Shown here piece after piece: positions 1 to 64,000 of a stretch of 64,000 nt of DNA. The DNA comes from Vitrella brassicaformis CCMP3155 (lineage: Eukaryota > Protista > Chromerida), in the NCBI GenBank assembly GCA_001179505.1, contig CDMY01000486.1, positions 3,722-67,721 of the forward strand, written 5' to 3'. Positions within the stretch are counted from its first letter, which is position 1, and each line of letters starts with the position of its first letter. The notes beneath the pieces were generated by a model. It made no database searches and was not told where the DNA came from. It saw only the letters and a program-made list of their open reading frames with translations. The position numbers and the translations under genes are program-made.

Positions 1-2721
1 GTCTACGGCATTCGCCATCAGGAACAGGCGGAAGAAAGACGGCGTCGACGGCATCAACCGCACACCGCCTCCCCCGTACCACATGCACCACCACAGCATC
101 AACAACAACCTGCTCTTCTTCCCTCGAGCAGTGACCCCCTCGCCCCCTCTCTACAAACAACAGCAGCAGCAGCAGCAGCAGCAGCCCATCCGGTTCGACA
201 CTCCCCTGGCCTTGCCCAAGAGCCGGCAGATGCAGTGGACCCCCGAGCTAGGACAGAAAATCCCCCAGCCGAAGCACTACCCCCCGCCGTCGCCCCCACT
301 GCCCACTGCGAAGGAGATCGATGGTGGGGCTGAGATGGACGTGAATGTGAATGTATTGGAGCCTCCAGACCCGTTGCTGACGGACAGCTATGTCAAGGGC
401 GGTGTGGGTGTGAGGAAGGGGCTGAAGCGTGTTGACGCCAAGAGGGAGAGGGAGCACAAGGGCCTGGGGGTGCTGGGCAAGGCCAAGAGTGGCGTTGGCG
501 TGATGAGGAAAGGCAAGGCCGCCGCCGCTGCTGCCGCTGCTGCTGGTGCCGCTGTGCTGGCGATTAGAGACCAGCCGACAGCAGAGAGTGTCAAAGAGCG
601 ACAGCCGCCGAAAGAGACACAGGCACAGCAGGAGGAGTCAGAGGCGTCCCAGGCGCCGATCCCACTGGCAGTCACCCTCCCGCCCCCCCTGCCCCCTCCT
701 TTGCCTGTGGACATCATGCCCAGCACGACCGTCCTCGAGCAGACACGCGGCCTCGTCAATGAGATCGAAAACATCACCCGGCCAAAGACTCCCACACCCA
801 TTTCCGACCGGCCTAGCCTTTCCCTTCACTCGGCCACTCTGCGGCAGTCCAAGTCGTCCGTGTCTGTGGTCAAGGTGCCGCCCTTCGCCACTCCCATACA
901 CCACATCAGACACCAGACGCCAGACGCCAAGAGTGAGGCAGAGGTGTCCGACAGCTGCATGTTGGTCAGCAACAACAGAAAGAGGGAGCCGATCACCATC
1001 CCCCGGCTGTCCCTGCCTGTGAAGGAGCCGCCCCGGGGTAGCAAGAAATCCACGACCCCCACTGTCTCTCTGACCATGTCGATGCCCACCAATACCAATG
1101 GGCGCCCCAAGCAGCCGAGAATGGACAAAGACAGAGTGGTCCGCCCACCGCCGCCTGCCTCCAAATTGAAGGCGCCTTCGGTGAAGGCGCACATTTCACC
1201 TTCGTCCCTGGCGGCTGGGCAGCAGCGGGTGAAAGCTGCCGGGGGTGGTGGTGGTGGTGGTGTGAGGGGCCCGGCTAAGGGCAGCGCCATATCTCTGGGC
1301 ACGTTGAAGGTGCTGTCGCAGCGATGCTGGTACGCAAAGCCAACATGAGACACGGGGGACCGTACCATGCCTTCCTTGATGTGTCTGTCTGCGTGTCCTG
1401 TGTCTGTGTGTCGTGTTAGTCTGTGCAAGGTGCCTGCCGGTGTGGCGGTTCGGCATCTGGGGGTTGCGGCGGGGGCGGAGGGCGAGATAAAGAGTTCCGT
1501 CGGCCCCGCAGATTTCATCACAATGACCAAGGTGAGGTGACGAAAGGGCCGGCAGATCTATGTATGCATCTGAAGGCAATGTGGGTGTGGTGTGGGATGC
1601 ATTTGGTAGGATTTGCTGAACACATTGGGTGTGGCCGTGCCCTCCGACGAGGACCTGCTCAGTCAGACACACACTAACTAAGGAAGAGAGAGCAGACAGC
1701 AGAGACACTTACTTCTTACATCCACTGGTCTCTGCTGTGTTGTGTGTCAGGTGTGTTCAAGATCGTGCACGCGGCTGCTGTTGGCGAGTGCGACCACCCA
1801 TCCCACGCGCCACAGCCACAGCCACACCTTTCATCGACCAAGAGCCTCTCGCCGCTGGAGGCCTCATGCGTCATCGCACTGCTATGTGGCGGACCCAGCG
1901 AGACCAAAATGCGAGGTGGGGTGTGGTGTGGTGTGTGGGGGGTGTAATCATTTGACCTTGGTTCTGTGTGTGTGGGTGTGTCGTCAGCGATTTACGATTT
2001 GTTGGACAGTTCTGCCGAGGGACTGACAGACCAGCAGCTCAGCCAATTCCTGAGAATCGGTCGGCACACACAGACACACACACACACGTGTCTGTCTCTT
2101 CTTGTGTGTGTCTGTGTATCTGTGTGTGTGTGCAGTGTTTCGTATGCTCTTGTCGCCCGACAAGCTGCGCATCGTCTGTCTCAGACGCCAGCTGCCCATA
2201 CAGACGGTCGGCCAGCAGCACACACACCCACACCCCGTCACATCACACAGAATGGACAGACACCTGAGCGGCTGTGTGTGGTGTGTGTGGCAAGGCTGAT
2301 GAGTTGGCGGGTCTGGTGGCCAAGGAGGCCTTCGGCGAGATCGACCCCAACAGACAGGGCACCAGGATGTCATTCGAATCGTTCCAGACATGGTATGTAC
2401 TGCCTGGCCAGCCGCCAGCCAGAGACACCACCTCCAGACACACACACGTGTCTGTCTTTATGAAGGTGCAACATGCCTGATGCGGATGACCACAGCAGCA
2501 CTACCACCAGCAACAGCAACAGCAGCAGCCAAGCCGCATCGCCCCCTCCCCCGCCCTCTCGCCCCACCCCACAAGCAGCAGCAGCAGCAGCAGCACCGGC
2601 TGTGTCTGTCTGCCCAGGAGCGGCGGGTGAGACACTTGACGCCTTCATCGAGAAGAAGAGTCTGGGTGAGGCACAGCCGCTGCTGGGGAGTGGTGGTGGT
2701 GGTGGTGCTGGGGGTGGGTGA
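1..2721 (+). CDS. EF-hand (NCS/calcineurin-B-like) domain protein with long Pro/Gln-rich N-terminal region; 5' end lies upstream of window; multi-exon
   Basis: Frame open from base 2 through ORF 83..1348. Downstream exons flanked by GT/AG join to ...SCVIALLCGGPSETKMR|AIYDLLDSSAEGLTDQQLSQFLRI|VFRMLLSPDK...|ADELAGLVAKEAFGEIDPNRQGTRMSFESFQTW|CNMPDADDH...GG* (stop 2719-2721), the pattern of a degenerate EF-hand pair. Internal exon boundaries approximate. Confidence 0.65.
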
Positions 2722-3196
2722 GTGAGAGTGTTCAGGATGGGATGAAGGGTGTAGTCTTTGTTTGGTGTGGGTGTGTGTGGACTGAGATGACGTCACATGC
2801 GATGAACGAAGGAATCACGTGCAGTCGCTCGAGTACTCGCCCACAACACCCAGTATCTGAGGTCCGTCTGATGCGTGTGATGCGCATATGACGGATCTCA
2901 GGCACCGGGGGCTGTGGAAGAACACGTCAACACGACTTGTCCAATGGATGAATGAATGTCACACGCTCACACCAGACAGATACTGGCAGAAAGTCTCTGT
3001 GTGGCACATCCGTCTCAGGCGGCGGAAGCGATGGCAGAGGACACCGACCCGCAATGGTCACACTCACACCTGAAAACACACACACGCGTGTACGGGACAG
3101 TCATTCTTACATCCCTCCCTCCCTCCTGTACGATAGGCACCCCTGCCATTCGCGGCAGCCACACTCGACATGGAATACACACATCCCCGCTCCAGT

Positions 3197-4470
3197 CTAT
3201 ACAGGTCCCTTGTCCCTCTCCCTGCCCACCCTATCGGTATTCTCATCTCCCCCTACCCTCTCCCTCTCCCTCTCCCTCTCTTGGTCTTTCACGGTCTTCT
3301 CGTCCTTGTGCTCATGGTCATGATGCCCATGCGTGTGTGGATGGGTGTGTGTCGGGGGGGGTGGGGGCGGTGGCTCGGTTGCCGGGTGCTGTCCTGGGGG
3401 CGGGTGTGCGATTCGCTGGGCGTACGCGATGGCGCCCTGGGGGTCGTCACGCACAAGCATGAAGAACCCCTGCAGCTCGGCCATCGCTGCACACACACAG
3501 ACACACACACACACACACACGGACAAGGGATAATGGGTGGATGCGAGAGAGAGTGTGTGTGTGTGTGGGAGGGGGGAGGGGGTACAAGTACTGAGCGGGG
3601 TGTCTTTGAGTACTCTGACGAATTCGTCGGCGAACGACTCGTGGCCGGGGAAGAAACGAACATACTGAACACCGATCCACAGACACATCGATCACATCCA
3701 CATCAGCATCGGCATCTCGAGTGAGTGGTCTGCCAGAGTCAGAGTGAGTGTACCATTCTCCTCAGCTGTTCAGGCTGCGCCAGCCCCACGAAGACCTTCA
3801 TGTCCACACGGCCAGGCCGGATCAACGCATCGGGCAACCTGCACACACACACACAGAGATGAGGATGAACAGTGAGTGCGTCGTGGGTGAGAATGTGGTG
3901 TAGTGTGTTCGATTGCAATCCTTCCTTACACTTCATATCTGTTAGTGGTCATGAAGATGATCCTCTCCTCCGTCGCCGCCACGCCGTCCAGCGCGTTGAG
4001 CAGCCCGCTGAAGCTCACCCGCCTCGTCCCGAACTGGTGCGCGAGGGCGGCAGCGTGACTGTGGTGTCCGCCCTTCTCTCTCTTTTTCGTATCGCCCTCT
4101 TCGCCCTGCAGACCAGACCACATACTCACAGGAGACTGTGCCAATGGGGCGAGGAGGGGCGAGGGGGGGNNNNNNNNNNNNNNNNNNNNNNNNNNNNNNN
4201 NNNNNNNNNNNNNNNNNNNNNNNNNNNNNNNNNNNNNNNNNNNNNNNNNNNNNNNNNNNNNNNNNNNNNNNNNNNNNNNNNNNNNNNNNNNNNNNNNNNN
4301 NNNNNNNNNNNNNNNNNNNNNNNNNNNNNNNNNNNNNNNNNNNNNNNNNNNNNNNNNNNNNNNNNNNNNNNNNNNNNNNNNNNNNNNNNNNNNNNNNNNN
4401 NNNNNNNNNNNNNNNNNNNNNNNNNNNNNNNNNNNNNNNNNNNNNNNNNNNNNNNNNNNNNNNNNNNNNA

Positions 4471-4502
<32 letters not shown>

Positions 4503-5247
4503 GACCTCATCGAGATCTCCTGGCTGTGGTGTGATGGCGCCATCGATGTCCTCAAGCAGCACCAGCGCACGGGGAGGCACAGTCCTTTGATGACATACAC
4601 AGACACACCCATGTGTGTCAAGCGGTGGACGGACGGATGGGTGTGCTGTATTCCGTACGCGAGGAGGTGCTGTAGCCGGTCATCGGTGAGGAAGGGGTCG
4701 CTCACATTCAACACACAGATGTTGTAGTGCAGCGCACCGGCCAAAGCCATCACAAAGCTGCTCTTCCCACAACCCTGCACACCACACACACATCCATCCA
4801 TCCATCCATCCCCTCTCTCTCTCTTTCAATTTGTCTGTGTGTCGACTCACCGGCGGCCCCCACAAGAGGTACCCCCTTCTATAAGGGATCCCCCTCTCAA
4901 TGTACCACTGAGAGCTGTCCAGGAACTCATGGCAGTCCCTCAGGATGGTCTCCGCAACGTTCTCGGCGAGGACGACCGATGAGAAGGGTCGGATGCGCTT
5001 GGGGTCGCCGAAGGGCCGCCAGTCCTGCCCGACGCTGTTGTATATGATGGTCTTGCCCTCCTCCTTCGTCAGGGCCATGTCACGAGCTTCACTCAGCAGC
5101 TCACTGAAGATCCCACGCCATGGGGCGAAGGTGGTCAGGGTGAGGGTCTCCCAGGGCGTGCCCGTGTTCAGGTCGATCTATACCACATCCACATCCACAC
5201 CCACACACACACACACAGGCATGACGCACCATTCGCCCGCCATCTTG

Positions 5248-5280
<33 letters not shown>

Positions 5281-5837
5281 AGGTACCACTGACTTCTCCC
5301 GTTCCCTCTCGACTTTGATGAGTGCCCCGTTGTAGGTCATGTAGTGCAGCCCAGGGGAGGGCACGAACGCAAAACTCGTCTGCACGTGGCCGCTCTTGCT
5401 CTTGGTATACGTCGTCTCCACGCCCAAGTGACGCGCTTGACGGTGCCTGCAGTGCAGTGCAAAGACACCAGACAGACAGACAGATCTCTGCATTCACTCC
5501 GTCTCTCGACCTCTCTTTACCTGTGTATAAGCCACTGCATGACCCATTGGTAGCTGTGGTCCTTGCTGGGGATCTCCAGCGTCGTCAACACATACCGCCG
5601 CCCAACAACCAGCCCGCTCTGCAGCCCAGTCCTCACCAGCGACAGCAGCGCGCCGACGCCCACCAGCCCGAAGCCAGCCGAGAAGTAGGGGTTGCAGGCC
5701 AGCCAGTCGGGCAGGAACGACAGCAGGGCTGGCTTGGACGTGCCGATGGTGGGCGTGACGCCAGATGAGGCCAGTGATGATGGATCTGCTGACACGGAGA
5801 GGGCAGAGGAGGGCGGCAGCATACCTGGCATCGGCAT
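3197..5837 (-). CDS. BCS1: Mitochondrial chaperone BCS1 (AAA ATPase), about 9 exons, interrupted by an N gap
   Basis: Spliced exons give [14 protein letters not shown]...[19 protein letters not shown] (BCS1_N), [45 protein letters not shown]|GCGKSS (Walker A), [10 protein letters not shown] (Walker B), [44 protein letters not shown]. Confidence 0.96.
4170..4469. other. Scaffold gap (300 N); further 300-N gaps at 20298-20597, 50530-50829, 52035-52334, 59481-59780, 61277-61576
   Basis: All six N runs are exactly 300 long, indicating fixed placeholder gaps. They are often flanked by G-runs, microsatellites or duplicated sequence. Confidence 0.98.
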
Positions 5838-6240
5838 CCTTGCGGCAGATCTGCTCTGTCGGTGGACGCTGAGGCGATCGCTGCCTCCCTGGAGCTCGCA
5901 ATTGAAATCGCTGCGAAAAAGCGATGGTGTGGTTCGGTGAGGGGTTTCTGCCTTACGCCCGGCTGTGCATTGGCCTCACCCTCCTTTACCTGACGTCAAA
6001 AGTGCTCGGGGGTGTGGACTGGTTCGACGAGAAGCGGCTCACCAGGAAGGAGAAGGCCGAGAGGTACCAACGGAGGAAAGCCATATCGGCCCTCGACTGA
6101 CTGAACCAATCAAATCAATGCAGGTCAGTCAGCCGGGCCATGCAAGATGCACCATGCATTTCGCTCATTCGCTGTGTCTGTGTGTGCGCGCTGGTTGATA
6201 TGCGGATGCTGCAGCAGTGAGCTCACCAGACGCCCTCGCC

Positions 6241-7878
6241 ATGGCAGAGATGCCTGAGGGGTATGATCTGGTCTTTTCGCCAACGCCGACCGATGCCGAG
6301 AAGCGGCTCGTCCACCGCATTATGCACCGCCGCCTCCCCAATGCCTCCAGTGTGGTTACCCGCCTTGTCCGCAGGGGAGCCCGCCCGGCCAGCCTGCGTA
6401 TGCGGATCGAGCGCAGGGACGCCCCTCTCCACTACAATCTGGACTTGTCACTTGTCGGGCTGGCCATCGACGACGTCACGGGCAGCTACGTGTCCGCCTA
6501 CATGGACGGCGACGATCTGAAGCTGCCGTGCTGGTCGTCGCGAGAGGAGCAGAGGGAGGTGCTTGAGACGCTCATCCGTCATGGCTGCCAGCCGGGGCGC
6601 GAGGACCTGAAGACGGCCATCAGCATGGCGAATGCGGTGGCGGTGGAGGTGCTCCTGGCGCATGGCGTGGCTGTGGGTTCGTGGGCGCTGGTGCCGCCCC
6701 GGGTCAACGAGACGCCGGCGGACGAGTATTGCAGGAAGCTGCTGCAGATCTACCAGAGCTTGGTTGAGCGTGATGCGTCCATCATTGCCGTGCCGCAGCC
6801 GGTGCATCAGGTGCACGTGGCGAGACTGCGGCTGTACCCCGAGACCTTCACAGAGGGGTGAGGCAAGGCACGGCAGCAGAGGGAGATCGACAGACAGACA
6901 GACAGACAGGTGCATCGCATTTGTGTGTGTGTGTGCGTGTCTGTGTGTCTGTGTAGGTACCTAGATCTAGTCCTTGACAAGGGTGCTTCGGTAGCGCAGC
7001 TGCCGGGCAACGAGGGCGCCACCCTCCTCTCCCTCGCAGCCATGCTGGGGTGTCGATTCGTCGTCGCCTACCTCTCCAAGCACTTGCCCATAGCGCAGAT
7101 CGACGCCGTTGCCGACAACGGCACCGCCCTCGCCATCGCCGGCATGCAGATACGCAAATATGCTGGGGCTGACCGGCAGGCGGACTACTGCCATGTCGCT
7201 CGGTCCCTGCTGCGAGCTGGTGCGTCCATCGAGCAGCTGCTCACCCCTTTGAACGAGGACGAACGAGAGCAGCGGCGGCTGGTGGTCGACGAGTATGAGA
7301 AGGCGCTCAACGAGCTGCCCGACCAGCTGACGTCGGCACTCAACGACGCTCTTCGGCCGCACCGTTGTCTCGCGGAGTTCGTCGCATTCGTGCTCACCAC
7401 TCAGGCACCCCACAGCCACCCTGCCATCCCCGACCAAGAGGCATCCCTGCTGGCCTGGCGGATCGCGGCCTTCTGCATCGATTTGGAGGCCGCCCACGCT
7501 GCAGCCACTCGTGTGCTGAGGTCAGACTTCCCACTGGGCCGGCGCATCAACACGGCCATGGCGCATTTCGTGACATGTGCTGCGACCAAGACGGCGAGCA
7601 ACAGGGAGGTGGTGGGCGGGGTCATGGAGGTGAGGGGGGAGATGGTGCGGCTGCCGCCACTGCAGTGCTTTGGCGTCAACGAGGGCGACACGACAAGAGC
7701 GCTGGGTGTCCGGGAGGTGATCCACAAGGCGAGATTGGACGAGGCTGCACGATATCGGCTGTCTGGTGTGGCCAAGGGCTTCAACACCGACCTGGGCGAT
7801 GACGAGTGCCAGTTCCAGTGGCGGCAGCTGGGGCATTTGGATAAGACAGGCCAGTTCGTGTCGATGGGGATCGACTAG
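6241..7878 (+). CDS. Ankyrin-repeat-like protein of a probably lineage-expanded family; two exons (6241-~6857, ~6957-7878)
   Basis: ORFs 6217..6861 and 6910..7878 are joined by a GT..AG intron with CAGA/GT repeats. Ankyrin-like helices: DLKTAISMANAVAVEVLLAHGV, GATLLSLAAMLGCRFVVAYL, NGTALAIAG...VARSLLRAGA. C-terminus LGVREVIHKARLDEAARY..GVAKGFN. Confidence 0.6.
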
Positions 7879-8114
7879 ACGCGCGTCATGCATGAGGGGA
7901 ATGGGTGGCTGAGCAGTATTTTTCTGTGTTTGGCTGCTGTGATGAGACTGACGGGACGGCAGGCACATTGAATCGTATCCTTCATCCATCCATAAGAGTC
8001 CGCGCACAAGCACACAGATTCCGTATGGCACAAGTGCGATAGCGACCGCATCCATCAATCATCAAACGGAATAATAAAAGTCCATATGCTATGCCTCTCT
8101 CTCGGCCCTTTTGT

Positions 8115-10799
8115 CTACCGACCCCTCTCTAAATGCAGATGCCAATTGTGCTGGTGCACATGCAGATTCACAGCACCATACACCCCACCACCCCCCGACC
8201 CCTCAGTAGCGGCCGTCTCGCTGCCATGGTACATCACAACACTCCCGCAAGACACAAACTGCAGCGGCATCTCACCATCGCCGTACTCGGACGATGCTGG
8301 CACCGTGCTGTCGGCTGCCAGAGACACACTGTTGGGCACCACTGATGGCTCCGGGACAGAGGCGATGCCATCGGCATGGCTGTCCTCACTGCTGACAGGG
8401 CGGGAGGGCTGCTGCTGCTGCTGCTGATGCTGCTCGACGAAGCCCAGAGAAGGCGTCTGCGAAGCCGGCGTCTCTCCGTTGGGCTTCAGACTCGGCTCTT
8501 CCTCCCTCTCGTCTTTGTTGTCTGCCTTGGTGGCTGTCCCTGGCCCATCGGCGGCATTCACAGGCATTGTCTCAGACACACTGATGCCGTTCTCCTTGCC
8601 GCGGCTGGCCATCGATGGCGCAGGTACGCTGCCCTCACTGCTGGCGGGGCGCGACTGAAGGGCGCTGACGAATCCGTTCTGCACGACGGTAGCTGGAGTC
8701 GCGGCGGTGTGTTGGGGCGGGCTGGGGATGGAGAGAAGGGGTGTCTGCGACGCCGGTGTCTCCCCGTGGGATGACGCCGGTGCCGGTGCTGGTGTGCCCT
8801 TGACGGTGTCGGGTTGCTGCTGGCCCGTCTCGTCTTCTGCACCTGGTCGCTCTGCCGATGACCCACTGGCAACGGCCGCCTCAGACAAACCACCACGGGC
8901 ATCTCGCTGCGTCCCCATCTGACGGCCATCCCCCGCTGTGTGCACGCTGGTGGCGCTTGAGCTTGAAGGATGGGCAAGAGGGGAGGCCGTCGCAGCTTGC
9001 ATGGGCGGCGAGCTCTGCCGCAGGATGTCGCGGACCGCCAGGATGTCGTACCGCCCGTCATCTCGCACCTCCGGGAATCCATGCGGCTGTCGCCCCGCTG
9101 CTGCTGCCGATGCTGCTGGCTGCGAGCTCATCTTGCCGCCCCTGGATGCTTTGTATGTCTGGTAGCGCATGGCGACGATCAGGTCCAGCCACCCCAGGTC
9201 GGGGAAGGCGATAATGACCTCACGAGATGGGGAATCGGCACGCCGTGAGGTCGTCTCCCCAGTGGAAGCCAGCCGAAACCTGATGGGCTCGCCACGCTGC
9301 GGCCTGGGCGGCATGCCGCCCCACCGCAGCATCGTCGTGTACTGCGTGTCCATGTCGATGTCGCCGCCGCGCTTGTTCCACTCGTCCAGCGTCAGCCACT
9401 TGCCGCCCTGAGCGTCCCAACCGACCCACCTGAGGGATGACGGCCAGGCGCCCGTGGATGCGTCTCGGATGGGTGCTATGGCCAGGCCCTGTGTGGGTGT
9501 CTCCTTGGCACCCGTCATGACGGCCCATGCCGTGCTGCCGAACCGCTTGGCGACGAGGAGGTGAGGGAAGCAGGCGCCGTAGTTCATAGTGAGAGGGAAG
9601 ATGGTGGGCAGGTCGCGCAGCTTGTCGGATGCAGAGGAGAGCTCGAAGGCGGTGCCGATGGCCAGTTGGCCGCCCTTCATCGAGAGCACCGTGCACTTGG
9701 GCGTGCTGTTTGTGGGCGGTTCGTGGTGGGATGGGCTGAGGGACGACTGCGGGCGGCCGACGAACAGCAGTTTGTAAGACAAGGGGTCCGTCTGGATGCC
9801 CAACTGCTGAGAGAGGGCCGTCCTGATGTCCATCATGTTGCACGCGTCAGTAGGTATGGCCAGATCCTTCATCTGCGGCCCCTCCCTCTCGGTCAGCAGC
9901 AGCACGCGCAGCGTCAGCGACACCTCAATCGACGTGGGATAGAACACCTTGGGCCTGCCCGTGCCCGTGCCCATCCCGTCGTCGGGCAGGTGATACCACT
10001 TCCTGCCCCAGAGCCCGTCGACACTCAGGCGGCCGTTCATGATGCTCCGGCTGCCAGTGGCAGGGCAGTAGGCCACAATCACGCGCCGGCCCCTTGGCGT
10101 CAGCCGCGAGAGGAGCTCGTCGTCGGCAGCCGTGGTGTGGCCGTCGACGCGCATGAGGCACCAGACCTGCCTCTGCACCAACACCAGCTCATAGACGGGC
10201 TGCTGCTGCTGCTGCTGGTCGCCCGTGCTGCTGCTGCTGCTGCTGCGATACATGATCAGAGAGGGGTAGGGGTCGGGGGGGCTGGTCTGTGACGATACTG
10301 ATGCGGTGGCTGTGGCTGCGCCTGTGAGGCGGATGTCCTCGACCCGCGTGAAGGTCAAGTCGGGGGGTATGGGAGAGGGCAGCCCAGTAACCCTGGCCTC
10401 CCTGCCGGCACTCAGATGCAGCGCCTCGTACGTCTCGCTCGTCGTCCCCCCCATGGCCTCCCTGTCTGCCGCCTTCTGCACAGTGCGATGGAGCAGCTCG
10501 CACAAGCGGGAGTACGGGAGAGAGGTGGCAGTGGCCGGCAGCACCTCTGACTTGATAGTCGTCATGCTGGCGTGGGAGAAAGTGGGGGAGCCGGCCCGGG
10601 GGGGGACGGGATGCTGGCAGCAGAGAGGAAAGAAAGGGGAGAGAGATGGGCGAATGAATTGTGGGGCGGTGTGTCTTGGCTTGAGCAAAATGGAATGTCT
10701 GTCACCCACCTGTGTGATGGTGAATGAGGAGCGGCTCTTCTGTTCGTTGAGGTCGGTGCGGTCGCAGTAGGACAGGATGACCTGCAGGGCGTGGCACCA

Positions 10800-10831
<32 letters not shown>

Positions 10832-12023
10832 TAGAGAAATGGGTAAAGTACAACAAGTGGCGAGGTGTGTCACTCCCTGACTCACCACTTGTCCGTCCAG
10901 GTAGGTGTGGTTGAGGCACAGTGCATCGCGGCGGTCGGCCTCCTTCGCGAACTCCAGATAGAAAGTCGACTTGGGCAGACAACTCTCACTGACACAACGC
11001 ACACACACACACACAGACACACCCACCCACGGCAATGCACCACCTGAGATGATGATTGGCCAATGTATTAGTGGCACGCTCACTTGTTTTGGTCGATGCA
11101 GTCGTCCCTGGGTTTGCTGTGCCACACGTGCTTGGCCGGCCCGCGGAACATCTCTATCACAGACTGACACACACACACACACATGGCCCCCTGCACCCCA
11201 GGCCTGGGCTGATCTGATCGACCCACCCACCTCAACAGGCGTTTCACAGTGCAGCTTGGTCTTAATGTAGAACTTCTTCCTCTGATGCTTGGACGCCGCC
11301 GCCCTCAGCACCGCAATGCGATTGAGGATCTCATCGACGGACGAGCACGCAGCGGCCTCTTTGATAGCAGACATCACCTTGGCCTGACCGGCCCGGTCGA
11401 GCTGTGAGGCGTGGTTGAACGACCTGTCCAGTGGATCTGACACACACACACACATACACACGTACGACAAAGGAGTGGACTGCTTCCCGTCATCGACTTA
11501 CCTTCGATGACCCATGCTTGCTGCCCATCCCCCTTGAGCCGCTCCTCGCCCAGCCAGTCGGCACGCTTGGTGGTGCTGCCAGTGCCGCCCTGCCGCACGG
11601 ACACGACCCACTTGAGGAGGTCGAACCTACTGCCGTAGAAGCGAAAGAACCCCATGACCAGCTCATCCAGACTCTTGACGGCCTGCGACAGACACACACA
11701 CAGACACTGTCAGTGTGGCGGCATTGGGTGGGTGGGTGTGGCCGCGTGGTATCTATCAGTGCTGTGCTGACGTTATCAGTGCTCGCTGGTGCTGGTGCTG
11801 GTGTGGGTGGCGATGTGAGGAAGCACACGTCGATCCTGCTCTTGTTGTCTCGTGTGGTGCGTCTGCACCGGTAGATGGAGGGGCTGTCGGCCGGCACATC
11901 CTCCGGCACACGCTGCAGATTGGGCAACACACCTTTAACCTGCACATGAACGAACGAACAAGGAAACACAGACAGACATACAGACAGATATGTGTGTGTG
12001 TGATGTGATGTGATGTGATGTGA

Positions 12024-12054
<31 letters not shown>

Positions 12055-12913
12055 CTGTAGGTAGAAGATGGTCATGAGGATGAGGCCGTAGCTCGTCATG
12101 CTCTCGCCCTCGGCAGACACCAATCCCTCACTCTTGGCCCACTTCTGCAGTCAGTGGAATGTACACCACACCACACCACACACAAGGGGACGTGTTGTGT
12201 TGTGTTGTGCTGTGTCGCGTGACGTGACGTCGTCTGAATGCCGGTGTGACGCCGGTGTGATTGACCTTGATGAGCCGCCCCATGTGTGCCACGCGGCCAT
12301 GTGGGTCGGCATCGCAGTAGGCCTTGAGGAGGTGCGTGTTGTCCACGGCCAGGGCGTTGTTGACGCTCAGATCCACCTCCACACCTACACACCCACACAC
12401 ACCACACACACATCCACACCACCACACACGCAGGCAGGCCAACTCACCTCGGTGCTCCATCTTGAGTATAGGTACGCGGGCCGCAAACACCCGTGCGATG
12501 CGTCCGAACGAGTGCCGCTCCAGCACCGGCACCAAATCGCCCAAGAGCCGCTTCTGAAGCATCTGACGGTCCGGGATCTCGCCAGGATAGATCCCCTGGA
12601 GGTCTTTGGGGTTGATCAGAATCGTCACATCGATGTCCGAGCCCTGTGTTGCAAACCCATTCATCGACCCGCCGAACGCCGCACACGTGAAGGACGAGGC
12701 CGCCTTGCCATGCAGCTCCCGCAGGCAGCCCGAGAGCTGGCTGCATGTGTCATTGACAAGCTGCGGGAAACTGTCTGCCGGTGCGATTGAGTCGATGAAG
12801 CTCTGCAGGGCGGCCGACTTGACCGTGGCTGAGCCATGCAGGGAGGGGGAGGTGCCGTTGGCGGTGCCAGTGTTGTTGTTGCTCTCGGCAGATGCGTCGT
12901 AACTCTCTGACAT
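8115..12913 (-). CDS. Non-canonical poly(A)/poly(U) polymerase (Cid1/TUTase/TENT family) with downstream RRM-like domain and ~890-aa terminal exon
   Basis: FGGSMNGFATQGSDIDVTI (pol-beta GS-x-DxD signature), ARVPILK, EVDLSVNN (third Asp), MTSYGLILMTIFYLQ, LDELVMGFFRFYG, WVIE|DPLDRSFNHA (PAP-associated domain). Then KFYIKTK...STFYLEFAKEADRRDALCLNHTYLDGQ|VILSYC (RRM-like). Last exon about 10782..8115. Confidence 0.9.
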
Positions 12914-13002
12914 GGCCGCGGAAGATGAAGATCCCACTTCAGACGAGGATGCTGAAGCCGGATGCAGCCCGAGAGGGAGTTTCGCCCCAATTCCCTGGCC
13001 GA

Positions 13003-13026
13003 ATGCGAGCTTGGCATTGCGAGCTT
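13003..13026 (+). promoter_or_regulatory. ATGCGAGCTTGGCATTGCGAGCTT double-motif in the 201-bp bidirectional intergenic region
   Basis: Exact 24-bp match to 17608-17631. Contains TGCGAGCTT twice at 14-bp spacing. Lies between two divergent ATGs (12913 and 13115). Confidence 0.6.
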
Positions 13027-13114
13027 ACGAAGATTCATGCGCAAACCGCTGTCAGAGGCAAAATCGTCCAAAATCGAGGAGGTTCTTTCGCTACTAAGCT
13101 TGCAATACCGCAAG

Positions 13115-15868
13115 ATGAGGCTGAAAGTGGAGATGGATGATGCCTCTGTGGCACTTGATGCCACTGAGGAGCCGCTGAGGCGGTCGCTCGTCCTCGTATC
13201 TGACAATATCACCAACATCGGGTGAGGCAGCACACACATGGAGGAGGAAGGCAGATGGACTGGAGGCACCAGGGCCTGCATGACGAGCATGGATGGACTG
13301 TTTGTTAACCTTGGTCTGGTCTGTGTGTCCTCTCCGCTCAGTGAGCTGATCTCTCACCTGCAGGGCCAGTTCGGCTTCCTCGCTGCTCCTCGTGTGCCAT
13401 ACCTGTCACTGGATGGCTTTACTCTGCCGCCGTCACAGCCGCTGGGCATCCTCCGGGACACTGACGTCGTCCGGTGGGCACACGATACATCCGCAACACA
13501 CACACACACCGGCCATTCTTGACCTCTCTGGCCTTGGTGGTTGTCAGGGTGCATCTGGTGGGTCAGCAGCGGGACCCCGCTGCTGCAGCCGCCTCTGCCC
13601 GCACCGATGAGCAGGAGACGATGGTCGCCACCGCTCCTCCACTCGCCCAGCCCATCCATCCCGTCAAGTTCGAGCCACAGACACATGACAACGGCCAGGC
13701 AGAGAGGAGCATCGACAGGGCTCCTCTTCCTCCGCCAGATGCAGTCGCCAGCAAGCGGCCGTGCGACGAGCATGTGGATGCAAAAGGAGCGGCAACGGGC
13801 GAGTCGCGGCACAAGCGAGTACGCAGGCGGCGCAGGAGGAAGAAGGAAGACCATGGTGAGGCAGGGGTGGCTGCCGAGGTGCTGCTTGATGAGACAATGC
13901 CGGCAGAGACATCGACAGAAATCAAGGCTGGCGACCTTATCAGCGTCGCCAGGCTCACCGAGCCCATTGATCCTGGCGTCCGAGATGTGTCAAGCATCGC
14001 TCCCGACCCCAGTCAGCGGCAGCCCTACATCGGCCAGGAGCGAGTCGGTGACATTTTGCGAAAGCTTGTCGGGCGCTATGAAGCAAACGACGGCGACCAT
14101 GTGGTCCGTGTGGAGCCAATGGTTATCACTCGTTTTTCGCGTGGGGGGAAGACGAGATTAATGAAGCAGATCGGGGCAGGCCTCCACACGCAAGGCATCC
14201 CTGCCCTATTCATCACGTATGCATGTAGAAGCAGACAGACAGAGGCAGAGGCTGATTCGTATACACTCACTCAGCAATGATGAGCTATGTGTTTCTTCTT
14301 GTGCGTGGCCATCTATCCATCGTTCTGCAGGTTCAACGAGCAGACAACGCCCACTGACTTTGAGCTATCTGCCTGCAGCCCGCTGCAGTCCATCTCGTTG
14401 CGGATAGCCTGGGCCACTGCAACGCCGGAGGCTCTCGAGAAGGTGGCACAGGCTCTGAAAAAGCCTGTAGCCGAACTCACCTTCGACGACTGGGTGCGGA
14501 CTGTCTCGGTCAGCCATCGGACCATCAAAGAGTGGCTCGGCAGCGGCCCTCTGGTCCTCTTTGTTGACGAACTCAACCAGCGCATCCCCTCAAACACTGT
14601 GTTCGAGGAAGAGCCATTGGCACTGGAGCTGGCTGACTTTGTTCTTCAGCACTTTCTCAACAAGCGGCAGCGTTACTTTGTGTTTTCGAGCCAGGTCGCC
14701 GCACTAGGGAACAGTCTCCTGAGGTACTACTCGAGGTTCGGCTTTCGCGGCGTGTACAAATTGCAAATCCCGAGGGTCGAGAGAATCTCTGCTGTGACCG
14801 AGAGCGGCATCTGCTCAGGCACACACGCTGGTATCGTCTCCTGGACTGGACGGGTGCCTGGTTTGCTGACGCTTATGTACTCGAATGAGCCGCCGCAGCC
14901 AAACAACGTCCGACAGCCCTTTAAAGCCATGGAAGCCCCTCGTCTTGACGCGGACCTTGCTCGAGCCGTCATTCAAACAGCGATTGAGGGCGACGGAAAG
15001 CTTCTGGGCAGACTGGGGACGTGGTCGCGCTTCCTAGACGTCTTCGGCTATTCGTGTGTGTGGCCGCCATGCTATCTGGGGCTGGCGTGTGACGAGTTGG
15101 GGAAGGCCCCGGAGGTCAAGAAGGCCCTCGGCAAAGGCTTCGCGACTGGCCTGAGGTTGATCCCCACGCTTCTGGACCAGCTACTCGATGAGAGGGAGTC
15201 CGGCAAGCGATGGGAGGGCGTTGCCGTCGCAGAGGTGCTCCTCCGACTCCTCTACAGTCACTTGGAAGGAACCGGAGGTTCACTTGAGCATGGCGGCAGC
15301 TCAGCTGGTCCCTGATGCAGTCGACGATGGATGCAAGTTTGGGGGCGTCATCACCGCAAGCCAGCCGGAGACGCTCAAGGCGCTCATCACCGAGTTCCAC
15401 CAGAAGATGGACCCGACACTCGCAGGAGAGCGCTACGTCTCTTATTTCGTCAAGCCCATAGACTCAACTCTCCACGGCTTCAGCTTCTTCGTCTTTGTGA
15501 CCGAGTACGGCAGCTTGACGACAATCTACGGCGGCCAGTGCAAGGAGAGACCGACGGGCTCCGACAAAGACTTCATCATCATCAAGCACAGTGTGTCTGA
15601 AGCGGTCGCATCGCTGGCGCCAGACGAGGGCGACCCTGAGGCTATCAATGCCTCAGCGAGGGTCTACTTTCGTGGCATCTGGCTGTGCGGTGACGATGAT
15701 CAGGGGCAGGAGGTAAACATTAACAAACGGTCGGAGCGAGATATCGGTGTGGTGCCATCACGTGCCGCCATTGAGGAGGTTATCGGTGTGTCTCTTGCGC
15801 AGATGTGTCCTTTCGAATGGCTGGTAGAGGGAAAAGACCAGGCCGGCGGGGAAGGGACAGGGGCTTAG
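13115..15868 (+). CDS. Chimeric protein: coilin-N-like ubiquitin-fold domain + basic NLS + Crinkler-type P-loop NTPase + PD-(D/E)XK-fold domain; frame change near 15257-15320 (small intron or frameshift)
   Basis: Exons 13115-13221, 13342-13473, 13548-14216, 14331-> splice in phase to MRLKVEMDD...RRSLVLVSDNITNIGELISHLQGQFGF...YLSLDGFTLPPSQPLGILRDTDVVRV; RHKRVRRRRRRKKE; MVITRFSRGGKT (Walker A); FITFN; LVLFVDELN (Walker B); ESGKRWE; YFVKP..LHGFSFFV...IYGGQCKE. Confidence 0.75.
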
Positions 15869-16392
15869 CTTCTTCAGTCGGTTGGGTGTCAAGTATGTCT
15901 GTCTGGTGCGTGTGACTTTACTCACGACGAGAATGTGGTCCAGTCCCTTGTGGGGTTTGGGGTGCATATGTGTATAGTTAGTCATATGCATGTGGGTGGC
16001 TGGGTGAATACCTACCTACATGTGATGTGTGTCTCTCGCAACTATGGCAGGCAGCCATACCTCAGATCAGATCATGCACGTACAAACCGACTGACATTAA
16101 CATGACGTACGACAGACAGGTCCTGCACTTAGCTTTGTCCGTCTGACTGGTCTACCTACCGGTCCGCATCCCGCGTGAATATCACTGAACCACCAACGCG
16201 TCCATCACCGCACCATCCACCAACGCACACCTTCCCCATTCCCTTTTCCCACCCTCTCTATCCACCAAGCACGGCAAACAGACATACAGACAGGTGCACT
16301 GTGTGTTGTCTGTAATTGCAGGCAAGCACAACTGACTGACGGCCAGGCACACTCCCTTCCAGTCTGTTTCAATTGTTTTACGGAGTCCCTCC

Positions 16393-17555
16393 GTCGAGCT
16401 CAGATTTCTCCATGTACAGTGCACTGGATGAAAATGACCTATCAGATCTGCCTGTGTCTACATATCTGCCTTCGTCGAGGCGGTCTGTCGCTCATAAACT
16501 TACTCTTACTAGGACAGACACGTACGACAAAGAACGACACAAAAACTGACCACACAGCCCACACCCCAGAGCAGCCTTCACCAACACGAAACACAGGGCT
16601 AGGCCAGCCAAGGAAGGTCGCTCATTGGCCATCAGCAATCCTGCGGGTTCCCCACTGTCTCAGGAGGGACGTTCTGCTGTGGCAGTGCCGTCCATTGTGT
16701 ACTCCTCTGTCTACTGTCTTCATCCATATCGAACATCACTCCAGAGAAGTAGGTGAGGAGCGCACAGAGGAAACAAACGAGAATATTGTAGCCGCTAAAC
16801 ACCGCCTCCCCGGGTATACACTTGGTTTCATGTAGGTCATCTTTGGAGACGATGCCCTGGACGATGCTGCGAGAATAACGAGCGGAACGAAAGGACAGGA
16901 ACCAACCCAGCACCAGAAGAAAGGCGCCACCCAGCACAGCTGCCATGGACAGGTCAATCAGCTTAAGGGGTTTCCGAGACTTAACAGCGGCCTCCAGACA
17001 TCCAAAGCCACAGCAAGCCACAACCATCAAGAAGAGAGCCAGACTCGCCGTGACATAGAACTTGATGCCCACTGCCTTGGCCTTCCGCCACTTAGTCTCC
17101 ATCTCGTCGTTTCCTGCTGCTTTGTCGATCAGGAAGTCATAGGATGCTCGGCAGTGACAGTGGACGACGTCAGGTTGCTCTCTCAGGCGCTCACGAGTCT
17201 TGACGCTCTCCTTGCAGTGCTCGAACTGCAGTTCGCCAGTGAGAGGCGTCTTGACGCTCTCACTGAGAGGCGTCTTGACGCTCTCACTGGCACAGCGGAC
17301 GTCCCCCGACGCAAAGCAGTCAACTTCTTCGTTGTCACGGCAGACACGGTGGAGCTCGACCTCCAGGTAGTAGATCTGCAGACTCGTCCATTGCTCAATC
17401 TTCATGAGGGACAGCTCTCTTGAGGCGAAGGCCGTACACACTGACCAGGAGCGGCCAGCCAGAGTCGAGAGGAGCGGAGTAAGGGCCAGAATGAGAGGAA
17501 GGAGAGTGAGCCGGCGCGTCTTCAGTGAGAGTTTCTCGTCATCATCGCTCATCTC
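16393..17555 (-). repeat. Inverted segmental duplication, arm 1 (partner 26195..27327)
   Basis: Reverse complement aligns with 26195-27327 over the CDS and about 240 bp of 3' flank. Confidence 0.92.
16632..17552 (-). CDS. Intronless four-TM claudin/PMP22-like membrane protein (paralog A)
   Basis: Single ORF from MSDDDEKLSL: N-terminal TM, Cys-rich loop (W..C...WTSLQIYYLEVELHRVC...DCF...C...C...CHC), three further hydrophobic helices, and a Pro/Gln tail. Close paralog of 26198..27088. Confidence 0.7.
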   Translation of the reverse strand: MSDDDEKLSLKTRRLTLLPLILALTPLLSTLAGRSWSVCTAFASRELSLMKIEQWTSLQIYYLEVELHRVCRDNEEVDCFASGDVRCASESVKTPLSESVKTPLTGELQFEHCKESVKTRERLREQPDVVHCHCRASYDFLIDKAAGNDEMETKWRKAKAVGIKFYVTASLALFLMVVACCGFGCLEAAVKSRKPLKLIDLSMAAVLGGAFLLVLGWFLSFRSARYSRSIVQGIVSKDDLHETKCIPGEAVFSGYNILVCFLCALLTYFSGVMFDMDEDSRQRSTQWTALPQQNVPPETVGNPQDC

Positions 17556-17607
17556 GACTATGTGCTGAAGACGTTGCTGAAGTGGCTGTCGGCACAAGGA
17601 TCTGCGG

Positions 17608-17631
17608 ATGCGAGCTTGGCATTGCGAGCTT
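17608..17631 (+). promoter_or_regulatory. ATGCGAGCTTGGCATTGCGAGCTT double-motif between divergent claudin-like and eIF4E genes
   Basis: Exact match to 13003-13026; flanks are otherwise unrelated. Confidence 0.6.
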
Positions 17632-17806
17632 GAAAGTGCAGATCTGGAGGATAACGAAGCGGAGGAGCAGCAAAGGGGCAGTGTGCGACAGGAGCACTGC
17701 CAGCCGGAAATATGTCTTCGTGAGGATCCCTCTTGGCGCATTGCTCGAGCTGCTGAGAGGGGTGTGATCACATCAGCTCAGCAGCCAGCGCGACCGACCA
17801 GCCAGC

Positions 17807-18974
17807 ATGGAGGAGGGCAAGGACGACAGGCCTGTCGTGCCACAACAGGAGGACGAGCCGCAGGAGGGAGCCACCGACACCACCACGACGGCGGCGGCAG
17901 AGGGACAGCAACAGCCACCACCGGCCGTCGAGCAGCAGCAAGAGGGAGAGGGCGAGACCGCCGAGCAGCAGGCGCCTGCCGACACGCAGGAGGTCCCGCA
18001 GCCAGGCAATGAGAAGGAGAAAGAGGAGCCGGCTGCCGAGGCGGGTGGCGAGACTGAGACCGAGGGCAAGACCGACGACACGCCCGCTGAGGGCGATGCC
18101 AATGGTGCCGGTGGTGGTGGTGATGAAGGTGAGGAGACCGCCACGATGGACCAGGAGGGCGTCAAGGACAAGGGCGGCGTTGACAAGGGCGACAGCGGCA
18201 CCGAGACGACTGAGGCGAGTGACGAGAAGCACCCGCTGCAGAACATGTGGCACCTGTGGATGATCAACCCGGTCAAGGAGAAGACCCAGACCAAGTGGGT
18301 GGACTCGCAGCTCAAGGTCCACACCGTCACCACCGTCGAGGACTTCTGGTGCCTCTTCAACAACATACACGGGCCCACCAAGGTCGGCAACGGCAACGAC
18401 TACTCGCTCTTCAAGGACGGCATCAAGCCCGCATGGGAGGTAAGGTACCGCACCACTGTCAAACACACCACACCACACACCTCACGCACCGGCACGACAA
18501 ACGACACACCGTCCTGTCCCTCACTCTCTCTCTCTCTCTGTGGTTTTGTGTGGTGTGTGTAGGATCCGGCTTTGACGAACGGCGGTCGTTGGGTTGCCAA
18601 GATCAGCACGCCCAAGGTGCTAGACGACCTGTGGCTCAACATCCTCCTGGCCATGATCGGCGAGACATTCCACGACGCCGGCGGCGACTGCGTCGCTGGC
18701 GCCGTCGTATCCGTCAGGGGCAACAAGGTCCTCACGCATAACATACGCCCACACAGCACCGACACACACGCATGGTTCTGTGTCTTGTGTGAGTGTGCAG
18801 GGCCAGAAGATAGCGTTGTGGCTGTGCGACTCGTCCGAGGCGGTTGCGATGAAGGTCGGGCGTAAGCTGCACGACATCCTGCTGCCGCTCGTCGAGACCC
18901 GCAAGGAGGCCGAGCTGTCCTTCGAGGCATTCAACGACAACGACAGGAACGCCAAACAATACGTCGTCAAGTGA
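17807..18974 (+). CDS. eIF4E: Eukaryotic translation initiation factor 4E with long acidic N-terminal extension; 3 exons
   Basis: HPLQNMWHLW...KW...TVEDFWCLFNNI...DYSLFKDGIKPAWE|DPALTNGGRW...LDDLWLNILLAMIGETF...GAVVSVRGNK|GQKIALW. The eight conserved Trp positions and cap-binding W/W/E, R, R, K residues are present. Confidence 0.97.
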
Positions 18975-20597
18975 CCAATGACCGATGGCGACCGCTGCAC
19001 ACATACATACCATACGGCCCGCCTGGCAGAGATGGGACGATGGATGGATAGTAGGTGGGTGCCGTGGGTGGATGGATGGATTTGGGTGGCACTCGGCCTC
19101 GTGGGGCGTCTTTTACGCGGGGGTGCATGCGTGTGTGTGCTACGAAAATGGTGTCGGCTGGACGGGAGGGAGGCAGGGAGGAATGGTGTGTGTGGGGTGT
19201 GGTCAGAAAGGCGGGCGGGCGGGTGGAGGGGTTCCGATCGATCATCGCATGGATGGATGGACGGACGGATTCATTCGTTCTCCCTGACTGACTGACTGCC
19301 TGCCTGTACATACGACAGTGCACGAGATTGATGAGGTCTTTCCCTAATCGCATGTGCCGTGATCGTTTTCCCCTCTCTGCGTCGTGTTCGCGTGTCGCCT
19401 TGGCCGTAGCATGCCACTCGGCCATCCACAGAGGCCCTACTGACCAAAGTCGGGGTCTCTGAGGATGGCCAGGTGGGGGTGGCACCGACAAGGCGACACG
19501 TACACGACACGCCCAAGAAGACAGGAGGGAGCAGTCATTCAATCATCATCGATGTCATTATTATTGTCTTGTGGCTGACACTGACGTTGTGTGGTTGGCT
19601 GCTGCATGTGCGGGGAGGAGGGTGTCGACGACGAGGTGCACCTTGCTGCTTAGACGATCTCTTCGCGAGCAGCACGATGCACCTCGTTGTTGTCAGCCGA
19701 CTCCCAGCAACGAGCAGCTATGCCACAGATTCCACCCTATCAATGATTTGTTTGCCGAGTGTTTTGACCTCTCAGTTAGCGAGTGCAGGCAGGATGGATG
19801 GATGGATGGGTGTGATGCGAGGCGGACGAACGGACCGCCTGACTGGCTGGCCTCTCGTCGACCGACATACGCACACACACACATCGACTGACTCTACCGA
19901 CCGACTTGCCCGACAGCCCAGCCGACGGACCGTATGCATGCCGTGCGTGTGGACTTGCGTGAAAGGTGTTGCCATGAGCCAGTCACTTGACGACAGACAG
20001 AAGCCTCACAACATTCACACACACAGACACACACACACACACAGAAAGAGAGGCAACCACCCAATACCACCTGCAGTGGTCCATCCATCCATCCATCCAT
20101 CCATTGAATGCGATAAATGGAGACAGACCTTCACACACCGGCACCCCTCATACGCAACGCAGTGAGAGAGGGCTCTTTGCACACACATCCAGTCCAGCTA
20201 GCTGTCCCACTTGATGCCCAACACGTAGGAAGACACATCAGTGAGGGTCTGCCTCGCCGGCCGGCCCAGCTGTGCAGACAACACCCACCCACCCCCGNNN
20301 NNNNNNNNNNNNNNNNNNNNNNNNNNNNNNNNNNNNNNNNNNNNNNNNNNNNNNNNNNNNNNNNNNNNNNNNNNNNNNNNNNNNNNNNNNNNNNNNNNNN
20401 NNNNNNNNNNNNNNNNNNNNNNNNNNNNNNNNNNNNNNNNNNNNNNNNNNNNNNNNNNNNNNNNNNNNNNNNNNNNNNNNNNNNNNNNNNNNNNNNNNNN
20501 NNNNNNNNNNNNNNNNNNNNNNNNNNNNNNNNNNNNNNNNNNNNNNNNNNNNNNNNNNNNNNNNNNNNNNNNNNNNNNNNNNNNNNNNNNNNNNNNN

Positions 20598-23500
20598 CAC
20601 CCACCCCCGCCCTCCCCCTCCTCCCCTGACTCATCATCAGCAGCGTCCTTAGCCTCTTTCTCAGGGATGTGTGGGGACGTCAGCTTAAGAGAATCTCTTG
20701 TTGTGCCTGCACCCACCCACCAATCCATCCACATGAAGGAAAATGTGGTCTGTCTCGGCGGCATGAGAACAAGGTGGCTTACGCAGCTGCTGCAGCTGTC
20801 TTGCGATTTCCATCTTGGCTCCACTGTCGGCGAGGTCAGCCGCCAGCGTCTCTGCTGTGGTGAAGGCGTCACATGCCTTCTGGAGGCACTCCTGCATTCT
20901 CTCCCTTGCCGCGTCATCCCGCTCTTCGCCCGATGTGTTCTCTTTTCCAACCATCAGATGGACCTCCACTACTGAGGCCAGCGCTGCACACGCGGATGTG
21001 CACACGAAGAGATAGGCGCGTGTCGTGAATGTCAGTCAGGCAGGTAGGCCGACAGGCTGACCGACCTACGGCGAGATGCGCTTCCATCAAGACGGCCGAT
21101 GCAATGGGGTCGTTCACTTCGGCCACATCCTCTTTTCCCTGCTCCTCCTGGTCCTCCTCATCTAGTGGCGTGTCTCCCTTGTCAATGACAGTCAGATGGG
21201 CCAGCGAATCCTCGAAAACTCTGCAGGAAAGCAAATAAATACAGAGATTGCAACCAAGCGGTTGTGGCTGGGTCTTGAAGGATCGTACTCACTCTTTGGC
21301 GTGTGTGGTGTCGGCCCTCTTGAGAGCACACCAGCCAAGACGCAGACACACCGCCGCCTGCATGAGACAGACAGGGAGGCACTTGCGGGTCACGGGGCGT
21401 ACGAACGGTGATATGTATCGTCACCAGGATGACTGAGTTGGGTGACGACAAGGGAAGAGAGGCCAGCCGCACAGCCAGACCGCCCTCGAAGATGATCCCA
21501 CTCGACAGCAACACAGCCATCCTGACATGCCGACAGGTGACAACAAACACCATATTGAGAAGCCACTGACGTAAGCCACGCAGCAATCAGAGACACACCT
21601 CTTCCAATGTCGTTGTGCGGCGGCGAGGTCCCCCTGCAGCTCACAGAGATGGCCCAGCTTGGGCAGAATGCGGCACTCGATGCCGTGTGCGTTCCTCGCC
21701 ACCGCCATCCGCATGGCCGTCCTGAACTCATCCAACGCCCTCCCACGCTGCTGCGCACACAAGTACAGCTCACCTGAAACAAACACACACACACACACGA
21801 GATCGATTCATCCCAGGCCCGTTCACTCACTCACAGACTCACCTAGCCGAGCGTGCAGGTTGATTGTGAGTCCATATCTGTCGATCGCCGGCCCGGAAGT
21901 CAGCAAGGGGTGCTTTTGGAACGCCCTCAGGTGGTCAAGCTTGGCTGCGATGAGCGCTGGCGCGTTGTTGGCGCGGGGGTGACCAGGTTGGCGAGGGGCA
22001 ATGATGTCCTGGACGCCGAGGGCCTCCTGGATCTGGGGAGAAAAGATGGCATACGTAGAGGGGAGTGATGATCAGCGACCAGAGGCCTCACCTGAGCGAT
22101 CCGTGCGGTCCAGTTGAGATATGTAGCAATAGCGCGACGCTTACGCGAGTCCACAGAGGGACGCTCAGCACTGAACATACACACAAAGTCACAATAACGT
22201 CTTGATCTTCGTGGCTCTGTTCGATGTGTCTCCTCACCTTTGTGTCATGGTCGCGCTGGCCTCTGACCCCTCTTCCCTTCCCCTCCACAAACCATAGCAA
22301 TGATGCCTCAACGCAGCCACCCTCGTCTGCCTTATCGGCCGCAGCAACTCGGTCGCAACCACACTCGCCGGAGCGCGCCTGCCCGGACCGCTCGACAGAG
22401 CGAGCGTCGCCCGCGGCGACACATCTACAGCTGTCGGCCGCCCGAGCCCCTCTGGCAGGTCCTCGCCCGCCGACGCCGCCCATTCATCTCGTCTTGGTCT
22501 GCTTGGGTCGGCCGTCATGGGCCGCGAAGGCGTCTGATCTGACCACTGCCGGTGGACGGTGCCGTCATAGCTCTTCCTGTCGTCGTCCTGGCCTCTCCGC
22601 GTCCCGTGTCTCGATGCGGGAGGCTCAGGCGACTCTATGCGCGAGGGAAGGCCGCTGGGGGGCGGGGGAGGCGGCGATCTTCTCGTCGTGTCGGGGGTCA
22701 AATCGACATCGACATCTACGTCGACGGTGGGGACTCCCTGGAAGCGAATCACGGTGTCCTCATCGTCAAAGATGTGCGATCTCCCCCGCGACTCCCCCAA
22801 CACGGACGAATACTTCCTCTGGTACTCCGATGACCGAAGCCGCTTGGTGCGTGGTCGGGGAGGGACAGGCTCGGCTAGCGGCTTCTTGGCCATGGTTTCG
22901 CGGTATGGGGACTTTTTTAGCCTGGCGCGGCGGGATGGGGGCGGTGGCGGAAAGGGAGCAGCCGTAGGCGCAGAGGGGCGAGTGGCAGGAGGGCGAGGCC
23001 GAGAGGGTTCTTTCCGGGATGGGGCCCTCTTTTCTGTCTCCTTTGCTGCCTTGGGCGGCTTGGATGATTTGGGCGACGGTGGGGCAGCCGCTTTGGTCTC
23101 TATCTCGGTCCCTTTGTTTTCCTCGACATTACCCTTTTTCTTATCTTGTTTCTCCCGCTGCTCCTCTTTCCACATGACGTAGGGGGAAACCATGAAGAGC
23201 GGATCGGTGACAATGTCTACGTTGACCACCCTCTTCCGCATCCCCTTGTTCCGTGGAGTCTCCGCCAGGATCCGGGCAGCCAGGGCGCTCTTGGCAATCG
23301 CCGCCTTGGCCATGGCAGCCCTCTCTCGCGGAGACATCGTTCCTCTTCTCGATGACGCAGGTCGGGTGAACGACACCCTGTGCGAGGTACTTGCTGTCGA
23401 TGGTCGGCCCCTTGGAGACGTCCCCCTCGACTTTGGTGACATGTCAGCAGATATTCTCCTTGCTGCTCGCGGCGACTCGATAAGTACATCGCCTTGCAGC

Positions 23501-24033
23501 AAGAGAGCTCGAAAATAGGCGCTCGTCGTCTCTTCATTAAGCTGCAGCGGCGGCGGCGGCGGCCGGGCTCGGGGAGGCGACTTGGGCGGTGAGGTCACCG
23601 GACGTGAGGGGCTGGTTTGGAACTGTTGGAGCAGGCGAATGGCCTCGGAGTTTTGGGGCTCGAGATCAAGGAGGAGCTCGATGTCCGCCTTGGCCTCGTC
23701 TGCACGCTCCAGGTACATCAGACACTTGGCACGCTGAAGCAGAGCATGCTTCTCCCTGGAATACACCCCCAGGGCTCGAGAGTACCGGTCAAGAGCCCTC
23801 TCGAACTCGCCACCGGTGAACACCCTATCTCCAGTCTCCACGAGATTTCTCACCATCTCCGCATGCCGGCCTGGGCTGCGTGGCGGAGAACTCGGAATCT
23901 CTTCCTCGCCGTCCATGCCGATGGGCACAACTGGCGCATCGCTGCAGACGCTTCGCTGTTGTGCTTCGTCTTGAGGTGGGTGAACTTGGATAGACGCTGA
24001 AGACTGCATGACGCCGTGGGTCAAGGCCGCCAT
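20598..24033 (-). CDS. TPR-repeat protein with long Pro/Arg/Lys-rich disordered middle; 3' end runs into the N gap
   Basis: GDRVFTGGEFERALDRYSRAL...ALLQRAKCLMYLERADEAKADIELLLDLEPQNSEA (TPR pair). Later exon gives RGRALDEFRTAMRMA...CRILPKLGHLCELQGDLAAAQRHWKR (TPR-like). Start assigned to MAALTHG at 24033. Confidence 0.75.
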
Positions 24034-24293
24034 GTTGGGCCTTACGAAGGGCTCCTGTGAGGCTGGCTGGGGGCACCCCGAGAGCCCCCCGGCTCGCACA
24101 AAAAACGGTGCATGCATGCACTCGCACACTAACAGCCAAGTACCCTCGTGGCATTGGGGCGCGCAGCTTCTGACAGCCTCTCGTGCATCGCAAGTCGACC
24201 CCCGGTGGTCCAAGGCTGCATCTGACGCTCAATCAGCCAGCCCCACAGATCGGACAAGTTGGGGCTCGTATTGGGCTCGTCGAGGGCTTCACC

Positions 24294-26118
24294 ATGCCTC
24301 CTGGGCAACGTTCTTCCCCTCACCTGCTCGCCGTGGTGATCTCCTTCGCCTTTGCAATGAGCGCAGCTCAGCAGAGCTCGACATCTCATGAGGGAATTGC
24401 GGCAAGGCATCAACACACGCCGGGAGACACGCACAACCCACAGCGCCAGACTCTTGACGGCGGGGCTGAGACTCTTGCCGAGAAGCCCGAGTGCTTGATT
24501 GACCAATTCGCCCTGTGCGGAGGGGCGGATCAAAACGGAACGGTGAGCTCAGCTGGCCAAGGCAGGGCCCAGGGCAGATCTTGCGTCATTCTATGTATGT
24601 CTCTTGCGCATCCAGGCTGACGTGGCCCTTCCCTTTGTCCCGGCAGTCGCTCTGCATCCACACAGCAAGCCGGCATCATACACAAACACCACAGCGAGGG
24701 GGACTGCAAGGAACAAGTCCCTCGCGGCACTCGAGAGCATGACATTCTCTGCTCTGTTACAAGCCTAGACGACGGCCGACATCTTCTACCATTGTGTCAT
24801 GCTTCCTCTAATCCTACTGGCCGCCACCTTTCTGTGGGCCATGGAGTTCCCAGCCACATCAAGGCTTGGCTCTCTCTATGATGGAGTCCCCTCACTTTTT
24901 CCCTTCTTCCGCTTCGCCGTGTGCGCCATCCTTCTCGTCCCCTTCGTGCTATGGGCTGTCTTGTCTGTCAAGGACGCCTTCACGCGACTATTCGGCTTAT
25001 CAACCATCTTGTGCTCGGTCTGTCTCTTTCTCGGATATCTGGGACAGACGTACGCTATCTCTTCTGGCCGGATGGCCTGGGCACAGACGAGCTTCGATTG
25101 CGCTCTTGCCTATCCGCTGTTCGGTCTGGTGGACATGTTCGCTTATGGTTCACACGATTGGAACACATGGGCGAGCATTGTCTTGGCTCCCGTCGGCTTT
25201 CTGCTCAGCCGAGTGCGTCTCTTTCCCACGGACCCCTCGCCACAAATGGACCGCAACTATACAACAGCCGCCCTGCTGCAGCTCTTCTTCGTATTTGCGA
25301 GTCTGTCGGGTGGGTTGGGGACGATCGGCCATTCCCATGTCCGGCAGGCATGTCCACACAACGTCGTCGCCTGCATGCTCGCGAGGATTGGAGTGCAGTG
25401 CTTGATGGCGTCTCTCCTCTTTCTAATCTTCACCGTGGGGGCAGTCTTTGCGAGAATGGGCTACTTCTCCTTCTCATCCGTCGCCCGTGCTCTTCGCAGG
25501 CCCCTTGAGGTCGTTACCACGCAAGGAAAGGGGCGTCTTGTCATCTGGTCTATGCTTCTGTTGACGTCCGTGGGTACACTCATCTTCTGCCCCCTTAGTG
25601 TGTCTCTCTCCCTCCCCCACGACTTCTCCGGCCTCAAGCCTCGGTATCCGCTGTTGCGGACAGTGTGTGCGGCTCTGCTTGCAAGCCAGCCCGGGTGGAG
25701 TCTTCTGACGCAGAGAATGAGACACAGTGAGTGCTGGAAAAAGAGACATTTCAGAAACTGTTGCATGAGTCGGTTTGTGGTGGGTTGCTTGAACGGCAGG
25801 CGGGCAGAGGCGGCATCGGCAGAGGCAGGTGACGATTGGCCCTTCAGTCGGGGCCGTGCTTATCGCGCTGACCTCCTGCTTGGCGCTCAGCGGAAGGCAT
25901 TCACCAATGACCCATGGCGTGTTTCATTGATGCCTGCTTGCATTGCAATGCGACAAGAACCCTTGCATGAGCGGTGTGGTGTGCATTTCAATGCGATATA
26001 CTCAACAAGTGGTGGTGCTCAACAAACTCATTTACGCTTAAAAGGTCGCAGACCCGTTGCTCAGGGAAGGATCCAAGGAAGGAAAGATCCCCTCGCTCCA
26101 GGTGACGACATAGGGTGA
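24294..26118 (+). CDS. Divergent EamA/DMT-superfamily transporter-like membrane protein; probable exon 1 (24294-24542) with N-terminal hydrophobic leader, exon 2 (24769-26118)
   Basis: LLAATFLWAMEFP...FFRFAVCAILLVPF...CLFLGYLGQTYAI...WASIVLAPVGFLL and a second repeat ending AALLASQPGWSLL follow the EamA pattern. Phase-0 donor ACG|GTGAGC at 24543 and acceptor CCTAG| at 24768 join the frames. C-terminal region looks degenerate. Confidence 0.55.
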
Positions 26119-26194
26119 CACGGTCATTCACGCGACACCCCCGATGTCCTGCTATGTGTTGACAGGCACTTCACCACATAGTCGGACGAGCAAC

Positions 26195-27327
26195 GAGATG
26201 AGCACCGAGAAACTTTCACTGAAGGCACGCCGGTTCGCCGTCTTTCCTCTCTGTTGGGCCCTTGCTCCACTCATCTCGAGTCTGGCTGGCCGCTCCTGGT
26301 CGCGCTGTACGGCCTTCGCTTCAAGGGAGCTGTCCCTCATGAAGATTGAGCAATGGACGAGTCTACAGTTCTACGAGCTGGAGGTCGAGCTCCACCGTGT
26401 CTGCCGTGACAGCGAAGAAGTTGACTGCTTTGCGTCGGGGGACGTCCGCTGTGCCAGTGAGAGCGTTAAGACGCCTCTCACTGGCGAACTGCAGTTCAAG
26501 GACTGCAAGGAGAGCGTCAAGACTCGTGAGCGCCTGAGAGAGCAACCTGACGTCGTCCACTGTCGCTGCCGAGCATCCTATGACTTCCTGATCGACAAAG
26601 CAGCTGGAAACGACGAGATGGAGGCTATGTGGCGGAAGGCCAAGGCAGTGGGCATCAAGTTCTACGTCACGGCGAGTCTGGCTCTTTTCTTGACGGTTGT
26701 GGCTTGCTGTGGCTTTGGATGTCTGGAGGCCGCTATCCAGTCTCGGAAACCCCTTAAAGTGATTGACCTGTCCATGGCAGCTGTGCTGGGCGGCGTCTTG
26801 CTTCTCGTGCTGTACGGATTGCTGTCCTTTCGTTCCGCTCGTGGTTCTGTTAGCATCGTCTCCAAAGATGAGCTGCATGAAACGAAGTGGACATCCGGAC
26901 CGGCGGTGTGGAGTGGCATCTCTGTTCTCGTTTTTCTCGGCTTTGCGCTCTGGATCTACTTCGGTGGAGTGCTATCGGATGTGTGTGACGGCAGTACACA
27001 GAGGACGGCGCTGCCACAGCACAACGTCCCTCCGATGCCACAGCAGAACGTCCCTCCTGAGGTAGTGGGGAACCCGCAGGATTGCTGATGGCCAATGAGC
27101 GCCCTTTCTTGGCTGGCCTAGTGCTGTGTTTCGTGTTGGTGAAGGCCGCTCTGGGGTGTGGGGTGTGTGGTCAGTTTTTCTGTCGTTCTTTGTGGTACGT
27201 GTCTGTCCTAGTAAGAGTAAGTTTATGAGCGACAGACCGCCTCGACGAAGGCAGATATGTAGACACAGGCAGATCTGATAGGTCATTTTCATCCAGTGCA
27301 CTGTACATGTAGAAACCTGAGCTCGAC
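26195..27327 (+). repeat. Inverted segmental duplication, arm 2 (partner 16393..17555)
   Basis: Homology starts at GAGATGAGC (start codon) and ends at ...CTGAGCTCGAC. Confidence 0.92.
26198..27088 (+). CDS. Intronless four-TM claudin/PMP22-like membrane protein (paralog B)
   Basis: MSTEKLSLKARRF... is clearly alignable to paralog A throughout, with long identical stretches such as FASRELSLMKIEQWTSLQ and KESVKTRERLREQPDVVHC. Confidence 0.72.
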   Translation: MSTEKLSLKARRFAVFPLCWALAPLISSLAGRSWSRCTAFASRELSLMKIEQWTSLQFYELEVELHRVCRDSEEVDCFASGDVRCASESVKTPLTGELQFKDCKESVKTRERLREQPDVVHCRCRASYDFLIDKAAGNDEMEAMWRKAKAVGIKFYVTASLALFLTVVACCGFGCLEAAIQSRKPLKVIDLSMAAVLGGVLLLVLYGLLSFRSARGSVSIVSKDELHETKWTSGPAVWSGISVLVFLGFALWIYFGGVLSDVCDGSTQRTALPQHNVPPMPQQNVPPEVVGNPQDC

Positions 27328-27487
27328 TGACTGGACGGGCAGGGGTCTACGTAAAACAAATGAACAGCACGCTTGCCGCTGGCAGAGAACCATAAAAGGG
27401 CGAAGGTACAAGTGACGACATCTTTCTTCTTTCTCAAGCAGGGAGTCGGTTGGTTTCCCTCCCTCCCTCAGGCCTGCCGTCGCTTCT

Positions 27488-28369
27488 ATGGGCTGTGCCG
27501 CCTACCACCCATGCTCCCGCTGTGCTATGATATCCATCCTTCTGGCCTGTGAGCTGGTCCTCTTGCCGCTGACCGGATCATTCTGGCGTGAGGCCGAATC
27601 AGCACACGCTAGCTATGGCCAGTGGAGCTATGGAAGGATCGTAGTGAAGCAGCGCATGGGTCTTCAATTCTACACGGTGACCGTGGTGGTGCACAGGTGC
27701 AGTTCTGACGTTACGGCCTGCTTTGCACGGAATGGTGTTCACTGCCGTGACAAGAGCGTCCAAGCGCCTCCATTCGGCGACTCGGAGGTGGCCTTTGAGC
27801 AGTGCCACATGGTGCTATCGGAGGTATCTGCCTTCAGCTCGTTCTGCTCGTCCTGGTCGTCTTACGGCCGTCTGCGTGACAAGGCGGCGGAGCGGGATGA
27901 CCACAAGATGAAGGCGGCCTGGGACAAGATGAAGTGGGCTGGCATCCTTGTCTACTGGGCATCGAGTGCGGCATTCGCATTGGCTGCAGCTGGGCTAGTA
28001 TGTGAATGCCGCAAGCCGACCAATCTGGCGACCGGCACCATGATATCTGCGGCCTTTGTCTTGGTGCTTCTCGGTGGGGTTCTTTGGCGCGATTGGCCTG
28101 GACACGACCTCTGCTTTGGAAACGGCGACATGCACGGCGCCGAGTGCTCTTTGGGGTTCGCAGCGACATGGTTTGGCAGGTCCTTCTACCTGTTCTCTTT
28201 CGGCGTGTTTCTCTATTGGGGTGCCTTGGCGAAAGACACGCTGTCGAAGAGGAGGTCTTCCCTGCCGCCGCCTGTCCCATTTCCGCAGCCTCCAGCTCAT
28301 CCACTGCCGGCTGTTGTGGGCAATGTCACAAAGGACTCGACGGGGGGAGATTGGGAAGGCGACAGCTGA
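27488..28369 (+). CDS. Intronless four-TM claudin/PMP22-like membrane protein (diverged paralog C)
   Basis: Shares family motifs: LTGSFW, VVKQRMGLQFYTVTVVVHRC (cf. KIEQWTSLQFYELEVELHRVC), ACFA...C.DKSVQAP, DKAAERDDHKMKAAWDKMKWAG (cf. DKAAGNDEMEAMWRKAKAVG), three C-terminal TMs, AVVGN tail. Confidence 0.68.
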   Translation: MGCAAYHPCSRCAMISILLACELVLLPLTGSFWREAESAHASYGQWSYGRIVVKQRMGLQFYTVTVVVHRCSSDVTACFARNGVHCRDKSVQAPPFGDSEVAFEQCHMVLSEVSAFSSFCSSWSSYGRLRDKAAERDDHKMKAAWDKMKWAGILVYWASSAAFALAAAGLVCECRKPTNLATGTMISAAFVLVLLGGVLWRDWPGHDLCFGNGDMHGAECSLGFAATWFGRSFYLFSFGVFLYWGALAKDTLSKRRSSLPPPVPFPQPPAHPLPAVVGNVTKDSTGGDWEGDS

Positions 28370-29654
28370 CACTGACACGTGATGCGATCGATGTGTATAC
28401 CAAGACGGCCGGTTGACCAGCCAGTATGTAGATAGATAGATACGATAGATACGTGTTTGTTTGATGAATGAAGCTGTCTGTCTGTATTTGGTCAAGATGA
28501 GGGACTGCACTCGTGTCGTCTTGCCTGGTTGATGGATTGATCGGCACAATGTAGACTACTCTTTCGTCGGTCGTACGGCTGTGTTGCTGTCGCTCTCTCG
28601 CTGTGTGATTTTTTGCGTCGTTTGGCTGCCTGCCTTGGCACATACATAGACAACGTGACCATGCCTTTGTTTCGTAAGGATGTGGCGTGAGGGACAAGGA
28701 AAAGCCCATATGCATCGGCTGAAGGATACACGCATTGAGCTCGTCAAGCAGGTGTCAGATTACGGACACTCTCACTCACTCACACAACATCTTCGCAAGA
28801 AGGTGTTCTCAGAGACCCACAGCAGCAGCAGCAGCAGCCAGGATCAATGCACACGACCAGCCGGGAATGATAGATACATAGAGGGGAGAAAGTTCGGTTC
28901 GGCAGCCTCATCGCTGCTGCAGGTCAAGTCTGTCTCTGTCGACAGCCAGCTGACAAATACATACATACATGGATTGAGAGGATGAGGATGGAGGGAAGAA
29001 GGCAGGCCAGGCAGAGCTTCCGGAAGGGAGAAGAATCTCCAGCCGAAGATATAATGATATAATTGACCTTAGTTAGTTGCTACAGTCATTCTCGCATCCA
29101 ACATGCAGGGATGCGTGTCTGTGCATGGTATGGTCCCCCAATGCCATCCCACACCTGAGCCAGACACGAGACTGGCATCGTGTGACTAGGGTGAAGGGTG
29201 ACAACAAGAAACCATGCATGAGACACGCAAACACACTGCAGCAGGCAGGGATGTCGTTCGTCATACCCCACGACAGACAGAGTGCCGTTCAGCCCTGTCT
29301 GTGGTTCTGGTGCTTTCCGATGCCCCACGCGCACGTGATCTCTCGCAACCTCCGTCTGGCAGCGAGAAACGCCGTGCGAGGTCCTCACCGCAACCGCGCC
29401 AGAACCACAAACCAGCGGATGGAAATCGGCTGGCCCACACAGCCACGAAGCAATAGGCAGACAGTTAGGCATAGAGGCAGAGAGACGAGAAAGATAGGGA
29501 GGCCCCGATCCATTCACAGGCACAGGGAAATGCAAGCCAGGAGTGAGTCCGTTCTGTACACCCAGGCAGGCCGATCGCCCAGAAAAGCGACTCAGCACCC
29601 ACCGCAAACACAACCCAACCCGCCACCACCCACCCCGGGCATCCATCCACTCAT

Positions 29655-30249
29655 TCAGGATCGCGCATAATCCACACGCTGAGGAGGACAGGACAACACA
29701 CACACACACACACACACACGGCACACAGGGCGACATCTGATCTGGCTGGTGCCTGTGTGTGTGTCCCCCATCCCATCCAGCCCGCTGAGCTGACCTTTCT
29801 GTCCCTGAGTTCTCGTCCGTCGGCCGTCACGCGCACCTTGCGCTCGCGCAGAGGGGGGAAGGGGGGGATTTCTGATGGGTGGGTGCCATGCACACATGAC
29901 ATGGACGCCGACATGGATGGATGGATGGATGGGGTGTGGTGCTGCATTGGTGTCCGTAAGGCCTTGTGGTCCGGCTTACGTCTCATGTGTTCCCTGACGT
30001 CCTTGGGGTGCCACTTGTTTGGGTACGGCCGCAGTGGGGGCTGACACACAGCTGCAGCGCACCACACACAGCCAACCACACGCACACGCACACACACACA
30101 CATACATAAGTGTGCAGACAGACCACTCAGTCAAGCCAGGTAGGTGGCGTGACTCACTCACCATCAAAGTTGAATGCGTTCGGTGTCTGAATGAGGATCG
30201 CCAAGGCCCTCTCGATGTCATACTTGGCGAAACGCAACACCTGCACACA

Positions 30250-30281
<32 letters not shown>

Positions 30282-33056
30282 TGCAGCCCTGGATGTGTGT
30301 GTGTGTGTCAGTTGTGGCCTGGCTAGCTGTCTTGCTGGCTCACACCCCGACCGACCGAGAGAGCGAACTCGTCATAGTAGGGGACATTGAGCAGCCAATT
30401 CCGCTTCGCAGACGACAGGTAACTCGACACTGACAAATACACACCAACACACACATTGCCCCCCTTCCCCTCCCTCCCTCCCTCCCTCTCCCTCCTGTGT
30501 GTGTCTCGTCTCTTACAGGCCTGGTGATGGTCCCCCTCGTAGAAGGGGATGTCAGTCCCCTCCCCCGGCCCGCCCTCATCGTCCACCCCGTTCACCATGC
30601 CCCCATAGAACATCATGTGGTGGTGGTGGTTGGCCCGCCGGTGGGTGTCCCGCGCCCTCCTCTCCCGCTGCCGCCGCTTCTTCTCGCGCGCGAAGGCCTG
30701 TTCCCACTGGAGGGATGACCACAGACAGAGGGACCGGTCGCCCGCCAGCTTCTGGTAGTCGACCTCCATTCCTGTGTGTGTGTGTGGCAGACGGACAGAC
30801 AGACAGGGGAGAGAGGGAGAGATGGTGAGGTGCGAGTGCGTGGGGGCGGAAGGATGTTTAAAATTGGCTCACCGCTCGGCCCTGCCGTGAGGAAGATCTC
30901 AGGGATGTTCTTATCGGGCACCTGACGGACAGAACCGACAGACACATTTATTTGAGGCGGGTCTCTCTCTCTGTGTCTGTGTGTGTGTGTGTGTGTGTAT
31001 GGGTGTGCGTGTGTGTGTGTGTTAGCGAACCTGGTAGGCCCCTCCGACCCTGATGTGCCCGCGGCAGGTGCCCTCGCTCTTGGCCTTACGGCGACCTCGA
31101 CTGACACACAGACATCCATTTATCCATCCATCCACGGCTTCCCATCGCGTCGTGTCTGTCTGTTGCCTTGTCTCTTCCTTACAGGCTGTCGAGGATCTGC
31201 GGTGTCTGCTTCCTCCTCTCCTCAACCACCGCCAGGTAGTTCTGACTCCCACCACTACCGGCTCCACCAGCAGCGCCAGGCTTCTCGCGGATAACGCCCC
31301 GAAGATCTGAATGTCAGTCAACCCAACACACAGACAGACAGACACACATTCAACCGTGATTTCACTCACTCTGGTCAGTCAGGGTGGGTGTATAATGCGT
31401 GTGTGTACCTAATGTGCCGGCGCAGTAGCAGCATGACCATTCCACCTCCTCGGGCGGCGGGGAAGACATCTTCAGACACTGATACACACACCGATGGACA
31501 CACACACACACACAGTTGTCCAATAGGCAGGCGCTCTGTGCAGTTTTGTTGGCCGCTTGGTTGGTTTCTCGGTGTCCTTACGCTGATATGGAAGGCCCTG
31601 CGGCATGTGTCGCAGCACAGCAGCTCGCCGTGAAGCTGACACAACGACACACCACAGACACACCACAGACACACCACAGACAGAGATGACATCCCGCCCG
31701 CCCCCGTGTGTGTGTGTGTGTGTATCGCCCCGCCTGCTCTGCTTACGTTGCACAGGTTGCATACGGAGTCGTGGTCGTCATCTGATTCCGGGGCCTTGTC
31801 GTCGTCGCGCATGTGCTTGTTGCCGCGACGTCTCGCGGGGGCTGCTGCAGGCCTCTCGCGCCGACTGGCAAAACAAAACGACACACGCACATCCACCACA
31901 CCACAAACTAGAGGGCATGTCATGTGTGTCCGTGAGTGAGTGTGTGTGCCGTGCCGGCCGGGTGGTAATACCCGTTAGCCACCAATGGACGTCGGTCCCA
32001 TGGCTGTCTGTCCGTGGGCGACCCGCTGCCGCTCCTCGACCTACGGCCATTGCGAACCTCATCTGCACACACACACACACACACACAAAACACGTGGACG
32101 TCTGGCATCAATGACACGAGAGGGAGTGAGTGGATCGCGGCGTGGTTGCTCGCTCACCACACAGGGGGCATATCCAGGGATCAGCGTCAGGTGGGAACTC
32201 CCCTATCCGGAAGCCGGAGCACTGACACACACACGAATGTGTTTCATGTCGGCCTGCTGCAGGGGTATGAGGGCTGGCTGACTCACCGTGTTGTGCCACG
32301 CGCGTGGGCATGTGTCGCAGCAGATGAGCGTGCCATGCTTCTGCAGATCCACACACATCCACACACACACACACACACAAAACAATCATGCCATGCATCT
32401 GTGTGTGGTCTCAGTGTCCATCCCACTCCCCACCCCCTCCCATCCCCTCATCCCCTCACTCACGCCGCATTTGAAGCAGACTTCGTCATGCTGCCCCCTG
32501 TAGAGCTCATGGTCCGCTATCACCATGGGCTTCCCGCCCTTGCCCTTGGCTCGCTTCCGATCACCCCCGCCCCCACTACCACCCACAATGCAGCCCACAC
32601 CCACACCCTCACTCCACTGACGCTTCTTCTCGTTCTCGAGAACACCGTTGTGATGCTGTCGCGGCTGCTGCTGCTGCTGGTGGTGGTTGTCTTGCGGGGA
32701 TCTCTCCCCCGCTGCCGCTTCCGCTTCCTCCTCGCTGGCCAATGGGGGCGATGCTGGTGAGTCCTTTGGGGCAGATGGTGGTATGGGGATGGCCGGGAGG
32801 GGGGGCCGTTCACCATTAGCTATGTTCCCATCATATTCACCGTTGCCATTGCCATTTGCGGCGGGGGAGGGCGAGCGGGACGACGGGCGGCTGGAGCGCT
32901 CGTTGGGGTGAGGGGAGGAGGGGGACGGGAGCAGGGGTGCCTCTGCACACACACAGACACACGCAGACGCGCACACAGGGGTGTGGGTGGGGTGCAGTCA
33001 CCATGTGCCAGCGTACCTTGATTCTGCCGGGTGTCCGTCCCCGGTTGCTCCATCAT
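29655..33056 (-). CDS. Chromatin protein with two PHD fingers and an ELM2(-SANT)-like domain; multi-exon, both ends uncertain
   Basis: HDEVCFKC|..GTLICCDTCPRAWH..C...PWICPLC and HDSVCNLC|..GELLCCDTCRRAFHISC (PHD x2). QINVG..RQVP...CLWSSLQWE...YYDEFALS|VLRFAKYDIERALAIL resembles ELM2, followed by a KWHPKD SANT-like start. Confidence 0.78.
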
Positions 33057-33378
33057 GTGTGTGCTTGTCCCCTGCGCTCTGGCCACCTCCCTCGCCAGTC
33101 TGTGGGGCGCCTCCACAAACCACTGGACCAACCCACCAGGGCCAAACCAACGCGCCAGTTCTTGATCCTCTTCGCTTGAGCAGTCGAACACACGTCACGC
33201 GCTACGCCTCCTTTGCTCGTCGGACGGCTCTTTCTTCCTTGCTGCAGCGATCGACGTGCGAGCTTGAGGTTTGTGGTGACGGGCATTTTGCTTTTGAGGC
33301 ATGCGTGTGTGTGCCTCGAGGCCAGCTGAGGTCTTGAGGCGGCCCGTCTGACCCTCACAAGCGACCTTCTGCGTGACC

Positions 33379-36300
33379 ATGGTGAGAAAGCCCAACGAGA
33401 CAGTCGCCGGCACGCTGTGGCGCTTCCTCTCTTCTCCAGACAGCAGAGAGAGGCAGCCACGATGGGACTGACTGTGTTGTGGTTTGTGTGTGTTGAGTGT
33501 TCTTCTAGGAGTCTGAGGCAGTTGAGGAGAAATCCCCGGAGGTCCCTGAGCAGGAGCAGCAGCCGGAGGAGGACAGGGCGGCCGATGTCGACAATGCCAA
33601 TGACGTCGCACCGGCCGTCCCTGCTCCGGCTCCTGCCGATGCTGCCGGAGGTGATGGTGGTGCTGAGGAGGAGGAGGAAGTGTCTGAGCTACAGCCACAG
33701 CCAGAGCAGCCACCTGAGCCACAGCCCGCCGCAGCAGACGAGGCCAATGAGCCTCAGGTGTCCCACCCCAACAATGTCGAAGGAGAATCGTCCCCTGCTC
33801 CCCCGCCAGCCCCCATCCCCGAACCTGCGTCTGTGTCCGAGTCAGCTGCTGCTGTAGTCCAAGAGGCAGAGCAACACGAGGCCCCAGAGCCATCCCCAGC
33901 TCCAGCAGCCCCTGCACCTGCACCAGGCCCCGCAGCGGCCCTGCCGCCCAACGCCATCTCTCCCCCGTCGGGCGACCACCAGCCGTCGGTGCCCGGTGAG
34001 AGTTCAGCGTCGAGCAAGGCTAAGGCCAAGGCCAAGCGCAAGAGCCGCAAGCCAAAGCAGTCGGTGTTTGAGAGCAAACCCGAGCCCAGCAAGGCCGACG
34101 CGCGAGCGGGCGACAAGGACGCGGGTGGTGCGGCTGGGGGTGGGAGTGGGAGTGGTGGCGGTGGCGGTGGTGGTGGTCCGGTTCGGAGCGTCTTCGAGAG
34201 CCAGCCTGCGGATCGTGTCGCCGACTTTCACTCAGGTACTCCAGTAGACAAGCAGGCAGTCCACCCCACACGAGCAGTGTACGAGAACCAGCCGGTGCCT
34301 CGTGTGCATCACCACTACCACACACCCACACGCCTCTCCATCTTTGAACGCAAACCGCACCGCTCTTCGGCTGACACAGGTTCGAGAAGCCCACCCCCAA
34401 GGGACCTATCGCTCCCAGAGCCCAAATCCGTCTACGAGTCGGCACCCAGGGACGACGGCAAGCGAGCTGACTTCCGCTCCGGCGAGGCCCCCAAGCACAA
34501 CGGCGTGGGGGAGGCGGCCAAGGGCGGTGCCGGTGCTGTGGCCAAAAGCGTCTACGAGAACGTGCCGCAGAGCCGCGTCGCCGACTACAGCGCCCTCAAC
34601 AGGGGCGGGGGGGAGGACAGCCCCACCAAGGCAGCCGAGAAGGCCAAGACCGCCAAGTCGGTGTACGAGAGCACCCCTGCCGTCGGTGTGGCGGACTTCC
34701 GTGCCGGCGACAAGCAGGGGGGCGGTGGGGGCGGGGCTGGTGGTGGTGGTGGTCAGCCGCAGAGGAGTGTGTTTGAGAGTTCGCCGCCCGAGGACGCCAA
34801 GGCGGCGGATTTTGCTGCGTCGCGGCCGTCGGTGCCGCCTGCTGGCGCCGTGCAGAAGAGCGTCTTCGAGAACGCACCCAAAGAGGCTGAAGTGGCCGCC
34901 AGCTATCGAAGTGAGTCCCTGAGCCACAGGGAGGGCGGCAAAACATCCATCCATCCATCCCTCCATGTGTGTGTGTATGTGTTGGTCGTTGCTGTGTGCA
35001 GGTCAGCCGCCCGGTGCGGGTGGTGTGGGTAAGGAGGCGGCCGTGTCGAGCCGGTCGCTGTTTGAGAGCTCGCCGCAGCCATCGCAGGCTGCTGTGAGAT
35101 GGGACACTCCCGCTGCAGCAGCAGCACCCACTGGTCAGTCAGTCCATCAACTCAACCACACACAACACACACACACACACCCCACAAAGGACTCCTCCGT
35201 GATTGGGTGGTGGTCTGTCTGTCTGTCTATCTGTCTGTTCTGTCTGTGAGCAGAGAAGGGCAAGTCTACATATGAGAATGCCCCCAAGGAGTCGGGGGCG
35301 TCGTTCTCCTGGCGGACGGACGTCAAATCAAGTACCGTACCCAGCCACCGCCACAGCCATACACACACACACAGGGAGAGAGAGAGAGAGGGTGTGTTGT
35401 GTGATGGATGGCATCAGGTCCGGTCGCCAATGCACGTTCTGTGTTTGAGAACAAACCCAAGGACTCGCCCGCCACAGCCAAGTGGAACCAACAGGCCGGT
35501 ACGTACGTCAACCGCACACAAAGCATCCATCACAGACAACACACCACACTACACCGCAACACGCCACGCCACGCCCATTGATCCATCGTGTGTGTGTGGA
35601 TAATGGCGTGTGCTGTGCAGAGGCGTCGAGCGGGAAGCCTCAGCAGTCGGTGTACGAGAGCACTCCCCAGCAGTCGCGGGCATTCGTCGGATACTCGACA
35701 CGACTCGAACAGAAACAGGCGCCACAGCCATCCGTATTTGAGAACCAACCGAAGGTACGCAGCCAGCGGCACCTAGGCGAGAGAGAGAGAGAGAGAGAGA
35801 GCAGATGGTATATACAAAATGTTGCTCCTTGTCTTGTGTGTGTGCAGCCGTCTCGCTACGACGCCGGTGCTGCCTATGGTCCCGAAGACGATGACGAGTA
35901 CGAGTATGAGGATGACGACACCTCGCCACCGCCAGCCAGCGCACCACAGCCACCCCAGCAACGCCTCAAATTCGATGACAAGAAGGAAATGATGATGGCC
36001 CCACCACCCAATGCATCGGCCTCGCCCATCCCGCAGCAGCGACGACAGCACCAGCACCGGTCGTCTGCTCTGGGTGGCGAAGGGGAGGACGTCCACGCCG
36101 AGGTGGCCAAGACGCTCAACCAGGAGAGGGAGGCAGAAATGCGGTCAGATGCATCGCCGGCAGACGCTGCTGGACAGAAAGGTACCTGAGTGGCACTGCA
36201 GACCTGACACACACACACACACACACAGACAGTGCACTGACCTGAGGGAGAGAGGGGGTGTGGGGTGGGTGGCACTGCATGGCCCACCGCCGTGTGCATG

Positions 36301-36567
36301 GCGGCGTGGATGCAGTGTCCACACCCACTGCTGCTGGCGATTTGGTGCTTTCTTTGCGCAGTCGGGGCGGAGTCAAGCCACCACCACCAGGCCAACAACC
36401 AGGCCAACAACATCGATCTGCTGATGGATCGGTTGGAGAGGGAGGAGGTCCCGGCACACCTCATCAACAATTCAAACAGCAGCAGCCCTATCAACCTGAT
36501 GCAGATGCAACACCAGCAGGGGCAGCACCAGCAGCAGCAGCAGCAGCAGGGGGCGGAGGAATCCTGA
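33379..36567 (+). CDS. Disordered protein with about 14 [RKQ]-S-V-[FY]-E-x-x-P...AD[FY] repeats; ATG-only first exon (33379-33381), exon 2 from 33509
   Basis: ATG|GTGAGA donor and TTCTAG|GAG acceptor are in frame with ORF 33680..35032. Repeats continue over downstream exons. C-terminus NNIDLLMDRLEREEVP...QQQGAEES* at 36567. Confidence 0.7.
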
Positions 36568-39473
36568 CCACCGACCAATCGCCGCGAAACGTACGGCTGC
36601 ACACACAGACAGCTGGACACACAGACACAGAGACACAAGCGTGTTGGCCCTCTGCTGTCTTTGGCAGCTTGCTGATGCATTCCGGAGTCGCGGAGGTGTC
36701 GTACGATAGATAGCTGTACTGCAACTTTCAAGACGGACACACGAGGCGGGCGGCCGGGCGGCTGGGGGCGAGAGACAGAGAGGGAGGAGAATGAGTGTCT
36801 GAGAGTGATGAATGAGTGACGTGCGTGTGAAGGCGATCGACCCATCTAGGGAGAGAGGGGGGGAGGGCCATGGCATGGCCGGCCGCGGTTTCTTTTTTTG
36901 TCGGCCCACTGTCTGTCTGCCTGGCTGCGTACGTGTGTGTGTGCATGGTGACATGAGACATGACAGCCATCCATCCGCCCGCCCGTCATCAAGATCAAGG
37001 CACACACGTGATTTGAACGGCGCACACACACACACACCGCCCCTGCTTGATTCGTTAGTCGGTTTCAACACAACTGTATTATGTGTATGTGTGTGTGTAT
37101 CATGTGTGTAAACACCAACCAGATAGCTACAAACACAGGCAGCACGGCAGCAGGGAGGGAGGGGGACCGGGGGGACAGACAGACAGACAGGCAGCAAGAA
37201 GGCAAACAGGCAAGCAGGCCGACCCCACTGACTGACTGACTGGGTTGCCTTGTGTGTATCTGTGTCTGTATGTGTGTGTGCGTGTGGGTATGGTAGCGTA
37301 CCTGCATCGCATCGCATCGCATAAGCCGCGTTGCCTTTTCTTTTTGAATAAGACGACCATACGACCATACCCCTCCCTATATATTGCTCAGAGGCCGACT
37401 GACTGACTCACTCACCCATTCACCCAGCCAGCTACCCATCGCACACAAGACAAGACAAGCCACAGATTTTTTCCTTCTTCCCCCCCCTTGGCCCCCCAAC
37501 CCCCTTAGACACACCAGGCAGGCAGGCAGGCAGGTCCGATATAGTGAGCGAGCAACCAACCCACCGCCCCGTATATATTTGTGATGTGTGTGATGCATTC
37601 CTAGGTGTACGCAATAAGACCCTCCCTCCCTCCGTCGCATTGCTACTCTCTCTCTCTCCCTCCCTAGTCTAGCAATTTTGTCGCCTACCGAGCCGATAGA
37701 TACCACACCACTTCCCTGCCTGCCTCCTTGCCTGCCTTCCCATTCATTGTATCCCACTGGTCGGTCCACTTTTGTTGCTTCAAGTCATCGAGTGCGGTTG
37801 GCTCACTGCCTGCCTGTGGTGTGTGTGTGTGTGTGTGTGTGCCTGCTTTGATGTGGGGGTGGGGGGTGATGGATGAGTCATGCCATGGCTACATTGGGTC
37901 GTTTTCCGCTGCCTGCCTGCCTGCCTGCTTGCCTGCGTGTGTGTGTGGGTGGGTGCGTGACCTATATGTGTGCGCTGCGACGACCGATGCGAGGACAGAG
38001 AGAAGCCATGGCAGGCAGGCAGCCTGTCAGTCACCACTAGCAAATGCGCTAGTACTTTTGTTACGGCAACTAAGCGATCGTGGATGGGGCCATGAGGCGG
38101 GTCAGCTCAGCTCTCTCTATCGGCCGGCCTTTTCTCTCTGCTCTGTCTGAAGAGAGACGATTGACCCGACAGACCCCAACACACACACACACTGATAAGA
38201 CGAGCTAGCTGGGTTGCTGTATACTCATTCTTAAGAAAGAGACTGTGGTGTGGCGGCGTGGGTGCATCCTGTCTTACGTGTGCCTTGCCATCTTCATGTT
38301 TCGTTGCGCTACCGATGCGACGACGGAGCACCGAGACGGCCGGCGTGACGGGTGACGGGATGCGACACGCCCACACATCACTCTAAGGGCACGCACACAC
38401 ACTGTTCCCTCTCTCTCTTACCCACTCACTCGGTTGGCCTCTCTCTTACCGTGCATCCATCCCATCCGTCTATCCAATTCGCTGCCTGCCTGTCTGTCTG
38501 TCTGTCTGTGACAATGATGATGATGTGTGTTGTGTTGTGTGGGGTCGATAACTCAGCAAAGAGGTGAGCCATCGACTGACAGACAGACACCTAATTGAAC
38601 GAACCGAACCACTTGGATGGGATGGATGAGCGGCTGAAGCGCCAGGCAAGCACCCACTTACACACGTCATTACACAGCACTACATGGTCATTCTGAGCTT
38701 GTCTGGTGTGGTGCGGTGTTGGTGGTGGGGGTCAGTCATCACTTTTGTGTGCTGCCCGGCATTCATGACGTGTGTGTGGGTCTCGATTCTAATTGACTAC
38801 GTGGAGAATGGATTGCTCTGGGGTGCCTGCCGTGCCGTGCTGTGTGTGCGCGATGTCATTCATCATGTGTTTGTGAGGGGAGGTGACGGGGTCAATTTGA
38901 TGGATGTCTGGCGTGGTATGGTGTGGTGTGGTGGGCAGCTTCCCCCATGATGCGTCGGTTGGTTGGTTGAGACACTAAGAATGGATGGACGTCAGTCAGT
39001 CAAGTCACACAACACAGAACACACACATAACATGTAACTAACGTATTCTAACGCACAAATCTATCTGATAATCCGATAATCCAATCATGCCACCTGCAAA
39101 CCGCTGTACGTCAATCCGTATCTACACGTCTGTCTGTCTGTCTGTCTCTCTGTCTGCCTGCCGACACGAAAAAACACTCGATGTCATGTCAACAAACATC
39201 CCTGCACACAGCGAGCGAGCGAAGGGCATGGCATCCGGCAGGCCCCTCGCCAATCAATGCATAACCGATTCCCTCTCACGCCCCCTTCCCCAGCCCCGCC
39301 ATGTATGTCATTCCTTCTTGACGGGGCGCGTCATGGCCAGCAGCTGCTCCACGTCCATCAGATTGCCACGGGGGTCGTTGGCAGAACTGCAGTCATCACA
39401 TACACACATACGTCACCGCCACACACACACACACACATGGACACACATAACATGCAGTCGGCCAAAAGAGCTC

Positions 39474-40545
39474 TCACTGGTGTTGAGTTGACCTGGTGGC
39501 GGGTTTCTTGCCGGGAGGCTGCAGGCCGCCCAGCCCCTCGGGCGCCTCCCTCTTGACACCAGCCGTCGGGTTGGTCGATATCTCGATCTTGAAGCCCCCA
39601 ACACCACCACCCGGCCGTGACGCCATCATCCCTACCCCGCTCATCTCACCCTTCGGCCGCACCGCCATCACAGCCGCCCTCGGCCCGTCCTCCACCTCGT
39701 CAGGCTTGGGCACCGTCAGCCAGGGAATCGCCTTGGACGTCTTTTTCTGCCCCGAGGGATCCCCGGTGTCCTTGGATATCTTGAGGATGGAGGCGTCGGC
39801 GAGCGATGCCGCCTGGGTGATCTTGTTGGCGTCGCTGTCCGCCCCCTGCGGCTGTTTCTCCTTGACGGGAAGGGGGAAGTGGATCATCTGCATGTGCTGG
39901 ATGCGGTTCATGACGTCCATCAGGGTCGCCAGCTGACGGCGGGCGCGGGTCTCACGCTCTGTCGTCAAGGCACGCAATGCCACGCTGTCCTGCAGGAAGG
40001 AACGACACACGTGTGTGTGTGTGTGTGTGTGTGTATGTATCTTGTTCCCTCGACCACTCTCTCAGTCACTGACCCCAGCCTTGAGCTTCTCCATGCACTT
40101 TTCGCATAGGAAGTGTCCGTCGTCAGGGTGCCGCGGGAAGAGCTGCACCTTTAGGGAGGTGTACTTCTCACCACACCGGGGGCACACGAACTCGTCCATC
40201 GAAAAGGCGTCGGACACTGCCTGCATTGCAACCCATCCACACACACAGACACACACACACGCGCACCGCCGTGAAAAGACACATCCACGTATGTGTGTGT
40301 ATGTGTGTGTGTGTGTGTAGTGCGAAGGTCACACACGTGACCTTGTGTGGAGGTGGGGTGACTGACCTGTTTGAGGTTTCTGTCGAGTTCGTCCAGGCGC
40401 CACTTGACCGAGTGGACCACATTCGGGTGAATGCGCCAGTACGCCGGGGAGCCCTTGGCGCGCTCCCAGGGCTTCTCGCACTCGAGGATCATCTCCTGCT
40501 CAAGGTGAACCAACGCTTCACGCAGCTGACGACGCCCGAGACACA

Positions 40546-40581
<36 letters not shown>

Positions 40582-40918
40582 CAGGTCCACCATGTCTGTC
40601 TGCATCTCCCTCCCTCCTCCGCTCGTGTGTTACCTGTTTGTCGTAGAGATCCAGCCTGTCCTTGATCTCCTTCTCCAGCACCGCCCTCTCCTCTCGCGCC
40701 AGGAAGCTGCACACAACGAAGTGGATGTCGTCATAAAAGGTCGCCGTCACCAGCTTGATGAACCGCCGGAACAAGTCGCGGTTGAACGGGATGGCCCTGG
40801 ACGCTGTGCTAGAGGGGGAGCGAGAGGCAGAGGGCGCACCGGCCTTCTTGCTGCGGCCTGCCGCGCCTGCTGCTGCAGCAGCGGCGGAGGACGCGCCTGC
40901 CGGGGCGTCTTTCGGCAT
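39474..40918 (-). CDS. TFA1: General transcription factor TFIIE alpha subunit; 4 exons
   Basis: Winged-helix region FIKLVTATFYDD...LYDKQ|LREALVHLEQEMIL...YWRIHPNVVHSVKWRLDELDRNLK, then zinc ribbon FVCPRCGEKYTSL...HFLCEKC, and RARRQLATLMDVM (cf. QL.P...L). Confidence 0.88.
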
Positions 40919-41013
40919 CTCTGATCTGTGTGGTCAGCAGAAGATGCTGGCGGCAAGCAGTGACGGATTCCTCTGCGTTGGTGAGTGATTTGTGTTTCAT
41001 AGGGACAGAACAG

Positions 41014-44000
41014 ATGGCAGCTCGCTTTTTGCCGCTAGGGTGCTCCGTGAAACCGCTGCGAGTCTGCCCGGAAGGGGAGCCGTCGAAGCCCATGTCGAAG
41101 CTCTTGGCTTGACGCTCGCTCCTTCCACTGTCCTGCAGCGCTGACCGGCGTGGTCGAGCGGTTCGGGTGCAGCTGCAGCAGATCGAGATGGTGAAGCTGG
41201 CCTACGTGGAGATCGCCGCCGTGGGTCAGGGTGAGCCGAAGCAGCATGTGCTGGAGCTGCAGGCCGCCAACCTCAAGATGCCGTCCGTCGCCATCGGCTG
41301 CATCCCCATCCTCACCAAATACGCGCCGAAGCCCTTCAGCGACATGCCGTCTGCGGAGCACATCACCGTTTTCCCTGGGTGGGTGGCTCAGTCAGCGACA
41401 GACAGCGAGTGCATCTGGACAGACAGCACTCGATGGTGTCTGTGGTGACACACGATGGTGTGTGTGATGGGGTGATGTGAGGTGTGGTGGGGTGTGGTGT
41501 GTGTTGCGTGTGCAGGTATCATGACTGTCGCGACGACAACGTGCCGATCATCCTGACGCTGCGCAAGGGCGAGCACCGGACGGACGCCCGCAACACCATC
41601 GCAACCGTGTACAAGAATGTGTTCTTTGAGGACAAGGGCATCGGCAGTATACGGTCGGACGGCGCCAGAGTGACCTGCAGAGGTCAGTCAAGGGATAGAT
41701 AGAGCCATGGATGGGGGGATGGGGATGGATGGATGGATGGATGGATGGACAAAGGGAGGGAGGGAGGGAGGGAGGAGGGCTGGGCTGGGCTGGGCTGTGC
41801 ACTTATGTGTCTGTCGCTGTGTGGTTGTGTGTGTTCGTCTGGCTGTGTACTGCCTGCCAAACCAGGTCCTGTGTTGATCTTCTGGCGCAGCAAGCTGTCG
41901 GACCCCAACCAGACCGGCGGCAAGATGCAAATGCAGCTCAGGTGTGTACAGCGGGATCACACACGCACCCACTCACTCATCCACCCGCTCTTTGCTTTGT
42001 GTGTGTGGCCGTGCAGCAACTTCACGTTGGCTGACGTCAGGAAGACCATCGGCGAGAAGCGCTACGCCATCCTGCTGGAAGACCACCGGCGCCCCTCCCC
42101 CAGCATGCCCATCACCGCACCCGTGCCGAGGAACCCCTTCAGCCTTCAAGCCAGCCAGCCGCTCCCCGTCCCCGAGCCCGTGGCGCCCGCCGCACCCTCC
42201 TCTCGTTCCATCCGCCCGTCGACCTCATCATCCCTCCAGCCAGACGATGACGGACCCACCACCTGGACAGAGGAATGGGGCGACGGCAACAAGACACAGA
42301 CACAGACCCAGGCGCCCAGCACCACGTCGTATGACCATGATGAGCATCAGCGTGGGCGTGTGACGGAGGGGGAGCCATTCATCCCTCCCCGGCCGTCGTT
42401 CGCGCCGCCCTCGTTTCCGCCGGTCGTGCAGCAGGTGGCCGAGTACCACCACGAGCAGGAGGAGCTCTCGGCGCAGATCGAGGCACACAGTTTCTGCTCG
42501 GCCGCCTCCCTGTCGGGGCCTCCCAGTGGTGTGGGGGTTGTGTTGGATCATCACAGCTACGGCGAGCATGAGGACGAGAGTGACGGCGAGGAGGCCCTGG
42601 CTGCGTCACAACACTCACTGGGCGTGGGGGAGCAGAGCGGTGATGGGGTGGTGCGGGAGGAGAGGGCGGTATCCAGCCGCACACAGCCGTTCGGGCCATG
42701 CCTCTCACCTCTCGGCAGCGAGGCCTCCGTCCCACCGGCCGGCCCCTCCTCGCCACTGCCCTTCATGCCCATGCCGGCGCCAGTCGACCACATCCACACC
42801 CACACTCCCCCTCAACCTCAGCAGGGAGGCGCAGACGCTGCCGCCGCCGCTGCCGCTGCTGCCCCCGCAGCAGCTGCAGTGCCGTTTGCGTGCCTCTCCC
42901 CCCAACAGCAACAGCAGCCACAGCAGCCCCCGATGGTGATGATGGAGCCACCGAACATCATTCCGATGATGGACGGCATGCAGGAGCACATACAGGGGCA
43001 GCAGCAGGAGGGTCAGGGGGCCGGACAGGCATTCCCCCTGGTGCCGGCGACGAATGGCGTGGGCGTGGGTGTCGGCCAGGGTGTGGATGTGGGCATGGGT
43101 GTTGGTTTGGGGGCTGGTCCTGCCCCACCCTGTATGTCTGACAGCGAGGCGGTGGCGCTGCTGGACCAGCTGCAGGGTGCGATGCCGGCCGTGATGAGTG
43201 TGGGCCAGGCGGTGCGTGTGCTGGTCGACACTGAGCGAATGCAGATGGGGGGGCGGCTGGAGGAGATTCAGAGAGAACTGGAGGCTGCCAAGGCAAGGTC
43301 AGCAATGAGCAACACAAGCCAGAGAGGGAGGGAGGGAGGGAGTGTGCATGTGATGAGTGTGGTCGTGCTGTTTTGTTGTTCTGTTGTGTGTGTGAGTGCA
43401 GCGTCGCTGAGAAGGACACGACTGTCCTGTCTCTCTCGGCCATCATCAATCGGCAGGAGCAGACCATCCAGCAGCTGAGCACCCCCAAGCCCAAAGAAGA
43501 CCAGCACACCCAGACCGACACGGCCATCGCCCCTGCCCCTGCCCCTCCCCTCGGGCCCCTCCTCCCGCAGCCCACCCCACCGTCCCCACTCCCTCTTACC
43601 GTCTCCTACACACCCAAACACTTCTCGCCCTCCACTGCCCCAAAGGTGCCCTACACGCCCACGGCTCGCCAGCACTCGGCCGCCCACAGCACCATCACCA
43701 CCCCCACGATGATCGCCACGCCCAGCACTAAGCCCACCATGAGCTACGGGGCCCAGCACCAGCACAATCCCCTGCCCCAGCCGTGGGAACCACCTGGGTA
43801 CGTCCAGGCATTCGCGCGCTTCCCTGATCCTGGGTGGGATATGCGTGGGCCGTACTTTGGGAAGTTTGACGGCAACTTCCTCCATCTGGAGGTGGGGGAC
43901 GTCATCTGCCCCACACCACACCACACCATGGAGCCGCCGGCTGGCAGCATGCAGCAGGGCTGGGCGCTCGGACGCAACTCGCGCACACATCACGTACGTC

Positions 44001-44152
44001 AGCCACACACACACTCGTGGGCTCATGATGCAATCATGTGTGCACATGGATGTGATGTGTTGTGGCTGGTGTGTGCATGTCAGGTGGGGTGGTACCCCGA
44101 GTCGTATGTGAGGCCATACGGCGTCACGGCGAGGGGGCCGGGGGGCCGCTGA
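41014..44152 (+). CDS. Protein with N-terminal beta-rich (possibly C2-like) domain, disordered Pro/Gln middle, coiled coil and C-terminal SH3 domain
   Basis: Final exons give VQAFARF...NFLHLEVGDVI...GWALGRNSRTHH|VGWYPESYVRP*, an SH3 signature. Coiled coil: GRLEEIQRELEAAKA..EKDTTVLSLSAIINRQEQTI. Start (MAARFLPLG at 41014) is tentative. Confidence 0.75.
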
Positions 44153-45688
44153 GCGACTGACTGACTCACTGACTCATTGACTCACACACACAAGCCAAGA
44201 CGGGTGCTGGTGTGGTGTGGTGTGGTGTGGTGTGGGGGGCGGGGGCGGGTGTGGGGTGTTGTGGTGTGCTGTGGCGTGTACATCATGCCTCGATCGCAGA
44301 TCAGATCCCTCCGTATGTCTGTATGTGTGTATGTTGTGTGTGGTGGGTGGCCCGCCTCCCGCACCAGGCAGGTTGGGCGAGGCGAGCACTTTCTGGCGTG
44401 CCTGATGGATGGATGGCCTTGATTCTGGCTATGTACCTACCTGCTATATATAGATCAGATCTATAATTAATATGAGAGAGGGGAGAGAGTGAAGGAGAGT
44501 GGGGCCTCAGACACGTGGGCGGGGCCGGGGCGGGGTGGCTGCTGTAGATACGTGTGCGTGTGGTGCTGTCGGTCGGTCGGGTGTGTGGTGTGATAGGTCG
44601 GTCGTGGGTCGCTGATGTGTGAATGAATGCTGTGTGCATCATCCATGACACGTGGCCCTGCCACTACCTCCCTGTGGCCACTCCTCTCTCTCCCTCTCCC
44701 TCTCTCTCTCCTCCCTGTCTCTCTGTCTTGTCCTCCTTGTGTGTGTGCACATCCATCCATCCGTATGAGTATTTGTTGCTCTCTCTCTCGCTTCCCTTGC
44801 TGTCGTGTCGTCTCACTTACTGCGGCCGTCTGCTCGCCTCTGTGAGCGTCTCTCTCTATCCCGTCGGAGCGTGTCAATCCACTGACTGCCACTGGCGGAT
44901 GGAAAGTACGTCTTGACTTCTTGACTTCTGACTTAGTGGCTTACTGACCGACTCCCTCACATGGCAGTCAGAGATGTTAGCTTGGAAGGCTGGCAAGAGC
45001 AGAAAGGCTTCGGCTGCATTATCCTGAGCGTGTGTTGGCCCTGCTATTGCTGACTGATGCGTTTCGTCGCGTCTCTGCACCTGGGCGGCAGGGGTCTCAG
45101 TTGCTGCAGCAGGCTCACTCTGCTGCTGTCGGCAACTAGGATCCCTGCCGTGAAGGTGCGCAGACGCGCCGGATGCATTGTTGAATCTGACGGTGGGCGG
45201 GCAACAGAGATGAACACAAACAAAGAGAGGACCACGAAGGTGTCTGGTGTGTGGTGGATACTCCGACTTCCCATCTTGCTTCGCTGGTTTTGGTTCCCTC
45301 TGTCTGCATTGAGGAACCCTTGGCTGACGCTAGCGACAAGACTGGTCGGACTGTCTTGTCGCTCACGTGAGGCTGGGGCACTGAATGCACAGAGGAATGG
45401 ACACACGCCAGCAGCACGGGCATGGGGCATGGTTGCAGGTTAGGTTACTGGCTGGGTGCGCACAAACTGCATGCATACAGACGATATTTGATGCGTGTAC
45501 CTGTGTGCCGATGGCCAGTGCTTATCCGTGGCGCTGTGGATTTAATGTAAAGGGTGCAGACCATCACAGCGTTTCGCGCACACAGACGTGCAATGCGAGC
45601 TTCCAAGGCTCAGTTCTGGAGGTGGAGGAAGATCTGCGTAACAGTTCATCGATTCGGCCGCTTTCCTCGAGCTGCCGTCGTCGCCAGC

Positions 45689-46384
45689 ATGTCATCCGAG
45701 CCTGTAGAGCAGCCAGACTCCACCCAGCTGGGTCTGGTGTGTGAGGTCACCTCCAAAGCAGCAGTCGAACACGCCAAGTGGATAGAGAAGGGCGTACTCG
45801 GAGAGAACAAAGGATGTAAGCAAAGCAACCACACACGCAGACAGATCACACTCGCACAACACAGCGCCAGACTCATCGCTGCGTGGTGGATGCTGTGCGT
45901 GTCGGTGCAGGTTATAAGGATGACAAGACAGGCAAGGTGATGCACCTGCACGTCAAGGTCCACGGCTGCGACCTCTATATGGCCGACAACTTCGATGACG
46001 GCGAGGAGAAGGGCCTCTCCGGCTGCACGATGCACCTCAACGTGGCCAATGCCGACGAGTGGTACAACCGCGCCATCGAGCACGGCGCTAAGGTCACATA
46101 TGAGCTGCAGGTGACCGCAAGAAGATGCACACGAGGTGGCCTGATGTATGGATTCATATGTGTGTGGTCAGAACACTTTTTGGGGCGCGCGTTATGGTCG
46201 TGTGCTGGACCCTTTTGGCCTCACCTGGGCCTTCCACCAGGAGCTTCCCAAAGATCACCACGACGACAAAAGGCGCGAGGCTGACTGTCCCGTCGCCACT
46301 GCCACGGCTGAGGAGCATGTCGACAAGCGACGCAAGACACATGACGACACCACCGGCAGTGAGAAGGACGAGGCGCCGCAGTAG
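45689..46384 (+). CDS. VOC/glyoxalase-bleomycin resistance superfamily protein, PhnB/YjdN-like; 3 exons
   Basis: GKVMHLHVKVHGCDLYMAD...TMHLNVANADEWYNRAIEHGAKVTYELQ|NTFWGARYGRVLDPFGLTWAF matches the PhnB-like pattern (..FWG.RYG.V.DPFG..W). Confidence 0.9.
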
Positions 46385-46619
46385 GGTGAGTGAGTGTGGG
46401 GTCCATCGGCGTTCCGGTTGATTGACAGAATGACTGTCATTTGATGTGCGTAGAGACCCTTTTGTTAAGTCGGTCCGGTGGTGGATGGAATGTGGTGTGG
46501 TGTGAGCTGAGCCTGCTGTGTGTGTTTTCTACCTGGGGAGTCTTCAGCAGCGTGATGCCCTGCAAGTCGGCCGGGTGAGTGTCAGTGCTTTGCGTTGCGC
46601 GTTTGGGCATATATATGCA

Positions 46620-47506
46620 TTGGCTCAGACCTTTTTGATGAGCCGGTACGTGTTACAGATTTTTGAGACGAGCTTCTTTTTTTCTCAGGCAGTGGCACAG
46701 GCCAAACAAAGGGGCCGCGTGGTGTCACACACACACACACACACCACCAGAGCCATTGTGTACGCACGTCCAGACAGACTGTCTGACAGACAGACGCTGA
46801 GCACCCCTCAAGGTGACGTGTGGTGTGTAGGGCTCTACAGAAGCCCCCTCGCTGCTGACACTATCCACCTGTACACTCACAGCGCACGCACACATACACA
46901 CACATACAGACAGGCAGACAGACAGACAGAGAGATGTGTTCCTCCATGTGTGTCCCTGCGGGTGTGCACGTACCAGGAATCAACATTATCTCTTTCGATT
47001 TTGCATTTGCTCTTGAAGCATTTCTGTGGCGGATTGCAGTCTTTGTCACTCTTGCAGTCTGCGTCAGGGGCTGTGGTCGTTGTTTTCTTGGCCTCTGCAC
47101 ACACATACACAGGTGTGTGTGGCGTTTCCACATGTGCGCGGAGACATGAATGAGCAGTGCACTCCTCATCCATACACACCTACGTTCGTCGTGCAGCTGC
47201 ACAAATCGGGACGACACGATGGATTCCACCGATGTCCCTGAACGATTCAGCCAACGAGCCATGGTCAAGCACGCCTGATGACATGTGGGGTGCAGTGCAC
47301 TGCAGCAACTCATACACACCGCGGGATGCTCCCTGCTCCAAAGACACACGCGGCAGCGGGGCAGCAAGAGCTTCTGTGGCGACCTCAGGGGAAGCAGCCT
47401 GGCCGTGCTCGGACCTCAGGCGGTGGAGGTTTGGTGAGGTCGCCGCCGTCAGAGTGAAGAAGACTGTGACCGAGACGGCCAAATGGAATGTGGCCCGGGG
47501 AGACAT
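46620..47506 (-). CDS. Putative small secreted protein with Cys-rich module; 3' exons uncertain
   Basis: Signal-peptide-like MSPRATFHLAVSVTVFFTLTAA. Exon about 47097-46975 encodes TTTTAPDADCKSDKDCNPPQKCFKSKCKIERD (CxxDxDCx5Cx4C). Splice sites present but the full model is unresolved. Confidence 0.45.
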
Positions 47507-48438
47507 TGAATGTTACACAGGCAATAAGCCTCCAGATGGAGGATTTTGCGCTCGGGATTCGACAAACAAGCGTCCTGCTTCAAGCGAAGGTTGGGGTTGG
47601 GGGGATGGGCTGGGGCCCGTGGGAGAGATGGGGGGCGGCGGCTAAGCAGCCATACTCATGTACGTACGACGTACGCGCATGTCTCACAGGTTTCTCTCTC
47701 TCACAGCCAAACAAAGTGAGTCAATCACATCCGCACATTGTACGTACCGAAGCATGCACATCCATCCATCCATCCACACATCCGTACGTATCGATATCCC
47801 CCGCCTCATGCACTGCACTTATCCGTGGTTGGCTTACTCACTGCGAGCCGTGCTTCTCATGCCACTGGAAGGAATTAACACACACACACAAACGAGACAC
47901 ACCCGAACTATCGGTCTCATCACATCGCATGCACGTGCACTCCACTGCGTGCCAGGAGCACTTTCAAACAAAAACACCACGCCAGTCTGCTCTTGTCTGC
48001 TCTGCGAGTGCATCGCGATCCACACCCACACACCGTCAGTTAGAGAACACCCGATTCAGCTATTTCTGATCGTTGAGGGCAAAAACCAACCCAGGCAGGC
48101 AACTAGGCAAGACAAACACACACACCCATACACACCCATGACGAATGGCTGGCTGACATCACACCAACCATACGCAATTCAGGCAGGCACGCAAATCCCG
48201 CCAATGCGTTGATCACCCCCCAAGGATTCTGGGCAAAAAGGCTCGTCAATCCACTAAGTTGACACATGCGGATGGCCCACAACAACAAAGACACACAACA
48301 CACAACACACAACACGTTCCCCGCACATACAGGGATCCATCGATGCATGAATTAATCGGGAAATCCCCGATTGACAAGGAAAGGGAAAAAACACGGCTGC
48401 ATGACTAAGCCATAGCGGGCCTGTCTGACAGTGTCTGT

Positions 48439-49901
48439 CTAGCTGCTATTAAGGCTCCGGTTGGGCCTGATGCACGTCTCAGACTGGCAGAGGTTGTACT
48501 CGCAGACCGAACACCGATGGCGCTTGCTCGTGTACTTGTGGCACTCATTGCACTCTTTGCAGGCGTCCTTTGTTTAGACAGACACATAGCCAATGTACCA
48601 GCATGACCTTTGTTTAGACAGACTGAGCGATCGTTTGGCCAGTGTACCTTCAGGACGAGATGGTGGCCTTCGGGGCAAGTGCGGACGAAGCCCTGGGCGG
48701 CCTCACACCGGGTGCAGACGCCCACAAAGAGGGTGTTGGGGCAAGTGACGCAGTGGTAGACGGGCTCGCCGGACGCCACGACGGTACTGCAGCCGCCGCA
48801 CATGGTGCCCGCGGCGGCCTTGGTTAGCACCAGGGTGCTATCACACTGCGCACACACCCACCCCATCGCGGTCTGCTGGTAGTGCTTGTACGTCTTGCCC
48901 AGCTTCCACCTCATTTCGCCGCCTGGCTTGCAGGGCGCGGCGACCGCCTTGCCGTCGAGCAAGTGCTGGTTGCACACGGCGCACATGTCGGAGCACATGA
49001 TGACCATCTCGAGCATCACCGCCACACACCGGGCAAAGCCGATGGATTCCTTGCCAGCCGCCCACGCATCGAATTGCTCGTCCGTCAGCATATTGACATC
49101 TCGGACGAGGTGGTGGCGGCACAGACTGCCGTCCTCCAGATCGAATATGTCGAAGAGGTTCTTGGCTCTGCCAAACGCCAGGATCCACGCGGTCTGCAGG
49201 CCGGGCATTTCCAGCGGTGTTGCCTGTGTAGTGGTAGAGGCCGACCCTGCCGCTGCCGACCTCTCAGTCCACTCCACCAACGTCTGAACCGTCACCTTGT
49301 CCCAATCTGATGGAGCCAGCCAGCCAGCCAGCCAGACAGACAGGCAGACAGGCAGACAGACAGACAGACAGGGAGGACAAGCCGTCCATGTGTGTCGACT
49401 GACGTGTGTCTGCCTTTCTCCCTCACCGGCGAATTGGAAGCCCTTTTCGATAACGCTTTCAAGGACCCATCTCGCAAACGGCACCTCCTCTTGGTTTTGG
49501 AGCACCAATTGAGTCCCATAATGGACGGCATTGCCGCCGTGAGTGAGCAAGAAGTCGGTGACGGGGTTGAGGTCGCCGGCCAAGGCGTCCAGCCCACCGC
49601 CAGAGGCGTGCAGCATGGCAGCCTGGGCGCCCGTACTCGCTATCTGCGGCACCAGCCCGGGAGCCTCCTCTTCGACCGCTGCCGCTGCATTAGCCACGAA
49701 GTTCACCACTGGCTGAGGCGGGTCAATACCTGGGTCAATGTCTCCCAGAGCCGGCGCCATAAGAACCCGAACGACGTCGCTTGCTCTTGGAAGGTTGCCC
49801 GATGACACATCATTGACGATGTTGGCAGTGGAACGCAGAAGCTTGACGGCTACGTAGCCTTGCCACAGCCCTATGCCCACGGCGATGAAGGGCTCTGCCA
49901 T
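48439..49901 (-). CDS. Cys-rich, multi zinc-finger protein of unknown function; introns about 49320-49436 and 48568-48647
   Basis: After splicing: CAVCNQH...WVCAQCD...MCGGC...VYHCVTCP...VCTRCE...TCPEGHHLVLK|DACKECNECHKYTSKRHRCSVCEYNLCQSETC...SS* (TAG 48439-48441). Confidence 0.65.
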
Positions 49902-50117
49902 CGTCTGGCGCGGGGGAAGCCGATAGCCGGCCGATAGGCAGGCGGAGGCGGGAGGAGGGAAAAGACAGGCTGGCCGTTACGGGTCGTTTCTGCCGCGAGA
50001 TGGGCGCCGTCGAGGGCAAACGAGAGATGCGATACATGGGCTTCGCGCCGCGCGAGTCTTGGGTTTCAGGGTTGTGGTAGGGTACCTCACTCATCCTTGA
50101 TGTGATAGTGATTGCTT

Positions 50118-50529
50118 CGATTGATTGTCTCATTCTCGTGGTGAAGTCGGAGTGATGCAGCCGGTTGGCGGTGGGTGGGTGGACTCTCAGCCGCAGCACG
50201 TGATGCACCCCCCTCCTCAATTCAACATGCCCCTCTTCGCCACCCACACGCACCACCCACAGGTCAACATGCCACAGCTGGCGGCGGCAGCAGCCACCAT
50301 GGCGATGCAGATGCAGATGAGCCAGCAAGCCAGTCAACAGGCAATGATGGAGGACAGCCAGCTGCACATGGCGTCGCAGACACTCTCACAGACACAGCCA
50401 CAGCAGCTACCTCCACCCAAGACTGGCATGCGTAAGCACACAAGCAGGGAGACACACACAAAGTCACGGCAAGCAAGGAGGGAGGAATGGAAATGTGTCG
50501 TGTCTCTCTCTCTCTCTCTGTGTGTGTGT
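50118..50529 (+). repeat. Near-identical copy of the first exon of the 58197 gene (Gln/Met-rich), truncated by an N gap
   Basis: Aligns to about 58160-58570 with a few SNPs and a 3-bp indel (HPPPQ vs HPPPPQ). Sequence after the gap (50830+) is unrelated. Confidence 0.85.
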
Positions 50530-52357
50530 NNNNNNNNNNNNNNNNNNNNNNNNNNNNNNNNNNNNNNNNNNNNNNNNNNNNNNNNNNNNNNNNNNNNNNN
50601 NNNNNNNNNNNNNNNNNNNNNNNNNNNNNNNNNNNNNNNNNNNNNNNNNNNNNNNNNNNNNNNNNNNNNNNNNNNNNNNNNNNNNNNNNNNNNNNNNNNN
50701 NNNNNNNNNNNNNNNNNNNNNNNNNNNNNNNNNNNNNNNNNNNNNNNNNNNNNNNNNNNNNNNNNNNNNNNNNNNNNNNNNNNNNNNNNNNNNNNNNNNN
50801 NNNNNNNNNNNNNNNNNNNNNNNNNNNNNGCGCCGCCGTTTTTCCGTTTCCCTGTACAGTCAAGACAGACAGACAGACAGACGGGCGGTGTAGGCGGGCC
50901 CTCGCTACACACCCTGACTCCTTTTTGCGCTGCTGCCTTAATAACGGGTAGGTGGTGTGGGTGGGGTGTGGAGAGGGGAGGGTGGGTGGGTGTGAGGGTA
51001 TATGTAAAGGGCCGGTCCACAACAATGAATGACACAGCAATTAAGGGTGCATTGTGGGCGTGCACCTGCCTGTAGAGATGCATGCCTGCCTGCCTGCGGG
51101 CCTGCCTGTGCGTGCGTGTGTACGCGGGTGTAGGCCATATTAATGACGGACATCCTGGTCCTTTGTTACCATCCATTGAATCAATCGCCTGTGGCATTTA
51201 TCGATGATACAGAGATACAGCACGCACACAATTGTCGTCAGTCATACGTCATCCATATGACGTCATCTGTCCTCTGCGATAGATAAACTGATAAACCCAC
51301 ACAAAGACAGATAGACAGACAGACACCCATCAGGCGAGGCAAGCGGAGCGGAGAAGGGGAGAGGGGAGCGATAGGCAGAGAGAGAGGGAGGGGGGCGTCA
51401 TGCGTGAGGCGGGCAGCCTGGCAGGCAGGCAGGCAGGCAGGCACGCACCCACGCACACACAAAGGGGAGGAAAAATGGAGGGAGAGAGGAAGACAGCAGC
51501 GCAGAGTCACAAATAGAGTCGATCACCCAGGCAGGCAGACAGACAGACACCCAAGGCCCACAATGCCCCACCTCTCTCGCTGCAATCGTTGCCTTGCCTG
51601 CCTCTCCACATTCCACTCCACATTCCTTCGTCAAAACGCCTGATCTCATATATCTCCCATACATCAGATCATGTCATCTTGAAAACACAACGCGAAAAAC
51701 TCTCGCCTTGCTTTTCTGCTTCTCGTCTCCCATCCACCCACCCATGGCCATCCATCTCATTTCGCCCACACGTCAGCGGGCCAGCATTGATCTCTCTCTC
51801 TTTCTCACGGGTAGGGCGAAAAAACTCATGACATAATATGCTTGTTTGATGCATCCATCGAGGCAGCAGGTAGGTCTATACAGACAGAGCGAGAGCGAAT
51901 TACGTACTGACATGACACACAACCACCCAGATCTGATCTCTCTCCACTAAGAGAGCTAGCTTCGCAGAGAGACCCCCTCGTGAACCACACCAGCCACCCA
52001 CCCCACCCACAGCCAAAAAGCACCGACTCTTCCCNNNNNNNNNNNNNNNNNNNNNNNNNNNNNNNNNNNNNNNNNNNNNNNNNNNNNNNNNNNNNNNNNN
52101 NNNNNNNNNNNNNNNNNNNNNNNNNNNNNNNNNNNNNNNNNNNNNNNNNNNNNNNNNNNNNNNNNNNNNNNNNNNNNNNNNNNNNNNNNNNNNNNNNNNN
52201 NNNNNNNNNNNNNNNNNNNNNNNNNNNNNNNNNNNNNNNNNNNNNNNNNNNNNNNNNNNNNNNNNNNNNNNNNNNNNNNNNNNNNNNNNNNNNNNNNNNN
52301 NNNNNNNNNNNNNNNNNNNNNNNNNNNNNNNNNNGCCCCCCTTTCAAAACTCCATTC

Positions 52358-55300
52358 TCATTCGCTCGGCGGCGCCTCAGGAGGGTAGTTTCCCCCGGTG
52401 CTAGAGGGGTGGACAAACGTCAGCTTCTCAGGCGCGTTGTGGCCGTCCCTCGCCGGCACCGGCCGCCTGTCGCTTGATGAGGGCGGTGATGGCGCGAACG
52501 GTGGGGCCTGAATGACGATGGCCTCCTTGTGTGGGGAGCCCGCCCGGCCGAGTGGGAAGAGGATGCGCTGCTCGACGGCCCGCTCCAGCTCCCGCATCTC
52601 GTCTGTCACCTCGCTGTCGCGCTGGGTAGAAACCTGATGGGACAACGGAGAGAAAGAGTGCATGTCTGTCTGTGTGTCAGGGTGTTGGGTGTGGGAGTTG
52701 GGGTGGGGGGAAGGTGTGGCTGGCTGACCTGCTGTAGCAACCTGAGGCTGTTGCTGAGCCTGTCGTGTGACTCTTTCCTGGCGCTCTCCACCGCCTGGAT
52801 GGCCACCTGCAGATTCTGCTCGCTCTTGCCTGTGGCCGACTTCATCTTGAGCAGCTGCGCCTTCAACGCCTCGGCAGCTGCCCGCCTGTCCGAGTCGATG
52901 TCCTGCAGCTGCTTCCTCAACCTCGCCCTCTCGGCCTCGGAAGACTCCCGGTACTCGTGCAGCTTCCGCGTGAGCGACTCTTCGCTTTGCCGCTTGGTCG
53001 CCTCAACCTGCGAGAGCTGCCGCCTCAGCTCGCCTTCCGCCTGGGCGTCCTTCCTGGCGATGGCCGCCTGGAGGGCCTGCTGGTGCTCGGCCTCCTTGGC
53101 CGCCAGCAGCCGCTTCGTCTCGGCGTCCTTCTGGGCGAGCTTGAGAGGCACCTCTTTCTGGGTGCTGTCCAGCCGCTGCTCGGCTGATGTCAGGGCCTTC
53201 TTCAGATCGGCTTCACGCGCGTCGGCCGATGCACGCATCTGTATACAGAGAGAGAGAGAGGTGGGTGGGGGCAAAGTGTGTGTGTGTGGGTGAGGTGAGG
53301 TGAGGTGACCCTTCGAAGTGCGGTGGCGAGTTCCTCTTCCCTCCGCGCCTTTTCGGCCTCGATAGCCTCCAGCTGACTCTGCACTTCCGCCTGCCGCCTT
53401 AAGGAGATCTCCTCGAGAGACCGCAGCTGCTCAGCCGCCTTCGCCTCAGTGGCCTTTTTCGACTCCTGACAACACAGGAAAACATGACAGGACAAGGCAG
53501 TGTGCGTGAGGCGTGATCAAAGCCACTTCGTCTGGCTGAATGGCCGTGCCTGTAGCTCTGAGAGGGCTTGGCGGAGGTTCTCCTCGTTGGCTTTCTTCAT
53601 GGCTTTGAGTGAGGAGAGCTGGCTCTTGAGGTCGACCTCTGTCTGCTGGCTGTCATGCTGCAGAGACCCCAGCTGCTTCCTCAGCTCCGCCTCGCGCTTG
53701 CTGCTCGCCTGATGGATACCGACCACACACACATCAGATGTCTGGGTGTTGCGTTGGGTGCTGGTACCTCTTTGGTCTTGGCCACTGCCGATTCCAGCTC
53801 CGCTTTCGAGCTGACCCGCAGCGACCGCAGCGAGGCCGTCAACTGCTCAACTTCACGCTGCTTAGTGCCAACAGCCGCCTGCAGCTGCCGTTCAAATGCA
53901 CTCTCCTTGGCTATGGCCTCCTCCTCAAGCTGACGCAGACTCTCTCTCAGCTGGGCCTCGTTCTGCCTCAGTGCGGCCGTCTCCTTCTCCAATGTGTCCC
54001 TGATGCTCTTCTCGCTGGCGGCCTTGGCCTCCCGCAGGTCCCTCAGTGCGGTTGACAGCTCCTCCACCTCACGACCCTTGGCAGTGACGAGGGTCTCCAG
54101 CTGTTGAAGCAGCTGGGTCTCGTGGGCTGCTGAGGCCTCCTGCAGCTGACGCATCTCTTCAGCACTCTTGGAGGCGATGCTCGTCTGGCTGCCCAGCTGG
54201 GCCTCCATCCGCTGAAGGGCATGGCGCAGCTGAGTCTCGCGCGCGTCGGCCTCGGCACGAACCTGACACGCCGCAGACACAACGCACGAATGGATGGCAT
54301 GGATGGATATGGTTCTTCGGTTCTTACCCGTGCGAGTGATGCGGTGAGTTCTCTCTCCCTGCGTGCCTTCTCGGCCTCGACGGCCTCCAGCTGGCTCTGC
54401 ACCTCCGCCTGCCGCCTCACACCGAGCTGCTCCATCGCACGCAGATTCTCAATGGCCTTCTCCTCTGTCACCTTCTTCGACTCCTGAACACTCACACACA
54501 CGTACACACATAGCACGTTGAGAAACGGCGGCAGGCGCATCTCTCGTATCGATCGGCTGCTAGTCACCTGTAGTTCTGACAGGGCTTGTCTTAGGTTTGC
54601 CTCGCTGGCTGTCTTCATGGCCTTGAGCGACGAGAGCTGGCCCTTGAGGTCGACCTCTGTCTGCTGGCGGGCCTGCTTGAGAGACTCAAGCTGCTTCCTC
54701 AGCTCCGCCTCGCGCTTGCTGCTCGCCTGATGGACACGAGCACACACACATCAGATGTCTTCATCCATGTCCGTGTGTCTCCTTCCCTGGTACCTCTTTT
54801 GTTTTGGCCACGGCGGATTCCAGCTCCGCTTTCGAGCTGACCCGCAGCGACCGCAAAGAGGCCGACAACTCCTCAACCTCACGCTGCTTGACACCCACAG
54901 CCGCCTGCAACTGCTTCTCAATGGTGGCCTCTTTGATGGCCGCCTCTTCCTGCAGCTGCCTTATCTCCTCTGTGAGCTTGGTCTCAATTTCGTTCTTGGA
55001 GATCTCCAGAGCAGCCAGCTGAGAACGGAGATCGGCCTCGCGAGAGTCAGCCTGGGCTCGCACCTGAAAGGAGACAACCGGCAAACACGTGTGGGGCGGT
55101 CACATGAGGATGTGTGTGCGCTTGTCACCTGTCGGATTGCGGTTGTAAGCTCGTCCTCTCGTCGCGTCTTTTCCGCTTCCACTGCGGCCAGCTCGGCCTC
55201 GAGCTCTCTCTCGCGCGCGGCGGTCATGGCCTCCAGCTCCTCCAGACTGGTGCTCAGCCGCTCCAGCAGCGCCCGGTCCTTCTTGGACTTCTCGAGGGCC

Positions 55301-56674
55301 AGCAAAGACAACCGCAGGTTCTGCTGGACGGCGAAGCTCTGGCTGCTGGCCTCCTGGGTCTCGCGTAAGGTGTTGAGGAGCTCCTGTTCCTTGGCCTGCT
55401 TCTCGTCCTCGACGGCCGCGAGCTTCTCCTTCAGAATGGCGATCTCCTGCGCGCTCGCCTCCTGCACCTCCCGCAGGCTCTTTGTGAGCTGGTCCTCGTT
55501 GTTCTTCTTGTCGGTCTCGAGAGTCTGGAGGGCCTTGCGCAGGGTGGCTTCGCGGCTGCCGGCCTCGCTGCGCACCTGACGAAGGGCTGTGGAGAGATCG
55601 TCCTCCCTCTTGCGCTGAACAGGGCAGACGCTCATATGGCCCATTGATGGGTGTTTCTTTGCATCGGTTTGTTGCTGTGTGTGGAATCACCTTTTCGGTC
55701 TCAAGGGTACTGAGTTGTTTTTTGAGGCTGTCCTCTGTCTGTGAGTAGTTGGTCTGGACCTCCTCCAGCTGCTGTATAAGCCGACCCTCGTTCTCAGCCT
55801 TCTCGCGATCCAACCTGCAGCCACACACACAGACGCCCACGTGCGCGTATGGCGGGATGGATGGAGGAGCCTTGACTGCCGCACCTCTGAAGCGTCTTCC
55901 TCAACATGGTTTCGCTGGCCTGTTTCTTCTCCCTGAGGTCCTTGATGGCCTTGCGCAGCTCCGCCTCCTTCTCGGCCTTGGTGGCCTCCATCTCCTGCAC
56001 CTTCGCCCTCAAAGCCGTTTCGTTGTCCGTCTTGAAGTCGAACTCGTTGATGCGGTACTGCACAGGCAGCTGGGGGGAGGAGATGTGACGCTGTGGACCG
56101 GTGCCGTAAGCGTTTGCTTTGGGGGGTGCCTCGAAGAGCTTGTTGAGGAACGACAGCCAACCACCTCCCTCATGCTTGTCTGGCCTCGACTCGACGTGCT
56201 GTGAGTACTTTTTCCGACGCTTCGGCTGGATCACCTGTGTGCATCACCGACAAGCATCCATCCATCCATCGATACACACACGTACGAGCTCGAGTGCTGA
56301 CTGCATGTAGCTGTCGGTTACCGTTGGGTTGGCAAAGACGCGGACGGGGGAGCCGTCATTGCGGCCAAACGACTTGAGAAAGGAGAAGGGCTTCGGCTGC
56401 AGGCAGACACAGACACATTTGATCGATGAACAGACGCACCAAGTGGTGATCTCGCTTGCTGCCAGCGTACCTTCTCCTCGGCATTCAGACGGGTCTTGAG
56501 CTGCCCTGTGTGCGGCAACACAGGCCTCTCGCGCGGCTGACTCCTATGCAGCTTTGCTGCCCTGATCTTCGAGTCAGCCGGGAGAGTGCTCTCGGGAACG
56601 AAGGCCGTCGCCTTGGTGTCGGTAAGAAACGCCAACACGACTGCGGATGCCACCATGAGTCCGCTCAGCAGCAT
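52358..56674 (-). CDS. Long coiled-coil protein with N-terminal signal peptide and putative plastid transit peptide; about 13 exons
   Basis: MLLSGLMVASAVVLAFLTDTKATA-FVPESTL...AEEK|PKPFSFLKSFGRNDGSPVRVFANPT|VIQPKRRKK splice in phase 0. Heptad-rich A/E/K/L/Q/R exons follow, and the C-terminus is ...NYPPEAPPSE*. Confidence 0.72.
53310..55063 (-). repeat. Tandem duplication of a three-exon module within the coiled-coil gene
   Basis: Exon triplets at about 55063-54328 and 54263-53310 encode paralogous peptides, and their introns share residual similarity (CACACACATCAGATGTCT). Confidence 0.85.
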
Positions 56675-56968
56675 CGTCACGCCAGCATCAGTTCAGGACG
56701 CGCTGATCTTTCTTTAAAAGCGTTGATGTAGCCTGCCTCATCCAAGAACGTCACCAAGGCAGTCTCTACACGACGAAGAATCTGCGGCGGCGAGTAACGT
56801 TTCTGAGCTCGCAGAGCGATCGCGCGAGAGGCGGCGAAAAGTGAAGATCTGAGGCTTTTGGTAAGGGCAGGTGCACACTCATCGCGCACACTTTAACATG
56901 TGGAAGTGGCTTATTCATCTGATGACCTTTTCGTTCGTGTTTCAAGAGCTCCACCAAGGCGATTCGGG

Positions 56969-58000
56969 ATGAGTAAGACGGAGTTCGTCAGCCCAGAGGG
57001 CTTCCGCATCGACGGCAGGAGGCCCTCCGAAATACGCACATTCCGCTGCCAGGTCGGTGGAGTGTCGCAGAACGCCGATGGGTCGGCATACGTGGAGATG
57101 GGCTGTACCAAGGCACTTGCATACGTCTACGGGCCCAAAGAGGTGCATGTTGAAGACACTCACGACAGTATTTGCATGGCATGGCATTGTTCTTTTTCGC
57201 TCATTCCTCACTGAGTGCAGGCTCGTCGGGGTGCGATGAAGACGCAGTGTGGTGTGTTGACGTGTGAGGTCAGCCTGGCGCCCTTCAGCACCGCAGACAG
57301 GAGGAAACGATCAAGATATGACAGGTGGGCAGGCAGGCGTGCAGACAGCACGCCAGCACTCATGTGGGTGAGAGGATTGCTTGCAGGCAGACGGTCGAGT
57401 TGGCTTTGACGATTCGTCAGGCGTTCGAGAGCAGCATCCTGTTGGAGCTCTACCAGAGGGCACAGATCGACATGTTCGTGCACATACTCGAAACAGACGG
57501 AGGTCAGTCAGTCAGCCATATTGCCTGCATGGCGAGGTGCCAATGTGTCTGGTGCTGCCTGGTGTGTGTCTGTTGGTTAGGTCACAAGGCGGCGGCAATC
57601 AACGCATGCAATCTGGCGCTGATTGATGCCGGCATCAACATCCGCGACTCGCTTGTGGCGTGCTCGGCGGGATACATCGACGGCAGGCCGATCGTCGACA
57701 TGAACCAAGCCGAGATCAACGCCGGTGGGGTCGAACTGCTGCTCGGCGTCTTCGCGCGCACACGGAAGGTGACTCTTCCTTCAGTGGCCACGTGCACATA
57801 GACGGCTGCCTTGCCGATGAAAGACGGCTGTGTGCCTTGCTTTGTCTGTGTAGGTGAGTGTGATAGAGATGGACTCCAAGATAACTCCTGAGGTGTTCCA
57901 GGAGACGTATGAGGCGTGCATCGCGGCGTGCAGAGACCTTTATACTGCCATGGAGACCGCAGTGAATGACACGGCGCTGCGGCTTGTTCACTCAAAGTGA
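56969..58000 (+). CDS. RRP41: Exosome complex RNase PH-like subunit RRP41; 5 exons
   Basis: MSKTEFVSPEGFRIDGRRPSEIR...ADGSAYVEMGCTKALAYVYGPKE|...EVSLAPFSTADRRKR...RAQIDMFVHILETDG|GHKAAAINACNLALIDAGI...VACSAGY...DMNQAE. Confidence 0.96.
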
Positions 58001-58159
58001 ACGAGTGGGTGAGTGAGTGTGTCTCATTGGCAGATATGTACGTGTGTACGCAAGTGCTTCTACTGGATCTGTACAGTGTGTGATTGTGATTGTGATTGTG
58101 ATTGTGATTGGCTGTGTTAATGAGTGAGTGAGGCAGCGCTGAGCGACTGAGTGATTGAT

Positions 58160-58547
58160 CGATTGATTGTCTCATTCTCGTGGTGACGTCGGAGTGATGC
58201 AGCCGGTTGGCGGTGGGTGGGCGGACTCTCAGTCGCAGCACCTGATGCACCCCCCTCCCCCTCAATTCAACATGCCCCTCTTCCCCACCCACACGCACCA
58301 CCCACAGGTCAACATGCCACAGCTGGCGGCGGCAGCAGCCACCATGGCGATGCAGATGCAGATGAGCCAGCAAGCCAGTCAACAGGCAATGATGGAGGAC
58401 AGCCAGCTGCACATGGCGTCGCAGACACTCTCACAGACACAGCCACAGCAGCTACCTCCACCCAAGACTGGCATGCGTAAGCACACAAGCAGGGAGACAC
58501 ACACAAAGTCACGGCAAGCAAGGAGGGAGGAATGGAAATGTGTCGTG

Positions 58548-58581
<34 letters not shown>

Positions 58582-60001
58582 TGTTGTGCAGAGGCACTCA
58601 AGCAGCGGCTGATGGATGTAAGTACACAGAGAGAGAGGGATGCTGTCTCCACGTATGTCCTTATTTGTCTGTGTGTGTGTGTGTGTGTGTCCCGATTCAC
58701 CAGAAGCAGCGGGTGCAGAGCATGATGCGGCCTCAGATCCACACACACGGCATCATCTCATCGCAACAGCCACAGCAGTCACAGCAGCAGGAGGGCCACA
58801 CACACGCCGCTGCCGTCCCCAAGTCGAAGCCCAAAATCTATCGCAAGCTCCACAGCCACATGGCAAGAATGTTGTGGAGTTTGAGACACAAAGGCAGATA
58901 CACATCATGAGTGTGTGTGTGCAGGTGCAGAAGGGTGTTGCCTACGACAAGGCAGGCCGTCCATTCATCCCTGTGTTCGACGCGTCAACACAGCTGTCGT
59001 ACATGATGTGTCCCCACTGCGACGCCACCAACCTGTTCAGATCGCGAGAAGCACTCGACAGACACATCAGGCAGACACAATGCAAACCACACGATGCCAA
59101 GAAGGACAGCAAACACTCACACCAACGTCAGTCGGCTGAGCACACACACACCGGTGTCTCGCTCTTTACCATGCCATGTATGTGTGTGTGTCTTTGTTGC
59201 CATGCAGTTGCGAAGGAGAGCCAGGCCAAGTCAGCGGCAGAGCCCATCCAGCCGCCCCACCCACCAACCAACGCCAACTCGCCGCCCCCACACCAGCAGC
59301 AGGCTGATGACGATGACGAGGCCACACAGAAGGGCGGCTCCTCACCTCCGGAGCTCGTCCTTGGCCTCAACGACATCCCGCCGCCTGACCCACACAATGA
59401 CAACAACAGCAACCGTCGCGGCGCACATGACGCAGACACTGACAGAGACGCACTGGCCAACAAGGACAACAAGGCCAGCGNNNNNNNNNNNNNNNNNNNN
59501 NNNNNNNNNNNNNNNNNNNNNNNNNNNNNNNNNNNNNNNNNNNNNNNNNNNNNNNNNNNNNNNNNNNNNNNNNNNNNNNNNNNNNNNNNNNNNNNNNNNN
59601 NNNNNNNNNNNNNNNNNNNNNNNNNNNNNNNNNNNNNNNNNNNNNNNNNNNNNNNNNNNNNNNNNNNNNNNNNNNNNNNNNNNNNNNNNNNNNNNNNNNN
59701 NNNNNNNNNNNNNNNNNNNNNNNNNNNNNNNNNNNNNNNNNNNNNNNNNNNNNNNNNNNNNNNNNNNNNNNNNNNNNNNNGGCGGCGGCAGCAGCCACCA
59801 TGGCGATGCAGATGCAGATGAGCCAGCAAGCCAGTCAACAGGCAATGATGGAGGACAGCCAGCTGCACATGGCGTCGCAGACACTCTCACAGACACAGCC
59901 ACAGCAGCTACCCCCGCCCAAGACTGGCATGCGTAAGCACACAAGCAGACACACACACACATTCACGGCAAGCAAGGAGGGAGGAATGGAAATGTATCGT
60001 G

Positions 60002-60039
<38 letters not shown>

Positions 60040-62480
60040 TGTGTTGTGCAGAGGCACTCAAGCAGCGGCTGATGGATGTAAGCACACACAGAGAGAGAGG
60101 GATGGTGTCTCCACGTATGTCTTTATTTGTTTATTTGTTTATTTGTGTGTGTGTGTGTCCCGATCCCCCAGAAGCAGCGGGTGCAGAGCATGATGCGGCC
60201 TCAGATCCACACACACGGCATCATCTCATCGCAACAGCCACAGCAGTCACAGCAGCAGGAGGGCCACACACACGCCGCTGCCGTCCCCAAGTCGAAGCCC
60301 AAAATCTATCGCAAACTCCACAGTCACATGGCAAGTCATGGGAGTTTGCGTTGTGGGTCAACAGATGGCATTGAGACAGACAGATACACATGAGTGTGTG
60401 TGTGCAGGTGCAGAAGGGTGTCGCCTACGACAAGCAAGGCCGTCCGTTCATTCCCGTGTTCGACCCGTCAACACAGCTGTCGTACATGATGTGTCCCCAC
60501 TGCGACGCCACCAACCTGTTCAGATCTCGAGAGGCACTCGACAGACACATCAGACAGACACAATGCAAACCACACGACGCCAAGAAGGACAGCAAACACT
60601 CACATCAACGTTAGTCGGATGAGCACACACACACCGGTGTCTCGCTCTTTGCCATGCCATGTATGTGTGTGGGTCTTTGTTGCCATGCAGTTGCGAAGGA
60701 GAGCCAGGCCAAGTCAGCGGCAGAGCCCATCCAGCCGCCCCACCCACCAACCAACGCCAACTCGCCGCCCCCACGCCAACAGCAGGCTGATGACGATGAC
60801 GAGGCCACACAGAAGGGCGGCTCCTCACCTGACGAGCTCGATCTGGGCCTCAACGACATCCCGCCGCCTCCCCCACACAATGACAACAACAGCAACCGTC
60901 GTGGCGCACATGACGCAGACACTGACAGAGACGCACAGGCCAACAAGGACAACAAGGCCAGCGAGACACAGCCTATCCCACCACAGCCACAGCCACAGCC
61001 ACACACCGACCAACACCCAATGCCCAGCACAGAGGCCCACAAGCCCGAGCCTGACAAGCCACAGCCACAGCCACAGCGAGAGGGGCTGGACGAGGATGTG
61101 TTGATGTCGATGTGCCGGGGCGATCTGGTGTTGATGCTCAAGGTGAGGAAGCCACAGCTCTACCACGCGCTCAGCTGCTGGGGGGCGATGGACGCGCTGG
61201 ACAAGACAGACATTGTTCAGCGACTCACCCACACGGACAGCAACAGCAACAGCGATGGGGACCAACCCACACAGCCNNNNNNNNNNNNNNNNNNNNNNNN
61301 NNNNNNNNNNNNNNNNNNNNNNNNNNNNNNNNNNNNNNNNNNNNNNNNNNNNNNNNNNNNNNNNNNNNNNNNNNNNNNNNNNNNNNNNNNNNNNNNNNNN
61401 NNNNNNNNNNNNNNNNNNNNNNNNNNNNNNNNNNNNNNNNNNNNNNNNNNNNNNNNNNNNNNNNNNNNNNNNNNNNNNNNNNNNNNNNNNNNNNNNNNNN
61501 NNNNNNNNNNNNNNNNNNNNNNNNNNNNNNNNNNNNNNNNNNNNNNNNNNNNNNNNNNNNNNNNNNNNNNNNNNNNACACAAAGGCAGATACACATCATG
61601 AGTGTGTGTGTGCAGGTGCAGAAGGGTGTTGCCTACGACAAGGCAGGCCGTCCATTCATCCCTGTGTTCGACGCGTCAACACAGCTGTCGTACATGATGT
61701 GTCCCCACTGCGACGCCACCAACCTGTTCAGATCGCGAGAAGCACTCGACAGACACATCAGGCAGACACAATGCAAACCACACGATGCCAAGAAGGACAG
61801 CAAACACTCACACCAACGTCAGTCGGCTGAGCACACACACACCGGTGTCTCGCTCTTTACCATGCCATGTATGTGTGTGTGTCTTTGTTGCCATGCAGTT
61901 GCGAAGGAGAGCCAGGCCAAGTCAGCGGCAGAGCCCATCCAGCCGCCCCACCCACCAACCAACGCCAACTCGCCGCCCCCACACCAGCAGCAGGCTGATG
62001 ACGATGACGAGGCCACACAGAAGGGCGGCTCCTCACCTCCGGAGCTCGTCCTTGGCCTCAACGACATCCCGCCGCCTGACCCACACAATGACAACAACAG
62101 CAACCGTCGCGGCGCACATGACGCAGACACTGACAGAGACGCACTGGCCAACAAGGACAACAAGGCCAGCGAGACACAGCCTATCCTACCACCGCTACAG
62201 CCACACACCGACCAACACCCAATGCCCAGCACAGAGGCCCACGAGCCCGAGCCTGACAAGCCACAGCCACAGCCACAGCCACAGCGAGAGGGGCTGGACG
62301 AGGATGTGTTGATGTCGATGTGTCGGGGCGATCTGGTGTTGATGCTCAAGGTGAGGAAGCCACAGCTCTACCACGCGCTCAGCTGCTGGGGGGCGATGGA
62401 CGCGCTGGACAAGACAGACATTGTTCAGCGACTCACCCACACGGACAGCAACAGCAACAGCGATGGTGACAAACGGCCCA
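58160..62480 (+). repeat. Three overlapping near-identical segments (A about 58160-59480, B 59781-61276, C 61577-) separated by 300-N gaps
   Basis: C 61577-62170 repeats A about 58886-59480 with no differences seen. B covers the same exons but carries SNPs and indels (e.g. CAAGGC vs GCAGGC, PPRQQ vs PPHQQ, extra TTTA repeats). Confidence 0.9.
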
Positions 62481-64000
62481 CCAAGCCACCGACACAACCC
62501 ACACAGCCGGTACGTAAGCAGCTGCAGAGACACTGACTGACACGAGCGAAGGGAGGAGGGGGCCTCATTTGTCTGTGTGTGTCCAGGTCGAGCCACAAGC
62601 TCCACAGCCACAGCTAAACCAGCAGCCGACGCAGTGTGTGTTGAGTCAGAGCCAGCCCCACAGCCAGCTGCCCCCGTCGCAGCCCACCCAACAACCACTG
62701 CAAAACAACCCGCAGCCCGTCCCCCTCCCTCCTCCTCTCGCCCTCCCTCTCTCAGTCCAACAGCCGCCCGACGTGCCGCTCTTCGCAGCACCAAGCCACC
62801 ACAACCAGCAAGGGCAGCACAAGAAGCGCGGTCGACCGAAGGGCAAGGCCAAGGGCAAAGCGCACGGAAAGACACAGATCAACAAGAACACCAAGACACG
62901 CAACAAAGGAGGTACGTACACACGCACAAAAAAGTCCATCAGACCAGCCCACACTGCTCTTGTGCGTGTCATGTGATCAATCAGGTGCAGCCAAGAAGAG
63001 AGCACCACCGCCACCAGCACCAGCAGCGGCACTCGTGGCTGTCAAGACAGAGCCGACCGATGACGAGCCGCCACGCCCCACACGAGACAACGACGACGTG
63101 CCGTCGCTGTTCCGTCGTCGGCTGAGTGCCACATTGCTGGACAGCGTCGAGTGGGTGTGCGGTGTGTGTGGCAGTGACAGCGAGCGGCAGTCGTGTCTGG
63201 TGCTGTGCGAGGGGTGCGGATGTGCGAGCCATCTGTCCTGCCTCACGCCGCCACTCACACGGCCACCGTCGGGCGACTTCATATGCAACGACTGCGTGCA
63301 GGTCAGACAGACAGACACAGAAGAAGAAGCGACAGGGGCGGCGTCCATGTGTGTTTGTGTGTGTTACGTGTGTGTCAGCGGAAGGGCTTGGTGTGCGGTG
63401 CGAAGTTTCAGCGTGGCGAGATCTGTTGGTGTGCGGTGCGGAGCGGTGTGAGTGAGCCGTGCTGTGTCGTGCAGTCATCGCACAACGGCACTGACGGCGA
63501 CAGCTATCAACTCATCGCTATCGGAGACACGCAGCGCAACAGGTACAAAGCACACGTGTGCAAGGCCAATGGAGGCGCACACACTTTTGTCTGCTGTGCG
63601 TGTGTGTGGATGTGTCAGGGTGTGTGTGTCGAGTGCTGTGATGGTGGACTGGGAGGAGGGGCTGGCGCGATGGCAGCGGATGCCCACACGCACACAGGAG
63701 GCCGACACACAACGACTTCGAGGGGTCACTGACGCCATACACATCCTCGTCGGCACCAAAACCATACACGACATCATCGTCGCAAACAAACCGACAAGTC
63801 AGATACCAAACCAGACGCACATACGTCCACCGTCCGTATGTCTATGTGTGTACAGGTGGTGGTGAGTGGGAGCATCGCATGGACGTCGCGCCACCAGAGC
63901 AGCCAGAGCAGCCAGAGCAGCCAGAGCAGCCGAGACGCAACAACAAGAAGAGACCGCCCTCACGTACACCAGACACGCAACCACCAGACAGATGCATGCC
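58197..64000 (+). CDS. Gln-rich nuclear protein with C2H2-like finger, AT-hook and PHD finger; 5' half appears up to three times across gaps; 3' end probably beyond window
   Basis: YMMCPHCDATNLFRSREALDRHIRQ (C2H2-like), KKRGRPKGK (AT-hook, 62821-62847), WVCGVCG...LVLCEGCGCASHLSCLTPPLTRPPSGDFICNDC (PHD, about 63147-63300). Confidence 0.75.

Follow-up and report, generated by a model that had tools for sequence, protein, structure and literature searches.

Gene structure at the locus

The stretch of DNA analysed here (the window, 64,000 nucleotides) belongs to contig CDMY01000486.1 of Vitrella brassicaformis CCMP3155 and agrees with it exactly over the 22.7 kb that were checked (L005, 22,754 bases around the gene). 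On its forward strand lies a chimeric gene, whose 5' part corresponds to the beginning of a coilin-like gene and whose 3' part belongs to a family of P-loop NTPases (Table 1). Public databases already hold its product as CEM16866.1 (P0121) under the automatic name "Coilin N-terminal domain-containing protein"; the architecture, of which an earlier note made from the DNA alone knew no description, was thus not unseen. We searched the exons one by one and let the public protein P0121 represent the spliced product.

The three intron junctions in the public annotation (P0121) are those read from the sequence: the splices 13473/13548 and 14216/14331 proposed in the earlier note are exact, both introns being of the GT-AG type, and the peptides that it quoted all lie where it had placed them. 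The coilin-like gene also has an ATG at the position aligned with 13115. No paralog of the chimeric gene was found within the window. An MTPAP-like gene stands beside both the chimera and its nearest paralog, with no detectable similarity between the two MTPAP-like genes.

Table 1. Features of the chimeric gene and its neighbours (positions in the window)
Feature	Positions	Strand	Remarks
Upstream neighbour, divergent, outside the chimera	8115..12913	-	MTPAP-like nucleotidyltransferase gene
Segment copied from 5' end of coilin-like gene	13082..13906	+	blastn vs L001 7083-7915: 88% identity, 851 columns
Chimeric gene	13115..15868	+	Public model CEM16866.1 / P0121, 793 aa; bounds are those of the public gene call
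Exon 1	13115..13221	+	ATG at 13115, GT donor at 13222
Coilin_N (ubiquitin-like) domain	13172..13623	+	Residues 20-105 of P0121; split by introns 1 and 2
Intron 1	13222..13341	+	120 nt, GT..AG; common to coilin-like gene
Exon 2	13342..13473	+	Core of Coilin_N domain; Pfam Coilin_N E = 1e-4 for the exon alone
Intron 2	13474..13547	+	74 nt, GT..AG; common to coilin-like gene
Exon 3	13548..14216	+	Holds joint of the two parental genes
Basic stretch RHKRVRRRRRRKKE	13807..13848	+	Inherited from linker of coilin-like gene
Joint	13907..13912	+	About 6 bases unlike either parent; short GNCAG microhomology flanks (four-way DNA alignment)
Segment copied from NTPase-family paralog	13913..16343	+	From just before family N-terminal motif to 475 bp beyond stop codon
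IKAGDLISVARL, conserved N-terminal motif of NTPase family	13921..13956	+	Also in P0001, P0120, P0126, P0005, P0006
Walker A-like loop RFSRGGKT	14131..14154	+	Family columns R-G-G-K-T conserved 84-96%
Intron 3	14217..14330	+	114 nt, GT..AG; common to NTPase paralog loci L002 and L004
Remaining coding region	14331..15868	+	Walker B strand, helical and winged-helix part, C-terminal domain, single frame break
Walker B strand LVLFVDE	14551..14571	+	Asp invariant, Glu 89% conserved (92 relatives)
C-terminal domain, putative nuclease	15290..15865	+	Family motif D...QxK; degenerate in chimera
Downstream neighbour, outside the chimera	16632..17405	-	Codes for 257-aa protein without family match

The head is a copy of a coilin-like gene

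The N-terminus of P0121 matches the Pfam family Coilin_N (PF15862) with 37.9 bits (cut-off 32.9, E = 2e-9), and its DNA is 88% identical to a coilin-like gene of the same species, in agreement with the coilin-like character that had been proposed for it; a chance resemblance is out of the question. The donor is the Vitrella coilin-like gene CEM32845.1 (P0124), which carries Coilin_N, Tudor_Coilin and La and still exists elsewhere in the genome. Copied were 33 bp of 5' flank, the first two exons with the introns that follow them, and the first 359 bp of exon 3. Its identity to the donor is 97% in exons 1 and 2, 93% in the exon 3 part and 82-84% in the introns; at the protein level, identity to P0124 is 86% over the first 199 residues and complete over residues 7-89, which span the domain core. 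The homology ends sharply, the 100 bp beyond either end being only 32-38% identical, which amounts to no similarity. The earlier suggestion that a coilin 5' region had been captured is therefore borne out in the form of a DNA-level copy of the species' own gene, introns included. A retrocopy origin is ruled out, since all three introns of the chimera are kept: the event was DNA-mediated.

The linker shared with the coilin-like gene contains RHKRVRRRR, a predicted nuclear localisation signal (NLS), so that the NLS noticed earlier belongs to the coilin linker. By analogy with the middle region of coilin (PMC9556525), RHKRVRRRRRRKKE is likely to act as such a signal. No Tudor_Coilin match was found in P0121 or in any exon searched, and homology to the donor stops 5' of the donor's Tudor region. 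The motif IKAGDLISVARL, previously read as the start of the coilin Tudor-like region, lies beyond the last coilin-derived base (13906) and recurs in NTPase paralogs that lack any coilin part; it belongs to the NTPase family itself (pLDDT 91-96 in a paralog model), and a Tudor remnant at 13921-13956 is ruled out.

Exons 1 and 2 differ from the donor by six synonymous and one non-synonymous change, while the introns differ by 16-18%; as a sequence-level test on just seven substitutions, this shows purifying selection on the coilin head of the chimera. In the linker part dN/dS is ∼1, and the linker indels all preserve the reading frame. These values bear on the possible but doubtful alternative that the chimera is dead, a side product of segmental duplication that has lost its function or was without one from the start, its head looking conserved only through gene conversion or youth. 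The linker ratio fits such a history, as does the fact that our searches turned up no transcript-derived protein of the chimeric gene. However, the head exons differ by 3%, nearly all of it synonymous, against 16-18% in the flanking introns; a conversion tract should have homogenised intron 1 too. The in-frame indels of the linker also count against a dead gene.

The joint and the NTPase part

The start of the NTPase segment was refined by four-way DNA alignment. In blastn comparisons, the nearest paralog locus (L004) matches 13922-15002 at 92.5% and 15210-16343 at 86%, and L002 matches 13918-15881 at 79%. The joint lies inside exon 3, where one open frame of 669 bases runs across it. Terminal repeats around 13082-16343, whether inverted or direct, would point to capture by a transposon; a search for them gave chance-level matches only.

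Could the fusion be an artefact, whether of contig assembly or of a gene model in which two adjacent genes were merged? The assembly, which we take to be short-read based, is in many fragments, and one intron of the public model is already open to doubt. Both halves, however, differ from their source loci (88% and 92% identity, with indels), and reads from the source loci therefore cannot have been mis-joined: mis-assembly is ruled out by the 8-12% divergence of the two halves. Against a merged model stands the position of the joint within a single uninterrupted exon. We give an artefact hardly any credence.

The NTPase assignment made earlier for this part stands, on conserved Walker columns as well as fold. 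The columns of RFSRGGKT and LVLFVDE are conserved in 84-100% of 92 relatives, and the chimera retains them. The model of a paralog NTPase (pLDDT 81, pTM 0.82) shows a P-loop core followed by a helical lid and a winged helix, the predicted arrangement of STAND/AAA+ proteins, and its best Foldseek matches in the PDB are CED-4, Avs3 and Cdc6/Orc1, each with probability 1.00 over 390-580 aligned columns. Pfam gave sub-threshold matches to ATPase_2, AAA_16 and AAA_22. Sequence searches of the PDB with exon 3, exon 4 and the family profile returned nothing meaningful, and PADLOC and NCBIfam gave no match among seven members of the family.

As the earlier note had suspected, this half belongs to a multi-copy family whose members have different heads. 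More than a dozen paralogs occur in chromerids, with at least three head types: a hydrophobic leader, a short basic N-terminus, and coilin. Hydrophobic, signal-peptide-like leaders are seen in P0001/P0111, P0120, P0126, P0005/P0116, P0006 and P0119, and the coilin head of the chimera stands where its closest paralogs have such a leader. Members of the family occur patchily, in chromerids, Symbiodinium, a diatom and an aphelid; of 20 relatives traced to their source, none is an oomycete protein.

The module had been likened to those of Crinkler (CR) effectors, for which Zhang et al. (2016) reportedly described C-termini made of NTPase, HTH and REase. We observed that two distant relatives of the family match the Pfam Crinkler header PF20147 (cut-off 24.6 bits): P0024, with 29.6 bits, exceeds that value, and P0099, with 21.4 bits, falls short of it. 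No match was obtained with the window exons or P0121.

With P0005 as outgroup, the NTPase exon has accumulated 13 unique changes in the chimera and 13 in the intact paralog; an NTPase exon that changed no faster than that of an intact gene argues against a dead chimera. Across the covered conserved family columns the chimera keeps 57 of 71, and the losses are concentrated in the C-terminal domain.

The C-terminal domain is damaged

In the family, the D...QxK motif lies on successive strands of a domain with the order helix-strand-strand-strand-helix-strand, and the full D/Q/K triad is present in 54 relatives. The acidic residue of the motif is missing from the chimera. Foldseek searches of the PDB and BFVD with the AF2 model of the chimera's domain (pLDDT 74.5) gave no significant match: the best E-values (3.4e-3 in the PDB, 3.6e-3 in BFVD) are weak and point to unrelated or unnamed proteins, and the weak hits as a group are a mixture of acetyltransferase folds, Ulp1-like protease folds, ricin-like proteins and one PD-(D/E)XK protein. 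From matches so weak and of such mixed folds we accepted neither a nuclease nor a protease identity, and the REase half of the NTPase-REase module proposed earlier is not confirmed.

The C-terminal domain carries 13 unique changes in the chimera and only 3 in the intact paralog (p = 0.02). There is also one frameshift in the chimera relative to paralog P0001, against zero in paralog loci L002 and L003; the stretches ESGKRWE and YFVKP, previously quoted as continuous, lie in different frames on account of it. The public model bypasses the frameshift by a short intron unknown in any paralog; if real, the frameshift closes the reading frame ahead of the C-terminal domain. The nearest paralog locus, L004, is itself broken and fragmented, and the sub-lineage of L004 and the chimera may therefore be decaying as a whole. 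The frameshift, the lost motif residue and the state of L004 all add to the case for a dead chimera.

Taken at the sequence level, the head and the NTPase part look still constrained, while the C-terminal domain looks freed from constraint because of its frameshift, its lost motif residue and its faster evolution. Any present function would therefore most likely need the head and the NTPase rather than the nuclease. The "Cajal-body-targeted nuclease" of the earlier note is unlikely as stated, because the C-terminal domain is damaged.

Origin and relation to known systems

Together, these comparisons show that the chimera is a real, young, lineage-specific gene of Vitrella brassicaformis, formed at the DNA level. 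The explanation that we consider quite probable combines this origin with relocation of the product to the nucleus and its Cajal-body-like assemblies and release of the tail. The first ∼0.8 kb of the coilin-like gene, with start codon, Coilin_N, two introns, disordered linker and basic NLS, was copied, as was ∼2.4 kb of a paralog of the multi-copy NTPase family, and the two copies were joined in frame inside an exon through a non-homologous or microhomology joint. By the exchange of heads, a product once bound for the secretory pathway or the plastid would now enter the nucleus. In mammalian cells, the coilin N-terminal domain together with an NLS gathers in nuclear puncta and associates with the endogenous protein (PMC9556525). 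If the analogy with animal coilin holds, the nearly unchanged N-terminal domain would let the product co-assemble with the cell's own coilin, and the NTPase would thereby be placed at Cajal-body-like assemblies.

It is instructive to compare the chimera with coilin itself (PF15862 with Tudor_Coilin, PF23086): with P0124 it shares the Coilin_N domain, both introns and the basic linker, but it lacks the Tudor-like C-terminal domain, in place of which an unrelated NTPase follows after 13906. The combination of a Coilin_N head with a Crinkler-type NTPase is new, and we found no paper on a Coilin_N and NTPase architecture. In the way it arose, the gene resembles other duplication-born chimeric genes: both parents persist elsewhere in the genome, the introns are kept, the joint is in frame, and a targeting part has been swapped. 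The mechanism is thus ordinary, and the interest lies in the identity of the joined parts.

The closest structural matches, the STAND/AAA+ proteins CED-4, Cdc6/Orc1 and bacterial Avs3, share only 9-14% sequence identity with the modelled paralog. Avs3 joins an NTPase to a nuclease effector, but its domain order is different, and the NTPase family has no sensor repeat region. The CR effectors share with the chimera a variable head, a P-loop NTPase, a helical and winged-helix part and a D...QxK domain; like them, its family is multi-copy and patchy among eukaryotes, and two distant homologues match the Crinkler header. In contrast, the head of the chimera is Coilin_N and no described CR header, its motif is incomplete and its nuclease putative.

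This likeness raises the alternative that the gene encodes a Crinkler-type effector or toxin, in which a captured coilin head would bring an NTPase-nuclease to Cajal bodies in a target cell. The free-living, phototrophic life of Vitrella and the loss of the signal-peptide-like leader that the paralogs have stand against the effector role proposed earlier. So do a nuclease-type domain that is out of frame and short of a motif residue, an REase fold that Foldseek did not confirm, and the lack of a Crinkler-header match in the window. The architecture is nevertheless that of the commonest CR C-termini, NTPase + HTH + REase (PMC5289972, a review of Zhang et al. 2016), and the header matches of P0024 and, below the cut-off, P0099 are in keeping with an effector, as is the patchy spread of the family. 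On balance, we regard an effector as very improbable. Somewhat less remote, though still unlikely, is a narrower version of relocation, in which a conflict-type (Crinkler/STAND-like) NTPase would have been domesticated: its secretory or plastid leader would have been exchanged for the self-assembling head and NLS of coilin, its nuclease shed, and the protein would now reside at the alga's Cajal-body-like assemblies. If true, this would be a natural transfer of a nuclear-body address tag between genes.

Because neither parent has been lost from the genome and the joint is resolved to a few bases, the locus is a clean and datable example of a gene born when a targeting head was exchanged. Should no product be made, the gene is simply a decaying duplicate patched by an annotation pipeline; if one is made, it would provide a test of the coilin N-terminal domain and NLS as a portable nuclear-body address outside animals and plants. 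With this family, chromerid algae join the organisms that have Crinkler-type NTPase modules.

Origin of the coilin head

The earlier note had recognized a coilin-type N-terminus in the chimeric gene. Profile searches, in which exons were taken singly and the spliced product was represented by the database protein P0121 only, bear this out: P0121 scores 37.9 bits against Pfam Coilin_N (curated cut-off 32.9), and exon 2 alone matches the same domain (E = 1e-4). Residues 1-110 of P0121, used as a query, retrieved a single other protein, P0124 (CEM32845.1), which is 96% identical across that stretch. Because P0124 matches Coilin_N (36.5 bits, cut-off 32.9), Tudor_Coilin (26.2 bits, cut-off 27) and La (62.7 bits, cut-off 37.1), we take it to be Vitrella's coilin-like gene; it sits on contig CDMY01000766.1 (locus L001), so that a search for coilin elsewhere in the genome, proposed in the earlier note, did find one. 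Either coilin is truly fused to La in Vitrella, or this model, whose Tudor domain is near threshold, merges two separate gene models.

The window and L001 segments share 88% DNA identity over 851 columns, and the similarity reaches background level less than 100 bases beyond both ends. Exons 1 and 2 are 97% identical to L001, introns 1 and 2 are 82-84% identical, and the coilin part of exon 3 is 93% identical; since the introns are retained, the segment was copied from DNA and not from mRNA. The two contigs also share a stretch of ∼250 bp (87% identical), probably a dispersed repeat, that has no relation to either gene.

In counts made separately for each exon, the head (exons 1 and 2) differs from the donor by 6 synonymous and 1 non-synonymous changes, and the linker by 6 and 18, respectively. 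Under a Poisson expectation that assumes equal evolution time of both copies at the synonymous rate, a neutral head would carry ∼8 non-synonymous changes, while at most 1 is seen (roughly p = 0.002). Gene conversion is an unlikely cause of this conservation, because the two exons of the head are separated by intron 1, which shows 18% divergence.

The NTPase half and the joint

Exon 4, used as the query of a full HMMER scan, returned 110 relatives. All close relatives belong to Vitrella, at more than 12 loci; distant ones occur in Chromera velia, Symbiodinium, a Nitzschia diatom and the aphelid Amoeboaphelidium. In a four-way alignment, paralog homology begins at ∼13913, and the joint consists of ∼6 bases unlike both parents, adjoining GNCAG microhomology, within exon 3 and in a single open frame. 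The chimeric gene arose when two duplicated segments were joined once, in frame. We regard this anatomy as close to certain, and an assembly or annotation artefact as scarcely credible. The motif IKAGDLISVARL, previously read as the start of coilin's Tudor region, belongs to the other parent: it is also present in NTPase paralogs that have no coilin, and in the paralog AlphaFold2 model it packs on the NTPase with pLDDT >90.

Coordinates of the chimeric gene, its parents and neighboring features (window positions unless a locus is named)
Feature	Location	Strand	Remarks
Chimeric gene	13115-15868	+	public model CEM16866.1 (P0121), 793 aa
Introns of chimeric gene	13222-13341, 13474-13547, 14217-14330		GT..AG ends
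Coilin segment	13082-13906; L001 7083-7915
Donor model P0124	L001 7139-9807		Coilin_N, Tudor_Coilin, La
Motif IKAGDLISVARL	13921-13956		common to NTPase paralogs without any coilin part
NTPase segment vs paralog locus L002	13918-15881		79% identity
NTPase segments vs nearest paralog locus L004	13922-15002; 15210-16343		92.5%; 86% identity
Models P0126 and P0004	L004 6001-8136		nearest paralog
MTPAP-like nucleotidyltransferase gene	8115-12913	-	adjoins chimeric gene
MTPAP-like nucleotidyltransferase gene	L004 9385-12866	-	adjoins nearest paralog
Stretch common to both contigs	361-608; L001 4128-4380
(TG)n microsatellite	11991-12051		∼28 copies
24-nt tandem unit	17240-17289		two perfect copies

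Over 22,754 bases around the gene, the window is identical to contig CDMY01000486.1 of Vitrella brassicaformis CCMP3155 (assembly GCA_001179505.1), which is neither human nor viral. The window DNA has a G+C content of ∼58% and short GT-AG introns; all peptides quoted in the earlier note were found in it, and the intron junctions proposed there match those of the table. The continuous reading through the gene end did not hold, as the last part lies in a different frame when compared with intact paralogs: the frame changes once in the window copy and in neither of the paralog loci L002 and L003. The public model bridges this frameshift with a doubtful short GT-AG intron absent from every paralog. 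Exonic homology is otherwise undisrupted; two stop codons counted within the alignment are attributed to read-through of intron 3, with the position confirmed for one.

Identity of the NTPase module

Conserved columns derived from 92 relatives define a Walker A-like motif (R-x-x-R-G-G-K-T-R), a Walker B motif (hhhhDELN), the motifs F-x5-R-Y-x2-F-S-S-H and G-x2-W-E, and D...G-Y-Q-x-K in the C-terminal domain. For P0001, an intact paralog, an AlphaFold2 model based on this alignment (pLDDT 81, pTM 0.82) has as its best PDB matches CED-4, Avs3, and archaeal and yeast Cdc6/Orc1, each with a probability of 1.00. The core is therefore an NTPase of STAND/AAA+-like type that includes a helical and winged-helix part. 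All AAA-type matches that Pfam gave for the module are sub-threshold.

The commonest Crinkler C-terminus, as given in a review, is NTPase + HTH + REase (Zhang et al. 2016, per PMC5289972). The proposal of a Crinkler-type NTPase-REase module survives in part: the NTPase is of the STAND/AAA+ type, and a Pfam Crinkler header lies N-terminal of the same module in two relatives, P0024 (Nitzschia) and P0099 (below cut-off). A model of the window C-terminal domain, made from the frame in which that domain lies (pLDDT 74.5), shows its strands in the order expected for a PD-(D/E)xK core. Foldseek searches of PDB and BFVD with this model returned no significant match, and the nuclease assignment is unproven. 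That the protein is a delivered effector, as the earlier note proposed, we consider very improbable.

Heads in the family

The NTPase half does belong to a multi-copy family with different heads, a point that the earlier note had wished to see checked. A strongly hydrophobic N-terminal segment is found in the paralogs P0001/P0111, P0120, P0126, P0005/P0116, P0006 and P0119, followed by a conserved [AS]-x-x-F-[LMI]-H motif and then a stretch rich in Arg, Ser and Thr. This leader looks like the bipartite ones that direct proteins to the plastid in algae whose plastids are red-derived; a plastid leader and a plain secretion signal are equally possible. P0008, P0012 and P0013 instead begin with a short, basic sequence of KKRK type. 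Coilin is thus a third head type on one NTPase body, with the leader removed.

Chimeric genes are known, as is head-swapping in Crinkler-type families; as far as we could find, Coilin_N as the head is a new combination. A full-text literature search for Vitrella with coilin or Crinkler revealed no paper on the chimeric protein; the protein itself is already public, under an automatic name (UniRef, 'Coilin N-terminal domain-containing protein'). Its significance is tempered by the single lineage and by signs of decay.

Decay and possible function

Of the 71 conserved family columns that are covered, the window copy retains 57. Relative to intact P0001, 3 conserved columns differ in the NTPase part, and in the C-terminal domain, although it is much shorter, 5 differ; one of these 5 is the acidic residue present in 92% of relatives. 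With paralog P0005 as outgroup, unique changes in the NTPase exon number 13 in both the window copy and P0001, while in the C-terminal domain they number 13 and 3, respectively (p = 0.02). The head is conserved, the NTPase is constrained, and the tail is decaying. The nearest paralog, L004, is worse off: it has 2 frame changes, has lost ∼0.2 kb that the window retains, and appears in the annotation as a pair of genes; it likewise lacks the acidic residue, so this loss predates the fusion. An MMETSP transcript fragment, P0017, resembles the L004 sub-lineage; transcription thus occurs from some of the decaying copies.

Vitrella, which is related to the apicomplexans, is free-living and photosynthetic and is not known as a pathogen. 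Because the chimera carries coilin's basic linker, its product would be nuclear, and because it shares an identical N-terminal domain core with coilin, it could co-assemble with the cell's own coilin; a nuclease role in this copy seems unlikely. In mammalian cells, the coilin N-terminal domain with an NLS makes puncta in the nucleus and associates with the endogenous coilin there (PMC9556525). We put forward this functional reading tentatively. That the chimera is a dead duplicate is rather unlikely, and would overlap with the functional reading if the decay is recent.

Neighboring features

MTPAP-like genes adjoin both the chimeric gene and its nearest paralog; their orientations differ, and DNA and protein comparison of the two showed no similarity. 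The microsatellite lies inside the window MTPAP-like gene model span, and similar CA/TG runs recur throughout the window and in L001. The 24-nt tandem unit lies within the downstream 257-aa gene.
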